Numbered from the stretch's first letter, positions 1 to 64,000 are shown. The stretch: 64,000 bases of DNA from an uncultured Candidatus Rokubacteria bacterium (GCA_963747235.1 CAVVEU010000031.1:32001-96000); one strand, 5' to 3'. The notes: generated by a model from the sequence alone, not told the origin. Translations and numbers: made by a program.

Positions 1-393
1 CTGCGCGCGGAGGCCGAGCCGGCCGGCCTCGACGTCGTGCACCTGGTCGCGCCCACCTCCACCCCGGAGCGGATGCGCAAGATCGCGCGCGCCAGCCAGG
101 GCTTCATCTACATGGTCTCGCTCACCGGCGTCACCGGCGAGCGCAGCACGCTCGCGCCCGAGCTGGCCCAGCAGCTCCGCGCCCTGCGCAACATCACGAC
201 CAAGCCGATCTGCGTGGGCTTCGGCATCAGCACCCCGGAGCAGGCGGCCGAGGTCGGCCGTGCCGCCGACGGCGTCATCGTGGGCTCCGCCATCGTGCGC
301 CTCGTCGAGCGGTACGGTAGCTCGGCGGAGCTTCTCGCGCGCGTGGGCGATTTCATCGCCGCGCTGAAGGCGCCCCTTCGGAGCGTTTCGTGA
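1..393 (+). CDS. trpA: Tryptophan synthase alpha subunit (5'-truncated by window edge)
   Basis: LVAPTS, GFIYMVSLTGVTG, VGFGIST and ADGVIVGSAIV motifs. Confidence 0.95.
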   Translation: MRAEAEPAGLDVVHLVAPTSTPERMRKIARASQGFIYMVSLTGVTGERSTLAPELAQQLRALRNITTKPICVGFGISTPEQAAEVGRAADGVIVGSAIVRLVERYGSSAELLARVGDFIAALKAPLRSVS

Positions 394-448
394 TCACGGT
401 CGGATCCACCCGGAAGCCGGCTGTCGGTCGGATCCGCTTCTTTATTGA

Positions 449-517
449 ATGCGGGGGCCCAGACATGGCCCCCGCACTCCCCCAGTCCGCGGACATTCCG
501 CGTTCGGCGGACAACCG
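449..517. repeat. REP-like palindromic element, family A, copy 1
   Basis: Perfect 10-bp hairpin TGCGGGGGCC-cagacat-GGCCCCCGCA; 449-487 is identical to 20996-21034; also shares CGGCGGACAACCG. Confidence 0.85.
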
Positions 518-534
518 CCTGTGACCCGCTGACC

Positions 535-1401
535 ATGGCCTGGTTCTGGAAGAAGAAGGAAGCCGGCGAGGACGAGCGGCCGAAGAAGGTCGTCATCGCC
601 GAGGGCCTGTGGGTCAAGTGCGACTCCTGCAAGGAGATCGTGTATCGCGCCGAGGTGGAGCGCGCGGGCCGCGTCTGCCCCAAGTGCGGCTACCCGTTCC
701 GCATCTCCGCGCGCGAGCGCATCGCGCTGGTGGCCGACGACGGCTCCTTCGAGGAGCGCGAGACGGGGCTGCGCTCCAAGGATCCGCTCAACTTCAAGGA
801 CACCAAGAAGTACACCGACCGGCTGAAGGCCGCACGCGGCAAGACCGACGCGGGCGAGGCGGTGATCACCGGCACCGCGCGCATCGGCGGCTACCCGGTC
901 GCGATCGCGGTCTTCGAGTTCGCGTTCCTGGGCGGCAGCATGGCCTCGGTGGTGGGCGAGAAGCTCACGCGCACCATCGAGCTGGCCCTGCAGAAGCGCA
1001 TCCCGCTCCTCATCATCTCCGCCTCGGGCGGGGCGCGCATGCAGGAAGGCATCCTCTCGCTCATGCAGATGGCCAAGACGTCGGCCGCGCTCCAGCGCCT
1101 CGACGCGGAGCGGATTCCCTACATCTCGCTTCTCACCGATCCCACCACCGGTGGCGTGACGGCCAGCTTCGCGATGCTGGGCGATCTCATCCTGGCCGAG
1201 CCGCGCGCGCTCATCGGCTTCGCGGGGCCGCGGGTGATCGCGGAGACCATCCGCCAGCCGCTGCCCGACGGGTTCCAGCGCTCGGAGTTCCTGCTCGAGC
1301 ACGGCCAGCTCGACATGGTCGTGGAGCGGCGGGAGCTGCGGGCCACGCTCCGACGCATCCTCGCCTTCTTCGGCGGTCGCGCCCCCACGCCCACTCCATG
1401 A
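535..1401 (+). CDS. accD: Acetyl-CoA carboxylase carboxyltransferase beta subunit
   Basis: LWVKCDSC...CPKC zinc finger, GGSM, SGGARMQEG, DPTTGGV, GFAGPRVI; start taken at MAWFW. Confidence 0.95.
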   Translation: MAWFWKKKEAGEDERPKKVVIAEGLWVKCDSCKEIVYRAEVERAGRVCPKCGYPFRISARERIALVADDGSFEERETGLRSKDPLNFKDTKKYTDRLKAARGKTDAGEAVITGTARIGGYPVAIAVFEFAFLGGSMASVVGEKLTRTIELALQKRIPLLIISASGGARMQEGILSLMQMAKTSAALQRLDAERIPYISLLTDPTTGGVTASFAMLGDLILAEPRALIGFAGPRVIAETIRQPLPDGFQRSEFLLEHGQLDMVVERRELRATLRRILAFFGGRAPTPTP

Positions 1402-2690
1402 CGTATGCGGAGGCCGTGGCCCGCATCCTCGCGCTGCGCGGCGGGGAGCGGGCGGGCATGCGCCCCGGCCTCGAGCGCATCGAGGCGATCCTCGACGCCA
1501 TCGGGCGGCCCGAGCAGGCCTTCACCATCGCCCAGGTGGGCGGCACCAACGGCAAGGGCTCGATCTCGGCCATGCTCGCCGCGATCCTCCAGGCCGCGGG
1601 CCGCCGCGTGGGCCTCTACACCTCGCCGCACCTCGCCCACTACCGCGAGCGCATCCGGGTGGACGGCCGGCCGATCTCCGAGTCCGATTTCGTCGACGGC
1701 GTGGACGCCCTCGGCACGCTCATCACCCGGCTCGATCTCACGGTCTTCGAGGCGGGGACCGCGCTCGCGCTCGACCACTTCTGCCGCGAGCGGGTCGACG
1801 TCGCGGTCCTCGAGGTGGGCCTCGGGGGCCGGCTCGACGCCACCACGGTGGGCCGGCCGCGCGTGGTCGTTCTCGGGCCCATCGACTACGACCACCAGCA
1901 TGAGCTGGGCGACACCCTGACCCTCATCGCGGCCGAGAAAGCCGCCATCATCCGGAGCGGCGTGGCCTTCTCGGCGCGGCAGGATCCGGAAGCGGCGGCG
2001 GTCATCACCCGCCGCGCCGCGGAGACCGGGGTGCCGCTCTCGCTCGAGGGGCGCGACCTGCGTGTCACCCCGCTCGGCTTCACCCTCGAGGCCCAGCGGC
2101 TCGACCTGGAGGGGCCGGACTGGCAGATCCGCGACGTGGCCTGCGGGCTGCTGGGCGTCTACCAGCCGGGCAATGCCTTGCTCGCGGCCGCGGCGGCGCG
2201 GGCGCTGGGGGCGGACGAGGGCGCGATCCGTGCCGGCCTGCGCGGCGCCCGCTGGCCCGGGCGGTTCCAGATCTTCCGCCGCGACCCGCTCGTCATCCTC
2301 GACGGGGCCCACAACCCGGCGGGGGCCCGGGCCCTCGCGGCGTCCCTGCGCGCGTATTTCCCGGGGCGGCCCGTCACCTTCGTGATCGGCGTCCTGGCCG
2401 ACAAGGACGCGGGCGGGATCCTGGCCGCGCTCCGGCCGCTGGCCGCCCGCGTCATCCTGACCGCCTCCGCGAATCCGCGGGCGGCCCCGCCGGATGCGCT
2501 GGCGGCCCTGCTGCCCGCGGGCACGCGCGTGGCCACCGCGCGGTCGCCGCAGGCCGCGCTCGCCATGGCCATCGCGGAGGATCCGCACGGGATCGTGTGC
2601 GTGGCCGGCTCGCTCTCGCTGATCGGGGACGTCCTGGCCGCCGCGGACGACGGGCAGGATGTTCTTTTCACGGCCGGAGCCCGCTGCTAG
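1398..2690 (+). CDS. folC: Folylpolyglutamate synthase/dihydrofolate synthase
   Basis: GGTNGKGS, YTSPHL, EVGLGGRLDAT, WPGRFQ, LDGAHN; ATGA overlap with accD. Confidence 0.95.
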   Translation: MTYAEAVARILALRGGERAGMRPGLERIEAILDAIGRPEQAFTIAQVGGTNGKGSISAMLAAILQAAGRRVGLYTSPHLAHYRERIRVDGRPISESDFVDGVDALGTLITRLDLTVFEAGTALALDHFCRERVDVAVLEVGLGGRLDATTVGRPRVVVLGPIDYDHQHELGDTLTLIAAEKAAIIRSGVAFSARQDPEAAAVITRRAAETGVPLSLEGRDLRVTPLGFTLEAQRLDLEGPDWQIRDVACGLLGVYQPGNALLAAAAARALGADEGAIRAGLRGARWPGRFQIFRRDPLVILDGAHNPAGARALAASLRAYFPGRPVTFVIGVLADKDAGGILAALRPLAARVILTASANPRAAPPDALAALLPAGTRVATARSPQAALAMAIAEDPHGIVCVAGSLSLIGDVLAAADDGQDVLFTAGARC

Positions 2691-2701
2691 CATGGGCACT
2701 C

Positions 2702-4937
2702 ATGTCGGCCCCCCGGTCCCCCGTCCGCTCGATGTCCGGCCCTAGCGGCCTCACGCGCGGCGCCCGGATGGGCCTGCTCGCGATCCTGTTCGCGGCGGGG
2801 ACCTGCATCGGGCTCGCCGCCGGCCCGGCCTGGGCGCAGCCGGGCGGCGTGAAGGTCCGCGCGGGCGGCGAGGAAGCCACCGTGATCGCCGACCAGCTCC
2901 AGCAGGTGGGCGGCGCGACCGATCTGCTCATCGCGACCGGCAACGTGGAGATCATCCGGGGCCAGACCCGCCTGCTCGCCGACCGCGTGGAGCTCAATCG
3001 CGACACCGGCCAGGCGGTGGCCCAGGGCAAGGTGGTCTTCTACGACGGGCCGGACCGCCTCGTGGGCGAGCGCATCGACTACAACCTCAAGACCGGCACC
3101 GGGGTGGTCTACAAGGGCTCCGCGGTCTCGGCGCCGTTCTACCACCTCTCGGCCGAGCGGATGGACCGCGTCGGCGACAGCGTCTACGAGATGCGGCGCG
3201 GCGTGTTCACCACCTGCGAAGGCGACGACCCGCCGTGGTCGTTCCGGTTCGGCTCGGGCACCGCCGATCTCGACGACATCGTCTACGGGCGCGACGCCTC
3301 GTTCTGGGTGAAGGGCATCCCGGTGCTGCCGTGGGTGCCGTTCTTCGCGGCGGCCCTGCGGCGCGAGCGCCAGTCCGGCTTCCTCTTCCCGGAGTTCGGC
3401 CAGTCCTCGCGCAAGGGCGTCTTCTCGAGGGTCCCGTACTTCTGGGCGATCGACGACAGCCAGGACCTCACGGTCAGCCTCGACGCCTACAGCCGGCGCG
3501 GCGTCGGGCTCGAGGGCGACTACCGGTACGTGATGTCGCGCGAGCAGCGCGGCGAGCTGGCCGCTCTTTGGCGTCAACGAGTTCCTTCGCGACGATCCAC
3601 GGCTGGAGGAGAACCGCGGCTGGGCTTCGTTCCGCCACGACTGGCAGGTCACTCCTCGGCTGTCGTTCAAGGTCAACGCGAACGTCACCAGCGACGACCT
3701 CATCTTTCGCGACTACGGCAACCGGCTGGTGGATCGCGCCAACCAGCGGTCCGAGACGAACGTGTTCGTCACCCAGAACTGGGACGCCTGGAGCCTGGTC
3801 GGCAACGTGAAGTGGTACCAGGACCTCACCACCGCGCGGCCGATCGAGCTGCAGCGAGTGCCGGAGATCAAGCTGGTGGGCATCCGGCAGCCGGTGCCCG
3901 GTGTGCCCGGGCTGCTCTACGAGACCACCGCGAGCTTCGTGAACTTCATCCGCGACGTGGGTCCCGACGGCGTCCGGGCCGACTTCCACCCGCGACTCCT
4001 GATGCCGCTCCCGGTCGCGGGGCTGTTCACGGTCACGCCGTTCGCGGGCGGCCGGCTGACCTACTACGACGAGCGCGTGGTGGACCAGCGGATCACCCGC
4101 GTGGGTGTCCTCTCGGTGGAGGAGTCGGTCTACGATCCGCGCGTCCGCCGCCAGGTCGAGTGGGGCGTGGAGGCGGAGAGCCGCGTCTCCCGCGTCTACA
4201 CCAGCGACGGCGGCGGCGGGGTCGCCGCCTACCAGCACGTGATCGAGCCGCGGGTGCGGGTCATCCAGATCCGCGGTGTCGAGCAGAAGGACTTTCCGCA
4301 GTACGATCCGGGCGCGAGCACCGCCACCGGCATCGATCCCGGCTACGAGCGGCGTGTCGGCATCGATCGACTCGGCAAGGCCAACGAGATCACGTACTAC
4401 TTGACCAATTCACTGAACGCGAAGACGGTGTCGGGTCCGGACCAGCAGCCGGTGCGCTGGGAGATGATGCGCTTCACGGTGAGCCAGACCTTCAAGATGG
4501 ACCCGGTCTCCGAGCCCCTGAAGGATCTCTACGCCGATCTCACGGTCAGCCCCAACCAAAGAATCGGCTTCCACGCCGATGCCCGGTACAATGTGTACGA
4601 CCGGGGCCTGCGAGAGGCCAACGCGGATATTCGCCTCACGTATCCGCGCTTCGTGGTGGCGGTGGGTCCCCGTTTCAACGAGCAGGGCGAGAGCCGATAC
4701 GCGAAGGCGGAGGCGCTGGTGAAGGTGTTCAGCAACGTCGACGTCCGCGGCTCCACCGCCTGGGACGTCCTGAGAGGGCGGTCGATCGAGAATCGGGTCG
4801 GCGTGGACTGGCGCTTCAGCTGCTGGTCCATCATCGCCGAGTACGTGAACCGCAACGGCGGCGAGAGCGAGTTCCGCGCCTCGATCAACCTGCTGGGCCT
4901 GGGCCAGCTCGGCACCTCGGCCCGCCCGGGCTTCTGA
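2702..4937 (+). CDS. lptD: LPS-assembly protein LptD-like (frameshift near 3560)
   Basis: Signal peptide, OstA-like N-domain (ATGNV, ADRVE, FTTC), RERQSGFLFP, PYFWAI, beta-barrel C-terminus with CWSI. Confidence 0.85.
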
Positions 4938-6041
4938 TGATTCCCCAGATCGACCTCAAGCGGCAGCACGAGTCCCTGCGCGCCGAGCTGATGGCCGCGG
5001 CCGCGCGCGTGCTCGACTCCTGCCGCTTCATCCTGGGGCCCGAGGGGCAGGGGCTCGAGCGCGAGCTGGCCGAGCTCTGCGGGGCGCGCCACGGGGTGGG
5101 GACGGGCTCCGGCACCGACGCCCTGCTGCTCGCGCTCAAGGCGGTGGGGGTCAGGCCGGGCGACGAGGTCATCACCTCCGCGTTCTCCTTCGTCGCCTCC
5201 GCCACCACCATCGTGATGGCGGGCGCCACGCCGGTCTACGTGGACATCGAGCCGGACACGTTCAACCTGGATCCGGCCCGGGTGGAGCGCGCGATCACCT
5301 CGCGGACCCGCGCCGTCCTGCCGGTCTACCTCTACGGGCAGGTGGCGGCGATGGACGCCCTCGGCGATCTGGCCCGGGCGCGCGGCCTCGTGATCGTGGC
5401 CGACGCGGCGCAGGCGGTGGGCGCCTCCTACGCGGGCCGCCCGGTGGCCGCGTGGGCCGACGCCACCACGCTGTCGTTCTACCCGACCAAGAACCTGGGC
5501 GGCCTGCGGCGACGGCGGCATGGTGCTGACCACGCGCGACGACGTGGCCGAGCGCGTCCGGCTGCTCCGCGACCACGGCGCGCCGCGCCGGTACACGCAC
5601 GTCGAGCTGGGCGGCTGCAGCCGGCTCGACGAGCTGCAGGCCGCGCTGCTGCGCGTGAAGCTCACGCGCCTGGCCGGGTGGAACGAGCGGCGCCGCGCGA
5701 TCGCCCGGCACTACGACACCGCGCTCGCCGGCCTGCCGCTCACGCTGCCGGTGGAGCGGTCGCCCGCGCGCCACATCTACCATCAGTACACGGTGCGGTC
5801 GGCCAAGCGGGAGGCGCTCGCGGCGGCCCTGGCCGGGCTGGGTGTCGGCACGTCGATCCACTACCCGAGCACGATCCCCGCGCAGCCGCTCTTCTCGCAG
5901 CCGAACGCGGACCGCGACTTCCCGGTGGCCACCCAGGCCGCCGCCGAGGTGCTGTGCCTGCCGTGCTTCCCCGAGCTCCTGGATCCGGAGGTGGACCAGG
6001 TGGTGGACGCGATCAAGCGGGCGCTCGCCCAGGTGATGTGA
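4937..6041 (+). CDS. DegT/DnrJ/EryC1/StrS sugar aminotransferase (frameshift near 5500)
   Basis: SGTDAL, SFYPTKNLG (PLP lysine), GDGG, SRLDELQAA, YHQY. Confidence 0.9.
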
Positions 6042-6042
6042 G

Positions 6043-7365
6043 GTGACGTCGCTCGGCGCGCTCGGGTCCCGGCTCGAGGAGCGCCTGAAGAGCCGCGCCG
6101 CGACGGTGGGCGTGGTGGGCCTCGGGTACGTCGGGCTGCCGCTCGCGGTGGCCTTCGCGCGGGCCGGCTTTCAGGTCATCGGGGTGGACGCCGATCCCGC
6201 CCGCACCACGCTCCTGGCCGGCGGCCTGAGCCCGGTGGAGGACGTGCCCGCCGCGGAGCTGGCGCCGCTGGTGCAGAGCGGGCGCCTCGCGATCCACTCC
6301 GCCCCGGACGCGCTGGCCGAGGCCGACGCCATCGTGATCTGCGTGCCCACGCCGCTCGGGAAATCCAAGGAGCCCGACATCTCCTTCATCGTGGCGGCGG
6401 CCGACGGGGTGGCCCGCGTGCTGCGGCCCGGCACGCTCGTGGTGCTCGAGTCCACCACCTATCCCGGCACCACCGACGAGGTGCTGCTCCCGCGCATGAG
6501 CGCCCGCGGGCTCCGCGTCGGCGAGGAGTTCTTCCTCGGGTTCTCGCCGGAGCGCATCGATCCCGGCAACCAGACCTGGGGGCTCTCGCGCATCCCCAAG
6601 GTGGTGGGCGGCGTCACCCCGGTGTGCCGCCACCTGATCGAGACCCTGTACCGCCAGATCATCGACCGCGTCGTCCCGGTCTCCTCCACCCAGGTCGCGG
6701 AGATGGTGAAGCTCTTCGAGAACACCTTCCGCAGCGTCAACATCGCGCTGGTCAACGAGCTGGCCATCATGTGCCGCCGGCTCGGCATGTCGGTCTGGGA
6801 GGTGATCGGGGCGGCCGCCACCAAGCCGTTCGGGTTCATGGCCTTCTCCCCGGGGCCGGGCATCGGCGGCCACTGCCTGCCGAGCGACCCGCACTACCTC
6901 TCCTGGCGGACGCGCCTCGCCGGCTACGAGGCCAAGTTCATCGCCTTCGCCGACGAGATCAACGGCGGCATGCCGCGCTACGTGGTGCAGCTCGCCATCG
7001 ACGCCCTCAACGACCGGGCGAAGGCGGTGAAGGGCTCGCGCATCCTGGCGCTCGGGGTGGCCTACAAGGCGGGCGTCGGCGACATCCGCGATTCGCCCGC
7101 GCTCGAGATCATCGAGGACTTCCTGGCCCGCGGCGCGCAGCTCGAGTACGCCGATCCCCGGGTGCCGCAGATCCAGGTGGGCGGCCAGCTCCTCAAGAGC
7201 GTGGCGTGGGCGCAGGCCGATCTCGCCGCCTACGACCTCGTGGTGCTGCTCACCGCGCATCCCGAGTTCGAGCCGGCGCGGCTGGTCCGGGACGCGCGGC
7301 TCGTGCTGGACACGCGCAACGCCACCGGCGCGCTGGGAGACGTCCGTCACGTCATCAAGATCTGA
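6043..7365 (+). CDS. UDP-N-acetylhexosamine 6-dehydrogenase (WbpA/WecC family)
   Basis: GLGYVG, ICVPTP, LESTTYPGTT, SPERIDPGN, KLFENTFR, GPGIGGHC. Confidence 0.9.
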   Translation: MTSLGALGSRLEERLKSRAATVGVVGLGYVGLPLAVAFARAGFQVIGVDADPARTTLLAGGLSPVEDVPAAELAPLVQSGRLAIHSAPDALAEADAIVICVPTPLGKSKEPDISFIVAAADGVARVLRPGTLVVLESTTYPGTTDEVLLPRMSARGLRVGEEFFLGFSPERIDPGNQTWGLSRIPKVVGGVTPVCRHLIETLYRQIIDRVVPVSSTQVAEMVKLFENTFRSVNIALVNELAIMCRRLGMSVWEVIGAAATKPFGFMAFSPGPGIGGHCLPSDPHYLSWRTRLAGYEAKFIAFADEINGGMPRYVVQLAIDALNDRAKAVKGSRILALGVAYKAGVGDIRDSPALEIIEDFLARGAQLEYADPRVPQIQVGGQLLKSVAWAQADLAAYDLVVLLTAHPEFEPARLVRDARLVLDTRNATGALGDVRHVIKI

Positions 7366-7371
7366 GGCCTC

Positions 7372-8283
7372 GTGCGCCTCCTGATCGCCGCGCTCGTCTC
7401 GCTCCGCCCGCGGCAGTGGGTGAAGAACCTCTTCGTCTTCGCCGGCCTCATCTTCTCGCAGAACCTGTTCAGCCCGCTCGTCTGGCCGGCGCTGGGCGCG
7501 TTCCTGATCTTCTGCGCGCTCTCCGGAGCCATCTACGTCTTCAACGACGTGGCCGACGCGGAGAAGGACCGGCTGCATCCCGCGAAGCGCTACCGGCCCA
7601 TCGCGCGGGGCGCCCTGCCGGTGCCCGTCGCGCTGGGGCTCGGCATCGCGCTGCTGGTGGGCAGCCTCATCGCCGCCTTCTCCCTGTCGCTGGGCTTCGG
7701 GCTCGCGGCCGCCGCCTACGCGGCGCTCCTCACCGCCTACTCGGTGTGGCTCAAGCACCTGGTGATCCTCGACGTGCTCACGGTGGCCGCGGGCTTCGTG
7801 CTCCGCGCGGTGGCGGGCGCCGAGGCCATCGAGGTGGAGATCTCGGGCTGGCTCGTGATCTGCACGATCCTGGTCGCGCTCTTCCTGGCCCTGGGCAAGC
7901 GCCGGCACGAGTACCGGACGCTCAAGGGGGACGCGGCGGCGCATCGGCCCATCCTGGCCGAGTACAGCGAGAGCTTCCTCGACCAGATGGTGGCGGTGGT
8001 CACCGCGTCCACCGTGACCGCCTACGCGCTCTACACGATGTCGCCGGAGACGGTCGCCAAGTTCAACACGCGGCTCCTGCCGGTGACGCTGCCCTTCGTG
8101 CTCTACGGCGTCTTCCGGTATCTCTACCTGCTCTACCGCCGGGACATGGGCGGCAACCCCTCCGACCTCCTGCTCAACGACCGCGCGCTGCTCGTCAATA
8201 CCGGCCTCTGGATGCTGGCGCTCCTCGTCATCATCTACGGGCCGGTCTGGGGGCCCACGTGGCTCGCGCGATGGGCGCCGTGA
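7372..8283 (+). CDS. Polyprenyl-phosphate 5-phosphoribosyltransferase (UbiA superfamily, DPPR synthase-like)
   Basis: RPRQWVKN, YVFNDVAD, DRLHPAKRYRPIARG, LGKRRHE, FRYLYL; multi-TM. Confidence 0.88.
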   Translation: MRLLIAALVSLRPRQWVKNLFVFAGLIFSQNLFSPLVWPALGAFLIFCALSGAIYVFNDVADAEKDRLHPAKRYRPIARGALPVPVALGLGIALLVGSLIAAFSLSLGFGLAAAAYAALLTAYSVWLKHLVILDVLTVAAGFVLRAVAGAEAIEVEISGWLVICTILVALFLALGKRRHEYRTLKGDAAAHRPILAEYSESFLDQMVAVVTASTVTAYALYTMSPETVAKFNTRLLPVTLPFVLYGVFRYLYLLYRRDMGGNPSDLLLNDRALLVNTGLWMLALLVIIYGPVWGPTWLARWAP

Positions 8284-9621
8284 GCGAGCTGCCCCTGGAG
8301 GAGGTCGCGGGCTGGGGCCGCCATCCGGTGGGCACGCGCGCGGGTGGACCGGTCGGGCGAGCCGGCGCTGCCGCCGGGCGGCGAGCCGGTGATCGCGCGC
8401 GGCCTGGGCCGCGCCTACGGCGACGCGGCGATGCCGGCGGCGCCGGGCGGGCTCGTGGTGGAGTGCACGCGGGCCGATCGCATCCTGGGGTTCGACGGCG
8501 ACACCGGGCGCCTCACCTGCGAGGCGGGGCTGAGCCTCGCCGAGATCCTGCGCGTGTTCGTGCCGCGCGGCTGGTTTCCCCCGGTCACGCCCGGCACCAA
8601 GTTCGTCACGGTCGGGGCGTGCGTGGCCTGCGACGTCCACGGCAAGAACCACCACCGCGACGGCTCCTTCGGCAAGTTCGTCGAGCGTCTCGTGCTGGTC
8701 ACCGCGGACGGCCGGCGCGTGGCGTGCGGGCCCGCGCTCGAGCGCGAGCTCTTCCTCGCCACCGTGGGCGGCATGGGCCTCACCGGGCTCATCGTGGAGG
8801 TCACGCTGAGGCTCCGCCGGGTGGAGTCGCCGTGGATCGTGCTCGAGACGGTGGGCGTGGAGGGACTCGAGGCCATGCTGGCCGGGCTCAAGCGCAGCGC
8901 GGACGACTGGCCCTACACCGTCGGCTGGATCGACTGCCTGGCCCAGGGGAGCGCGGTCGGGCGCGGCATCCTCATGCGCGGGCGTCACGCCACCGCGATG
9001 GAGGCGGCCGGGCGCCGGCTGCCGCGCGGCCTGCCGCTCACCGTGCCGGTGGACGCGCCGGAGTGGCTGCTGAACCCGCTCTTCATGCGCTGGTTCAACT
9101 ACGGCTACTACCGGCTGCACGGCGGGACGCTCAAGCGGCGCGTGGTCTCCTGCGACCGCTTCTTCTACCCGCTCGACGCGGTGGGGCAGTGGAACCGGCT
9201 CTACGGCCGCCGCGGATTGCTCCAGTACCAGTGCGTGCTGCCGCGCGCGGCGGGCGCCGCGCCGCTCGCCACGATCCTCGACCGGCTGGGCACGGCCGGC
9301 GCGGCCTCGTTCCTGGCCGTGATCAAGGACTGCGGCCCCGCCTCCGACGCCTATCTCTCCTTCCCGATGGAAGGCACCACGCTGGCGCTCGACCTGGCGT
9401 ACCGCGGCGCGGCCTCCGAGGCCCTGATCCACGAGCTGAACGCGCTGGTGATCGCCCATGGCGGGCGCGTCTACCTCGCCAAGGACGCGGTGACGCGGGC
9501 CGAGGACTTCGCGCGCATGATGCCGCGCCTGGCCGAGTGGCGCGCGGTGCGCGACCGCTGGGATCCGGGCCATCGCTTCCGCTCCGCCCAGTCCGTCCGG
9601 CTCCTCGGGGACCGCGCGTGA
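8280..9621 (+). CDS. DprE1-like FAD-dependent polyprenylphosphoryl-ribose 2'-oxidase (frameshift near 8340)
   Basis: GWGR, ARGLGRAYGDAA, PVTPGTKFVTVG, DVHGKNHH, FFYPLD, WNRLYG, TLALD, GGRVYLAKD. Confidence 0.88.
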
Positions 9622-10355
9622 AGGTGGCCTTCGTCGGCGGGACCCGCGGCATGGGCCGCGCGCTGGCGCGGGCGCTCGCCGAGCGCGGCGACGCGCTCTT
9701 CCTGCTGGGCCGCGACGCGGCCGAGATGGCGCTGTCCGCGCGCGACCTGGAGGCGCGCGGGCCGCGCGCGCCGGTCGGCCACGCCCCGCTCGACCTCGGC
9801 CGGCCGGCCGGGTTCGCGGAGGCGCTCGACGCGGCCGATCGCGCCCTGGGCGGCCTCGACGCGCTCGTGGTGACCGGCGGCGCCTTCGGCCGGCAAGAGG
9901 ATCTGGCCGCCGACCCCGCGCGCCTGGCCGCGCTGCTCGAGGTCAACTTCACCGGCACGGTGCTGCTCTGCCAGCAGGCCGCCGTGCGATTGGCCGCGCG
10001 GGGCGGGGGACTCATCTGCGCGTTCAGCAGCGTGGCGGGCGACCGCGCCCGGCGCGGCAACTATCTCTACGGGGCGTCGAAGGCCGGGCTCTCGGTGTTC
10101 CTCGACGGCCTCGATCTGGCGTATCGCGAGCGCGGCGTGCGCGTGCTCTGCGTCAAGCCCGGCTTCGTCCGCACCGCGATGACCGCGGGGCTGCCCGTCC
10201 CGCCGTTCGCGGGCGAGCCGGAAGCGGTGGCCGCCGCGGTGGTGCGGGCCATGGACCGGGGCCGCCACCAGGTCTACGCCCCGGGCATCTGGCGGTGGAT
10301 CATGCTGGTCATCCGCGCGCTGCCGCGCGCCGTCCTGCGTCGCGTGCAGTTCTAG
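9618..10355 (+). CDS. DprE2-like SDR reductase
   Basis: GGTRGMG, SSVAGDRARRGNYLYGASKAG, VKPGFVRT; GTGA overlap with the dprE1-like gene. Confidence 0.85.
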   Translation: MKVAFVGGTRGMGRALARALAERGDALFLLGRDAAEMALSARDLEARGPRAPVGHAPLDLGRPAGFAEALDAADRALGGLDALVVTGGAFGRQEDLAADPARLAALLEVNFTGTVLLCQQAAVRLAARGGGLICAFSSVAGDRARRGNYLYGASKAGLSVFLDGLDLAYRERGVRVLCVKPGFVRTAMTAGLPVPPFAGEPEAVAAAVVRAMDRGRHQVYAPGIWRWIMLVIRALPRAVLRRVQF

Positions 10356-10394
10356 CGCCACTCCTCACGAAACTCTCCTACCGAAAGGGATCGC

Positions 10395-10760
10395 ATGCCG
10401 AAGATCTGGCGGGTCTACAGCGGCGCGGACGGGAAGTCGCATGTCGAGGAGATGCCGCTCGCCATGAAGCCCTTCACCGACACCGAGGGCGCGCACGGGG
10501 AAGGCACGCCGATGCAATCCGTCGCGGGCCTCGCGTTCCGCGTGGCCCCGCCCGGCTACGTGCTCGACTGGCACTGCGCGCCACGGCGGCAGTACTCGAT
10601 CACGCTCTCCGGGCAGGCGGAGATCGAGGTCGGCGACGGCACGGTGGTGCGCGTCGGGCCGGGCGACGTCCTGCTGGCCGAGGACCTCACCGGCCAGGGC
10701 CACGTCACCCGCGCGGTCGGGACGACGCCCCGCTTCTACGCGATCGTCCCGCTGGCCTAG
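10395..10760 (+). CDS. Cupin-fold protein
   Basis: DWHCAPRRQY, EIEVGDG, LAEDLTGQGH. Confidence 0.75.
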   Translation: MPKIWRVYSGADGKSHVEEMPLAMKPFTDTEGAHGEGTPMQSVAGLAFRVAPPGYVLDWHCAPRRQYSITLSGQAEIEVGDGTVVRVGPGDVLLAEDLTGQGHVTRAVGTTPRFYAIVPLA

Positions 10761-10771
10761 ACCGCGCCGCG

Positions 10772-11512
10772 TCAGGGCTTCTCGGGCGGGGCGACCGGGA
10801 CGCCGCGCACGCCGGACTTCTCCAGGGCCTGCGCCACGAACCCGGAGGCCTTCATCTCCTCGATGAAGGCCTTCGCGTAGGCGAGGCCCGCGTCGCGGCC
10901 CTTGGGCAGGCCCATCGCCTGCTCGATCACCATGAAGCGGTCGTCGAGCACCTTCGAGCCCGGCAGCTTGGCCTGGTCCATCAGCAGCAGCTGGCGTACG
11001 CCCGCGATCACGTCGGCCTTGCCGCCCTGCACGAGGCCGACCCCGGCGCTGTTGCCCGGTGCGCGCACCAGCGTGGCCTGCTTGATGTTGCGGGTGAGGA
11101 AGTGGTCGTAGGCGCTCTTCTCGGAGACCGCGATCCGCACGCCGGCCTGATCGACATCGGGAACGCGGGTGTAGGGCGCCCCGGCCGGGATCAGATAGGT
11201 GCCCTCGATCAGCAGGTGCGGCGCGGTGAAGCCGATCTCGCCCGCGCGTCCCGCCTCGCGGGCGAGGAAGGCCACGTCCCACGCGCCGGTCGCGAGCGCG
11301 TCGGTCATCTGGCCGGCCGAGCCGTACTGGACCAGCGCGACCGGCACGCCGAGCCGGCGGCCCAGCTCGTGGGCCAGGTCCACCGCGACGCCCTTCACCT
11401 CGCCGGTGGTGGCGTTCTTCTGGGCGAGGACCAGATTGCCGTGGTTGATGCCGACGCGCATCGTGCCGGTCGGGGCGAAGTCGGAGCGGACAGCCGGAGA
11501 GATCGATGCCAT
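10772..11512 (-). CDS. Family-3 solute-binding-fold protein with no evident signal peptide
   Basis: APTGTMRVGIN, GVAVDLA, WDVAFLA, SAYD, QAMG. Confidence 0.75.
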   Translation of the reverse strand: MASISPAVRSDFAPTGTMRVGINHGNLVLAQKNATTGEVKGVAVDLAHELGRRLGVPVALVQYGSAGQMTDALATGAWDVAFLAREAGRAGEIGFTAPHLLIEGTYLIPAGAPYTRVPDVDQAGVRIAVSEKSAYDHFLTRNIKQATLVRAPGNSAGVGLVQGGKADVIAGVRQLLLMDQAKLPGSKVLDDRFMVIEQAMGLPKGRDAGLAYAKAFIEEMKASGFVAQALEKSGVRGVPVAPPEKP

Positions 11513-11564
11513 GGTGGCGCAGGCTCCTAGCGGGTAGAGGGTGGCGAGAGCTCCGTGAGGGCTC

Positions 11565-12752
11565 TCAGAGAACGCATTGTCCATTCCGGGCGATGACGCG
11601 GCCGCCGCTGATCACGAAGGCGCGGGGCGGGCGCATCGCGACCAGCTCGCCGAGCGTCTCGCCCGGGAGCACCACGAAGTCGGCGCGGTCGCCGACCGCG
11701 AGGCCGTAACGCGTGAGGCCGAGCACCGCCGCGTTGCCCCGCGTGACGACGTCGAGCGCGCCGTGCACCAGCGCGTCGGTGCGGAAGCCGTTCCGGTAGG
11801 CGATCAGCATCGCGCGCTCGAGCATGTCCGCGTTGCCGAAGGGCGTCCACGCGTCCCGCACGCCGTCCGAGCCCGCGCCCACCGTGACGCCGGCCTCGCG
11901 CAGCCGCCGCACCGGCGGCGTCGGCCGGTCGCCGGGCGCGGTGGTCATGATCGCGATGCGCTCCTCGCGGAGCAGGTCGATGAGATGACCGACCTCGGGC
12001 TCGTCCACCATGCCGAGGCAGAAGGCGTGGCTGACCGCGACCTTGCCGCCGAGCCCCAGCGCGCGGGTCCGCTCGGCGATCATGCGGATCTGCGCGGCGC
12101 CCTGCTCGCCGGGATCGTGCAGGTGGATGTCCACGCCCGCCCCGTAGCGCCCCGCGATGCCGAAGACCACGTCGAGCTGGCCCTTCGCGTCCTGATCGAT
12201 CCCGGCGGGATCCACGCCGCCGATCAGCTCGGCGCCGTCCTTCACCGCGCGCTCGAGCAGCTCCGCGGTGCCCGGGCGGGTGACCACGCCGCTCTGCGGG
12301 AACGCCACCACCTGGATCGAGACCGCGTCGCGGAGGCGGCTCCGCGCGGTCATGACGCCCTCGAAGTTGCGCAGGCCGATCTCGGTGTCCACGTCCACGT
12401 GGGTCCGGATGTGCACGGTGCCGCGGCTCACCGCCTGGCGCACCAGCCGCTCCGCCTGCACGTCGGCCGGCAGCCCCAGCTCCCGCCGCAGGCGCCGCTC
12501 GTTCTCGATCCGCTCGAGCGTGGTGGGCCCGGCCTCGTGCGGCCGCCACGGCTGCCCCCAGAAGGTCTTGTCGAGATGCATGTGGGCGTCCACGAGGCCC
12601 GGCAACAGGATGCCGTTCTCCCCGTCGATCACGGTGACACCCGGCGCGGCCTCGATGCCGGGGCCGACCCGCGCGATCGTCCCGTCGCGCGCCAGCACGT
12701 CGACGACGGGGCCGCCCATCGGTCGCACGTTGCGGAGGATCAGCTCGGCCAT
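11565..12752 (-). CDS. Metal-dependent amidohydrolase (cytosine deaminase-like)
   Basis: PGLVDAHMHLDK, RTHVD, VAFPQ, DIHLHD, SHAFCL, GSDGVRDAWTPFG. Confidence 0.88.
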   Translation of the reverse strand: MAELILRNVRPMGGPVVDVLARDGTIARVGPGIEAAPGVTVIDGENGILLPGLVDAHMHLDKTFWGQPWRPHEAGPTTLERIENERRLRRELGLPADVQAERLVRQAVSRGTVHIRTHVDVDTEIGLRNFEGVMTARSRLRDAVSIQVVAFPQSGVVTRPGTAELLERAVKDGAELIGGVDPAGIDQDAKGQLDVVFGIAGRYGAGVDIHLHDPGEQGAAQIRMIAERTRALGLGGKVAVSHAFCLGMVDEPEVGHLIDLLREERIAIMTTAPGDRPTPPVRRLREAGVTVGAGSDGVRDAWTPFGNADMLERAMLIAYRNGFRTDALVHGALDVVTRGNAAVLGLTRYGLAVGDRADFVVLPGETLGELVAMRPPRAFVISGGRVIARNGQCVL

Positions 12753-12858
12753 GACCGGGCGAGTGTACGGCCGAGCCCCGGCCGCTTCAAGCCCGGGAGG
12801 CCGGCTGCCCCCGCGCGGCAATTCTGCCCGGGTGGGAATTCTGGTAGTGTATGGCGCC

Positions 12859-13609
12859 ATGGACCTCAAGGATCGCGTCGCCCTGGTGGCGGGCGGCACC
12901 GGAACGCTCGGCATCGCCATCGCGCGGGCCCTCGCGAAGGAGGGCGCTCACGTCGCCATCACCTACCTCGAGCGCAAGGACGCCGCGAAGGAGACCTGCG
13001 CCGCGGTCGAAGCGCTCGGGCGGAAGGCGTGGAGCATCGCGCTGGACCAGACCGACGCCGCCGCGATCGCGCCCGCGATCGAGGCGGTGGTGAGGCAGTT
13101 CGGCCGGCTCGACGCGCTCGTCAACAACGCGGCGTGGAACATCAGCATCCCGTTCCCCGATCTGGAGGCGCTCGACGCCCCGACCTGGGACCGGCTCTTC
13201 TCCACCAATCTGCGCGGGCCGTACCTGCTCTGCCGGGCGGCCGCCCCGCACCTGAAGGCGAGCGGCTCGGGCCGCATCGTGAACATCGCCTCGGTGGCCG
13301 GGCTCAATCCCGGCGGCAGCAGCATCGCCTACGCGACGAGCAAGGCCGGGCTCATCCACCTCACGCGCTGCCTCGCGGTGGCGCTGGCGCCCGCAGGTCA
13401 GCGTGAACTGCGTGGCGCCGGGGCTGATGGAGGGGACGCGCATGACCTCACGGCTGCGGCCCGAGCTGGCCGACGGGGCGCGCCAGCGCGCCGTGCTCAA
13501 GCGCGCGGCCAGCGTGGAGGACGTGGCGGATCAGGTCGTCGCGTTCTGCCGGACGGACAGCGTCACCGGCCAGGTGTTGAATATCGACGGGGGCGTGTTC
13601 TTCCACTAG
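12859..13609 (+). CDS. SDR oxidoreductase (frameshift near 13395)
   Basis: GGTGTLG, NNAA, YATSK, VNCVAPG, IDGG. Confidence 0.88.
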
Positions 13610-13644
13610 CGGGGCGCTGAAACAGCCCTGCGGCGCGTCGGCGC

Positions 13645-15325
<1,681 letters not shown>

Positions 15326-15363
15326 GGCTCTGATCCTAACATCGGTTATACAATAAGGTTCTT
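15326..15363. promoter_or_regulatory. 38-bp divergent promoter region between glnS and gltX
   Basis: TGtTAGGAT 7 nt upstream of the glnS ATG (minus strand); TACAAT 9 nt upstream of the gltX ATG. Confidence 0.6.
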
Positions 15364-16786
15364 ATGCCCGAGCCGGTCCGCGTTCGCTTTCCGCCCAGCC
15401 CGACGGGCCATCTCCACGTGGGAGGCGCCCGCACCGCGCTCTTCAACTGGCTCTACGCGCGCCATTACCAGGGCGTCTACGTGCTCCGGATCGAGGACAC
15501 CGACCGCTCGCGCTCCACCGAGGAGTTCACCCAGTCGCTCCTCGAGGCGCTGCGCTGGCTCGGGCTCGACTGGGACGAGGGGCCGCCCACGCCCGGCTAC
15601 CGCCAGACCGAGCGCTTCGAGATCTACCGCGCCCACGCCGAGCGGCTGCTCGCGGAGGGGAAGGCCTACCGCTGCCGGTGCACCCCGGAGACGCTGGACG
15701 CGCTGCGGAAGACCGCGGAGGCGCGCAAGGAGACGTTCCGCTACCCGGGCACCTGCCGCGCGGCCAATGTGCCCGCCTCCGAGCCCCACGCCCTGCGCCT
15801 GGCGATCCCGCGCGAGGGCGAGACGGTGGTGGACGACGTGAACCGCGGCCGGGTGGTCTTCAGCCACGCCGAGCTCGACGACTGGATCCTCGTGCGGACC
15901 GACGGCACGCCGACCTACAACTTCTGCGTGGTCGTGGACGACGTGACCATGAAGATCACCCACGTCATCCGCGGCAGCGATCATCTCTCGAACACGCCGA
16001 AGCAGGTGCTCTGCTACCAGGCGCTCGGCTACCCGCTGCCGGTCTTCGCCCACATCCCGATGATCCTGGCCGCGGACAAGACACGGCTCTCCAAGCGGCA
16101 CGGCGCCACCTCGGTGCTCGCCTTCCGCGACATGGGGATCCTGCCCGAGGCCATGCTGAACTACCTGGCGCGCCTCGGCTGGTCCCACGGCGATCAGGAG
16201 ATCTTTTCCCGGGACGAGCTGGTCCAGCACTTCGACCTGGCCCACGTGGGCGCGGCCGACGCGGTCTTCGATCTGGAGAAGTTCAAGTGGGTCAACCACC
16301 AGTGGATCAAGCGGCTGCCCGCCGCGCGTCTGGCCGCGGAGCTGACGCCCTTCCTCGAGCGGGCCGGCCTGCCCGCCCCGCGCGACCTCGCCTGGCTCGC
16401 GCGCGTGGTGGACACGCTGAAGGAGCGGGCGCGCACCCTCGTCGAGATGGCCGAGCAGGCCGCGTTCTACCTGCGCCCACCCGACGCCTACGATCCGCAG
16501 TCCACCGCGAAGTTCTGGAAGGAGCAGGCCGCCGAGCGCTACGCGATCCTGATCAAGCGCCTCGAGGCCCAGGACGCGATGGACCCGCAGGCGCTGGAGG
16601 AGCTCTACCGCTTCCTCGCCGCCGACCTCGAGCTCAAGCTCGTGGACCTGGCGCAGCTCACGCGCATCGCGCTTGACCGGCAAGACCGCGAGCCCGTCGA
16701 TCTTCGAGGTGGTGAGCATCCTCGGCAAGCCGGAGACGCTCGCCCGCCTCAAGGCCGCCGCGGCCGCGGTGGAGGCCCGCCGGTGA
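15364..16786 (+). CDS. gltX: Glutamyl-tRNA synthetase (frameshift near 16675)
   Basis: RFPPSPTGHLHVGG, LRIEDTD, PTYNF, HVIRGSDH, RLSKR. Confidence 0.95.
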
Positions 16787-17416
16787 GACGGCTCCTGCTC
16801 GCGCGCCACGGGCAATCCGTCTCCAACGCGGTGAGGCGGTTCCAGGGCGCGCAGGACGTGGCGCTCTCGCCGCTCGGCATGCGCCAGGCGGAGGCGCTGG
16901 GCCTGGCGGTGGGCCGCCGGCCGATCGCCCACGTCTACGCGAGCCCGCTCGAGCGCGCCCGGCACACCGCCGAGATCGCCCTGGCCGGCCTCGACCTCCC
17001 GCTGACGACGGTGGACGACCTGCGCGAGCTGTCGCTGGGCGAGTGGGAGGGCTGCACGGTCGAGGAGATCCGCACCCGGCCCGGCGATCCCTATGCCCGC
17101 TGGGTGCGCGATCCGGTGCAGTGCCTGCCGCCGGGCGGCGAGCCGCTGGCCGACGTGCAGGCGCGCGTGGTCCAGGCGGTGGAGCGGATCGCCGCCGCGC
17201 ATCCTGAACGGCGACGACGTGTTGATCGTCTCGCACGGCGGCGTGATCAGCGCGCTGCTCGCCCACTGGCTCGGCCTGCCGCTGTCCTCGATCTGGCGGA
17301 TCGCGGTCGCCAACTGCTCGCTCTCCGAGATCGCCCCGCCGCGGGTGGTGTCGGTGAACGAGACCGGCCACCTGCGCGACATCGACGTCGCGGTCACCGC
17401 CCCGCTGAGCCCGTGA
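16783..17416 (+). CDS. Histidine phosphatase family protein (frameshift near 17205)
   Basis: LARHG, SPLERA, LRE..GEWEG, VSHGG. Confidence 0.85.
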
Positions 17417-17417
17417 C

Positions 17418-20869
<3,452 letters not shown>

Positions 20870-20880
20870 GCTTTCTCTCA

Positions 20881-20915
20881 CCCTCTCCCCTTTGGGGAGA
20901 GGGCAGGGTGAGGGG
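20881..20915. repeat. REP-like palindromic element, family B, copy 1
   Basis: CCCTCTCCCC-ttt-GGGGAGAGGG hairpin followed by CAGGGTGAGGGG; same as 41261-41295 except in the loop. Confidence 0.85.
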
Positions 20916-20995
20916 CCGGAAGGTGAGGGGCTCTGGGTTTCTGTGCCGTCGACCGTTTCGACGCGGGCTACCGTTTACTTCTTCAAGCTCTCCAT

Positions 20996-21140
20996 ATGCG
21001 GGGGCCCAGACATGGCCCCCGCACTCCCCCAGTCGGCGGACAACCGTTCCGAACCCGGCTTGGCTCCGCACTCCCCCAGTCGGCGGACAACCGTTCCGAA
21101 CCCGGCTTGGCTTCCGCACTCCCCCAGCTAGCGGGCAACC
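20996..21140. repeat. REP-like family A copy 2 followed by about 2.5 tandem 47-bp units
   Basis: Unit CCGCACTCCCCCAGTCGGCGGACAACCGTTCCGAACCCGGCTTGGCT at 21019 and 21066, degenerate at 21114. Confidence 0.88.
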
Positions 21141-21141
21141 G

Positions 21142-24100
21142 GTGAAGGACTTGCTGGCGGCCGCGCCCGATGATCGGGCGCGCTGCGGCGAGCTCAAGCG
21201 GCCTGGGCTTCGCGGATCCCGCCGCGGCGCTCCGCAATCTGCACGCGCTGACGCCCACGCCGCGCGAGGCCGAGCTGCTCGCGCCCGCGCTGCCCCGCCT
21301 GCTCGCCGAGCTGGCCGCGGCCCCCGATCCGGACATGGCGCTCAACAATCTCGAGCGCCTGGCCTCCCAGGGCGAGCTCGCCGCGTTCCTCCGCCTGCTG
21401 GGCGCGCATCCGGGCGCCATCCCGCTGCTCGCGCGCCTGGGCGGCACCAGCCAGTTCCTGGCCGACACCCTTCGCCGCTATCCCACGCTGCTGCCCTGGC
21501 TGCTCGAGCCGCGGACGATGCGGCAGTGGCTCGCCGATGAGCTCACGGAGGATCTCGCCGCGAGCCTCAAGGCCGTCGAGCGGCCCGAGGCGCGGCTCAA
21601 CGCGCTCCGCCGCTTCAAGTACCGCCAGCTCCTGCGCATCGGCTGCCGCGACATCCTGGGCGACGCCGATCTCACCGTGACCACCGAGGAGCTGTCCCAC
21701 ATGGCCGACGTGTGCCTGGCCGCGGCCTGGGACTGGGCCCGGGAGCGGCTCGAGCGGCTCTACGGGGCGCCGATCGGCGCCGACGGCGCGCCCACCGGCC
21801 TCGCGGTCATCGGCATGGGCAAGCTCGGCGGCGAGGAGCTCAACTACTCCTCGGACATCGATCCGATCTTCGTCTACGGCGAGGACGGGGAGACCGCGGG
21901 CGGCGAGTCGGGCCGCATCGCCAACGGCGAGTTCTTCACCCAGGCGGTCCGGTCCATCGTGGACACGCTCGAGTCGGTCACCGAGGAGGGCCACGTCTTC
22001 CGCGTGGACCTGCGCCTGCGCCCCGAGGGACGCTCGGGCGCGCTCATCCAGTCGGTGGCCGGGTATCGCCACTACTTCGCGGACCGCGCCGAGCTCTGGG
22101 AGCGCCAGGCCCTCATCAAGGCGCGCGCCTGCGCGGGGGACGAGGCGGTGGCCGCGCGCTTCTTCGAGGCGGTGCGCCCGTTCGTCTACCGGCCCGGGCT
22201 CGACCCGGCCATCGTGCGCGCGGTGCGCGAGATGAAGGCCCAGATCGACCGCTCGCTCCGGGGCAAGGACGCCTCGCACCGCAACGTCAAGCTCGGTCGC
22301 GGCGGCATCCGCGAGGTGGAGTTCCTCGTCCAGGCGATGCAGCTCCTCTACGGCGGCGACGACCCGTGGCTGCGCGAGCGGAACAGCCTGCGCGCGATCT
22401 TCCGGCTCACCGAGCGGGGCTACCTGTCGCACGCCCTCGGGCGCGAGCTGGGCGACGCGCTCGTCTATCTGCGCACCGTCGAGCACCGCCTGCAGCTCCT
22501 CCACGAGTTCCAGACCCACACGCTCCCGGAGGAGCCGCGCGCGCTCGGGCTCCTGGCCCGCCGCATGGGCGTGGCGCAGCCGCCCGCCGCGGCGGCGCGG
22601 CGCTTCATGATCGAGCACCGGCGCGTGACCGCGCTGGTGCACCGGGCCTTCCGCGAGTTCTTCGCCGCGCCGCCCGCCGCCGCGGCGCGCCCGCTGCGCA
22701 TCCCGAGCTACACCGCGCTCAAGGCGACCGGCTTCACCGACCCGGACCGCGCGCGCCAGAATCTCCGGCTGGTCCTCGAAGGCCGCCCGCTGATCCCGTA
22801 CCCGGCCGCGGCCGGCCGCGCGGTGGCCCGCCTCTTCCCGGTGCTGCTCGACGCGCTCTGGCAGAGCCCGGACCCCGACGAGGCGCTGGGCCAGTTCGAG
22901 CGCTTCGTCTCTGCGGCGGGACCGAGGACGGCCTACCTCGAGCTCCTGGCCGACCGGCCGGATCTGCTCGCGAACCTGGTCCGGCTCTGCGCGCGGGGCG
23001 AGCTGCTGACCGAGCTCCTGATCGCCCAGCCGGAGCTGCTCAACGGGCTGGCGAGCTCGGAGACGTTCGCGGCGCGCAAGCGCGCGCCCGACTTCCGGCG
23101 CGAGCTGGCACCTGTGCTCGCGCCGCGCCTGGCGATCGCCGAGCGCGCGGACATCCTGCGGCGGCTCAAGCAGGCGCAGGAGCTCGGGATCATCTGGCGC
23201 ATGCTGCTCGGGGTGACGGACGCGGAGCGCTTCTCGCTCGAGATGACCGCGCTCGCCGAGGCCACCCTCGCGGTCGCGTGGATGCTGGCCCTCGAGCAGA
23301 CGGTGGCCCAGCACGGCGGCGTCCCGCGCGACGCGAAGGGCCGGCTCGTGCCCGCCGCGATCATCGGCCTCGGCAAGTTCGGCGGCCGCGAGCTCACCAC
23401 CGGCTCGGATCTCGACCTCTTCGTGGTGTACGGCGGCGCCGGGTTCACCGACGGAGATCCGCCGGTCGAGGCGCACGTGTTCTACGACCACGCGGTGGAG
23501 GCGCTGAGCGGCCTCCTGAGCGACATCACCGCGGCCGGCGTGGCCTTCGCGGTGGACCTACGCCTGCGCCCCGGCTCCAAGGGCAGCGGCTTTGCCTCGA
23601 GCGACGACGCGCTCGAGCGCTACTACCGCGAGTGGGCGGACCCGTGGGAGCGCCAGACCCTCACCCGCGCCCGGCTGGTGGGCGGCGATCCGCGCCTCGG
23701 CCGCGCGGTGCGCCGGCGCATCCGCGGGCTGCTCTACGGGCCCGAGGCGCCGCCGCCCGACCTCAAGGAGATGCGCGCCCTGCGCGAGCGCATGGAGCGC
23801 GAGCTGGGCAAGGAGACGCCCGGCCGGTTCCACGTGAAGTTCGGGCGCGGCGGGCTCGTGGACGTGGAGTTCATCACCCAGGCCATGCAGATGCGCCACG
23901 GGGCCCGGCATCCGGGGTTGCGTCGGGCCAACACGCTCCACGCCATCCGCGAGATCGCGGCGGCCGGGCTGCTCCCGGCGGAAGACTGCGCCACGCTCGC
24001 CGAGCAGTACCGCGTCCTGCGCCGCGTGTCGCTCGGGCTCCGGCTCTTCGGCACGCGGCCGTCGGACACCCTGGAGCTGGCGGGCCCGAACCCGGCCCGG

Positions 24101-24205
24101 CTCGCCAAGACCCTGGAGTATCCGTCGCGGAAGGAGTTCCTGGAGGACTACCGCCGCCGCACCGCGTGGGTGCGCGCGCTCTACGACCGCGTCGTGCCGA
24201 AGTGA
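21142..24205 (+). CDS. glnE: Glutamine synthetase adenylyltransferase/deadenylyltransferase (probable frameshift near 21190)
   Basis: Two NTase domains: GMGKLGGEELNYSSDID/VDLRLRPEG and GLGKFGGREL..GSDLD/VDLRLRP; KLGRGGIREVEF. Confidence 0.93.
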
Positions 24206-24249
24206 GCCGGCCGCGTCAGGCGCCCGGCTCGCGGGTGATGCGCGCGCCG
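24144..24249 (+). repeat. Left copy of ~106-bp imperfect direct repeat (glnE 3' end plus murA 3' end)
   Basis: Matches 29836-29942 with about 4 substitutions and 1 indel. Confidence 0.9.
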
Positions 24250-24590
24250 CGAGCGCCTGCGGCGCGACGTCGCGTCGCGCCCGGGGGCGCGAGCGAGTGG
24301 TCGCACACGGACCGATGGCGCCCGAGCCCACGGCCTCGACGGCGCCGCTGGCCGCAGGGCCGGCCGGCACCGACCGGTTCACTTACCGGCGGCGGTGTGC
24401 CGACCATAGCATGCCGCTCAGCGGGCGTGGTCGGCGCGCGAGGAGGCCGCTAATGTGCGCTGTGGTATCACACGCCAGGACGACGGCTGCCGGAGGGCGG
24501 GCATGTTGCCTATCCTCGGTTCTGATCTCGCCCGACGGGATCACGTGGAGCCGGAGGACCCCACCAACTGACGGGTTCGAACCAGAAGCC

Positions 24591-25844
24591 TCACGCCCTG
24601 GACTCTCCGAGCGTGAAACAGAATGTCGCCCCCTTTCCCTTTTCGGCCTCGGCCCAGATGCGGCCGCCGTGACGATTCACGATGCGCTGCACGATGGCCA
24701 GGCCGACGCCCGTGCCTTCGAACTCGTCCTGGCGATGCAGCCGCTGGAATACGCCAAACAGTTTCTCGGCGTGCTTCATGTCGAAACCGACGCCGTTGTC
24801 CTTCACATAGATCGCTTGCTCGCCGTTCTCCAAGCGGCAGCCGATCTCGATTTCCGGGCGCGGCTGCTTGCGCGTGTACTTGAGTGCGTTGCCGAGCAGG
24901 TTGACGAACACCTGCTCGAGCAGCGCCGAGTCGGCGCGGCACTCCGGAAGCTCCCCGACAACGACCTCGGCCTTGCGGTTGGCGATATCGTCGCGAAACG
25001 TCTTCAGGCATTGGTTCACGAAGCTTTTCAGGTCGATCGTCCGTTTGGCGAGCGGTTGGCGCGCCGTCCTCGCGAAGTTGAGCAAATCGTCGATAAGCCG
25101 GGTCATCTGCTGCGCGCCCTCGCGCACTAGGCCGAGATGGCGCCGGCCCTCGGCAGGCAGCGAATCGGCATGGTCGCACAATACGATGCTGGAGAAACCG
25201 GCGATCGCACGCAGCGGCGCGCGCAGATCGTGCGACACGGAATAGGAGAAAGCTTCGAGTTCCTTGTTTGCGCTCTCCAGCTCCGCCGTGCGCTGCTGGA
25301 CACGGGACTCCAGGCACCGGTTCAGTTCGACAATGTCCCCGTGTGCCGCCCGAAGCGCATCGAGCGCCTTCTGCAGCTCGGCGTTCTTTTCCTCCAGCTT
25401 GCGCACCAGCGCCTCGTTGTATTGCCCGAGGACATACGTCTCGTCCCGTCCGGCGGCCGGATGCGGCGAGGTGTCGCGCGTTTTCTGCGCGGCTTCGCGC
25501 AGCGCTTCGAGGATCACCGGCATGGGAGCCGGCTTGATGATGTATTGATCGGCTCCTACGGATTGCGCCAGCTCGCGGTCCTCCGACGAATTGTAGGTGC
25601 TGGTGTAGAAGACGAACGGGAGCGAGCGGAGCTTGCCGAGCTTGCGGATTTCCAGGCATAGCCGGAAGCCGTCCATGTTCGGCATCAGAATGTCCGAAAT
25701 GACCGCATCCACAGATTCACGCTCGAGCAACCGCAGCGCCTCGACGCCGTCAGAGGCGTCGAGCACGGTATGCCCCTCGGCCTCGAGCTGCACGCGGAGC
25801 AGCTTCAGGTTGGTCTGGTTATCGTCGACGATGAGGAGATTCAC
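24591..25844 (-). CDS. Hybrid REC-HisKA-HATPase histidine kinase
   Basis: LIVDD, SDILMP, ELEAFSYSVSHDLRAPLR, NLLGNALKY, DNGVGF, GTGVGLA. Confidence 0.9.
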   Translation of the reverse strand: MNLLIVDDNQTNLKLLRVQLEAEGHTVLDASDGVEALRLLERESVDAVISDILMPNMDGFRLCLEIRKLGKLRSLPFVFYTSTYNSSEDRELAQSVGADQYIIKPAPMPVILEALREAAQKTRDTSPHPAAGRDETYVLGQYNEALVRKLEEKNAELQKALDALRAAHGDIVELNRCLESRVQQRTAELESANKELEAFSYSVSHDLRAPLRAIAGFSSIVLCDHADSLPAEGRRHLGLVREGAQQMTRLIDDLLNFARTARQPLAKRTIDLKSFVNQCLKTFRDDIANRKAEVVVGELPECRADSALLEQVFVNLLGNALKYTRKQPRPEIEIGCRLENGEQAIYVKDNGVGFDMKHAEKLFGVFQRLHRQDEFEGTGVGLAIVQRIVNRHGGRIWAEAEKGKGATFCFTLGESRA

Positions 25845-25857
25845 TGCGTCCGGGGGT

Positions 25858-26229
25858 CTAGTTGATCTTGTTCTGCGTTGTCTCCTCCAGCTGTTTCGAC
25901 AAGCTTCGGGTATCGATGGGCTTGGTGATGCACGCATCGCAGCCGGCTGCCGCAATGTCCTCGCGGCGGTAGCGGTCGGTGTAGGCCGTGACCGCAACGA
26001 TCGGGATCAGGCTGGTGGCAGGGTGTGCCTTGAGCTGGCGGACGAGCGTCAATCCATCCATGCCCGGCAGTTGCAAATCCAGCAGGATGACGTCGGGCTT
26101 ATCCGTCGCGATGGCGTCCACGGCCTCCTCGGCCGACGTTCTCTCGCGCACGATGTGTCCGCTCATCTTCAGCACTTCGCCCATCAGTTTCAAGTCGGTC
26201 GGATTGTCTTCGATGACCAGGACTTTCAC
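25858..26229 (-). CDS. Single-domain response regulator (DivK-like)
   Basis: VIEDN, LLDLQLPGMDG, VTAY, TKPID. Confidence 0.88.
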   Translation of the reverse strand: MKVLVIEDNPTDLKLMGEVLKMSGHIVRERTSAEEAVDAIATDKPDVILLDLQLPGMDGLTLVRQLKAHPATSLIPIVAVTAYTDRYRREDIAAAGCDACITKPIDTRSLSKQLEETTQNKIN

Positions 26230-26241
26230 GTCGGTCTCTCC

Positions 26242-26622
26242 CTATGTGCCCTTGTTGTCCCGCAACGACTGCGCCACCCGGTGCGGCAAGGTGCGCGTAT
26301 CGATCGGTTTGGTGATGTAGCCGTCGCAGCCCGCGTCGTACGCCTTCTGTTCGTCGCCGGTCATCGCAAAGGCCGTCAGGGCGATCACCGGGATGTGCTT
26401 TAGCCGTGTGTCGGCCTTCAGCTTGCGCGTGAGGGTCAGGCCGTCCATTCCCGGCAGGGCGATATCCATGAGAATCAGGTCGGGCTTGGTGTGCTCGAGG
26501 AGTTCCTGCGCCGATTCGGCATCCGCCGCCCTTACGACGGCGTAGCCCTCGGCCTCCAGGACGTCGGAAGCCAGTTTCAGGTTGACCGGATTGTCGTCGA
26601 CGATGAGGATGCGGGCGGTCAT
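26242..26622 (-). CDS. Single-domain response regulator (DivK-like)
   Basis: IVDDN, LMDIALPGMDG, LTAFAM.GD, GCDGYITKPID. Confidence 0.9.
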   Translation of the reverse strand: MTARILIVDDNPVNLKLASDVLEAEGYAVVRAADAESAQELLEHTKPDLILMDIALPGMDGLTLTRKLKADTRLKHIPVIALTAFAMTGDEQKAYDAGCDGYITKPIDTRTLPHRVAQSLRDNKGT

Positions 26623-28559
26623 GCGGGCATCAGTGGGTTAAGGTGGTCAGGATCTGTGTCAGCTACGAGCGGCAGGATCACCGAAAAGGTGCTCCCCTTG
26701 CCCGGCTCGCTTTCGACGGAGACGCTGCCGCCCTGGAGCTCGACGAGCTTGCGCGTGAGCGCGAGCCCCAGGCCCGTGCCCCCGTGGCGACGCGCCAGGC
26801 GCGATTCGAGCTGCTGGAACTGCGCGAACAGTCTGCCGATGTCTTCGGGCTTGATCCCGATGCCGGTATCGCGCACCTGCAGTGTCAACAGTCCTGGATC
26901 GCGCTGACCGACGATGATGTCCACCTGCCCCCCGTCGTCGGTGAATTTCACGGCGTTGGAGAGCAGGTTGAAGAGCACCTGCTTGAACTTCTGCCGGTCG
27001 AGCGTGACGCTGGTGATCGATGCGGCGATGTGTCTGCGGACGGCGATCTTCTTCTTCTCCGCCATCTGCGAGAGGACGGAGCAGACTTCCTCGACGGTCT
27101 TGGGCAGCGCAAAGGCTTCGGGGGACAGCTCCATCTTCCCCGCCTCCACCTTCGACAGGTCGAGGACGTCGTTGATCAGGTGCAGCAGGTGCCGCCCGCT
27201 GTTCAGGATGTCGTTCAGGTAGTCCTTCTGCTTGGCATTCAGTGGTCCTGGTTTCTCGTCGAAGAGGAACTCGGAGAAGCCGATGATGCCGTTCAAGGGC
27301 GTGCGCAATTCATGACTCATGTTTGCGAGGAACTCGCTCTTCATGCGGTTCGATTCCTGGATGCGCAGGTTCTGGGCTTCGAGCTGAATACTGTTGACCC
27401 GCATCTCCCGCATCCTTCGCTCCTCGGTTCGGTCGCGAAAGACCAGGACGACGCCGCGGATCTCTCCGGTCGGATCCCGGATGGGTGCGCCGCTGTCCGC
27501 GATCGGTCGCGCGGTGCCGTCGCGGGAACACAGGACCGTGTGGTTCGCAAGGCCCACGACCACGCCTTCGCGCAGGACACGGACTACCGGACTCTCTACC
27601 GGACGGCGAGTGTCCTCATCGAGAATGCGAAAGACCTCGGCGAGCGCCCGCCCCTTTGCCTCTTCGAGGGGCCAGCCGGTCAGTTGCTCGGCAACCGGAT
27701 TCATTCGGATGACCCGCCCCTCGATGTTTGTTGCGATCACCGCATCGCCGATGCTGTTGAGGGTGATGGCTAGATTCTGTTCGCTCTCCCGCAGCGCTTC
27801 CTCGGCGCGCTGTCGTTCCGCGATTGTTCCCTTCAACGTGCCCGTCATTTCGTCGAACGCGCGCGAAAGGTCCCCGATCTCGTCCCTGGCGGTAACGTCG
27901 AGCCGAAAATCGAGGTTGCCGGCGCCTACGATCGCGGTGCCTTCGCGCAGGTGTGCGAGCGGCCGGGTTACGCTTCTGAGTGTTAGAAGCAACATCGCGG
28001 CGACGGCCAACACGACGATGCCGCCGGACGACACCACCGCGAAACGTGCCCGTTGTTGAGCCTCCAGGACACCCGCCCGGCTGCGCTCGGCGAGACCCTC
28101 CGCGTCGGAGATCATCGTCTGCGTCTTGTTCGTGATCTGCCCGGTCAGCCTGGTCTCCAACTCCGTGAGCGCCGCGCTGTGTTCCCTGTGGTGTTCACGG
28201 TTGTGGTGGTTCGTCACGAGTTGGGCGAATAGAGTGCTGACGCTGTCGTGGGTGTGGCGGAGCCCGTCTACGATTGCTTGGCCCTCGGTGCCGGTAAACT
28301 CCGTGGAGTTCGCAAGCAGTGTCGAGAGCGACGCGTGCCTCAGCCGCCACTGGGCCTGCGCCCGCTCTTCGTGGTGCAGCACATATTCGAGCGTCAGGTA
28401 TCTGACGGCGGTGGCTCCTTTGAGCACTTCCGCGGCCACCTCGTTCTTGGTGAGCTCTTGCCTCACCTGCTGCGTGGTGGATAACAGCACCGCGGAGATG
28501 ACGGCAACGGCTCCCACGGAGAGCAGTCCGGCAAGCTTGAGACGGGAGGAAATTCTCAT
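26619..28559 (-). CDS. Membrane sensor histidine kinase (2 TM, periplasmic helical domain, HAMP, PAS, HisKA, HATPase)
   Basis: DEIGDLSRAF HAMP, SIGDAVIAT/NPVAEQLTGW PAS, EFLANMSHELRTPL, NAVKFT, GTGLGL. Confidence 0.92.
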   Translation of the reverse strand: MRISSRLKLAGLLSVGAVAVISAVLLSTTQQVRQELTKNEVAAEVLKGATAVRYLTLEYVLHHEERAQAQWRLRHASLSTLLANSTEFTGTEGQAIVDGLRHTHDSVSTLFAQLVTNHHNREHHREHSAALTELETRLTGQITNKTQTMISDAEGLAERSRAGVLEAQQRARFAVVSSGGIVVLAVAAMLLLTLRSVTRPLAHLREGTAIVGAGNLDFRLDVTARDEIGDLSRAFDEMTGTLKGTIAERQRAEEALRESEQNLAITLNSIGDAVIATNIEGRVIRMNPVAEQLTGWPLEEAKGRALAEVFRILDEDTRRPVESPVVRVLREGVVVGLANHTVLCSRDGTARPIADSGAPIRDPTGEIRGVVLVFRDRTEERRMREMRVNSIQLEAQNLRIQESNRMKSEFLANMSHELRTPLNGIIGFSEFLFDEKPGPLNAKQKDYLNDILNSGRHLLHLINDVLDLSKVEAGKMELSPEAFALPKTVEEVCSVLSQMAEKKKIAVRRHIAASITSVTLDRQKFKQVLFNLLSNAVKFTDDGGQVDIIVGQRDPGLLTLQVRDTGIGIKPEDIGRLFAQFQQLESRLARRHGGTGLGLALTRKLVELQGGSVSVESEPGKGSTFSVILPLVADTDPDHLNPLMPA

Positions 28560-28569
28560 TGGGGCGGTC

Positions 28570-29586
28570 TCAATGGATGACCGTGACCGCGGCGGGCGCC
28601 ACTGCTTCCAACGCATCGAGATAGAAGTAGTTCAGGTAGTTCGGCATATCGGTCCTGGCGGTGAGCTTGTGCTTTATCGCCCATCGCGTTTCGTCCTCCA
28701 GGGCGAGCACCAGGCTTTGGCCGAGGGTAATCGCGAATCGGTACGATGCCCAGGAGTCCTTCAACTGTGTCGCGTCTGTCCGGATCGCCTTGGCAACGAT
28801 TTCGCGCGCCGCATCCGGCGCGTCCCTGCAGAACCGTGCGCCTCGAATCAAGGCCCGGAGGACTCGCTTTATGGTCTCGGGATGGCTGACGACGTAGTCC
28901 CGTGTTCCGCCGAGGATGAACACCGGATCGTAGACGCCCGCGCCTGAGAAGGTCGCGGCGTTGGCGCCGAGCTGTTCTTTCAACGTGCCGACATACGGCT
29001 CCCAGGTCGAGGCGGCGTCGATGTCTCCGTTCGCCAGTGCCTTGGAGAGCTGCTCCGGCTTGACGTCGAGCACCGTCACGTCACGTGCCGACAGCCGCTC
29101 CCGTATGAGAAACGCGTCGAGTAAGAAATGGCCGGACGTGCCCAATGTAACGCCGATGCGTTTGCCCTTCAGGCTGGCAGGGGCGGCAATGCCCTTATCC
29201 CTTCTGCCGACGATTCCTTGACCTTGTTCTGTCGTGGAGATTGCCGCTACGATCGATACCGGCTGGCCGTTCATCACCGCGAACATGATTGGAATGTCGA
29301 GCATGCTCCCCAGATCGGCCTCTCCCTGTAGGGCGGAGTACAAAGCGGCCTTTCCGGTGCTGTGAGGCTGAAGAGCGACGAGGAGGCTTTCGCGCGAGAA
29401 ATAGCCTTGCTGCTGCGCCACGAATATCGGGCACGATCCTACATATTCGGTGGTCGCAATTGTCACCGGCTCGAGGGGACCCCGCGGCGGTGACGGTGAC
29501 GTCCGGTCGATCCACGCGTAACCTCCGACGACCAGCGCGGCCACAACTAGGAGGCCGGCCATCGCGGAAAGCGAGGGTGTTTCCAC
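28570..29586 (-). CDS. NMT1/SsuA-family substrate-binding protein, N-terminally anchored
   Basis: N-terminal TM, VAQQQGYF, LKGKRIGVTLGTS, DAASTWEPY. Confidence 0.85.
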   Translation of the reverse strand: METPSLSAMAGLLVVAALVVGGYAWIDRTSPSPPRGPLEPVTIATTEYVGSCPIFVAQQQGYFSRESLLVALQPHSTGKAALYSALQGEADLGSMLDIPIMFAVMNGQPVSIVAAISTTEQGQGIVGRRDKGIAAPASLKGKRIGVTLGTSGHFLLDAFLIRERLSARDVTVLDVKPEQLSKALANGDIDAASTWEPYVGTLKEQLGANAATFSGAGVYDPVFILGGTRDYVVSHPETIKRVLRALIRGARFCRDAPDAAREIVAKAIRTDATQLKDSWASYRFAITLGQSLVLALEDETRWAIKHKLTARTDMPNYLNYFYLDALEAVAPAAVTVIH

Positions 29587-29835
29587 TGAACAGCCTTGTC
29601 GTCTTTTGTGTCATCGTGAATCCGCCCCAACCCGCTAAGACTGCTTGAGCCGCCTAGCGGCACCGTGTAGTTCGTACCCGGAGCGTGGTGCCCGCGATGC
29701 ACCCGCATTCAAGGTTGGCGGCAAGCGAATATGCTCACTATTGGACCAAAGGCCAATGCGCCGGAGCCGTGGCATCGGCTCCTGAGGCGGCCAGCGTCCG
29801 GGTCTGGGGAGGTTACATCACGGTGACGGGATGCA

Positions 29836-29942
29836 AGGACTACCACCGCCGCACCGTGCGGGTGCGCGCGCTCTACGACCGCGTCGTGCCGAAGTGAGCC
29901 CGGCCGGGTCAGGCGCCCGGCTCGCGGGTGATGCGCGCGCCG
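29836..29942 (+). repeat. Right copy of ~106-bp direct repeat (decayed glnE tail plus intact murA end)
   Basis: Encodes DYHRRTVRVRALYDRVVPK* versus glnE DYRRRTAWVRALYDRVVPK*. Confidence 0.9.
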
Positions 29943-31203
29943 AGCGAGCGCAGGCGCTCGTCGATCCGCTCGTAGCCGCGGTCCACCTGGTGCGCGTTCA
30001 TGATCGAGGAGGTGCCGCGCGCGCACAGCGCGGCGCCGATGAGGGCCATGCCCGCGCGGATGTCGGGGGAGACCATCGGCGCGGCCCGCAGCTCGGTGGG
30101 GCCGACCACCACCGCCCGGTGCGGATCGCACAGGATGATCCGGGCGCCCATCGCGATGAGGCTGTCCACGAAGAAGAGGCGGCTCTCGAATAGCTTCTCG
30201 TGGATGAGCACGGTCCCGCGGCTCTGGGTCGCCAGCACGAGCGCGAGGGAGGTCAGGTCGGCGGGGAAGCCCGGCCACGGCGCGTCGTCCACCTTGGAGA
30301 TCGCCCCGTCCGCGTCGGCCGCGACCGTCGAGCTCCTGCGGGCCGGGGACGACCAGCGTGGTGCCGTCGAGCGAGGTCTCGACGCCCAGCCGCCGGTAGG
30401 CCAGGCGGATCATGCGCAGATCCTCCGGGATCACGTCGCGGATGCGGAGGTCGCCGCCGGTCATCGCGGCCAGGGCCACGAAGGAGCCGATCTCGATGTG
30501 ATCGGGGCCCAGGCGGTGCCGGCCGGGCCCGAGCTCGCGGACGCCCTGGATGCGGAGCTGGTTCGTCCCGATGCCGCTGATCCGGGCGCCCAGCGTGTTG
30601 AGGAAGCGGCACAGGCCCTGGACGTGCGGCTCGCTGGCCGCGTTCAGGATCACGGTCTCGCCCTCGGCCAGCACCGCGGCCATCACCGTGTTCTCGGTGC
30701 CGGTCACGCTCATCTCGTCCAGGAAGACCTCGGTGCCCCGGAAGCGGCCCTCGAGCGTCAGGTGGAGCGACGGGCCGGACGCGACGCGCGCGCCCAGCTC
30801 GCTCAGCGCGAGCAGGTGGGTGTCGAGCCGCCGCCGGCCGATCCGATCGCCGCCGGGAGGCGGCAGCACCGCCTGGCCCGTCCGTGCGAGCAGGCCCGGC
30901 GCGAGCAGCACGGAGCCGCGGAGCTGCGACATCACCGCGGGGTCGGGGTCGCGGCCCTTGAGCGTGCTCGCGTCCAGGCGCACCGTGCCGTGGTCGTCCA
31001 CCTCCACCCGCACGCCCAGGTGGCGGAGCCCCTCGAGCAGCGCGGTCACGTCCCGGATGCGGGGCACGTTGTCCACGACGACCTGGACCCGCGACGAGCA
31101 GGCAGGCCGCGAGCACGGGCAGGGCCTCGTTCTTGTTGCCGGCCGGCGTCACCGTCCCCCGCAGGGGATGGCCGCCCTCCACCAGGAAGCGATCTCCGGT
31201 CAC
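29909..31203 (-). CDS. murA: UDP-N-acetylglucosamine 1-carboxyvinyltransferase (frameshifts near 31085 and 30325)
   Basis: [49 protein letters not shown]. Confidence 0.93.
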
Positions 31204-31299
31204 GTGAGCCTCCTCGTCAATACTAACCGAGCGTGCGGACATTAAAGGCACGGGAGAGGCGGTCGCCCGGAGGCCGGTGTATGATCCGGGCGAGTCCGC

Positions 31300-33871
31300 A
31301 TGACCGAGCGCTTGTTCATCCTCGACGGCCCCGGCTTCCTCTTTCGCGCTTACCACGCGATCCCGTTCCTCTCCACCTCGAAGGGCGTGCCGAGCCACGC
31401 GGTCTTCGGCATGTCCACGATGCTGTGGAAGCTGCTGCGCGAGGACAATCCGGAGTACTTCGCGGTCGCGTGGGACCCGCCCGGCCCGACGTTCCGGGAG
31501 GAGAAGTTCGCGGCCTACAAGGAGACCCGGGCCCCCACGCCCGACGATCTCCGCACCCAGATCCCGCTGGTGAAGACGCTCTTCGAGGCCCTGCGCCTGC
31601 CGCTCCTGGAGGTGCCGGGCTTCGAGGCCGACGACGTGCTGGGCACCGTGGTGGACCGCACCCGCGATCTTCCCATCGACCTCGTCCTGGTCACCTCCGA
31701 CAAGGACATGCTCCAGCTCGTGAGCCCGCGGGTGCGCGTGTTCTCGACCACCGGCCGGGGCGGGGACCGCGTGATCTTCGACGAGGCCGCGGTGAAGGCC
31801 AAGTGGGGCGTGGAGCCCGCGCAGATCCCCGACATCCTGGCCCTCATGGGCGACTCCATCGACAACATCCCGGGCGTGCCGGGCGTGGGCGAGAAGACCG
31901 CGGCCAAGCTGATCGGCCAGTTCGGCGGCGTGGCCCGCCTCTACGAGAACCTCTCGCTGGTGCCGGGCAAGCTGCGCGAGACGCTGGCCGCCAACCGCAA
32001 GCAGGCGCTGCTCTCGCGCGAGCTGGCGACGGTCAGCACGCGGGTGCCGATCGCGGTGGACCTGGAGGCCTTCCGGCGCCGCGAGCCCGACTGGGAGCGC
32101 CTGCGCGCGCTCTGGACCGAGCTCGAGTTCCACAGCCTGCTGCGCCAGCTCCCCGCGGAGCCCGCGCCCGAGGCCACCGGCGGCGAGGTGCCGACCCTGG
32201 CCGACGCGGAGGCGCTCGCGGCGTACCTGGCCAAGGCGCCCGCGGGCGAGCCGCTCGCTGTTGAAGCGATCGGCGAGGGTGGCCCTCCGGACCCGGCCCT
32301 GACGGCAGTTGGCCTGTATCACCCGGAGGCGGGTCCCGCGATCCTCGAGCTCGAGGCCTGGAAGGCCGCGGTGCCCGATCTCGGCGGGCGCACGCTGATC
32401 GGCCACGACATCAAGCCGCTGATCGAGTGGTGGCTGGCCCGCGGCGGCGCGCTGCCGCCGGTCGAGGACACCGCGGTGGCCGCCTACCTGCTGAATCCGG
32501 CGCGCACCAACTACAAGCTCGAGGAGGTCTGCGCCGAGCTGCTCGGCCAGGGGCCGGGCATCGCGCGGCCCGGCACGCGGGCCCGGTGGATCTGGGATCT
32601 CTGGGCGATGGAGCCGCGCGCGCTGCAGGAGGTGGGGCTCCACGCGCTCTACCAGGACGTCGAGCGGCCGCTGATCGGGGTGCTCGCGCGCATGGAGCGG
32701 CACGGCATCCGGGTGGACCCGGTCCGCCTGGGCGAGTTCTCGCGCGAGCTCGAGGTGCATCTCGAGCGGACGACACGCGAGATCTTCACCCTGGCCGGCG
32801 AGGAGTTCAACATCGGCTCGCCCAAGCAGCTCGCCCACATCCTGTTCGAGAAGCTCAAGCTGCCGCCGGTGAGGCGGACCAAGACCGGCTACTCCACCGA
32901 CGCGGACGTGCTCGAGCATCTCGCGATCGGCCACGAGCTGCCCGCGCGCATCGTCGAGCACCGCACGCTCGCCAAGCTCAAGTCCACCTACGCGGACTCG
33001 CTGCCCACCTTGATCAATCCGGTGACCGGGCGCATCCACACCTCGTTCAACCAGCTCGTGGCCGCGACCGGACGCCTGAGCAGCCGGACGGTTATCCTCG
33101 AGCAATCCGAACGTTCAGAATATTCCGGTGCGCACCGAGCTGGGCCGGCGCATCCGCGCCGCCTTCGTGCCCGATCCGGGCTGGCAGTTCCTCGCGGCGG
33201 ACTACTCGCAGATCGAGCTGCGCATCCTGGCCCACGTCTCGGGCGAGGAGAGCCTGATCGAGGCCTTCCGCCGCGGCGAGGACATCCACCGCCGCACCGC
33301 CTCGGAGGTGTTCGGCGTCGCGCTGGAGGCGGTGAGCCCGGAGCAGCGCGACATCGCCAAGACCACGAACTTCGCGGTGATCTACGGCGTCACCGCCTTC
33401 GGGCTCTCGCGCGGCCTCGACATGAGCCCCAAGCAGGCGCAGGAGTTCCTCGATCGGTTCTTCGCGCGGCATCCCAGGGTGAAGGCCTACCTCGCGCGCA
33501 CCGTGGCGGAGGGCCGCGAGCGCGGCTTCGTCACCACGCTGCTCGGGCGGCGGCGCTACCTGCCGGAGCTGCGCAGCGGCAATCCGAATCTCCGGGGCTT
33601 CGGCGAGCGCATGGCCACCAACGCGCCCATCCAGGGCACCGCCGCGGATCTCATCAAGATCGCGATGGTCCGGGTGGCCCAGGAGCTGGACGCGCACCGG
33701 CTGGAGAGCCGCATGCTGCTGCAGGTGCACGACGAGCTGCTGTTCGAGGCGCCGCCCGCGGAGCTCCCGCGCCTCCAGGCGCTGGCCACCCAGGTGATGG
33801 AGTCCGCCATGTCGTTCGACGTGCCGCTCAAGGTGGACGTGAAGATCGGCGCCGACTGGGCCACGGTATGA
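31300..33871 (+). CDS. polA: DNA polymerase I (frame broken by 16 extra nt at 33068-33083)
   Basis: 5'-3' exonuclease ([24 protein letters not shown]), [38 protein letters not shown]. Confidence 0.95.
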
Positions 33872-34500
33872 GGCGCTTCCTCCTCGTCGGCCTCACCGGC
33901 GGCATCGCCACCGGCAAGAGCACGGTGAACGCCATGCTGGCGAACCCGAGCGTGCGGGTGGTGGACGCCGACGCGCTCGCCCGCGAGGTCGTGGAGCCGG
34001 GCACGTCCACCCTCGCCCTGATCGTCGCCGAGTTCGGCAAGGATGTGCTGCAGCCCGACGGCCGACTCGACCGCGCGCGCCTGGGCGAGATCGTCTTCGC
34101 GGATCCGGCGAAGCGGAAGCGCCTCGAGGCCATCACCCATCCGGCGATCCGCGCGCGGTTCGAACGGCTCATGGTGGAGCTCGAGCGCCAGGGCTTCGAC
34201 GGCATCCTGATCTGGGACGCCGCCCTGCTGGTCGAGTCCGGCGGCCACAACAAGATGGACAAGGTGGTGGTGGTGACCACCGACCCGGCCACCCAGCTCC
34301 AGCGCCTGATGGCGCGCGACGGCTCGACCGAGGAGGCCGCGCGCGCGCGCACCGCGAGCCAGATGCCGCTGGCGGTGAAGGCGCGCGTGGCCGACTACGT
34401 CATCGACAACTCGGGCACCCGCGAGGCGACGGAAGCGCGCGTGCGCGAGGTCTACCGCGCCCTCCTGGAAGATCTGCGCCACCACCAGGCGCCGCGGTGA
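33868..34500 (+). CDS. coaE: Dephospho-CoA kinase
   Basis: GLTGGIATGKST, DADALARE, LEAITHP, IDNSG. Confidence 0.93.
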   Translation: MRRFLLVGLTGGIATGKSTVNAMLANPSVRVVDADALAREVVEPGTSTLALIVAEFGKDVLQPDGRLDRARLGEIVFADPAKRKRLEAITHPAIRARFERLMVELERQGFDGILIWDAALLVESGGHNKMDKVVVVTTDPATQLQRLMARDGSTEEAARARTASQMPLAVKARVADYVIDNSGTREATEARVREVYRALLEDLRHHQAPR

Positions 34501-35360
34501 GCCCGCGCCGGAACGCGCGGGCCGCCGCGCCCCGCGCCCCGGTGTACCGGTCGGCCACGCGCGGCCGCACCCGCGCGCTCGGCCAGCACTTCCTGCGGGA
34601 CCGGTCGGTGGTGGACCGCATCGTGGACCTGGTGGCGCCCACCGCGCGCGATCTGGTCGTCGAGATCGGCCCCGGGCGCGGCGCCCTCACCGAGACGCTG
34701 GCCGCCCGCGCCGGCCGGCTCCTCACGCTCGAGATCGACGCGGAGCTGGCCGCGACGCTCCAGGCCCGCTTCGCCGCGTCGTCGCACGTGGAGGTCCGCC
34801 AGGCGGACGCGCGCGGGTTCGACTACCGGACGCTGCGCGCGCTCGCGCCCGATCCGGGCGGCCGCGTGCTGGTGGTGGGCAACCTCCCCTACAGCGTGGG
34901 CAAGCCCATCCTGGCCGCCCTGGTGGAGGCCGCCGCGGCCATCGACGAGATGGCGCTCATGCTCCAGAAGGAGGTGGCCGAGCGCGTGGCCGCCGAGCCC
35001 GGCGGGAAGACCTACGGCGCGCTCTCGGTGCTGACCCAGGTGGCGGTCGCGGCGCGTCTGGCCTTCTCGGTGCCGCCCGGCGCCTTCAGCCCGCCGCCCC
35101 AGGTGGATTCGGCGGTGCTGCACCTCGTGGCGCACCGCACGCCGCCCGTCCCGGTGGCCGATCCCGCCCGCTTCGCCACCGTGGTGCGCGCCGCCTTCGG
35201 CCAGCGCCGCAAGAGCCTGGCGAATTCCCTGGCCGCCGGCCTGAGCCTGGGGGCGGAGCGTGCCCGCCGGCTCTGCGAGGCCGCCTCCATCGACCCCGGC
35301 CGCCGCGCCGAGACCCTCTCGCTGGCCGAATTCGCCCGGCTGGCCGCCACGGCGGGCTAG
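34497..35360 (+). CDS. rsmA: 16S rRNA m6,2A dimethyltransferase KsgA
   Basis: LGQHFL, EIGPGRG, GNLPY, MLQKEVAER, FSPPPQVDS, RRAETLS. Confidence 0.93.
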   Translation: MSPRRNARAAAPRAPVYRSATRGRTRALGQHFLRDRSVVDRIVDLVAPTARDLVVEIGPGRGALTETLAARAGRLLTLEIDAELAATLQARFAASSHVEVRQADARGFDYRTLRALAPDPGGRVLVVGNLPYSVGKPILAALVEAAAAIDEMALMLQKEVAERVAAEPGGKTYGALSVLTQVAVAARLAFSVPPGAFSPPPQVDSAVLHLVAHRTPPVPVADPARFATVVRAAFGQRRKSLANSLAAGLSLGAERARRLCEAASIDPGRRAETLSLAEFARLAATAG

Positions 35361-35411
35361 CCCCGTTCCTTGGGCCCGGCTAGGGCCCGGTGGTAGGATG
35401 AAAAGGCCGCA

Positions 35412-37115
35412 ATGAACACCACTTACAGACCAGATCCCGTTCCGATCGATGCGCCCGGCGAGCCCGCGGTGCGGCTCATTCCCCTGGGCGGCCTGGGCGA
35501 GATCGGGCTCAACATGATGCTGATCGAGTGCGGCCCCGACATCCTGGCGGTGGACTGCGGCCTGCTCTTCCCGGACGACGAGATGCCCGGTGTGGATTTC
35601 GCCATCCCGGACTTCACGTATCTGCGCGAGCGCCGCGCCGCGTTCCGCGGCGTCGTGCTCACGCACGGCCACGAGGACCACATCGGCGCGCTGTCCTACC
35701 TGCTGCGGGAGTTCCCGGTGCCGGTCTATGGCACGCCGCTCACCCTGGCGGTGGCGAAGCACCGGCTCGCCGAGCACGGCGTGCTCGATCAGGCCGACCT
35801 GCGCACGTACGCGCCGGGCGATCGCATCGTCATCGGCGGCTTCACGGTGGAGCCGATCCGCGTGACGCACTCGATCGCCGACGGCATCGGCCTCGCGATC
35901 GAGACGCCGCTCGGCACCGTGGTCCACACCGGCGACTTCAAGCTCGACCCGCACCCGGTGGATCATCAGCAGCCGGACTACTCGCGCTTCGCGGCGCTGG
36001 GCGAGCGCGGCGTGCTCGTGCTCTGCTCGGACTCGACCAATGTCGGCCGGCCGGGGCACACCGGCTCCGAGACGCTCGTCGGCCAGGCGCTCGCGGGCCG
36101 CTTCGCGGAGGCCCCGGGGCGCATCATCCTCGCCACCTTCGCCTCTCACATCCACCGCATCCAGCAGGTGCTCGATCTCGCGGCGGACTGCCATAGAAAT
36201 GTCGCGCTGCTCGGCAAGAGCATGATGACGAACGTGGCGGTAGCGCAGGAGCTGGGCTACCTCACGGTGCCGGAGGGCCTGATCCTGCCGCTCGAGGAGC
36301 TCGCCGAGCTGCCCGCCCAGCGCCAGGTGATCGTCTCCACCGGCAGCCAGGGCGAGCCCCACTCCGCGCTCTCGCTGATCGCGGCGGGCGACCACAAGTA
36401 CGTGCATGCGGGGCCGGGCGACCTGGTGATCTTCTCCTCGCGCGTGATCCCGGGCAACGAGCGCGTGATCGGCCGCGTGATCAACGCGCTCCTGCGCCGC
36501 GGCGCGGAGGTGCTCTGGGAGGACGTGGCCTTCGTGCACGTCTCCGGGCACGCGAGCCAGGAGGATCTCAAGCAGATGCTCGCGATGACGCGCCCGCGCT
36601 ACTTCGTGCCGGTGCACGGCGAGTTCCGGCACCTGCTGCAGCACGCGCGGCTGGCCGAGGGCGTGGGCATCCCCAAGGACCGCATCTTCCTCATCGAGGA
36701 CGGCCTCGGGCTCGAGGTCACCGCGTCCGGCACGCGCGTGCTCGGCGGCTACCCGGCCGGGCCGGTGCTGGTGGACGGCAAGGGCGTGGGCGACGTGGGC
36801 AGCGTGGTGCTCCGCGATCGACAGCTCCTGGCCGAGGCGGGCATGCTGGTGATCGCGCTGACCATCGACCGCACGACGGGGTTGATCGTGGCGGGACCCG
36901 AGATCGTCTCCCGCGGGTTCGTCTACATGAAGGAGGCCGACGCCCTGATGGACGAGGTCAAGACCGCGGTGCGGGACGCCCTGGCCGGCCGGCGGGAGCC
37001 GGAGGCCTTCGACCGCGAGCTGGTCGGCGCGATGGTGCGGAGCGCGGCGCGCCGGTTCATCAACCAGCGGTTCCAGCGCAAGCCGGTGGTGCTGCCCGTG
37101 ATCCTGGAGGTCTGA
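35412..37115 (+). CDS. rnj: Ribonuclease J
   Basis: PLGGLGEIG, THGHEDHIG, HTGDFK, GSQGEP, HVSGHA, PVHGE. Confidence 0.95.
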   Translation: MNTTYRPDPVPIDAPGEPAVRLIPLGGLGEIGLNMMLIECGPDILAVDCGLLFPDDEMPGVDFAIPDFTYLRERRAAFRGVVLTHGHEDHIGALSYLLREFPVPVYGTPLTLAVAKHRLAEHGVLDQADLRTYAPGDRIVIGGFTVEPIRVTHSIADGIGLAIETPLGTVVHTGDFKLDPHPVDHQQPDYSRFAALGERGVLVLCSDSTNVGRPGHTGSETLVGQALAGRFAEAPGRIILATFASHIHRIQQVLDLAADCHRNVALLGKSMMTNVAVAQELGYLTVPEGLILPLEELAELPAQRQVIVSTGSQGEPHSALSLIAAGDHKYVHAGPGDLVIFSSRVIPGNERVIGRVINALLRRGAEVLWEDVAFVHVSGHASQEDLKQMLAMTRPRYFVPVHGEFRHLLQHARLAEGVGIPKDRIFLIEDGLGLEVTASGTRVLGGYPAGPVLVDGKGVGDVGSVVLRDRQLLAEAGMLVIALTIDRTTGLIVAGPEIVSRGFVYMKEADALMDEVKTAVRDALAGRREPEAFDRELVGAMVRSAARRFINQRFQRKPVVLPVILEV

Positions 37116-39370
37116 TGGCGGAGAAGGTGACGATCGAGAAGATCCTGCCCGAGAAGGGGTCGGGCGCGAACGGCCACGGCCCGCGCGAGACACCGCGCGA
37201 CGGGGCGCGCCGTCGCGGGCCGCGGCAGGGCAAGGCCGAGCCCGGCCGCTGGGTGCGCGAGGCCAAGGGCATCCTGGCCCTGGCCCTGGCCGGCTTCGGC
37301 TTCGTGGCGCTCTACGCCTACGACCCGATGGTGCATCCGCTCGATCAGTCGAGTCCGGTGGGCCCGGTCGGGGCCTGGCTCGGCTGGGGCTCCTTCCAGG
37401 CCTTCGGCTACGCCGGCTATCTCTTCCCGGTGCTGCTCGCCCTCTACGGTGTCTCGGCCTTCGTGCGGCCCCGCGTGGCCCACGGCTGGCAGGCCGGGGT
37501 CGGGCTCCTGATCCTGCTGGTGAGCGCTACCGGCATCCTGGCCCGCGCCTCCGACACGCTGGCCGAGTACCGCCTGCACAAGGGCGGCGTGGTGGGCTGG
37601 GCGGTCTCCGAAGGGCTCATGGTCTCGATCGGCACGGTGGGCACCTGGATCATCCTGCTCGCGCTCATCCCGGTCGGCGTGCTCTTCGTCACGCGCATCC
37701 CGTACGGCGTGCTCTCGCGCACGCTGCGGGCGCGCTCCGGACGGCTGCGGCGACCGGAGAGCAGGAAGGCGCTACGGGGAAGCCCGGCGTCGGCGGACCT
37801 GCCGCTGGTCGCCGCGGTGCCGCCGGGCGGCTGGCCGGCGGATCAGCCGGCCGCGCCACCGCCGTTCGTGGTGAAGGAGCAGCCGAAGGTGAAGTCGGGG
37901 CTCTCGGACAAGGGCCTCGCCTGGCAGGAGACGTTCGACTTCGGCAAGGGCGGCGCGGAGGCGTTCAAGCTGCCCGCGGTCGGCCTGCTCGCGGCGCCGC
38001 CGGCCTCGTCGCTCTCGCGCACGCGCGAGGAGCTCGAGGGCAACGCGCAGACGCTCAAGAAGAAGCTCCACGACTTCGGGGTGGACGGTCACATCGTGCA
38101 GGCGAGCCCGGGCCCGGTCATCACGTCGTACGAGTTCGAGCCGGCGGCGGGCGTCAAGGTGAGCCAGGTGGTGAACCTGGCCGACGACCTGGCCCTGGCC
38201 ATGAAGGTGGCGGCAGTGCGGATCATCGGGCCGATTCCGGGCCGCGGCACGGTCGCGGTCGAGGTGCCGAACCCGGAGACCGCGACGGTGTACCTGCGCG
38301 AGATCTTGGTGAGCCCCGAATTCGTCACGACCAAGGGCAAGCTCCCGCTGGCCCTCGGCAAGGACACCACCGGCAACCCGGTGGTCGCGGACCTGGCGGC
38401 CATGCCGCACCTGCTCATCGCCGGCTCCACCGGCAGCGGCAAGTCGGTCGGCCTCAACACCATGATCTGCTCGCTGCTCTACAAGGCCACCCCCGCGGAC
38501 GTCCGGTTCCTCCTGATCGACCCGAAGCGGCTCGAGCTCGGCATCTACGAGAAGATCCCGCACCTGCTCGCGCCGGTCGTCACCGACGCGAAGGAAGCCT
38601 CCGCGCGGCTCAAGTGGATCGTGGGGAAGATGGACGCGCGCTACAAGCAGCTCCAGGCCAAGGCGGTGCGCAACATCGAGGGCTACAACAAGGAAGTGCC
38701 GTTTGAAGAGCGCCTGCCCTACTGGGTGGTGGTGGTGGACGAGCTGGCCGACCTCATGATGGTCTCGGCCGGCGAGGTCCAGAACTCGCTGATCCGCCTG
38801 GCCCAGATCGCCCGCGCGGTGGGCATCCATCTGATCATCGCCACCCAGCGGCCGTCGGTGGACGTGGTGACCGGCCTGATCAAGGCCAACTTCCCGACGC
38901 GCATCGCCTTCCAGGTGGCGTCGAAGGTGGACTCGCGGACCGTGCTCGACGGCAACGGGGCCGAGCAGCTCCTGGGTCGGGGCGACATGATCTTCGTGCC
39001 GCCCGGCGCGAGCCGGCAGATGCGTGTGCACGGCGCCTGGGTCTCGGACAAGGAAGTGAAGGCCATGTGCGAGTTCCTGCGCACGCAGGGTTCGGCGGTG
39101 TACGAGCACGTGGAGTTGCCGTCCCAGGAGGCCGGCTTCGGCGGCAACGGAGAGGACCGCGACGACATCTACTGGGACGCGGTGAACCTGGTGATCGCGC
39201 AGCGGGCCGCGTCCATCTCGTTCCTGCAGCGGCGCCTCGGGCTCGGCTATCCGAAGGCCGCGCGCTTCATCGACATGATGGAGCAGGACCGCGTGATCGG
39301 CCCCGGCCACGGCGCCAAGCCGCGCGAGATCCTCGTCGGCCCGGAATACCTACAGAAGCGAGGCAAGTAA
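37115..39370 (+). CDS. ftsK: DNA translocase FtsK
   Basis: 4TM N-terminus, PHLLIAGSTGSGKS, VVDELADLM, ATQRPSVDV, gamma domain (ASISFLQRRL). Confidence 0.95.
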   Translation: MAEKVTIEKILPEKGSGANGHGPRETPRDGARRRGPRQGKAEPGRWVREAKGILALALAGFGFVALYAYDPMVHPLDQSSPVGPVGAWLGWGSFQAFGYAGYLFPVLLALYGVSAFVRPRVAHGWQAGVGLLILLVSATGILARASDTLAEYRLHKGGVVGWAVSEGLMVSIGTVGTWIILLALIPVGVLFVTRIPYGVLSRTLRARSGRLRRPESRKALRGSPASADLPLVAAVPPGGWPADQPAAPPPFVVKEQPKVKSGLSDKGLAWQETFDFGKGGAEAFKLPAVGLLAAPPASSLSRTREELEGNAQTLKKKLHDFGVDGHIVQASPGPVITSYEFEPAAGVKVSQVVNLADDLALAMKVAAVRIIGPIPGRGTVAVEVPNPETATVYLREILVSPEFVTTKGKLPLALGKDTTGNPVVADLAAMPHLLIAGSTGSGKSVGLNTMICSLLYKATPADVRFLLIDPKRLELGIYEKIPHLLAPVVTDAKEASARLKWIVGKMDARYKQLQAKAVRNIEGYNKEVPFEERLPYWVVVVDELADLMMVSAGEVQNSLIRLAQIARAVGIHLIIATQRPSVDVVTGLIKANFPTRIAFQVASKVDSRTVLDGNGAEQLLGRGDMIFVPPGASRQMRVHGAWVSDKEVKAMCEFLRTQGSAVYEHVELPSQEAGFGGNGEDRDDIYWDAVNLVIAQRAASISFLQRRLGLGYPKAARFIDMMEQDRVIGPGHGAKPREILVGPEYLQKRGK

Positions 39371-40029
39371 TGCGCTTGGCGATTCTCCTCGGGCTGTTGC
39401 TTCTGTTCGTACCTGCCGCGCCGGCGCAGGCTCAGACCCTCGACGAGGTGGTCAACGGCGTCGAGTCCACCTACGGCAAGATCGTGGACCTCCGCGCCGA
39501 GTTCACCCAGACCGCGCGCAACAAGAGCCTCGGCCAGGACATCAAGGCCGAGGGCACCGTGCTGCTCAAGAAGGGCGGCAAGATGCGCTGGGACTACAAG
39601 AGCCCCGCGCCGCAGCAGATCGTCTCGGACGGCACCTCGCTCTGGGTCTACACGCCCGAGCTGAACCAGGTGAACAAGGGCCATGCGCCCAAGGCCCTGG
39701 CCGGGCCGGCGGGCAGCTTCCTGTCCGGGCTCGGCAAGCTGCGCGAGGAGTTCACGGTGCGCTTCCTCAACCCGGCGAGCCCGCGCGACGGCGCCGGCCG
39801 CCCGGTGCTCGATCTCACCCCCAAGCAGCCGACCCCGCTCCTCACGCGCCTGGTGATCACGGTGGATCCGAAGGATTACGTCGTCCGCCAGGCGGTGCTC
39901 TACGACCAGTTCCAGAACACGGTCACGATGACCTTCAACAAGGTCGCCATCAATCCGGGCCTCAGCGACACGCTCTTCGTCTTCACGCCGCCGAAGGATG
40001 CGGCGGTGGTGCCGCTCGACCCACGCTAG
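39370..40029 (+). CDS. lolA: Outer-membrane lipoprotein carrier LolA
   Basis: Signal peptide, AEFTQ, GKMRWDY, VSDG..LWVY, FVFTPP; follows ftsK. Confidence 0.88.
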   Translation: MRLAILLGLLLLFVPAAPAQAQTLDEVVNGVESTYGKIVDLRAEFTQTARNKSLGQDIKAEGTVLLKKGGKMRWDYKSPAPQQIVSDGTSLWVYTPELNQVNKGHAPKALAGPAGSFLSGLGKLREEFTVRFLNPASPRDGAGRPVLDLTPKQPTPLLTRLVITVDPKDYVVRQAVLYDQFQNTVTMTFNKVAINPGLSDTLFVFTPPKDAAVVPLDPR

Positions 40030-40043
40030 CCGAGGACCTCGCC

Positions 40044-40541
40044 ATGGCCGCCGAGAACAGCTTCGACGTCGCCTGCAAGATCGACATGCAGGAGGTCACC
40101 AACGCCATCGACCAGGCCCGTCGCGACATCGCGACGCGCTACGATCTCAAGGGCGCCAAGAACGAGATCGAGATCGAGAAGATGGACATCGTGATCTCCT
40201 CGACCGACGACATGAAGGTCAAGGCGGTGCTCGACATCCTGCAATCCAAGCTCCACCGTCGCGGCATCGATCTGAAGGCCCTCACCATCAACGACCCGGA
40301 GCCCGCGGGCGGGGGCCTCGTGCGGCAGAAGATCACGCTGCAGGACGGCGTGCCGATGGAGAAGGCCAAGGAGATCGTGCGCCTGATCAAGGACTCCAAG
40401 ATCCGGGTCCAGGCCTCCATCCAGGAGAAGCAGGTGCGGGTCGCGGGTAAGAACCGCGACGACCTGCAGGCGGTCATCGCGCTGCTCAAGGGCAAGGATC
40501 TGGGCATCGCGATCCAGTTCACGAACTACCGCTCCACGTAG
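40044..40541 (+). CDS. yajQ: YajQ family nucleotide-binding protein
   Basis: SFDV, QEVTNA, RYDLKG, QASIQ..VRV.GK.RDDLQ, QFTNYR. Confidence 0.92.
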   Translation: MAAENSFDVACKIDMQEVTNAIDQARRDIATRYDLKGAKNEIEIEKMDIVISSTDDMKVKAVLDILQSKLHRRGIDLKALTINDPEPAGGGLVRQKITLQDGVPMEKAKEIVRLIKDSKIRVQASIQEKQVRVAGKNRDDLQAVIALLKGKDLGIAIQFTNYRST

Positions 40542-40573
40542 ATCCCTCCACGTAGATCCGTCCCCGTAGATCC
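40532..40573 (+). repeat. Three tandem imperfect 14-bp units (CTCCACGTAGATCC)
   Basis: Copies at 40532, 40546 and 40560; the first contains the yajQ stop codon. Confidence 0.85.
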
Positions 40574-40594
40574 ATCTGGGTCCCCCGGCCGTAA
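40569..40594 (+). promoter_or_regulatory. Putative ECF sigma promoter (GATCC-N16-CGTAA)
   Basis: Exact 16-nt spacer, 80 nt upstream of the fasciclin gene; resembles SigK-like ECF promoter elements. Confidence 0.55.
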
Positions 40595-40673
40595 GCCAGG
40601 GTGAACCCGGAGAGCGGGGCGCCCGTCGGCCCCCTCCGACCGGGGCAACTCTAGCCGGAAAGGATGGGACGAT

Positions 40674-41228
40674 ATGAAGCGGACAATCGCGTTCGTGCTG
40701 CTCAGCGCTCTGGCCGTCCTGCCCGCCGTGGCGCTCGCCAAGAGCGAGCCGATGGTGGGTGGACAGGCGATGTTCCCGAGCAAGGACATCGTGGACAACG
40801 CCGTGAACTCGGCGGACCACACCACGCTCGTGGCGGCGGTCAAGGCCGCCGGCCTGGTGGACACCCTCAAGAGCCAGGGGCCGTTCACGGTCTTCGCCCC
40901 CACCAACGCCGCGTTCTCGGCGCTCCCCGCGGGCACGGTGGACACGCTGCTCAAGCCCGAGAACAAGGCCGGTCTCACCAAGGTGCTGACCTATCACGTG
41001 GTGCCCGGCAAGATGGACGCCGCCGCGTTGCAGAAGGCCATCAAGGCCGGCAACGGCACCGCCACCCTCAGGACCGCCAGCGGCGGCATGCTCTGGGCCA
41101 TGATGAACGGTGACCGCAACATCGTGCTCAAGGATGAGAAGGGCGCGGTGGCCAGCATCTCGACGTACGACGTCTACCAGTCCAACGGCGTGATCCACGT
41201 GATCGACCGCGTGGTGCTTCCCAACTAG
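40674..41228 (+). CDS. Secreted fasciclin (FAS1) domain protein
   Basis: Signal peptide, TTLVAAVKAAGLV, GPFTVFAPTNAAF, LTYHVV, NGVIHVIDRV. Confidence 0.93.
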   Translation: MKRTIAFVLLSALAVLPAVALAKSEPMVGGQAMFPSKDIVDNAVNSADHTTLVAAVKAAGLVDTLKSQGPFTVFAPTNAAFSALPAGTVDTLLKPENKAGLTKVLTYHVVPGKMDAAALQKAIKAGNGTATLRTASGGMLWAMMNGDRNIVLKDEKGAVASISTYDVYQSNGVIHVIDRVVLPN

Positions 41229-41260
41229 AAGCGAGCCTGAAGAGCCTCTCCTCCTCACCT

Positions 41261-41295
41261 CCCTCTCCCCTCAGGGGAGAGGGCAGGGTGAGGGG
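41261..41295. repeat. REP-like family B copy 2, between convergent genes (may also terminate transcription)
   Basis: CCCTCTCCCC-tca-GGGGAGAGGG-CAGGGTGAGGGG. Confidence 0.85.
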
Positions 41296-41321
41296 TGGTG
41301 TCAACGACCCGACGTTGTACG

Positions 41322-41882
41322 CTAGTTGCTCACCACCGGATTCCGCCGCACGGTGGGCACCCCGATCTTGATGAACGCGTGCTGCTCCGCCGCGTGGCAG
41401 GCCGTGCACGCCGCGCGCATGACCTCGATCCGCTGCTTGAACAGGGCGAGGTCCTTCGCCTTGATCGCGTCCATCACCTGCAGGTAGGGGCCCTTCAGGA
41501 AGAGTGCATCGGCGTTCTTGCGGTACTGCGGCCGCCGCTCGAGGCCAACCGAGATCGCGCCGCCCATCTGGTGCGCCATGTGCGCGGCGTACTCCCAGTT
41601 GCCGTCGATCCCGCCGAAGTACATCTCCGTGTATCGGTATGCGACCTCGGCCATCGTGGTCTCGAACCCGCGGAGCTGCCGCTCGATGGCGGCGGCCCGG
41701 GCGTCCGGCGTCAGGCGCTTGTACCACCCACCCGGGTCCGGGACCCCTGGGGAGCGCGTGTGCGAGTGGCTCGGCGCCTGCGCGCGCACCGCCTCCCAGC
41801 CCGCGGCGGCGCCCAGGCCCACCAGGGCGGCGACGACCGCCATCACGAGAAACGAGCGGATCCGGCTATCGGGTCGTGTCAT
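41322..41882 (-). CDS. Exported mono-heme cytochrome c (class II/c'-like)
   Basis: N-terminal signal/TM, helical body, C-terminal CTACH. Confidence 0.75.
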   Translation of the reverse strand: MTRPDSRIRSFLVMAVVAALVGLGAAAGWEAVRAQAPSHSHTRSPGVPDPGGWYKRLTPDARAAAIERQLRGFETTMAEVAYRYTEMYFGGIDGNWEYAAHMAHQMGGAISVGLERRPQYRKNADALFLKGPYLQVMDAIKAKDLALFKQRIEVMRAACTACHAAEQHAFIKIGVPTVRRNPVVSN

Positions 41883-41896
41883 GAGCGGGAGTCCTT

Positions 41897-42280
41897 TCAC
41901 CGTGACGCTTTCACCGTGAACGTGAAGCGACTGTCGACGATATGGCCGTCCACCGAGAGGACGCGGTACTTGACGGTGTAGAGGCCGGACTGGCGCACCT
42001 CCACCGTGACCGAGAGCCGGCGCGGGTCGTCCGGGCCCACCGTCACGTCGCGCGCGTCCACCTGCGCGCCCGCCTCGTTCCACACCGAGACCGTGCTGTA
42101 GGCGGGCTCGAGACGCTCGTTGAACCAGAGCTGCACGCGCTCCGGCATCTGCCCCAGCACCGCGCGATGCGCGGGCGTCGAGCGCACCAGGGAGGCGTGC
42201 GCGCCGGCGGGCGGCGCGGGGCAGGCGAGACAGGCCAGGAGCGCGACCGCCAGCGCCCCGTCCCGCCAGCGGCCCCTCAC
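41897..42280 (-). CDS. copC: CopC copper-binding protein
   Basis: Signal peptide ending AGA|HASLVRSTP, LWFNE, YTVKYRVLSVDGH. Confidence 0.88.
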   Translation of the reverse strand: MRGRWRDGALAVALLACLACPAPPAGAHASLVRSTPAHRAVLGQMPERVQLWFNERLEPAYSTVSVWNEAGAQVDARDVTVGPDDPRRLSVTVEVRQSGLYTVKYRVLSVDGHIVDSRFTFTVKASR

Positions 42281-42661
42281 CGCTTCCCGGCCGGCTCCGG
42301 CGCGGTGACCGTGAAGAGCACGATGCCCTCCGTCACGTGGCCGTCGGCGGCCATCACCTTCCAGCGCGCCTGGTAGGCCCCCGGATCGAGCGGCGGCAGG
42401 GCATAGGCGAGGGTGTCGGCCGGGGTATCCGGGTCCTGGCGCAGCAGCGCGATGGTCTTCTGGCGCGGCCCGACGAGCTGCACGGAGCAGAGCGGCTTCT
42501 CGAGGCGGCTGTTGAAGCGCAGGACGAGCCGCTTCGGGCTCGCCAGCGATTCCTCGTGGCGTCGGAGCGGACTCGAGGATGATGGCGTGCGCGTGCGCGT
42601 CGGGGAGTCCCCACAGGCATGCCCCGATCATACCCAGGACCGCCAGGATCGCGAGCTTCAT
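42277..42661 (-). CDS. copC: Second CopC protein (frameshift near 42560)
   Basis: AHA|HAIILESAP, LRFN, YQARWKVMAADGH. Confidence 0.82.
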
Positions 42662-43888
42662 CGAGCGTTCGGGAGGCGGACCGGCTGCACCACCGTCTTG
42701 AGGAAGGGGAACTGCTCCTCGTGCCAGGCCACCAGGAACGAGCCGTCGGGGGCGAAGGCGATGTCGGGCGAGTAGGCCTTGATGGCGGTGGACAGCACGT
42801 GGATGGGGCTCAAGGTCCGCCCCGCGTCGAGGGTGTAGCGCAGCAGGATGCGGCGGCGCACCGCGGTGGACTCCTCCCACACGATCACCGCGCGGCCCGC
42901 CGGGTCCACCGCCATGCGCGCCTGGTCGGGAATGGAGGTCGCCGAGGTGTGCAGCCGCCTGGCCGGCCCGAAGCGGCTGCCCGTCCGTCGAGACGGCGAA
43001 CTTCAGGTCGGGCCGGATGTCGCTGCCCTCGGTGTACCAGCTCATGTACACGCGGCCCTTCGCGTCCAGGCCCACCGCGCCGCCGCGATGGGGACAGGCA
43101 TTGATCTTCCAGTGATCGGCGCTCACCAGCGTCGCGTCGCCGAAGGTGCGCCCGCCGTCGCGCGAGACCGCCAGCACCATGTCGCGGATATCACCCGGGA
43201 AGACGCGCCGCCAGGTGAGCGCCACCGTGTTGCCCGCGCCGGTGGCCGCGTCCACGCGGCAGCACACGCAGGTGTCGTCGCCGACCTTCCGGATGCCCTC
43301 GACCCGCGTGCCCTGCTCGGCCACGCGCGCGACCCAGGTGGCGGGATCCTTGCGGCCCTCGTGGCCGTCGATCCACGTGACCAGCACGGTGCCGTCGGCC
43401 GCCACCGCGAGCCCGTCGAACGAGTGCGAGATGGGCCGGTCCTCGTTCACCCGCAGGGGCGGCCCGAAGGTCCGGCCGCCGTCGAGGGAGCGGGAGAGCT
43501 GCAGGTCGGACGCGAAGAACGTCCCCTCCGGCTTGGCCTTGCCCGAGGACCAGGACACGTAGACCGGGCCGCCCGCGGCCACCGCCAGCCGCGGCGGATG
43601 ATGGAGCGCCTCGACGGTGAGCGCCTCGGGATTGACCCGCACCGGCGTCGAGCCGTTGCCGATCTGGAGCACGTAGAGCTGGTTGGCGTGGCCTTCCTGG
43701 GCCGCCCACGTCACGAGCGGCCGGCCGTCCGGGCCCGCCGCCACCGCCGCGCCGGAGAGGTGGAACTCGTGCCCCCGGCTCACGTGCTTGTACTCGAGGC
43801 GCGGCCCGAGCGTCAGCTCCGCGGCCGGCGTGGCGGTGGAGGCCGCCAGGACGAGCGCGACCGCCACCCCGATCCGTCTCATGCTCAT
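42658..43888 (-). CDS. Exported BNR/Asp-box (sialidase-fold) protein with CxCC and CPH motifs (frameshift near 42980)
   Basis: SRSLDGGRTF, SRDGGRTF, TCVCCR, WKINACPHRG. Confidence 0.8.
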
Positions 43889-45980
43889 CGCCACCTCCAG
43901 GAGACGCCGCCGTAGAACGAGCGGCCGTCGCCGGGGAAGAAGAAGCGCCGGTTCGCGTCGTCGGTCGCCACCGCCGCCGAGTAGCTGGTGTCGGTCAGGT
44001 TGCGGGCCTCGAAGAACACGCCGATTCCGGTCGGCTTGTGCTCGAAGCCGGCCTTGAAGTTCACGAGCGTGTACGGGTCATTGCGCGCGTCGTTCTGGCT
44101 GTTCACGAAGTAGCCCTTGGGCACGATGTCGAAGCCGGGCGCCATCCAGAACCCGGAGCCGTGATCGTAGCGCAGCTCGGTCTGGATGAAGTGCCGCGGC
44201 GCGCCGGGCAGGTCATTGTCGCCGAAGTTGACGTCGTTCACGAACACGAAGCGCGACCAGGTGTAGGCGGCGCGCGCCCGCAGCGAGTCGCCGGCGCGGC
44301 CGAGACCGATGCGCGACAGGATGTCCTTCACCAGCAGCAGGTCCACCCCCGCCTCCACGCCGGTGTGGCGCGAGCGGTCGATGTTGCGGAAGCGCGGGAT
44401 CGTGAACGGGGCGCCCGGGAAGGGCTGGACGTTCACGTTCTGGATCTCGTCCCACAGCTCGGCGTCGTAGACCGAGACGTCCCAGGCGAGCCGCTCGCCC
44501 ACGTTGCCGCGGGTGCCCACCTCGAACTGCCAGGACGTCTGCGCCGCGAGCTGGCCCAGGTTGCCGCCGAGCTGGCCGGGCGCGGTCAGCTCGAGCAGCG
44601 CGGGCGGCTCGTGGGCGTGGCTGGCGTTGCCGAAGACCTGGATGTGGGCGCCACCTTCCAGACGAAGCCGGCCCGGGGCGAGGCGGAGAAGAAGTCCACC
44701 GCGTCGGACTGGTTGCCGTCCCGCTCGAAGCGATCGCGGACTTCTCGCGTCGCGTAGTTCACGCGGCCTCCGGCCACCGCGGTGAAGGTGGAGGTGAGGT
44801 CGAGCTGCTCCTCGAGGTAGCCCGCGACGTTGTTGGCGATGTTGAACTGGTCCTTGGTCTTGGCGCCGCGGTTGCCCCGGTTGTTGGCGAAGTTCACGTC
44901 GATCTGGCGGGTGCCGAAGAACTGGAAGCCCGCGGTGAGCCGGCTGGCCAGGCCGAAGAAGGGCGCGGTCAGGATGTAGCGCGCCTCGGTGCCGTAGCTG
45001 TAGGTCGTGTCGTCGATGATCGCGAACGACAGCGGGTGGTCCATGTCCTGGTAGTTGACCTGGGTGAACCACTCGAGCGCCTGGTTCTCGCTGAGCGGCG
45101 TGCGGACGGTCAGGGCCCCGCGCGTGTAGTCGTAGTTGCGCTCCTCGCTGAACTGGCTGGTCGCCGGGTTGCGCTGGCGGCGATTGCGATCCATCTCCTG
45201 CTGGGTGAGGGCGCCGGGCAGGTTCTCCTCGTTCTGGACATAGCCGAGGTCGAGCCGGATCGTCGTCCCACCCGCGAGGCGATAGCCGAGGCTGGCGTAG
45301 GCGCGGCGCCGGATCTGATCGCCGTGCTGCCGGAACCCGTTCACCTCCGTGTCGCTCAGGCCGACGTAGAGATCGACCGGCCCGTAGACCTGGCCGGTCC
45401 CCACGTAGTTCTTGAGAAAGCCGAACGAGCCGGCCTCGCTCCGCAGCTCGATGAGCGGGGCGTCGTAGCCGGTCTTGGTGACGAGGTTGATGGCGCCGCC
45501 CAGGGTGTAGCCGCCGAAGCGCAGGGCGTTGGCGCCCTTGTAGACCTCGATGCGCTTGGTGGTCAGCAGCTCCAGCGACTCGAAGTCGCCGAACCCGTCG
45601 GCGTTGCCGTACGGGAAGCCGTCGATCAGGATGTTGAGGCCCCGCAGGTGGAAGTTGCTGCGGAGCCCGGAGCCGCGGATCGAGATCTGGCTCTCGTCCG
45701 CCGCGCCGAAGCGGGGCTGCACGAACACGCCGGGCACGAAGTCGAGCGCGTCCTTCAGATTCGCCGCGCGCGACTGCTCGATCTTCTGCTGGCCGACCAC
45801 CTCGGTGCCGCCGGGCACGCGGCGCAGCTCCTCGCGGGCCTCGGTCTCGGTCCGGGTGCGCTCGTCGGGCGCGCGGCTGCCCTCGACGATGACCGGGGGC
45901 AGCGTGGTCTCCGGCCGTGGCTGGGCCGTCGCGATGAGAGGGGTGAGCATGATGGCGAGTGCCAGGATGATGGGGCGCAT
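43885..45980 (-). CDS. TonB-dependent receptor (frameshift near 44650)
   Basis: TonB box (LPPVIVEG), plug (ISIRGSG, LIDGFP, RIEVYKG, GGAINLVT), C-terminal NLTD..Y and GRSFYGGVSWRW. Confidence 0.92.
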
Positions 45981-45988
45981 GGATCTCC

Positions 45989-46769
45989 TCACTGGGTGAG
46001 CCGGAATTCGACGGGGAGCAGAACCCACATGGCGACGGCGTCGGCGCCGCGGCGTGCCGGCTCGAAGCGCCAGCGCCGCACCGCCTCCATCGCGGCCTGA
46101 TCGAGGTCGGGGTGGCCGGCGGAGTGCTCCACGAGCACGTCGCCGATGCGGCCGTCCGCCAGGACGTGCACGCGCAGCATGGTCGTGCCCTGGATGCCGA
46201 GCCGCCGGGGCGCGGACGGATAGGCCGGGCGCACCTGATAGCCGCCCTGCGGCCGCGCGGTCCGGGTGACGCCATCGGGCGGCGTGGTGGAGGGCTTCGA
46301 GGCGACGTGGGGGCCGACGGCGGAAGCGCGATCGTGGTGCCGCTCGAGGCGGGGGCCGACGGGCCCGGCGCCGGCGCGGGCTCGCTGATGGCGGGCAGGG
46401 TGGCCGTCGGTGCCGGCCCCTGTCCGCGGGGGCCGGAGCGGGCGTGGGCGCCACGGCGGGCGCCGGGAGGGCGCGACGGGCTGCGGGGCGGGCTCCTCGA
46501 CCTTGGCGGCGGCGACCTCCCGCGGCTTCGGGGGGTCCGGCCGCCGGATCGGAGCCGGCCGCTCACGTCGTGGCGGCGCCGGGGGCGACCTCCCGTGGAG
46601 GCTCGACGGCGTCGAGCGTGACGAGCTGCACGGGGAGCACCGGCGGCTGCTGGGCCACCACGCTGGTCACCCATTGCTGACCCACGATGAGACCGGCGAC
46701 CAGCCCCACGTGGAGCAGGCAGGACAGGCCGATCGGCATCGCACGCCACCACGACAGCTCGTTGAGCAC
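45989..46769 (-). CDS. tonB: TonB energy transducer (frameshifts in the Pro-rich linker)
   Basis: TM with SCLLH, Pro-rich linker, YP..ARRLGIQG, LDQAAMEAVRRWRFEPA; GGAGG RBS before GTG 46769. Confidence 0.85.
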
Positions 46770-46871
46770 GAACGCTTCCCTCCGCAAGCCAGGATTGGAA
46801 CCGCGACAGCCGGGACACCCGCACGTGGCCGCGGCGCATGGAGCGCGCGGGGCGCGGGAGACCGCGGCGAG

Positions 46872-47475
46872 CTACAGGATCGCGGAGGGAGGAGCGCGCC
46901 CCTGGTCGGGGCTGAGGAAGCGGGTCGGGATGGACGCCGGGGAGCGGCCTCTGCCGGTCCGACGACGGGGAGCACGATGGAGGACAGCCCGGGATCGTCC
47001 ACCTGCACGGCGGCCAGATGGGCGGAGGCCGCGGCCACCGTGCACGCTTCCTGCTGCTGCGGGTCGAAGCCGTGATGCACCGAGTGCAGCGCGTTCTCGA
47101 ACGCGAAGACGCAGAGGAGCAGGGCGAGCGTCACGGCCACGGCCCGCCGCGGGCGCGATACACGGCAGGGCCGGGGTTGGAGGGGGGAGGGATGGAAAAA
47201 ATAACAAATTAGGAGTAGGGTGGAACCAGAGCAGAGAGGGAAGAATGGTAACAAGCGGCCAGGGCCGCCAGCCCCAGCGCGGCCGGCAGATACCAGGGCA
47301 GCGCGGGCGCGGCGGGGGCCGCGGTCAGGGCCGGGATGGTCCCGGGGGCCTCGACGGGCTGGAAGGTCTCCGCCGGAGGCGCCGACGCGGGAACATGGGC
47401 GCCCGCCGGGCCGGCGAGGGCCAGTAGGGCCAGCACCAGCAGGAGCGACATCGACACGCGCTGAAGCCGCAGCAT
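46872..47475 (-). CDS. Putative DUF2946/CruR-like leader membrane protein with C-terminal RAPP (reconstructed across three frames)
   Basis: Signal peptide (AGA|H), TM, TM followed by HSVHH...ACTVAAASAH, ends QGRAPPSAIL*; interrupted by anomalous sequence at about 47165-47254. Confidence 0.6.
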
Positions 47476-47482
47476 ACGCGAC

Positions 47483-47511
47483 AAGGTAACCACTGAACCG
47501 GGTGACGTCAA
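47483..47511 (-). promoter_or_regulatory. Sigma70 promoter for a leaderless transcript of the RAPP leader/tonB operon
   Basis: TTGACG-N17-TACCTT-N7-ATG. Confidence 0.7.
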
Positions 47512-47574
47512 GGAAGGTTCCGGGGCCCGTGTTTGACGCCACCGGAGGGGGTGTGGGATCATTAACGCCCCGTC

Positions 47575-48886
47575 ATGAAAGTCCATTTCACGACCCTCGG
47601 CTGCCCCAAGAACCAGGTGGACTCCGAGCTGATGCTGGGCATGCTGACCGAGGCCGGGCATCAGATCGTCGAGGCCGCCGGAGGCCGCCGATTGCCTGGT
47701 GGTCAACACCTGCGCCTTCATCGACCGGGCGCGCGAGGAGTCGGTCAACACGATTCTCGAGCTCGCGCAGCTCAAGGAGCGCGGGCGGGCGCGATCCCTC
47801 ATCGTGACGGGCTGCCTCACCCAGCGCTACGGCGGCGAGATCCGCACCGAGATCCCGGAGATCAACGCGATCCTCGGGACCTCGGAGCTGCATCGCATCG
47901 TGGAGCTCGTGAACCAGGCCGACGGGCGGCAGGCGTGGGTGAGCGCGGCGCCGCCGGGTTATCTGTACGACGCGCAGACCCCGCGGCTGCTCAGCGGCCG
48001 GGTGCCGTACGCCTACGTGAAGATCGCCGAGGGCTGCGACATGGGTTGCACGTTCTGCGCGATCCCGCAGTTCCGCGGGCGCCACCGGAGCCGCCCGCAG
48101 GCCGACATCGTGGCCGAGGTCAACGGGCTCGCGCGCCGCGGGATCCAGGAGGCGATCCTGGTCTCGCAGGACACGCTCGCCTACGGGCGCGATCTCCCGG
48201 GCAACGGCGACATCGGCGACCTGCTGCTCGCGCTGTCCGACACGACGATGCCGTGGATCCGGCCGATGTACCTGCACCCCGCGCACGTCACCGAGCGCCT
48301 CATCGCCAAGTGGCAGCGCGCGCGCGTGGTGCCGTACCTCGACATGCCGGTCCAGCACGGCGACGACGGGATCCTGCGCGCCATGCGCCGCGGCGTCACC
48401 GCGCAGCGCATGCTGGACGTCATCGCGCGGCTCCGCGACGCGCTCCCCGGCGTGACCCTGCGCACCACGGTGCTGGTGGGCTTCCCGGGCGAGACCGAGG
48501 CCGCGTTCCACAACCTGCTCGGCTTCGTCGAGGACGCGGGCTTCGATCGGCTCGGCGTCTTCACCTACTCGGTGGAGGAGGGCACGCCCGCCGCCGACAT
48601 GGCCGATCAGGTGCCGGCCGAGGTGATGGCCGAGCGCGCCCAGCAGGTGCAGGACCTTCAGGATCGGCTGGCGTGGCCGCGCCAGAAGGCGCTCTTCGGC
48701 ACCCGCCAGACCGTGCTGGTGGACGGGCCGAGCGCGGACTCCGCGTTCCCCTTCGAGGGCCGGACCGCCGGCCAGGCGCCCGAGATCGACGGCGTGGTGC
48801 TGCTGCGCGACCGCGCGCTCACCCCGGGGCGCTTCGCGGAGGTCACCATCGTCGAGGTCGAGGGCTACGAGCTCGTCGGGGAATAA
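47575..48886 (+). CDS. rimO: Ribosomal protein S12 methylthiotransferase (frameshift near 47690)
   Basis: LGCPKNQVDSE, NTCAFI, KIAEGCDMGCTFC, APEIDG TRAM domain. Confidence 0.92.
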
Positions 48887-48917
48887 GCCGCTCGGCGCGC
48901 TCGATCGCCTGGCCTTC

Positions 48918-49355
48918 GTGCTGGCCAGTGTCTTCGGCGCCGGTTATGCCCCGGTGGCGTCGGGCACGGTCGGCAGCTTCGTCACCGTGGTCGCGATCTG
49001 GCTCCTGCCGCTCACTCCGCTGCGCATCCTGGTCGCGCTGGTCGTGGTCACCCTCATCGGCATCTGGTCCGGCTCCCGCGTGGAGCGGGTGCTGGGCACG
49101 AAGGACCCCGGCGTCATCGTGATCGACGAGGTGGCGGGCATGCTGCTCTCGGTGATCCTGCTGCCGCCGACCATTCCCGTGCTCGTCACCGCGTTCCTGC
49201 TCTTCCGGCTCTTCGACATCTGGAAGCCGTTCCCCGCCCGCGAGAGCCAGGCCCTCACCGGCGGCGTGGGCGTGATGGTGGACGATCTCATCGCGGGCCT
49301 CTACGCGCTGGTGCTCGTGCTGGGCGCGCGCGCCCTCTTCGGCTTCCCCCGGTGA
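48918..49355 (+). CDS. pgpA: Phosphatidylglycerophosphatase A (start uncertain)
   Basis: APVASGTVGS, DPGVIVIDEVAG, FRLFDIWKP, GVMVDD. Confidence 0.9.
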   Translation: MLASVFGAGYAPVASGTVGSFVTVVAIWLLPLTPLRILVALVVVTLIGIWSGSRVERVLGTKDPGVIVIDEVAGMLLSVILLPPTIPVLVTAFLLFRLFDIWKPFPARESQALTGGVGVMVDDLIAGLYALVLVLGARALFGFPR

Positions 49356-49362
49356 GCCGGCC

Positions 49363-50613
49363 GTGAGCGGCGCCTGGATCGTCACGGTGGGCGCGGCGCA
49401 GCTCGGCGCGGCGGACGACCCGACCGGGATGATGGTGGCGCGCGCGCTGCTGGCCGAAGGCGTGCCGGTGGCCTCGCGGCAGGTCGTGGACGAGGACGAG
49501 ACCGCGGTGGAGGAGGCCCTGCGCGGCGCCGTGGAGGCCGCCGCGCTGGTGGTGGTGCTGGCGCAGCCGGGCGGCTCGAGCGGCGAGGTGGTCCGGCGCG
49601 CGCTCTCGCGGCTCGGCGGCGCGCGGCTGGTGCTGAACGACAAGCTGCTGGCCTCGATGGAGGAGGACTTCGCCCGGCGCGGGCAGGCGATGCCGCGACG
49701 GCTCGATCGCCTGGCGCTGCTGCCGCAGGGCGCGCTGCTCTGGCCCGCGGCGGGGGAGCCCGCGTGGGTGATCGAGGTCCGGCGCGCCGCGGTGGCGGTG
49801 CTGCCGGCCGGCTCCGCGATGCTCGCCTCGCTCGTGGAGTCGCACCTGCGGCCGCTCGCCCGCCAGCGGCTCGGCGCGGGCGAGAGCACGGTGCTCCGCA
49901 CGCTGCACACCACCGGCCTCTCGCCCGCGGACGCCGAGGAGCGCCTCGGCCGCTGGCTGGGCGTGGAGGGCGCGGTCACCGTCTCCTGCGTGCCGGTGGA
50001 CGGCGACGTGTGGGTGCAGCTCCGCTCGCGCGCGGCCTCGCGGAGCGCGGCGGAGGCGGCGCTCGTCCCGGTGGAGCGCGAGGTGCGCGAGGCGCTCGGG
50101 CCCGACTGCTGGGGCAAGGACGAGGACACGCTGGAGGTCGCGGTGGGCCGGCTCCTGCTGGAGCGGCGGCTCACCGTGTCCATGGCGGAGTCCTGCACCG
50201 GTGGGCTGGTCGGCCACCGGTTGACCAACATCGCGGGCTCCTCCCGCTACGTCGAGCGCGGCGTGGTCGTGTACTCCAACCAGGCCAAGGAGCAGCTCCT
50301 GGGCGTGCCGGAGGCCATGCTGCGCGCGCACGGCGCGGTGAGCGCGCCGGTGGCGGAGGCGATGGCGGCGGGCATCTGCCGCATCTCCGGCTCGGCCTGC
50401 GGCATCGCGGTGACCGGCATCGCGGGGCCCGACGGCGGCACGCCCGCCAAGCCGGTCGGCACCGTGTTCATCGCGGCGGCCGCGCCGGGCGCCGACGGCC
50501 CGCGCATCGAGGTGCGGCGCTTTCGCTTCGCGGGCGGGCGGGAAGCGGTGAAGTGGCAGTCCTCGCAGGCCGCGCTCGACATGCTCCGCCGCGCCCTCCT
50601 CGCGCGGGCGTGA
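49363..50613 (+). CDS. cinA: CinA-like protein: degenerate MoCF-like domain plus NMN deamidase PncC domain
   Basis: AESCTGG, YSNQAK, HGAVS, VTGIAGPDGG, KPVGTV. Confidence 0.85.
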   Translation: MSGAWIVTVGAAQLGAADDPTGMMVARALLAEGVPVASRQVVDEDETAVEEALRGAVEAAALVVVLAQPGGSSGEVVRRALSRLGGARLVLNDKLLASMEEDFARRGQAMPRRLDRLALLPQGALLWPAAGEPAWVIEVRRAAVAVLPAGSAMLASLVESHLRPLARQRLGAGESTVLRTLHTTGLSPADAEERLGRWLGVEGAVTVSCVPVDGDVWVQLRSRAASRSAAEAALVPVEREVREALGPDCWGKDEDTLEVAVGRLLLERRLTVSMAESCTGGLVGHRLTNIAGSSRYVERGVVVYSNQAKEQLLGVPEAMLRAHGAVSAPVAEAMAAGICRISGSACGIAVTGIAGPDGGTPAKPVGTVFIAAAAPGADGPRIEVRRFRFAGGREAVKWQSSQAALDMLRRALLARA

Positions 50614-51189
50614 TCCGCGCCTTCGTCGCGGTGGTTCTCGACGACGAGCTACGCTCGGCGATCGCGGTTGCCGTCGAGCGGCTCCGGCCGCTGGGCTCGG
50701 CGGTCGCCTGGGTGCCGCCGCGCAATCTCCACGTCACGCTGCAGTTCCTGGGCGACCAGAGTGAGGAGCGCCTGGCCGAGGCCGCGGCCGCGCTGGCCGA
50801 CGCCGCGGCCGCGGAGCGCGCCGGTCGACGTCACCTTCCACGGCATCGGCGCGTTTCCCGGACTCGAGCGGCCGCGCATCCTCTGGGTCGGCCTGGCCCA
50901 GGGCGCGCTCGAGGCGCGTGCGCTGCAGGCGCGGGTCGCGGATGCGCTCGCCTCCCGTGGGTTCGCCAGGGAAGAGCGACCCTGGCATCCGCATCTCACC
51001 ATCGGGCGCGTCTTCGACCAGCGGCGCTGGCAGCGCGAGCTGGACCCTTCGCTGCGGAGGGCACTGGCCCAGGTCGCTACGACGAGCTTCGGCACGATGC
51101 GCCTCGGCGACGTCGCGCTGATGGCGAGCGATCTCTCTCCGGGGGGTGCGCGGTACACGGTGCGGCGAGCGGTGAGCCTCGGCGCGTGA
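50610..51189 (+). CDS. thpR: RNA 2',3'-cyclic phosphodiesterase (2H family; frameshift near 50810)
   Basis: RAFVAV, NLHVTLQFLG, FP...PRILWVG, PHLTIGR. Confidence 0.88.
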
Positions 51190-51260
51190 GCGCGGGCGGC
51201 GACGCGTATCCAACGCGGGACATTGACACCGATTCGCGCGCTCTCGTCACACTCGCTTCG

Positions 51261-51289
51261 TTGACTTTGTCGCGACGCGCCCGTATCAT
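51261..51289 (+). promoter_or_regulatory. Sigma70 promoter of recA
   Basis: TTGACT-N17-TATCAT; AGGAG RBS before ATG 51379. Confidence 0.7.
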
Positions 51290-51378
51290 GGGGAAACTTG
51301 TTGAACTATCGAACCTTTTCGTCTACCTCTCGGGCCGGTCACGAGGTCCCGTTCCACTCGTAGTCGAGGAGAATCAGC

Positions 51379-52425
51379 ATGGCTGACGTCAAGAGCGACC
51401 GCCGCCAGGCCCTGGAACTGGCCATCACCGCGATCGACCGCCAGTTCGGCAAGGGCGCCATCATGCGCCTGGGCCAGGGCGGCATCTTCGACGAGATCGC
51501 CGTCATCCCGACCGGAGCGCTCCAGCTCGACGTCGCGCTGGGCATCGGTGGGATTCCCCGCGGCCGGGTGACCGAGATCTACGGGCCGGAGTCGTCCGGC
51601 AAGACCACGCTGGCGCTCCATATCATCGCGGAGGCGCAGCATCTGGGCGGCACCGCCGCCTTCATCGACGCCGAGCACGCGCTCGATCCGAAGTACGCCA
51701 AGAACCTCGGGGTCAACACCGACGAGCTGCTCATCTCCCAGCCCGATACCGGTGAGCAGGCGCTCGAGATCGCCGAGGCCCTCGTGCGCTCCAACGCCGT
51801 GGACGTCATCGTGATCGACTCGGTGGCCGCGCTCGTGCCCCGCGCGGAGCTGGATGGCGACATGGGCGACTCGCTCCCGGGTCTCCAGGCGCGCCTCATG
51901 TCGCAGGCCCTGCGCAAGCTCACCGCCGCCATCTCCCGCTCCGGCGGGGCGGTGATCTTCATCAACCAAATACGTGAAAAGATTGGCGTCATGTTCGGAT
52001 CGCCGGAAACGACCACCGGCGGGCGGGCGCTCAAGTTCTACTCCTCTATACGGCTCGACATCCGGCGGCAGGACACCATCAAGAACGGGACGGAGGCCAT
52101 CGGGGTCCGGACCAAGGTCAAAGTGGTGAAGAACAAGCTTTCTCCGCCCTTCCGGGAGGCCGAATTCGACGTCATCTACGGCGAGGGAATCTCCAAGGAG
52201 GGGTCGGTCCTGGACCTGGCCTCCGAGCACAATGTTGTCGAAAAATCCGGCACTTGGTACACCTATAAGAGTGAGCGGATCGGGCAGGGACGGGAGACCG
52301 CCAAGCGGTACCTGAAGGACAATCCCAAGGTCTTGGCCGACCTGGAAGTCAAAGTCCGCGATGCCCTTGGCCTCAAGCCGGTTGGGGGGGTGTCGCAGCC
52401 GGCGCCGGAGAAGGTGGCCAAGTAG
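51379..52425 (+). CDS. recA: Recombinase A
   Basis: [45 protein letters not shown]. Confidence 0.98.
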
Positions 52426-52438
52426 GAGCGGGTAAACC

Positions 52439-53641
52439 ATGGAACTGCAGCAACTGCTGACGGAAACCGCGCAGCGCAAGGCTTCGGACCTGCACTTGAA
52501 GCCGGCCTCGAAGCCGATCCTCCGGATCCATGGTCACCTCGAGGTGCAGGACGACCTGCCGCTGATCACCCGCGAGTTCATCGACGCGATGGCGAAGACC
52601 CTCCTCGGCGAGCGTCGTCTCAACATGTTGATGGAAGGCCGGGAGATGGATCTGGGCTACATGCTGCCCGGGGTCGGCCGGTTCCGCTGCAACCTCTTCC
52701 TCGCCATGGGCGAGGTGCGCGGCGTCTTCCGGCACGTGCCGGAGCGCATCCCCGCCTTCCACGAGCTGCATCTGCCCAAGGTCCTCGAGCGCCTCTCGAT
52801 GGAGCGCCGCGGGATGATCCTGGTGACCGGCATCACCGGCTCCGGCAAGTCCACCAGCCTTGCGTCCATGATCGACTTCATGAACCGGAGCCGGAACGAC
52901 CATATCGTCACGATCGAGGACCCGATCGAGTTCGTGCACCAGGACAAGAAGTGCGTGATGAGCCAGCGCGAGATCGGTCACGATTCGGTGAACTTCGCCC
53001 AGGCCCTGCGCGCCGCCCTCCGCGAAGACCCCGACATCATGCTGGTCGGTGAGCTGCGCGACGTGGAGACCATGGAAGTGGGCCTGCACGCGGCGGAGAC
53101 CGGTCACCTCGTGCTCTCCACGCTCCACACCCTGAACGCGGCGGAGACCATCAACCGGATGATCTCCATGTTCCCGCCGCACCAGGAAGACCAGATCCGG
53201 GGTCAGCTCGCCTCGGTCATCCAGGGCATCGTCTCGCAGCGCCTCGTGGTGCGCGCCGACGGCCGCGGCCGCGTGCCCGCGGTCGAGGTCATGATCGCGA
53301 CCGGCCTCATCCGCGACTGCATCCGCGAGGCCGACAAGACGCCGCAGATCCCGAGCGTCATCGCGGCGGGCACGGCCCAGTACGGCATGCAGACCTTCGA
53401 CCAGTCGCTGCTGCAGCTCTATCGCGAGGAGCTGGTCACGTACGAAACCGCCCGCGACGCGGCGACGAACCCGGACGACTTCGATCTCAAGATCAAGGGC
53501 ATCTTCTCCACCGGAGAGATGACCTGGGAGCATCCGGGCGGCAGCAACACCGCCTCGACCGCGGCGCCCATGCAGCCGGGCATGGCCGCCCCCACGCCGG
53601 TCGCCGCCGCGCGCAGCCCCTTCGGGAAGAAAGCGGGGTAA
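52439..53641 (+). CDS. pilT: Type IV pilus retraction ATPase PilT/PilU
   Basis: ASDLH, TGITGSGKST, TIEDPIE, ALREDPD, GELRD, AETGHLV.STLH, GMQTFD. Confidence 0.88.
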   Translation: MELQQLLTETAQRKASDLHLKPASKPILRIHGHLEVQDDLPLITREFIDAMAKTLLGERRLNMLMEGREMDLGYMLPGVGRFRCNLFLAMGEVRGVFRHVPERIPAFHELHLPKVLERLSMERRGMILVTGITGSGKSTSLASMIDFMNRSRNDHIVTIEDPIEFVHQDKKCVMSQREIGHDSVNFAQALRAALREDPDIMLVGELRDVETMEVGLHAAETGHLVLSTLHTLNAAETINRMISMFPPHQEDQIRGQLASVIQGIVSQRLVVRADGRGRVPAVEVMIATGLIRDCIREADKTPQIPSVIAAGTAQYGMQTFDQSLLQLYREELVTYETARDAATNPDDFDLKIKGIFSTGEMTWEHPGGSNTASTAAPMQPGMAAPTPVAAARSPFGKKAG

Positions 53642-53665
53642 CACTGCCGCCGCCCGCACCGGACG

Positions 53666-54169
53666 CTGGACGCGAAGGCCGCCAAGCTGGCGGCCTTCGA
53701 CCTTTTGGCCCGCAAGTCCTGGAGCGGCCGCGAGCTGACCCACCGCCTCCGGCGCCGGGGCGCCCCCGCCGAGGTCGCGCAGGCGGTGGTCGCCGATCTC
53801 ATCGACCGCGGCTACGTGGACGACCAGGCCTTCGCCCGCTGGTGGGCCGAGGCGCGTGCCCGCGGGCGCCGGGTCGGCAGCCACCGCCTGCGACAGGAGC
53901 TCTTGGCCAAGGGGATCCCGCGGGCCATGGCCGAAGCCGCGATCACCGCCGCCTTCGAGGAGGTCGGCGAGTCCGACCGCGCGCTCGAGGCGGGGCGGCG
54001 CCGGCTGCCCGCCCTGCTGCGCGGCCAGGCCGGCCGGGCGCCCGCCCGCCTGGCCGACTACCTCCTGCGCCGCGGCTATCCGGCCGCGACGGTGCGCCAC
54101 GCGGTGCGGGTGCTGCTGGCCGAGCGGGGGGCCGACCTCTCCGGCATCGAGGAAGACGGCGGCGCATAA
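53666..54169 (+). CDS. recX: Regulatory protein RecX (start uncertain)
   Basis: LLARK..S..EL, GYVDDQAFA, LRQELLAKGI, YLLRRGY. Confidence 0.85.
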   Translation: MDAKAAKLAAFDLLARKSWSGRELTHRLRRRGAPAEVAQAVVADLIDRGYVDDQAFARWWAEARARGRRVGSHRLRQELLAKGIPRAMAEAAITAAFEEVGESDRALEAGRRRLPALLRGQAGRAPARLADYLLRRGYPAATVRHAVRVLLAERGADLSGIEEDGGA

Positions 54170-54196
54170 TTCCGGGCGTGATTCCGGGCGTATAAT
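54169..54196 (+). promoter_or_regulatory. alaS promoter: 11-bp direct repeat abutting TATAAT
   Basis: ATTCCGGGCGT at 54169 and 54181; TATAAT at 54191-54196, 9 nt before the ATG. Confidence 0.55.
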
Positions 54197-54205
54197 ACCG
54201 GTCTT

Positions 54206-56903
<2,698 letters not shown>

Positions 56904-56920
56904 CCCGAGGTTATCCGCAC

Positions 56921-58939
56921 ATGGCCACCATCCGCACCATGTGCCCGATGAACTGCCATCCCACCCTCTGCGGGATGCTCGTCACCGTCGAGGACGGGCG
57001 GCTCGTCGAGGTCGCGGGAGACCCGGACAATCCCGACAGCCGCGGCTTCCTCTGCGTGCGCGGCCACGCCTCGCGCGAGATCATCGGCAACCCGCAGCGC
57101 CTGCTGACCCCGCTCGCGCGCGACCGTCGCGACGCGCCGTTCCGCGAGGTGACGTGGGACGCGGCGCTCGATCGCATCGCTTCGGGCATGCGGTCGGTCG
57201 GGCGCGAGGCGGTCGGGCTCTGGTCGGGACACGGGTTCTTCGCCAACAACTACGGCACCCGCGTCAACTCGGAGCTGCTCCGGCGCTTCGCCAATCTCTG
57301 GGGCTGCCAGTGGTGGGCGCCCACCATGATCTGCTGGGGCCTCGGCGGCTTCGGGATCGGACTCACCGGCCCGCTCGAGACCAATACCAAGGAGGACATG
57401 GGCGCGCACGCGCAGCTCATCCTGCTCTGGGGCGCCAATCTCGCGAGCCAGCCGAACACCGCCCCGCACCTGGTCGCGGCGCGGCGCCGGGGGGCCCACG
57501 TGGTCACCATCGACGTGCGCCGCACCGAGGCGGCCGCGCAGTCGGACGAGGTGCTGATCATCCGGCCCGGCACCGACGCCGCGCTGGCCCTCGGCATGAT
57601 GCACGTGCTGATCGCGGAGGATCTCTGCGATCGCGAGTTCGTCGCGCGGCACACCATCGGGTTCGAAGCGCTCGCCGCGCACGTGCGGCGACATTCGCCC
57701 GCGTGGGCCGCCGCGGTCACCGGCCTCGACGAGGCGGTCATCGTGGGCCTCGCGCGCCGGTACGCGGCGACGCGGCCGGCCATGATCGTGCTGGGCGGCA
57801 GCAGCATGCACAAGGGCGCCAACGGCTGGCAGGGCGCGCGCGCGGTGGCGTGCCTGCCCGCGCTCACCGGCAACCTGGGCATCGCGGGCGGCGGCCTGGG
57901 CCCGCGCCACGGCAGCAAGGGGCACGGCTTCGGCCTCACCGACATCGCGCTGGCCGAGCGGCGACCGCCCGGCGACTACGTGCCCAACCAGATGCCGCGC
58001 ATCACCGAGGCGCTCGAGGCCGGCCGGGTGCGCGCGCTGCTGCTCTTCGGCACCGACATGCTGTCGTCGTTCGCGGACAGCGCCCGGGTCGAGGCCGCGC
58101 TCGCGCGCCAGGAGCTGATCGTCAGCCACGAGCTCTTCTGGAACGACACCGCGCGCCGCTTCGCGGATGTCGTGTTGCCCGGCACGTCGTGGCTCGAGGA
58201 GCTCGGCTGCAAGGCGACCAACACGCATCTCTACCTGATGGAGCCGGCCCTGCCGCCCGCCGGGCAGACGCGCACCGGCGCGTGGGTGCTGCAGGAGCTC
58301 GCGCGGCGCCTCGGGGTCGCCGATTTCTACCCGTGGGCGGACGCGGCGGGGCCCATCGACGCGATCCTCGATCACCCCGCGACCGGGCACGCCACCGTGG
58401 CGGCCCTGCGCGCGGAGGGCGGCCTGCGCGCGCTCCGCGTCTCGCACGTGGGCCATCCGGATCTGGTATTTCCGACTCCTTCCGGGAAGGTGGAGCTCTA
58501 CTCGGCGCGCGCGGAGAGCCTGGGCCTGGCGCCGCTGCCGGTGCACGAGGACCTGCCCGCCTCACGCTTCCCGCTCGTGCTCCGCCAGGGGCGGACCCTG
58601 GCGCACTTCCACGGTTTCTACGATCACGGCCGCGCGCTGCCGTCGCTGGCCGCGCTCGAGCCCGAGCCGGTGCTCTGGCTGTCGCCCGCCGACGCGGCCG
58701 CGCGCGCGGTGGCGGACGGCGCCGCGGTGCGCGTGTTCAACGAGCGCGGCGAGATGCGCGCCCGCGCCCGGGTGACGGACCGCGTGCCCGCGCGCACCGT
58801 GTGGATGCGCGACGGCTGGGAGGGGCTCAACCGGCTCACCTCGGGGGACGCGTGCATCCCGGACGCCGCGGTGGACGTGTTCGGATTCTCGGCGGGCCAG
58901 GCCGCGTTCGACGCGGCGGTGGAGGTCGCGCCTGTCTGA
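56921..58939 (+). CDS. Stand-alone DMSO-reductase-family molybdopterin oxidoreductase
   Basis: CPMNCHPTLC...LC [4Fe-4S] motif, LWGAN, IRPGTDAALA, ADVVLP, TPSGKVE, NERG; no Tat signal. Confidence 0.88.
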   Translation: MATIRTMCPMNCHPTLCGMLVTVEDGRLVEVAGDPDNPDSRGFLCVRGHASREIIGNPQRLLTPLARDRRDAPFREVTWDAALDRIASGMRSVGREAVGLWSGHGFFANNYGTRVNSELLRRFANLWGCQWWAPTMICWGLGGFGIGLTGPLETNTKEDMGAHAQLILLWGANLASQPNTAPHLVAARRRGAHVVTIDVRRTEAAAQSDEVLIIRPGTDAALALGMMHVLIAEDLCDREFVARHTIGFEALAAHVRRHSPAWAAAVTGLDEAVIVGLARRYAATRPAMIVLGGSSMHKGANGWQGARAVACLPALTGNLGIAGGGLGPRHGSKGHGFGLTDIALAERRPPGDYVPNQMPRITEALEAGRVRALLLFGTDMLSSFADSARVEAALARQELIVSHELFWNDTARRFADVVLPGTSWLEELGCKATNTHLYLMEPALPPAGQTRTGAWVLQELARRLGVADFYPWADAAGPIDAILDHPATGHATVAALRAEGGLRALRVSHVGHPDLVFPTPSGKVELYSARAESLGLAPLPVHEDLPASRFPLVLRQGRTLAHFHGFYDHGRALPSLAALEPEPVLWLSPADAAARAVADGAAVRVFNERGEMRARARVTDRVPARTVWMRDGWEGLNRLTSGDACIPDAAVDVFGFSAGQAAFDAAVEVAPV

Positions 58940-59618
58940 GCGTCCCGCGGCCGCGCTGCTCTTCGACTTCGGGGGCACACTCGACGCCGACGGGGTGACG
59001 TGGAAGGAGCGATTCTTCGCCCTCTGGCGCGCCGAGGGCGCGGCGGATCGCGCCGAGGCCTTCGATCCCGTCTTCTACCGCGCCGACGACGCGCTCGTGG
59101 ACGCGATCCCGGTCACGCTCTCGTTCGAGGAGACGGTGCGGCGCCTCACCGCGAGCATCGCGGCCGGCCTCGCGGTGCGCGACGAGCGGGTGATCGCGCG
59201 CGTCGGCGACCGCTTCCTCGACGACGCCCACCGCCATCTGCGACGCAACCAGGCGCTCCTCGCGCGGCTCGGCGCGCGCTACCGGCTCGGGCTCGTGTCC
59301 AACTTCTACGGGAACCTCGAAACCGTGTGTCATAATACGGCGATCCTGTCTCTCTTCGGCGTCATCGTCGACTCCGTGCGGGCCGGATTCTCCAAGCCGG
59401 ATCCGCGCATCTTCATGCGGGCGCTGGACGGGCTCGGGGTGGCCCCGATCGACGCCACGTTCGTGGGCGATTCGGCGGCCCGGGACATGGCGGGCGCGCG
59501 GGCCCTCGGCATGCGGCACATCTGGCTGATCGCCGACCCGCCGCCGCCCGGCGGGCCGTGCTGCCCCGGCGACGCGATGATCCATTCACTGACGGACGTG
59601 GAGGCCCTGCTGCTCTGA
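58932..59618 (+). CDS. HAD-superfamily phosphatase (start uncertain, probably CTG)
   Basis: LFDFGGTLD, VSNFYGN, KPDPRIF, VGDS..RDM. Confidence 0.85.
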   Translation: MSERPAAALLFDFGGTLDADGVTWKERFFALWRAEGAADRAEAFDPVFYRADDALVDAIPVTLSFEETVRRLTASIAAGLAVRDERVIARVGDRFLDDAHRHLRRNQALLARLGARYRLGLVSNFYGNLETVCHNTAILSLFGVIVDSVRAGFSKPDPRIFMRALDGLGVAPIDATFVGDSAARDMAGARALGMRHIWLIADPPPPGGPCCPGDAMIHSLTDVEALLL

Positions 59619-60322
59619 TGGCGGATTCGGTGCGAGGCGCGATCATCGCGGCCGGCGAGGGCAGCCGCCTGCGCGCGGACGGCTACCGGGTGCCGAAGCC
59701 CATGGTGGAGGTGGCCGGGGTGCCCCTGATCGGCGCGGTGTTGCGCAATTTCACGACCGCCGGGATCACCGCGATCACCATCATCTTGAACGAGCAGGAG
59801 CGGGAGTGCGTCGAATGGGTCCGGACGCGGTTCCCCGCGCTCGAGCTCGACTTCATCGTCAAGACCACCGCGTCCTCGCTCGAGAGCTTCCGGGAGGTGA
59901 CCGGCCGCGGGCCCGCCGGGCCGATGCTCGTGTCCACGGTGGACGCGTGGTGCGCGGCGGAGGACTTCGCGCGCTTCGCGGCGGCGGCGGCTTCCCGGCC
60001 GGACGACGCGACGGTGCTCGCGGTCACCCCGTTCGTCTCGGACGAGAAGCCGCTGTGGGTGACGCTGGGGGCGGGCGGGCGCGTGGAGGGCCTCGGTACG
60101 GTGGATAGCGGTCTGGTCACCGCGGGGGTGTATCGTGTCTCAGATCGGGCGCGGCGGCTCGCGCCCACGCGGGAGCTCGGGCGGCTGCGCGAGTACCTGG
60201 GGTGGCTGCACGAGAGCGGCGAGCCGCTCTACGGGGAGATCATCGAGACGGTGGTGGACGTGGACCGGGCACTGGATGTGGCCAGCGCGGAGGCGCTGGC
60301 GCGAGGAGCGCGACGCACATGA
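59618..60322 (+). CDS. Sugar/polyol-phosphate nucleotidyltransferase (NTP_transf family)
   Basis: IIAAGEGSRL, PKPMV, DEKPL, VDVD. Confidence 0.88.
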   Translation: MADSVRGAIIAAGEGSRLRADGYRVPKPMVEVAGVPLIGAVLRNFTTAGITAITIILNEQERECVEWVRTRFPALELDFIVKTTASSLESFREVTGRGPAGPMLVSTVDAWCAAEDFARFAAAAASRPDDATVLAVTPFVSDEKPLWVTLGAGGRVEGLGTVDSGLVTAGVYRVSDRARRLAPTRELGRLREYLGWLHESGEPLYGEIIETVVDVDRALDVASAEALARGARRT

Positions 60323-61195
60323 GCGCGAGGAGGACGGGGGTGGCGGATCTGACATGCTGGGGACTCTTTCGCGAGCGCGAGCACTCGCCCGGCCGGGAGA
60401 GCGACGACGCGGAGATCCTGCGACTGACCGGCAAGCACCTGGAGACGTACGGCGTCCAGGTGGACCTCCGGGCCCCCGAGGACCTCGTCGCCACCGAGGT
60501 GCCGCCCGACGGCGTGTTCTTCATGTGCGAGCGCATGGAAGCGCTCGGCACGCTGCTCGCCTGGCAGGAGCGGGGCGTGCGCCTCGTCAACTCGCCGCTG
60601 GCCGTGCTCAACACCTATCGCGAGCGGATGATCGCGCAGCTCCGCGAGGCCAACGTGGCCTTCGTGCCGAGCCGGCTCGTGACCACGAGCGACGCGGACG
60701 TCGCGACCGCGGCTGCCGGTCTGGGTCAAGCGCGCCGACGTGCACAACACGCAGGACGGTGACGTGGTCTTCGCGGAGACGGAGGCCGCCGTCGCGGCCG
60801 CGCTCGCCGGCCTCGCGGCCCGCGGCATCGAGGGCGCGGTGCTGCAGCCGCACGTGGCCGGCGACCTCGTCAAGTTCTACGGTGTCGGCCCCGGCGGCGG
60901 CGGGCCGGACGGTGGGCCGCCCTGGTTCCGCTGGTTCTACCACAAGGATCAGCACCTGTCCGGCCACGCCTTCGACGCGGGCCGGCTCGCGCGCCTGGTG
61001 CGCGAGGCCGCCACCGCGCTCGGCCTCGAGATCTACGGGGGCGACGCCATCGCCTCCGCGGACGGTGGGCTCCAGCTCCTCGATCTCAACGCGTGGCCCA
61101 GCTTCGCGCTCTACCGCGACGAGGCCGCGCCGGTGATCGCGTCGTACCTGGCCCTGCGCTTCGGCGCCCGCCGGGCCGCCGGAGGCGGGCGGTGA
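60319..61195 (+). CDS. ATP-grasp-like protein (frameshift near 60710)
   Basis: VNSP, WVKRAD.H, LQPHVAGDLVKFYGV, IYGGD, DLNAWPSF. Confidence 0.7.
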
Positions 61196-62521
61196 GCGAG
61201 CCGCGCGAGCCCGGGCCCCGGTCGCGGGAGATCGTGGCGCGCGAGGCGCGCCACATCGCGCCCGGCTACCAGTCCTTCGCGCTCTACTCGGGGCTGGCCA
61301 TGGCGCGCGGCAGCGGCGCGACGCTCTGGGACGAGGACGGCAACGAGTACATCGACTTCATCGCGGGCATCGCGGTGGGGAGCATCGGGCACTGCCACCC
61401 GCACTACGTCGAGGCCCTGAAGCGCCAGGCCGAGCGGCTGACCTTCGGCAGCTTCACCACCGAGACCCGCGCGCGCTTCCTCGAGCTGCTGGCCTCCGTC
61501 ACCCCCGAGGGCCTCACGCGCATCCAGCTCTTCTCGGGCGGCGCGGAGGCGGTGGAGGCCGGCCTGCGCCTGGCCAAGGCCGCGACCGGGCGGCAGGAGG
61601 TCATCGGGTTCTGGGGCGGCTTCCACGGCAAGACCGGCGGCGTGCTGGGCCTGCTCGGCAGCGACTTCAAGCATCACCAGGGTCCGTTCCTGCCCGGCCA
61701 GCACTCGACGCCCTACGCGGACTGCTACCGCTGCCCGCTCAAGCTCCGCTATCCGGACTGCGGCATCGCGTGCGCGGAGTACGTCCGCGACGTCATCCGC
61801 TACCAGACCGCGGGCGAGATCGCCGCGATCATCGTGGAGCCGATCCAGGGCACCGCGGGGAACATCATCCCGCCCGACGGCTTCCTGCGGGCGATCCAGT
61901 CGGTGGCCCGCGATCACGGGGCGCTGCTCTTCGCCGACGAGATGATCACCGGGTTCGGCCGCACCGGCTCGATGTGGGGCACCGACCACGAGGGCGTCGT
62001 GCCCGACATCATGACGGTGGGCAAGGGCGTGGGCGGCGGCTTCCCGCTGGCCGGCGTGGTCTCCACCGAGAAGCTGGTCGCGCGCCAAGCCCTGGTCCAA
62101 TCCGAGCTTCAGCTCGTCGAGCTACGGCGGCAATCCGCTCGCCTCGGCGGCGGGGCTCGCCGCGCTCGAGATCATCCTGAAGGAAGACCTCGTCGAGCAG
62201 TCCAATCGCGTCGGCGCGGTCATGCTCACCGAGCTCCAGCGCCTGAAGGAGAAGTACCGCACGGTGGGCGAGGTGCGCGGCCGCGGGCTGCTGCTCGGCA
62301 TCGAGCTGGTCGAGGACCGTCAGAGCCGCAAGCCGCTCGACAAGTCCATCACCCGCGACCTCTACCTGGAGTGCCTGCGGCGCGGCCTCGTGGCGATGAC
62401 CTACTCGCCGACCATCCGGCTCAACCCGCCGCTCGTCATCACCGAGGAGACGGCGCGGGCCGGCCTCGCGATCCTGGACGAAGCGCTCGGAGTGACGCTC
62501 AAGCGCCATGGGCGAGACTAG
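61192..62521 (+). CDS. Class III PLP aminotransferase (frameshift near 62085)
   Basis: D.DGNEYIDF, GAEAVE, FHGKT, EPIQG, DEMITGFGRTG, PDIMTVGKG, VRGRGL. Confidence 0.9.
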
Positions 62522-63551
62522 GAGACTCCGGGGCGCGGTCATCGGCCTCGGCAACGTGGCGGTGCACGGCCACCTGCCGGGCTGGCGGCAGCGGGCCGAC
62601 GCGGTCATCGTGGCCGCCACCGATCTCCACCCGGCGCGGCAGGCCGAGTGCCGGGCCGCCCTGCCCGGGGCGCGCTGGCACGACTCGATCGAGTCCCTGC
62701 TGGCCGCCGACGATCTCGACTTCGTGGACGTGTGCACGCCTCCGTCGAGCCACGCGGCCCTCATCGAGGCCGCGCTCGCCCGCGGGCTGCACGTGCTCTG
62801 CGAGAAGCCCCTGGTGGCCTCCCTCGCCGAGCTCGAGCGCCTGGCCGGGCTCGCGCGCGCCGCGCGCGCCGTGCTCCACACCGTGCACAACTGGCACCAG
62901 GCGCCCCTCGTGCGCGCCACCGACGCCCTCATCCGCGAGGGCCGCATCGGAGCGGTGCGCGAAGTGGTCTGGCGGACGCTGCGCACCCAGCCGGCCGCCG
63001 CGGCGGGCGGGGATAGCTGGCGGGTGGATCCGGCGATCGCGGGCGGCGGCGTGCTGACCGACCACGGCTGGCACGTCTCCTACGTCGTCCCGCGCTGGGT
63101 GGGCGCCCCGCCGGACGCGGTGAGCGCGCGGCTCGAGACGCGCCGGCACCATCGCTTCGCGGTCGAGGACACCGCGACGGTGCGCCTGCAGTTCCCCGAC
63201 GCGGTGGCCGACATCGTGCTGACGTGGGCCGCCGAGACGCGCGAGAACCAGGCGCACGTGATCGGGACCGCGGGGCGCATCGACATCGAGGACGACACGG
63301 TGGTCCTCCGTACGGACGGGCGCGAGGAGCGCCACCGGCGGCCGCCCGCACTGTCCGACGGGTCCCAGCATCCGGACTGGTTCGGGCCCGTCACCGACGA
63401 GTTCATCGCCCGCGTGCTCGGCCAGGACCCGAGCAGCCGCAATCTGGACGAGGCGGCGGTGTGCATCGCGGTGGAGTGCGGCGCTCGCGAGTCGAGCCGC
63501 CGCGGCGGCGTGCTGTTCCCCCTGGCCGCGCGAGTCGGGACGGCCGGGTGA
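62508..63551 (+). CDS. Gfo/Idh/MocA family oxidoreductase
   Basis: IGLGNVA, VCTP, HVLCEKP, GGGVLTDHGWH, EDTA. Confidence 0.9.
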   Translation: MGETRRLRGAVIGLGNVAVHGHLPGWRQRADAVIVAATDLHPARQAECRAALPGARWHDSIESLLAADDLDFVDVCTPPSSHAALIEAALARGLHVLCEKPLVASLAELERLAGLARAARAVLHTVHNWHQAPLVRATDALIREGRIGAVREVVWRTLRTQPAAAAGGDSWRVDPAIAGGGVLTDHGWHVSYVVPRWVGAPPDAVSARLETRRHHRFAVEDTATVRLQFPDAVADIVLTWAAETRENQAHVIGTAGRIDIEDDTVVLRTDGREERHRRPPALSDGSQHPDWFGPVTDEFIARVLGQDPSSRNLDEAAVCIAVECGARESSRRGGVLFPLAARVGTAG

Positions 63552-64000
63552 CCACGCTCTCCTCCACGGCCGTCTCCGTGCGGAGCCTCCTCGTGATCCT
63601 GCCGGCCCCGCCCGGCGCCGGCTCCCCGCCGCCCGGGACCGTGATCGCGGGCCTTCCCCTCGTGCGGCGCATCGTCCTGGCCGCGGAGCGCGCCGGCTTC
63701 GAGCGGATCCTGGTGCATCCCCGGGCCTGCCCGGAGCCGCGTCTGCTCGCGGGCACCGTCGCCGTCCTGCTCGACGCCGACACGCCGGTGGCGTCGCGGG
63801 CCCGGCTCGTCCTGGTGCCGGCCAACGTCCTGCCCCAGGCGCGCTGGCTGCGCGCCCTGCGCGAGATGCCGCTCGATCCGGAGACGCTCGCGGTCGACGC
63901 GTCCTTGACCGCGGTGGTGGAGAGCGCCGGGATCGACGAGGTGCTGCGCTCGGCCGGCCAGGCCGCCGGCGCGCAGGACCTGATCGCCGCGCTCTCGCGG
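63548..64000 (+). CDS. Partial gene with a degenerate nucleotidyltransferase-like N-terminus, as found fused to CDP-alcohol phosphatidyltransferases
   Basis: IAGLPLVRRIVLAAERAGFERILV; GTGA overlap with the upstream gene; runs off the window. Confidence 0.55.
   Translation, partial: MTTLSSTAVSVRSLLVILPAPPGAGSPPPGTVIAGLPLVRRIVLAAERAGFERILVHPRACPEPRLLAGTVAVLLDADTPVASRARLVLVPANVLPQARWLRALREMPLDPETLAVDASLTAVVESAGIDEVLRSAGQAAGAQDLIAALSR

Follow-up and report, generated by a model that had tools for sequence, protein, structure and literature searches.

Among the closest described systems, CruR (Bp2923) of Bordetella pertussis, a member of DUF2946/PF11162, is an exported leader encoded by the first gene of an operon with a TonB-dependent receptor, and the portion of the report drawn on here describes a CXXC motif and a C-terminal RAPP shortly before the stop codon in a high G+C gene, with the 45 residues between the two motifs being required for copper control (PMC9426467). 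The sensor CutF of Rhodobacter capsulatus (cutFOG), as far as the part of the preprint used here covers it, is exported co-translationally, exposes a CxxxC metal site to the periplasm while its C-terminal PPP is still in the ribosome, and undergoes a copper-dependent stall across the membrane that opens a stem-loop that conceals cutO's ribosome-binding site, cutO encoding a detoxifying multicopper oxidase (bioRxiv 10.1101/2025.02.05.636593). More generally, small proteins with RAPP or RGPP show enrichment upstream of copper genes and of TonB-dependent receptors, and proteomes otherwise avoid RAPP-like sequences, which gather at the C-terminal ends of small regulatory proteins (PMC12992588). 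ApdA/ApdP and SecM likewise begin with a secretory or membrane segment, carry RAPP or RAGP as the core of their C-terminus and control the next gene (PMC10951233, PMC12992588), but they monitor Sec/YidC activity, whereas the family described here has a metal-type motif and precedes tonB and CopC genes. CutF-like leaders with a putative metal site of His or of His plus Cys appear in the covered sections of Ozturk et al. 2023 (PMC9973294), where, in difference from the present family, the His-only clusters 14 and 17 adjoin HupE/UreJ; the supplement text of that paper, its main list lying outside this scope, gave no match to Rokubacteria, Methylomirabil, HSVHH or CopC. Because His-containing leaders of this kind are already in print there, the family is less new than the first-pass annotation of the present DNA had assumed.

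The window, i.e. the whole stretch of 64,000 nt that was analysed, carries at 47475-41322 on the minus strand a co-oriented and tightly packed gene series in the order leader, tonB, TonB-dependent receptor, sialidase-fold propeller, CopC1, CopC2 and CxxCH protein. The first-pass annotation had read it as a copper-acquisition operon headed by a small membrane protein ending in RAPP; its packing and orientation were borne out, as was the lack of a CopD or regulator gene within 41322-47511, and the CVCC, CPH and CTACH motifs were found as described. Of its gene identities, tonB, the receptor and the two CopC were confirmed by Pfam matches above the curated cut-offs (TonB_C, Plug plus TonB_dep_Rec barrel, and two CopC), while the BNR assignment was only weak in the window (14.2 bits). 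For comparison, 17 related genomic loci (L001-L017) were used, mostly from Candidatus Methylomirabilota/Rokubacteria MAGs. The features of the window are as follows.

47483..47521, minus strand: promoter-like region, conserved when the window and 17 loci are aligned without gaps
47209..47475, minus strand: leader N-terminal piece with signal peptide (predicted cleavage between AGA and H), Pro/Ala-rich linker and TM1; in 17/17 loci and P0014 it runs on in frame into the sensor part
47164..47255, minus strand: 92-nt insertion, low-GC, CT-rich, carrying a stop; absent from the aligned relatives L001, L002, L003, L004 and L006
46946..47155, minus strand: leader sensor piece with RPRR loop, TM2, FAFENALHSVHHG, Cys and amphipathic helix; placed by homologues and invariant residues
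46872..46952, minus strand: leader arrest piece in a third frame, ending SPDQG-RAPP-SAIL-stop; in frame with the sensor piece in relatives
46770..46871, minus strand: leader-tonB intergenic region, 102 nt, folded by MFE and centroid
45989..46769, minus strand: tonB, GTG start; TonB_C E 8.6e-22
43885..45980, minus strand: TonB-dependent receptor, Plug and barrel domains; frame break near 44644
42658..43888, minus strand: exported sialidase-fold beta-propeller, weak BNR/BNR_2; frame break near 42976
42277..42661, minus strand: CopC 1, CopC E 3.6e-15, 57.2 bits; frame break near 42562
41897..42280, minus strand: CopC 2, CopC E 2.2e-23, 83.5 bits
41322..41882, minus strand: exported CxxCH protein (~185 aa; haem-binding motif CTACH, C-terminal)

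In the raw window the leader lies in three frames and not in a single ORF. Its N-terminal piece codes from 47475 to 47212 and ends at a TAA (47211-47209) inside the insertion, which BLAST segment arithmetic gives as 92 extra nt relative to L003 and L004. The insertion is flanked by an imperfect direct repeat of ~15 nt, so its boundaries are ambiguous by the repeat length; it occurs once in the window, gave no match in plasmids, phages or Rfam, and may be either a real insertion or an assembly artefact. A net 1-nt deletion relative to the relatives lies around 46926-46959, and the RAPP codons follow at 46898-46896 (R), 46895-46893 (A), 46892-46890 (P, the rare codon CCT) and 46889-46887 (P), with the stop at 46874-46872. 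By itself the motif is not significant, since six-frame translation of the window (72% G+C) yielded 13 further cases of RAPP or RGPP at most eight residues from a stop; its conservation is. The leader is one ORF of 169-181 aa in 17/17 related loci, each holding the signal peptide, two TM segments, HSVHH, Cys and RAPP, and RAPP and the His patch shared one frame in 13 of 14 homologues, the 14th being truncated ahead of the region. The small membrane protein ending in RAPP is hence not one ORF as sequenced, but the stitched reading is upheld by the relatives, and the extra signal peptide and TM segment that had been claimed for it are real in all 17.

Across the 17 loci the leader runs in the order signal peptide, Pro/Ala-rich linker, TM1, RRPRR, TM2, HSVHHG, Cys and RAPP, the last standing four or five codons before the stop, and an invariant His lies at the predicted cleavage site. 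The predicted topology places the RRPRR loop in the cytoplasm and the HSVHHG patch and Cys in the periplasm, and the invariant residues include H27, E96, H100, H103, H104, G105, C114 and R163-P166. Helices were modelled by AlphaFold in the L001 leader at residues 62-76, 78-104 and 108-129, with low confidence (pLDDT 59.8). A profile search retrieved 675 cluster representatives at E ≤ 1e-3 (273 at E ≤ 1e-10). Among the best 150 of these 675, the arrest motif was RAPP in 142, RGPP in five, RSPP in two and absent in one, being followed by 1-8 residues (mode 4); HxxHH was present in 150/150, at least one Cys between His patch and arrest motif in all 149 that have the motif, a Cys-to-R distance of 47-49 residues in 148 of these 149, and a small-x-small-His pattern within residues 13-50 in 95 of the 107 proteins of at least 150 aa.

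These leaders share with CruR, in the covered part of its description, the first position in an operon with a TonB-dependent receptor, export, a C-terminal RAPP shortly before the stop, high G+C and a fixed distance from metal motif to RAPP (48 residues here versus 45). They differ in having HxxHH, a single Cys and the cleavage-site His instead of CxxC, a signal peptide plus two-TM hairpin instead of a signal peptide alone, and a host in Methylomirabilota instead of Proteobacteria. The PF11162 (DUF2946) profile, whose use had been proposed as a check, gave no match at E ≤ 1 on the three window pieces, matched one of the 17 full-length orthologues (E 0.012), and hit 11 of 146 family representatives at E ≤ 1 (best 1.8e-4) with the gathering score reached by none, so that, unlike CruR, the present leader is not matched by it. 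Neither CXXC nor CxxxC is conserved in the family, which has the single invariant Cys and HxxHH instead. As PF11162 fails and CxxC is absent, the leader is set beside CruR and CutF by the way it would work and not by family membership. Of the earlier claim of a DUF2946 variant, a CruR/CutF-like exported leader with a metal-type motif at a fixed distance from RAPP is retained and the DUF2946 assignment is not; similarly, HxxHH and one Cys are invariant as the replacement of CxxC, but the proposed C-x7-H pair is not conserved, its His position being H in 11, Q in four and N in two of the 17 loci. Separately, a neighbour cluster with DUF2946 was listed in the atlas at rank 28 with a score of 0.83, as a lead only.

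We consider it probable that the first gene, in its intact form of ~170 aa, encodes a cis-acting metal-sensing ribosome-arrest leader of the CruR/CutF type, acting by the mechanism set out here. Its arrest and metal response would follow by analogy: the RAPP arrest mechanism is taken from PMC10951233 and PMC12992588, and the motif, its position and its conservation were observed in the present family. As in the described part of the CutF system, the sensor would be exported co-translationally, its metal site reaching the periplasm before the C-terminal Pro motif has left the ribosome; TM2 would by then be inserted in the membrane, with the His patch and Cys just out of the translocon. Binding of a metal, most likely copper, at the His patch and Cys may then alter the pulling force on the nascent chain and hence how long the stall lasts. 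Within the window's clade, the codons of the RAPP region are predicted to pair with the tonB ribosome-binding site and start codon, so a stalled ribosome would free the tonB start for translation of tonB and the coupled genes behind, and the stem would re-form once the ribosome reaches the stop codon. Because the operon is of uptake type, stall and expression would be expected when metal is scarce and release when metal is bound, the same direction as found for CruR. For the same reason the sign should be opposite to that of CutF, whose stall is induced by copper and whose target is detoxifying in the portion of the work covered; CutF further differs by its CxxxC and PPP in place of HxxHH/Cys and RAPP. 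Opening of an mRNA stem over the next gene's ribosome-binding site would be common to both, as judged here from the predicted stem, but at the present locus that stem is formed by the arrest codons themselves.

Folding of the intergenic region bears on this output. The sequence GCGGAGGGA (46785-46777), which forms the ribosome-binding site of tonB, complements the leader PPSA codons, and both MFE and centroid structures pair the two (−77 kcal/mol, z −2.53), with only 3 of 200 shuffles folding as well. For the window's clade, this complementarity suggests that stalling turns translation on. Opening of the tonB start was modelled to become cheaper when a ribosome sits at RAPP (10.0 instead of 21.0 kcal/mol, versus 18.1 kcal/mol with the ribosome ten codons earlier), and so still cost ~10 kcal/mol under the stalled ribosome; the RAPP-specific drop was found in 9 of 16 sequences, the cost being unchanged in L008 and L010 and rising in L017. 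Likewise, the duplex energy (−27 to −35 kcal/mol) ranked among the best 0.4-8% of same-locus windows in the window, L001-L007 and L016, but in the other seven of 16 sequences (L008-L013, L017) the duplex was no better than 21-69% of random same-locus windows, and the long-range helix was absent from the RNAalifold result for the 16 aligned sequences. Observed codons outpaired synonymous recodings in 7 of 8 clade sequences (fraction 0.004-0.12), and the first RAPP Pro codon is CCT in 12/16, a codon making up 1 of 155 Pro codons of the L001 genes. Pro-Pro codons resemble the anti-Shine-Dalgarno sequence in any case. The pairing with the ribosome-binding site is not general.

A CruR-like output is a possible, though rather unlikely, alternative, namely that the stalled ribosome blocks Rho from a C-rich intergenic site, release leads to Rho-dependent termination before tonB, and masking of the ribosome-binding site plays a secondary part or none. 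CruR acts in this way in the part of its description used (PMC9426467), C exceeds G in the first 60 nt after the stop in 16/16 sequences (by 2 to 14), and the seven of 16 sequences without detectable pairing would be covered as well. The C-over-G excess is weak, however, with 1%-50% of same-locus 60-nt windows equally skewed; the intergenic region measures 82-118 nt as against 162 nt in cruR; and it is strongly structured, which disfavours Rho loading. The ~100 nt that fold onto the next ribosome-binding site here are a point of difference from the 162-nt intergenic region and Rho of CruR.

For the genes controlled by the proposed arrest leader, operon content was counted in 13 evaluable loci, throughout which the leader stands first. 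Leader, CopC2 and cytochrome were kept in 13/13; tonB, receptor and propeller were all absent from five, and a sixth lacked receptor and propeller. Of the features whose conservation the first-pass annotation had proposed to check, HSVHH, Cys and RAPP are kept in 17/17 loci, and the downstream receptor is absent from 6 of 13. Where tonB, receptor and propeller are deleted, the tonB start is retained, being fused in frame to CopC1 in L005, L008 and L010; the leader-tonB control region is retained despite gene loss.

Within the window tonB changes frame on the way from its N-terminal TM part to its C-terminal domain, while the L001 orthologue is intact (258 aa). The nearest NCBIfam of the receptor is PqqU (190 bits versus a cut-off of 1200); siderophore, haem and B12 families come next, with no copper-named family among the 22 NCBIfam matches listed, and its best solved relatives are YncD (6v81) and a PQQ transporter (9c4o). 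An OprC/NosA-type copper receptor was rejected, the nearest relatives being PqqU and YncD. The propeller, named 'sialidase family protein' by its sources, gave BNR_2 at E 5e-5 on the intact L001 orthologue; its AlphaFold model (pLDDT 87.6) resembled sialidases and other propellers in Foldseek (TM 0.5-0.65), and its invariant residues include CxCC (C207, C209, C210) and CPH (C265-P266-H267). Both CopC proteins have a predicted mature N-terminal His and a DGH motif, and both window copies pass the Pfam cut-off of 23.3 bits (68.5 and 84.2 bits in L001). The scores against the NCBIfam copper_CopC equivalog, 59.7 and 76.4, fall below its cut-off of 95. The CxxCH protein carries HxH near its predicted mature N-terminus and keeps CxxCH in 13/13 orthologues. 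As regards a class II cytochrome c (cytochrome c'/c556 type), the Cytochrom_C_2 profile reached 16 bits in the window, short of its cut-off of 26.5, and gave no match at E ≤ 0.01 on the L001 orthologue; no PDB sequence match was found.

The link to copper rests on the two CopC genes that follow the leader, and the earlier claim of copper import keeps these in its favour, but not the receptor, which is PqqU/YncD-like, nor a constant uptake module, as tonB, receptor and propeller are lost in several loci. It is nonetheless improbable that the ligand or cargo is another His/Cys-bound metal (Ni, Co, Zn) or a cofactor that a PqqU-like receptor imports. The kinship of the receptor, the propeller and CxxCH protein without assigned function, and the HupE/UreJ genes next to His-only CutF-like clusters in the covered sections of PMC9973294 would suit such a ligand; against it, two CopC genes lie behind the leader in evaluable loci, CopC1 being partly deleted in L005 and replaced by a divergent CopC in L015, and the mixed His/Cys site resembles copper sites. 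In addition, L008, L010, L011 and L013 contain an operon with a paralogous leader at its head, followed by an outer-membrane protein, a CopC and a membrane protein that is CopD-like as read by eye.

Little probability is likewise given to the window copy being a true pseudogene or decaying operon, in which the insertion and frameshifts are real and the system does not work in this organism. Frame breaks do affect leader, tonB, receptor, propeller and CopC1, the insertion brings a stop, single-base indels lie outside long homopolymers, and tonB, receptor and propeller were lost repeatedly among relatives. However, the housekeeping neighbour rimO is frame-broken too in the window and fragmented in L004, another long-contig MAG locus, which indicates assembly error, and most window pieces keep 78-96% amino-acid identity to intact orthologues. 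For the leader lesions (the 92-nt insertion with its stop and the 1-nt deletion), error in an indel-rich assembly is a likelier origin than true mutation.

Least probable, and in our view very unlikely, is that the leader serves mainly to bind copper as a stable protein anchored in the membrane (chaperone or CopC/cytochrome partner), with little regulatory role for RAPP. In favour of this, its ~170 aa and two TM segments make it longer and more elaborate than CruR or CutF, its TM2 and His patch are very strongly conserved and its invariant cleavage-site His recalls the N-terminal His of CopC. Against it, the RAPP found in 142 of the best 150 of 675 representatives is always 1-12 residues from the end, the Cys-to-RAPP distance is fixed, the gene is always first in its operon, and RAPP-like sequences are those that proteomes avoid outside small regulatory proteins (PMC12992588).

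Upstream of the arrest leader, the promoter-like region comprises GGAACC (47521-47516), TTGACG (47511-47506), a 17-nt spacer, TACCTT (47488-47483) and 7 nt to the ATG. The promoter claimed earlier is conserved in 18/18 sequences, with TTGAC, GTT, TA...T and ATG invariant in the window and 17 loci and GGAACC nearly so, but a consensus promoter scan of the window made no call there, because the −10 matches at just three of six positions. The region can alternatively be read as ECF-like (GGAAC-N18-GTT), and the 7-nt spacing suggests a leaderless start of the leader mRNA.

The window, with a base composition of ~72% G+C, carries on its minus strand a tightly packed gene series headed by the leader, a small membrane protein ending in RAPP; adjacent genes overlap or are separated by a few bases, except that 102 nt separate the leader from tonB. 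The series is flanked upstream by a divergent rimO and downstream by a fasciclin gene and yajQ in convergent orientation. The first-pass annotation had described a co-oriented operon led by a RAPP protein, and the gene series is real, but a leader forming a single ORF was found only in relatives. Neither CopD nor a regulator gene was detected inside the operon coordinates by the window annotation and Pfam, bearing out their reported absence. The operon and the pieces of its leader comprise:

47475-41322, minus strand: the whole series of leader, tonB, receptor, propeller, two CopC genes and CTACH protein gene
Within 47475-41322, minus strand: tonB (TonB_C, Pfam E 8.6e-22)
Within 47475-41322, minus strand: TonB-dependent receptor (Plug and barrel, Pfam)
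42658-43888, minus strand: exported beta-propeller with CVCC and CPH
Within 47475-41322, minus strand: CopC1 and CopC2 (CopC E 3.6e-15 and 2.2e-23)
41322-41882, minus strand: exported CTACH protein with a CxxCH haem-type motif
47475-47212, minus strand: leader N-terminal piece (signal peptide, Pro/Ala-rich linker, TM1), closed by the stop TAA 47211-47209
47155-46946, minus strand: leader sensor piece in a second frame, with RPRR, TM2, FAFENALHSVHHG and Cys
46952-46875, minus strand: leader arrest piece in a third frame, ...SPDQG-RAPP-SAIL, stop at 46874-46872
47164-47255, minus strand: extra 92 nt inside the leader ORF, CT-rich, ~50% G+C, flanked by a ~15-nt imperfect direct repeat

Two lesions split the leader of the window over these three frames, namely the 92-nt insertion and a net 1-nt deletion at ~46926-46959 relative to the related loci L001, L003 and L004. 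The 92-nt stretch, of much lower G+C than its surroundings, is missing from all relatives compared (L001, L002, L003, L004 and L006), has no second copy within the window and found no match in plasmid/phage collections or Rfam; either a real insertion or an error of assembly would account for it. Further frame breaks were located in tonB, the receptor (~44644), the propeller (~42976), CopC1 (~42562) and rimO (~47676), so that at least six genes are broken between 41200 and 49000. Because the housekeeping gene rimO is among them, most frame breaks of the operon are read as assembly errors; in L004, also from a long-contig MAG, rimO is fragmented as well. The insertion and frameshifts may instead be genuine and the window copy decaying, as the single-base indels lying mostly outside long homopolymers would suggest, but the broken rimO speaks against such decay.

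Using the His/Cys piece of the window leader as query, a word-indexed search found 14 homologous proteins, and a pattern scan of one-genome-per-species contigs yielded 17 loci (L001-L017). RAPP stands in frame with the His patch in 13 of the 14 homologues, the remaining one ending before the RAPP region, and in 17/17 loci. In all 17 loci the leader is a single ORF of 169-181 aa starting at a conserved ATG. Twelve loci are labelled Methylomirabilota, Rokubacteria, Rokuibacteriota or Methylomirabilia and five otherwise (L005, L006, L012, L016 and L017, as Limnocylindria, Acidoferrum, Nitrosotalea, Deferrimicrobiaceae and Dormiibacterota, respectively); since these five share identical synteny and a RimO 90-96% identical to that of the window, they are probably mis-binned Methylomirabilota contigs contaminating other bins.

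Residues invariant across the 17 loci are M1, H27, E96, H100, S101, V102, H103, H104, G105, C114, Q161 and R163-A164-P165-P166. Conservation of HSVHH, the Cys and RAPP, on which the earlier proposal depended, is therefore complete in these loci, but its C-x7-H does not hold as a conserved feature, the second His (H in 11 loci) being replaced by Q in four and N in two. H27 directly follows the signal-peptide A-x-A, which makes it the predicted mature N-terminus. AlphaFold placed helices at residues 2-26, 62-76, 78-104 and 108-129 with the remainder disordered, in a model of low confidence (pLDDT 59.8, pTM 0.28) from which the relative position of the cleavage-site His and the His patch is not readable. 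Judged from sequence, the RRPRR between the hydrophobic helices fits a cytoplasmic loop, by which the N-terminal His and the His/Cys segment would both be periplasmic.

Searching 1.84 billion representatives with a profile built from 26 C-terminal halves retrieved 675 cluster representatives at E <= 1e-3, of which 273 reach E <= 1e-10. Among the best 150 of the 675, HxxHH is present in 150/150, and the arrest motif is RAPP in 142, RGPP in five, RSPP in two and absent from one, followed by 1-12 residues (mode 4). At least one Cys lies between His patch and arrest motif in all 149 of these best matches that have the motif, and the distance from the first Cys forward to the Arg is 47-49 residues in 148 of them, 118 of which have exactly 48; of the 107 among the best 150 that are at least 150 aa long, 95 show a small-x-small-His pattern within residues 13-50. 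A six-frame scan of the window found 13 other cases of RAPP near a stop, which is frequent by chance in G+C-rich DNA, and it is therefore the conservation, not the motif alone, that counts as evidence.

CruR and CutF are recently found metal-sensing arrest leaders that exert control without a regulator protein, and such leaders have so far been defined by Cys motifs and the DUF2946 model. This model misses a large family, the 675 representatives, that combines an HxxHH-plus-Cys site, a two-TM hairpin and an invariant His at the predicted cleavage site: Pfam gave no match for the three leader pieces of the window, and PF11162, the check proposed by the first-pass annotation, did not match the leader, which lacks CXXC as well. 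From CruR, DUF2946 is defined by a CXXC lying 45 residues from RAPP, together with an export signal and the first position in copper-related operons (PMC9426467). Compared with CruR, the leader shares the fixed-spacing RAPP, the export signal and the first position, but not the CXXC or the PF11162 match; its metal-site-to-RAPP spacing is fixed as tightly as that of CruR, supporting a distance set by the geometry of ribosome tunnel and translocon. Ozturk et al. (PMC9973294) described CutF-like clusters with Cys, His or both in the site, and Fujiwara and colleagues (PMC12992588) reported small RAPP/RGPP proteins enriched 5′ of TonB-dependent receptor, YcnI, PCuAC and PepSY genes in many phyla, so this kind of leader is already known. 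The family is not mentioned in the small part of the supplement text of PMC9973294 that was searched, and no name for a family with this motif set and topology was found in the literature searched on DUF2946, RAPP arrest peptides and Rokubacteria/copper/TonB. The proposed CruR/CutF-like variant is partly supported: the leader probably works like CruR/CutF, and its membership in DUF2946 is not supported.

Operon content was judged in the 13 loci long enough for it. The leader, CopC2 and the CxxCH protein, a putative cytochrome, are kept in 13/13; CopC1 has lost a part in L005, and in L015 a divergent CopC takes its place. The genes tonB, receptor and propeller have been deleted repeatedly: all three are present in seven loci (L001, L003, L004, L011, L012, L013 and L017), tonB only in L007, a remnant of the tonB start only in L005, L008, L010 and L016, and an outer-membrane protein gene instead in L015. 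The expectation that relatives keep the downstream TonB-dependent receptor is accordingly borne out in 7/13 and fails in the rest. Despite the loss, leader, intergenic region and tonB start persist at:

L005, 10317-10607
L008, 10320-10505
L010, 6585 onward
L016, 10344 onward
L007

An in-frame fusion joins the tonB start to CopC1 in L005, L008 and L010, which fits selection to keep a leader-controlled start site. The leader could explain how a conserved CopC/cytochrome operon of Methylomirabilota is regulated without an adjacent regulator gene. Between the cytochrome and fasciclin genes, L001 has an additional ORF of ~1.3 kb (15889-17193) that the window lacks.

A copper role is suggested by the CopC proteins, the CxxCH protein, the propeller motifs and the operon of a paralogous leader. 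The mature forms of CopC1 and CopC2 are predicted to begin with His, and both contain a DGH motif; these are probable Cu(II) ligands. In the CxxCH protein a conserved HxH (e.g. SHxH, GHxH) lies a few residues from the predicted signal-peptide cleavage site, suggesting a second metal site besides haem. The CxCC, CPH and several His of the propeller are invariant across 32 sequences; these residues, odd for a glycosidase, suggest a metal or redox centre on what AlphaFold models confidently as a sialidase-like fold, for which a fold search returned generic sialidase, lectin and lyase propellers without a specific functional match. A PDB sequence search with the propeller and the CxxCH protein gave nothing useful. 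The families closest to the receptor are PqqU/YncD, followed by siderophore receptors, leaving the proposed copper import through it uncertain, and its loss from part of the 13 loci that keep the leader and CopC2 likewise speaks against a simple import role; a PQQ-dehydrogenase made of propeller and cytochrome, considered because of the resemblance to PqqU, was rejected as no PQQ or GSDH family matched. The paralogous leader (ETAVHSVHHL...C...GRAPPA-stop), of which no copy was found in the window, stands first in a convergent operon that further encodes an outer-membrane protein, a CopC and a membrane protein judged CopD-like by eye, and is located at:

L008, 14868-14512, minus strand
L010, 11317-10787, minus strand
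L011, 19248-18556, minus strand
L013, 19312-18668, minus strand

In the likeliest mechanism, the Cys and the His patch would lie ~50 and ~60-65 residues from the peptidyl-transferase centre when the ribosome stalls. Tunnel and translocon together span about this distance, so the His/Cys site would be just exposed to the periplasm, where metal binding could change the force that pulls on the nascent chain. An anti-ribosome-binding-site strand seems to be supplied by the arrest codons themselves, making the family a clean test case: in the window's clade the tonB ribosome-binding site GCGGAGGGA is the reverse complement of the PPSA codons, with further pairing between the GRA codons and the GTG start. 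The leader-tonB region of the window folds at -77 kcal/mol (z -2.53; 3/200 shuffles equally good), and the modelled cost of opening the tonB start, 21.0 kcal/mol, falls to 10.0 with a ribosome footprint masked at RAPP versus 18.1 with one ten codons earlier. This RAPP-specific lowering was obtained in 9/16 sequences, being absent in L006, L008, L010 and L012, unspecific in L009 and L011 and reversed in L017. The PPSA/ribosome-binding-site duplex energy ranks in the best 0.4-8% of the windows of its locus for the window, L001-L007 and L016, and at 21-69% for L008-L013 and L017. In seven of the eight sequences of the window's clade, the observed codons outpair synonymous recodings (fraction 0.004-0.12), an advantage not seen outside the clade. 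The first Pro codon of RAPP (window 46890-46892, minus strand) is CCT in 12/16 sequences, a codon used for 1/155 Pro in seven L001 genes. RNAalifold on 16 aligned leader-tonB regions predicted just local structure, three short helices, without a long-range consensus helix, from an alignment in which the ribosome-binding-site region is off register between two sequence groups; Rfam gave no family match for 46500-47700.

A more elaborate reading, which we consider unlikely, makes the leader a copper sensor in two parts that come together during translation, its arrest codons doubling as the strand hiding the tonB ribosome-binding site. Signal-peptidase cleavage would yield the N-terminal His, the TM1-TM2 hairpin would keep it beside the HxxHH/Cys segment, and the fixed 48-residue spacing would let this segment exit the translocon exactly as the ribosome meets RAPP; copper bridging the two periplasmic ends could then give the stall-releasing force, and the arrest codons, with a first Pro CCU otherwise nearly unused, would also hide the ribosome-binding site. 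If true, sensor output, arrest site and translational switch would coincide in one short stretch of mRNA and peptide. Less probably than by the stem described above, the stall may act through Rho, in the manner of CruR: C exceeds G over the first 60 nt 3′ of the stop in 16/16 sequences, but the excess is weak against background.

Upstream of the leader, the spacing from GGAACC through TTGAC and TA...T to ATG is ungapped in 18/18 sequences. A consensus promoter/terminator scan missed the leader promoter and found no terminator 3′ of the operon, its lone promoter call lying on the plus strand before rimO. Read as sigma-70-type (TTGACG, 17 nt, TACCTT, 7 nt, ATG), the promoter predicts a leaderless mRNA. 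Alternatively, GGAAC-N18-GTT (window 47496-47521, minus strand), which is present in all 17 loci and overlaps the TTGAC promoter, resembles ECF-sigma promoters, a reading that could imply transcriptional control by a regulator encoded elsewhere.
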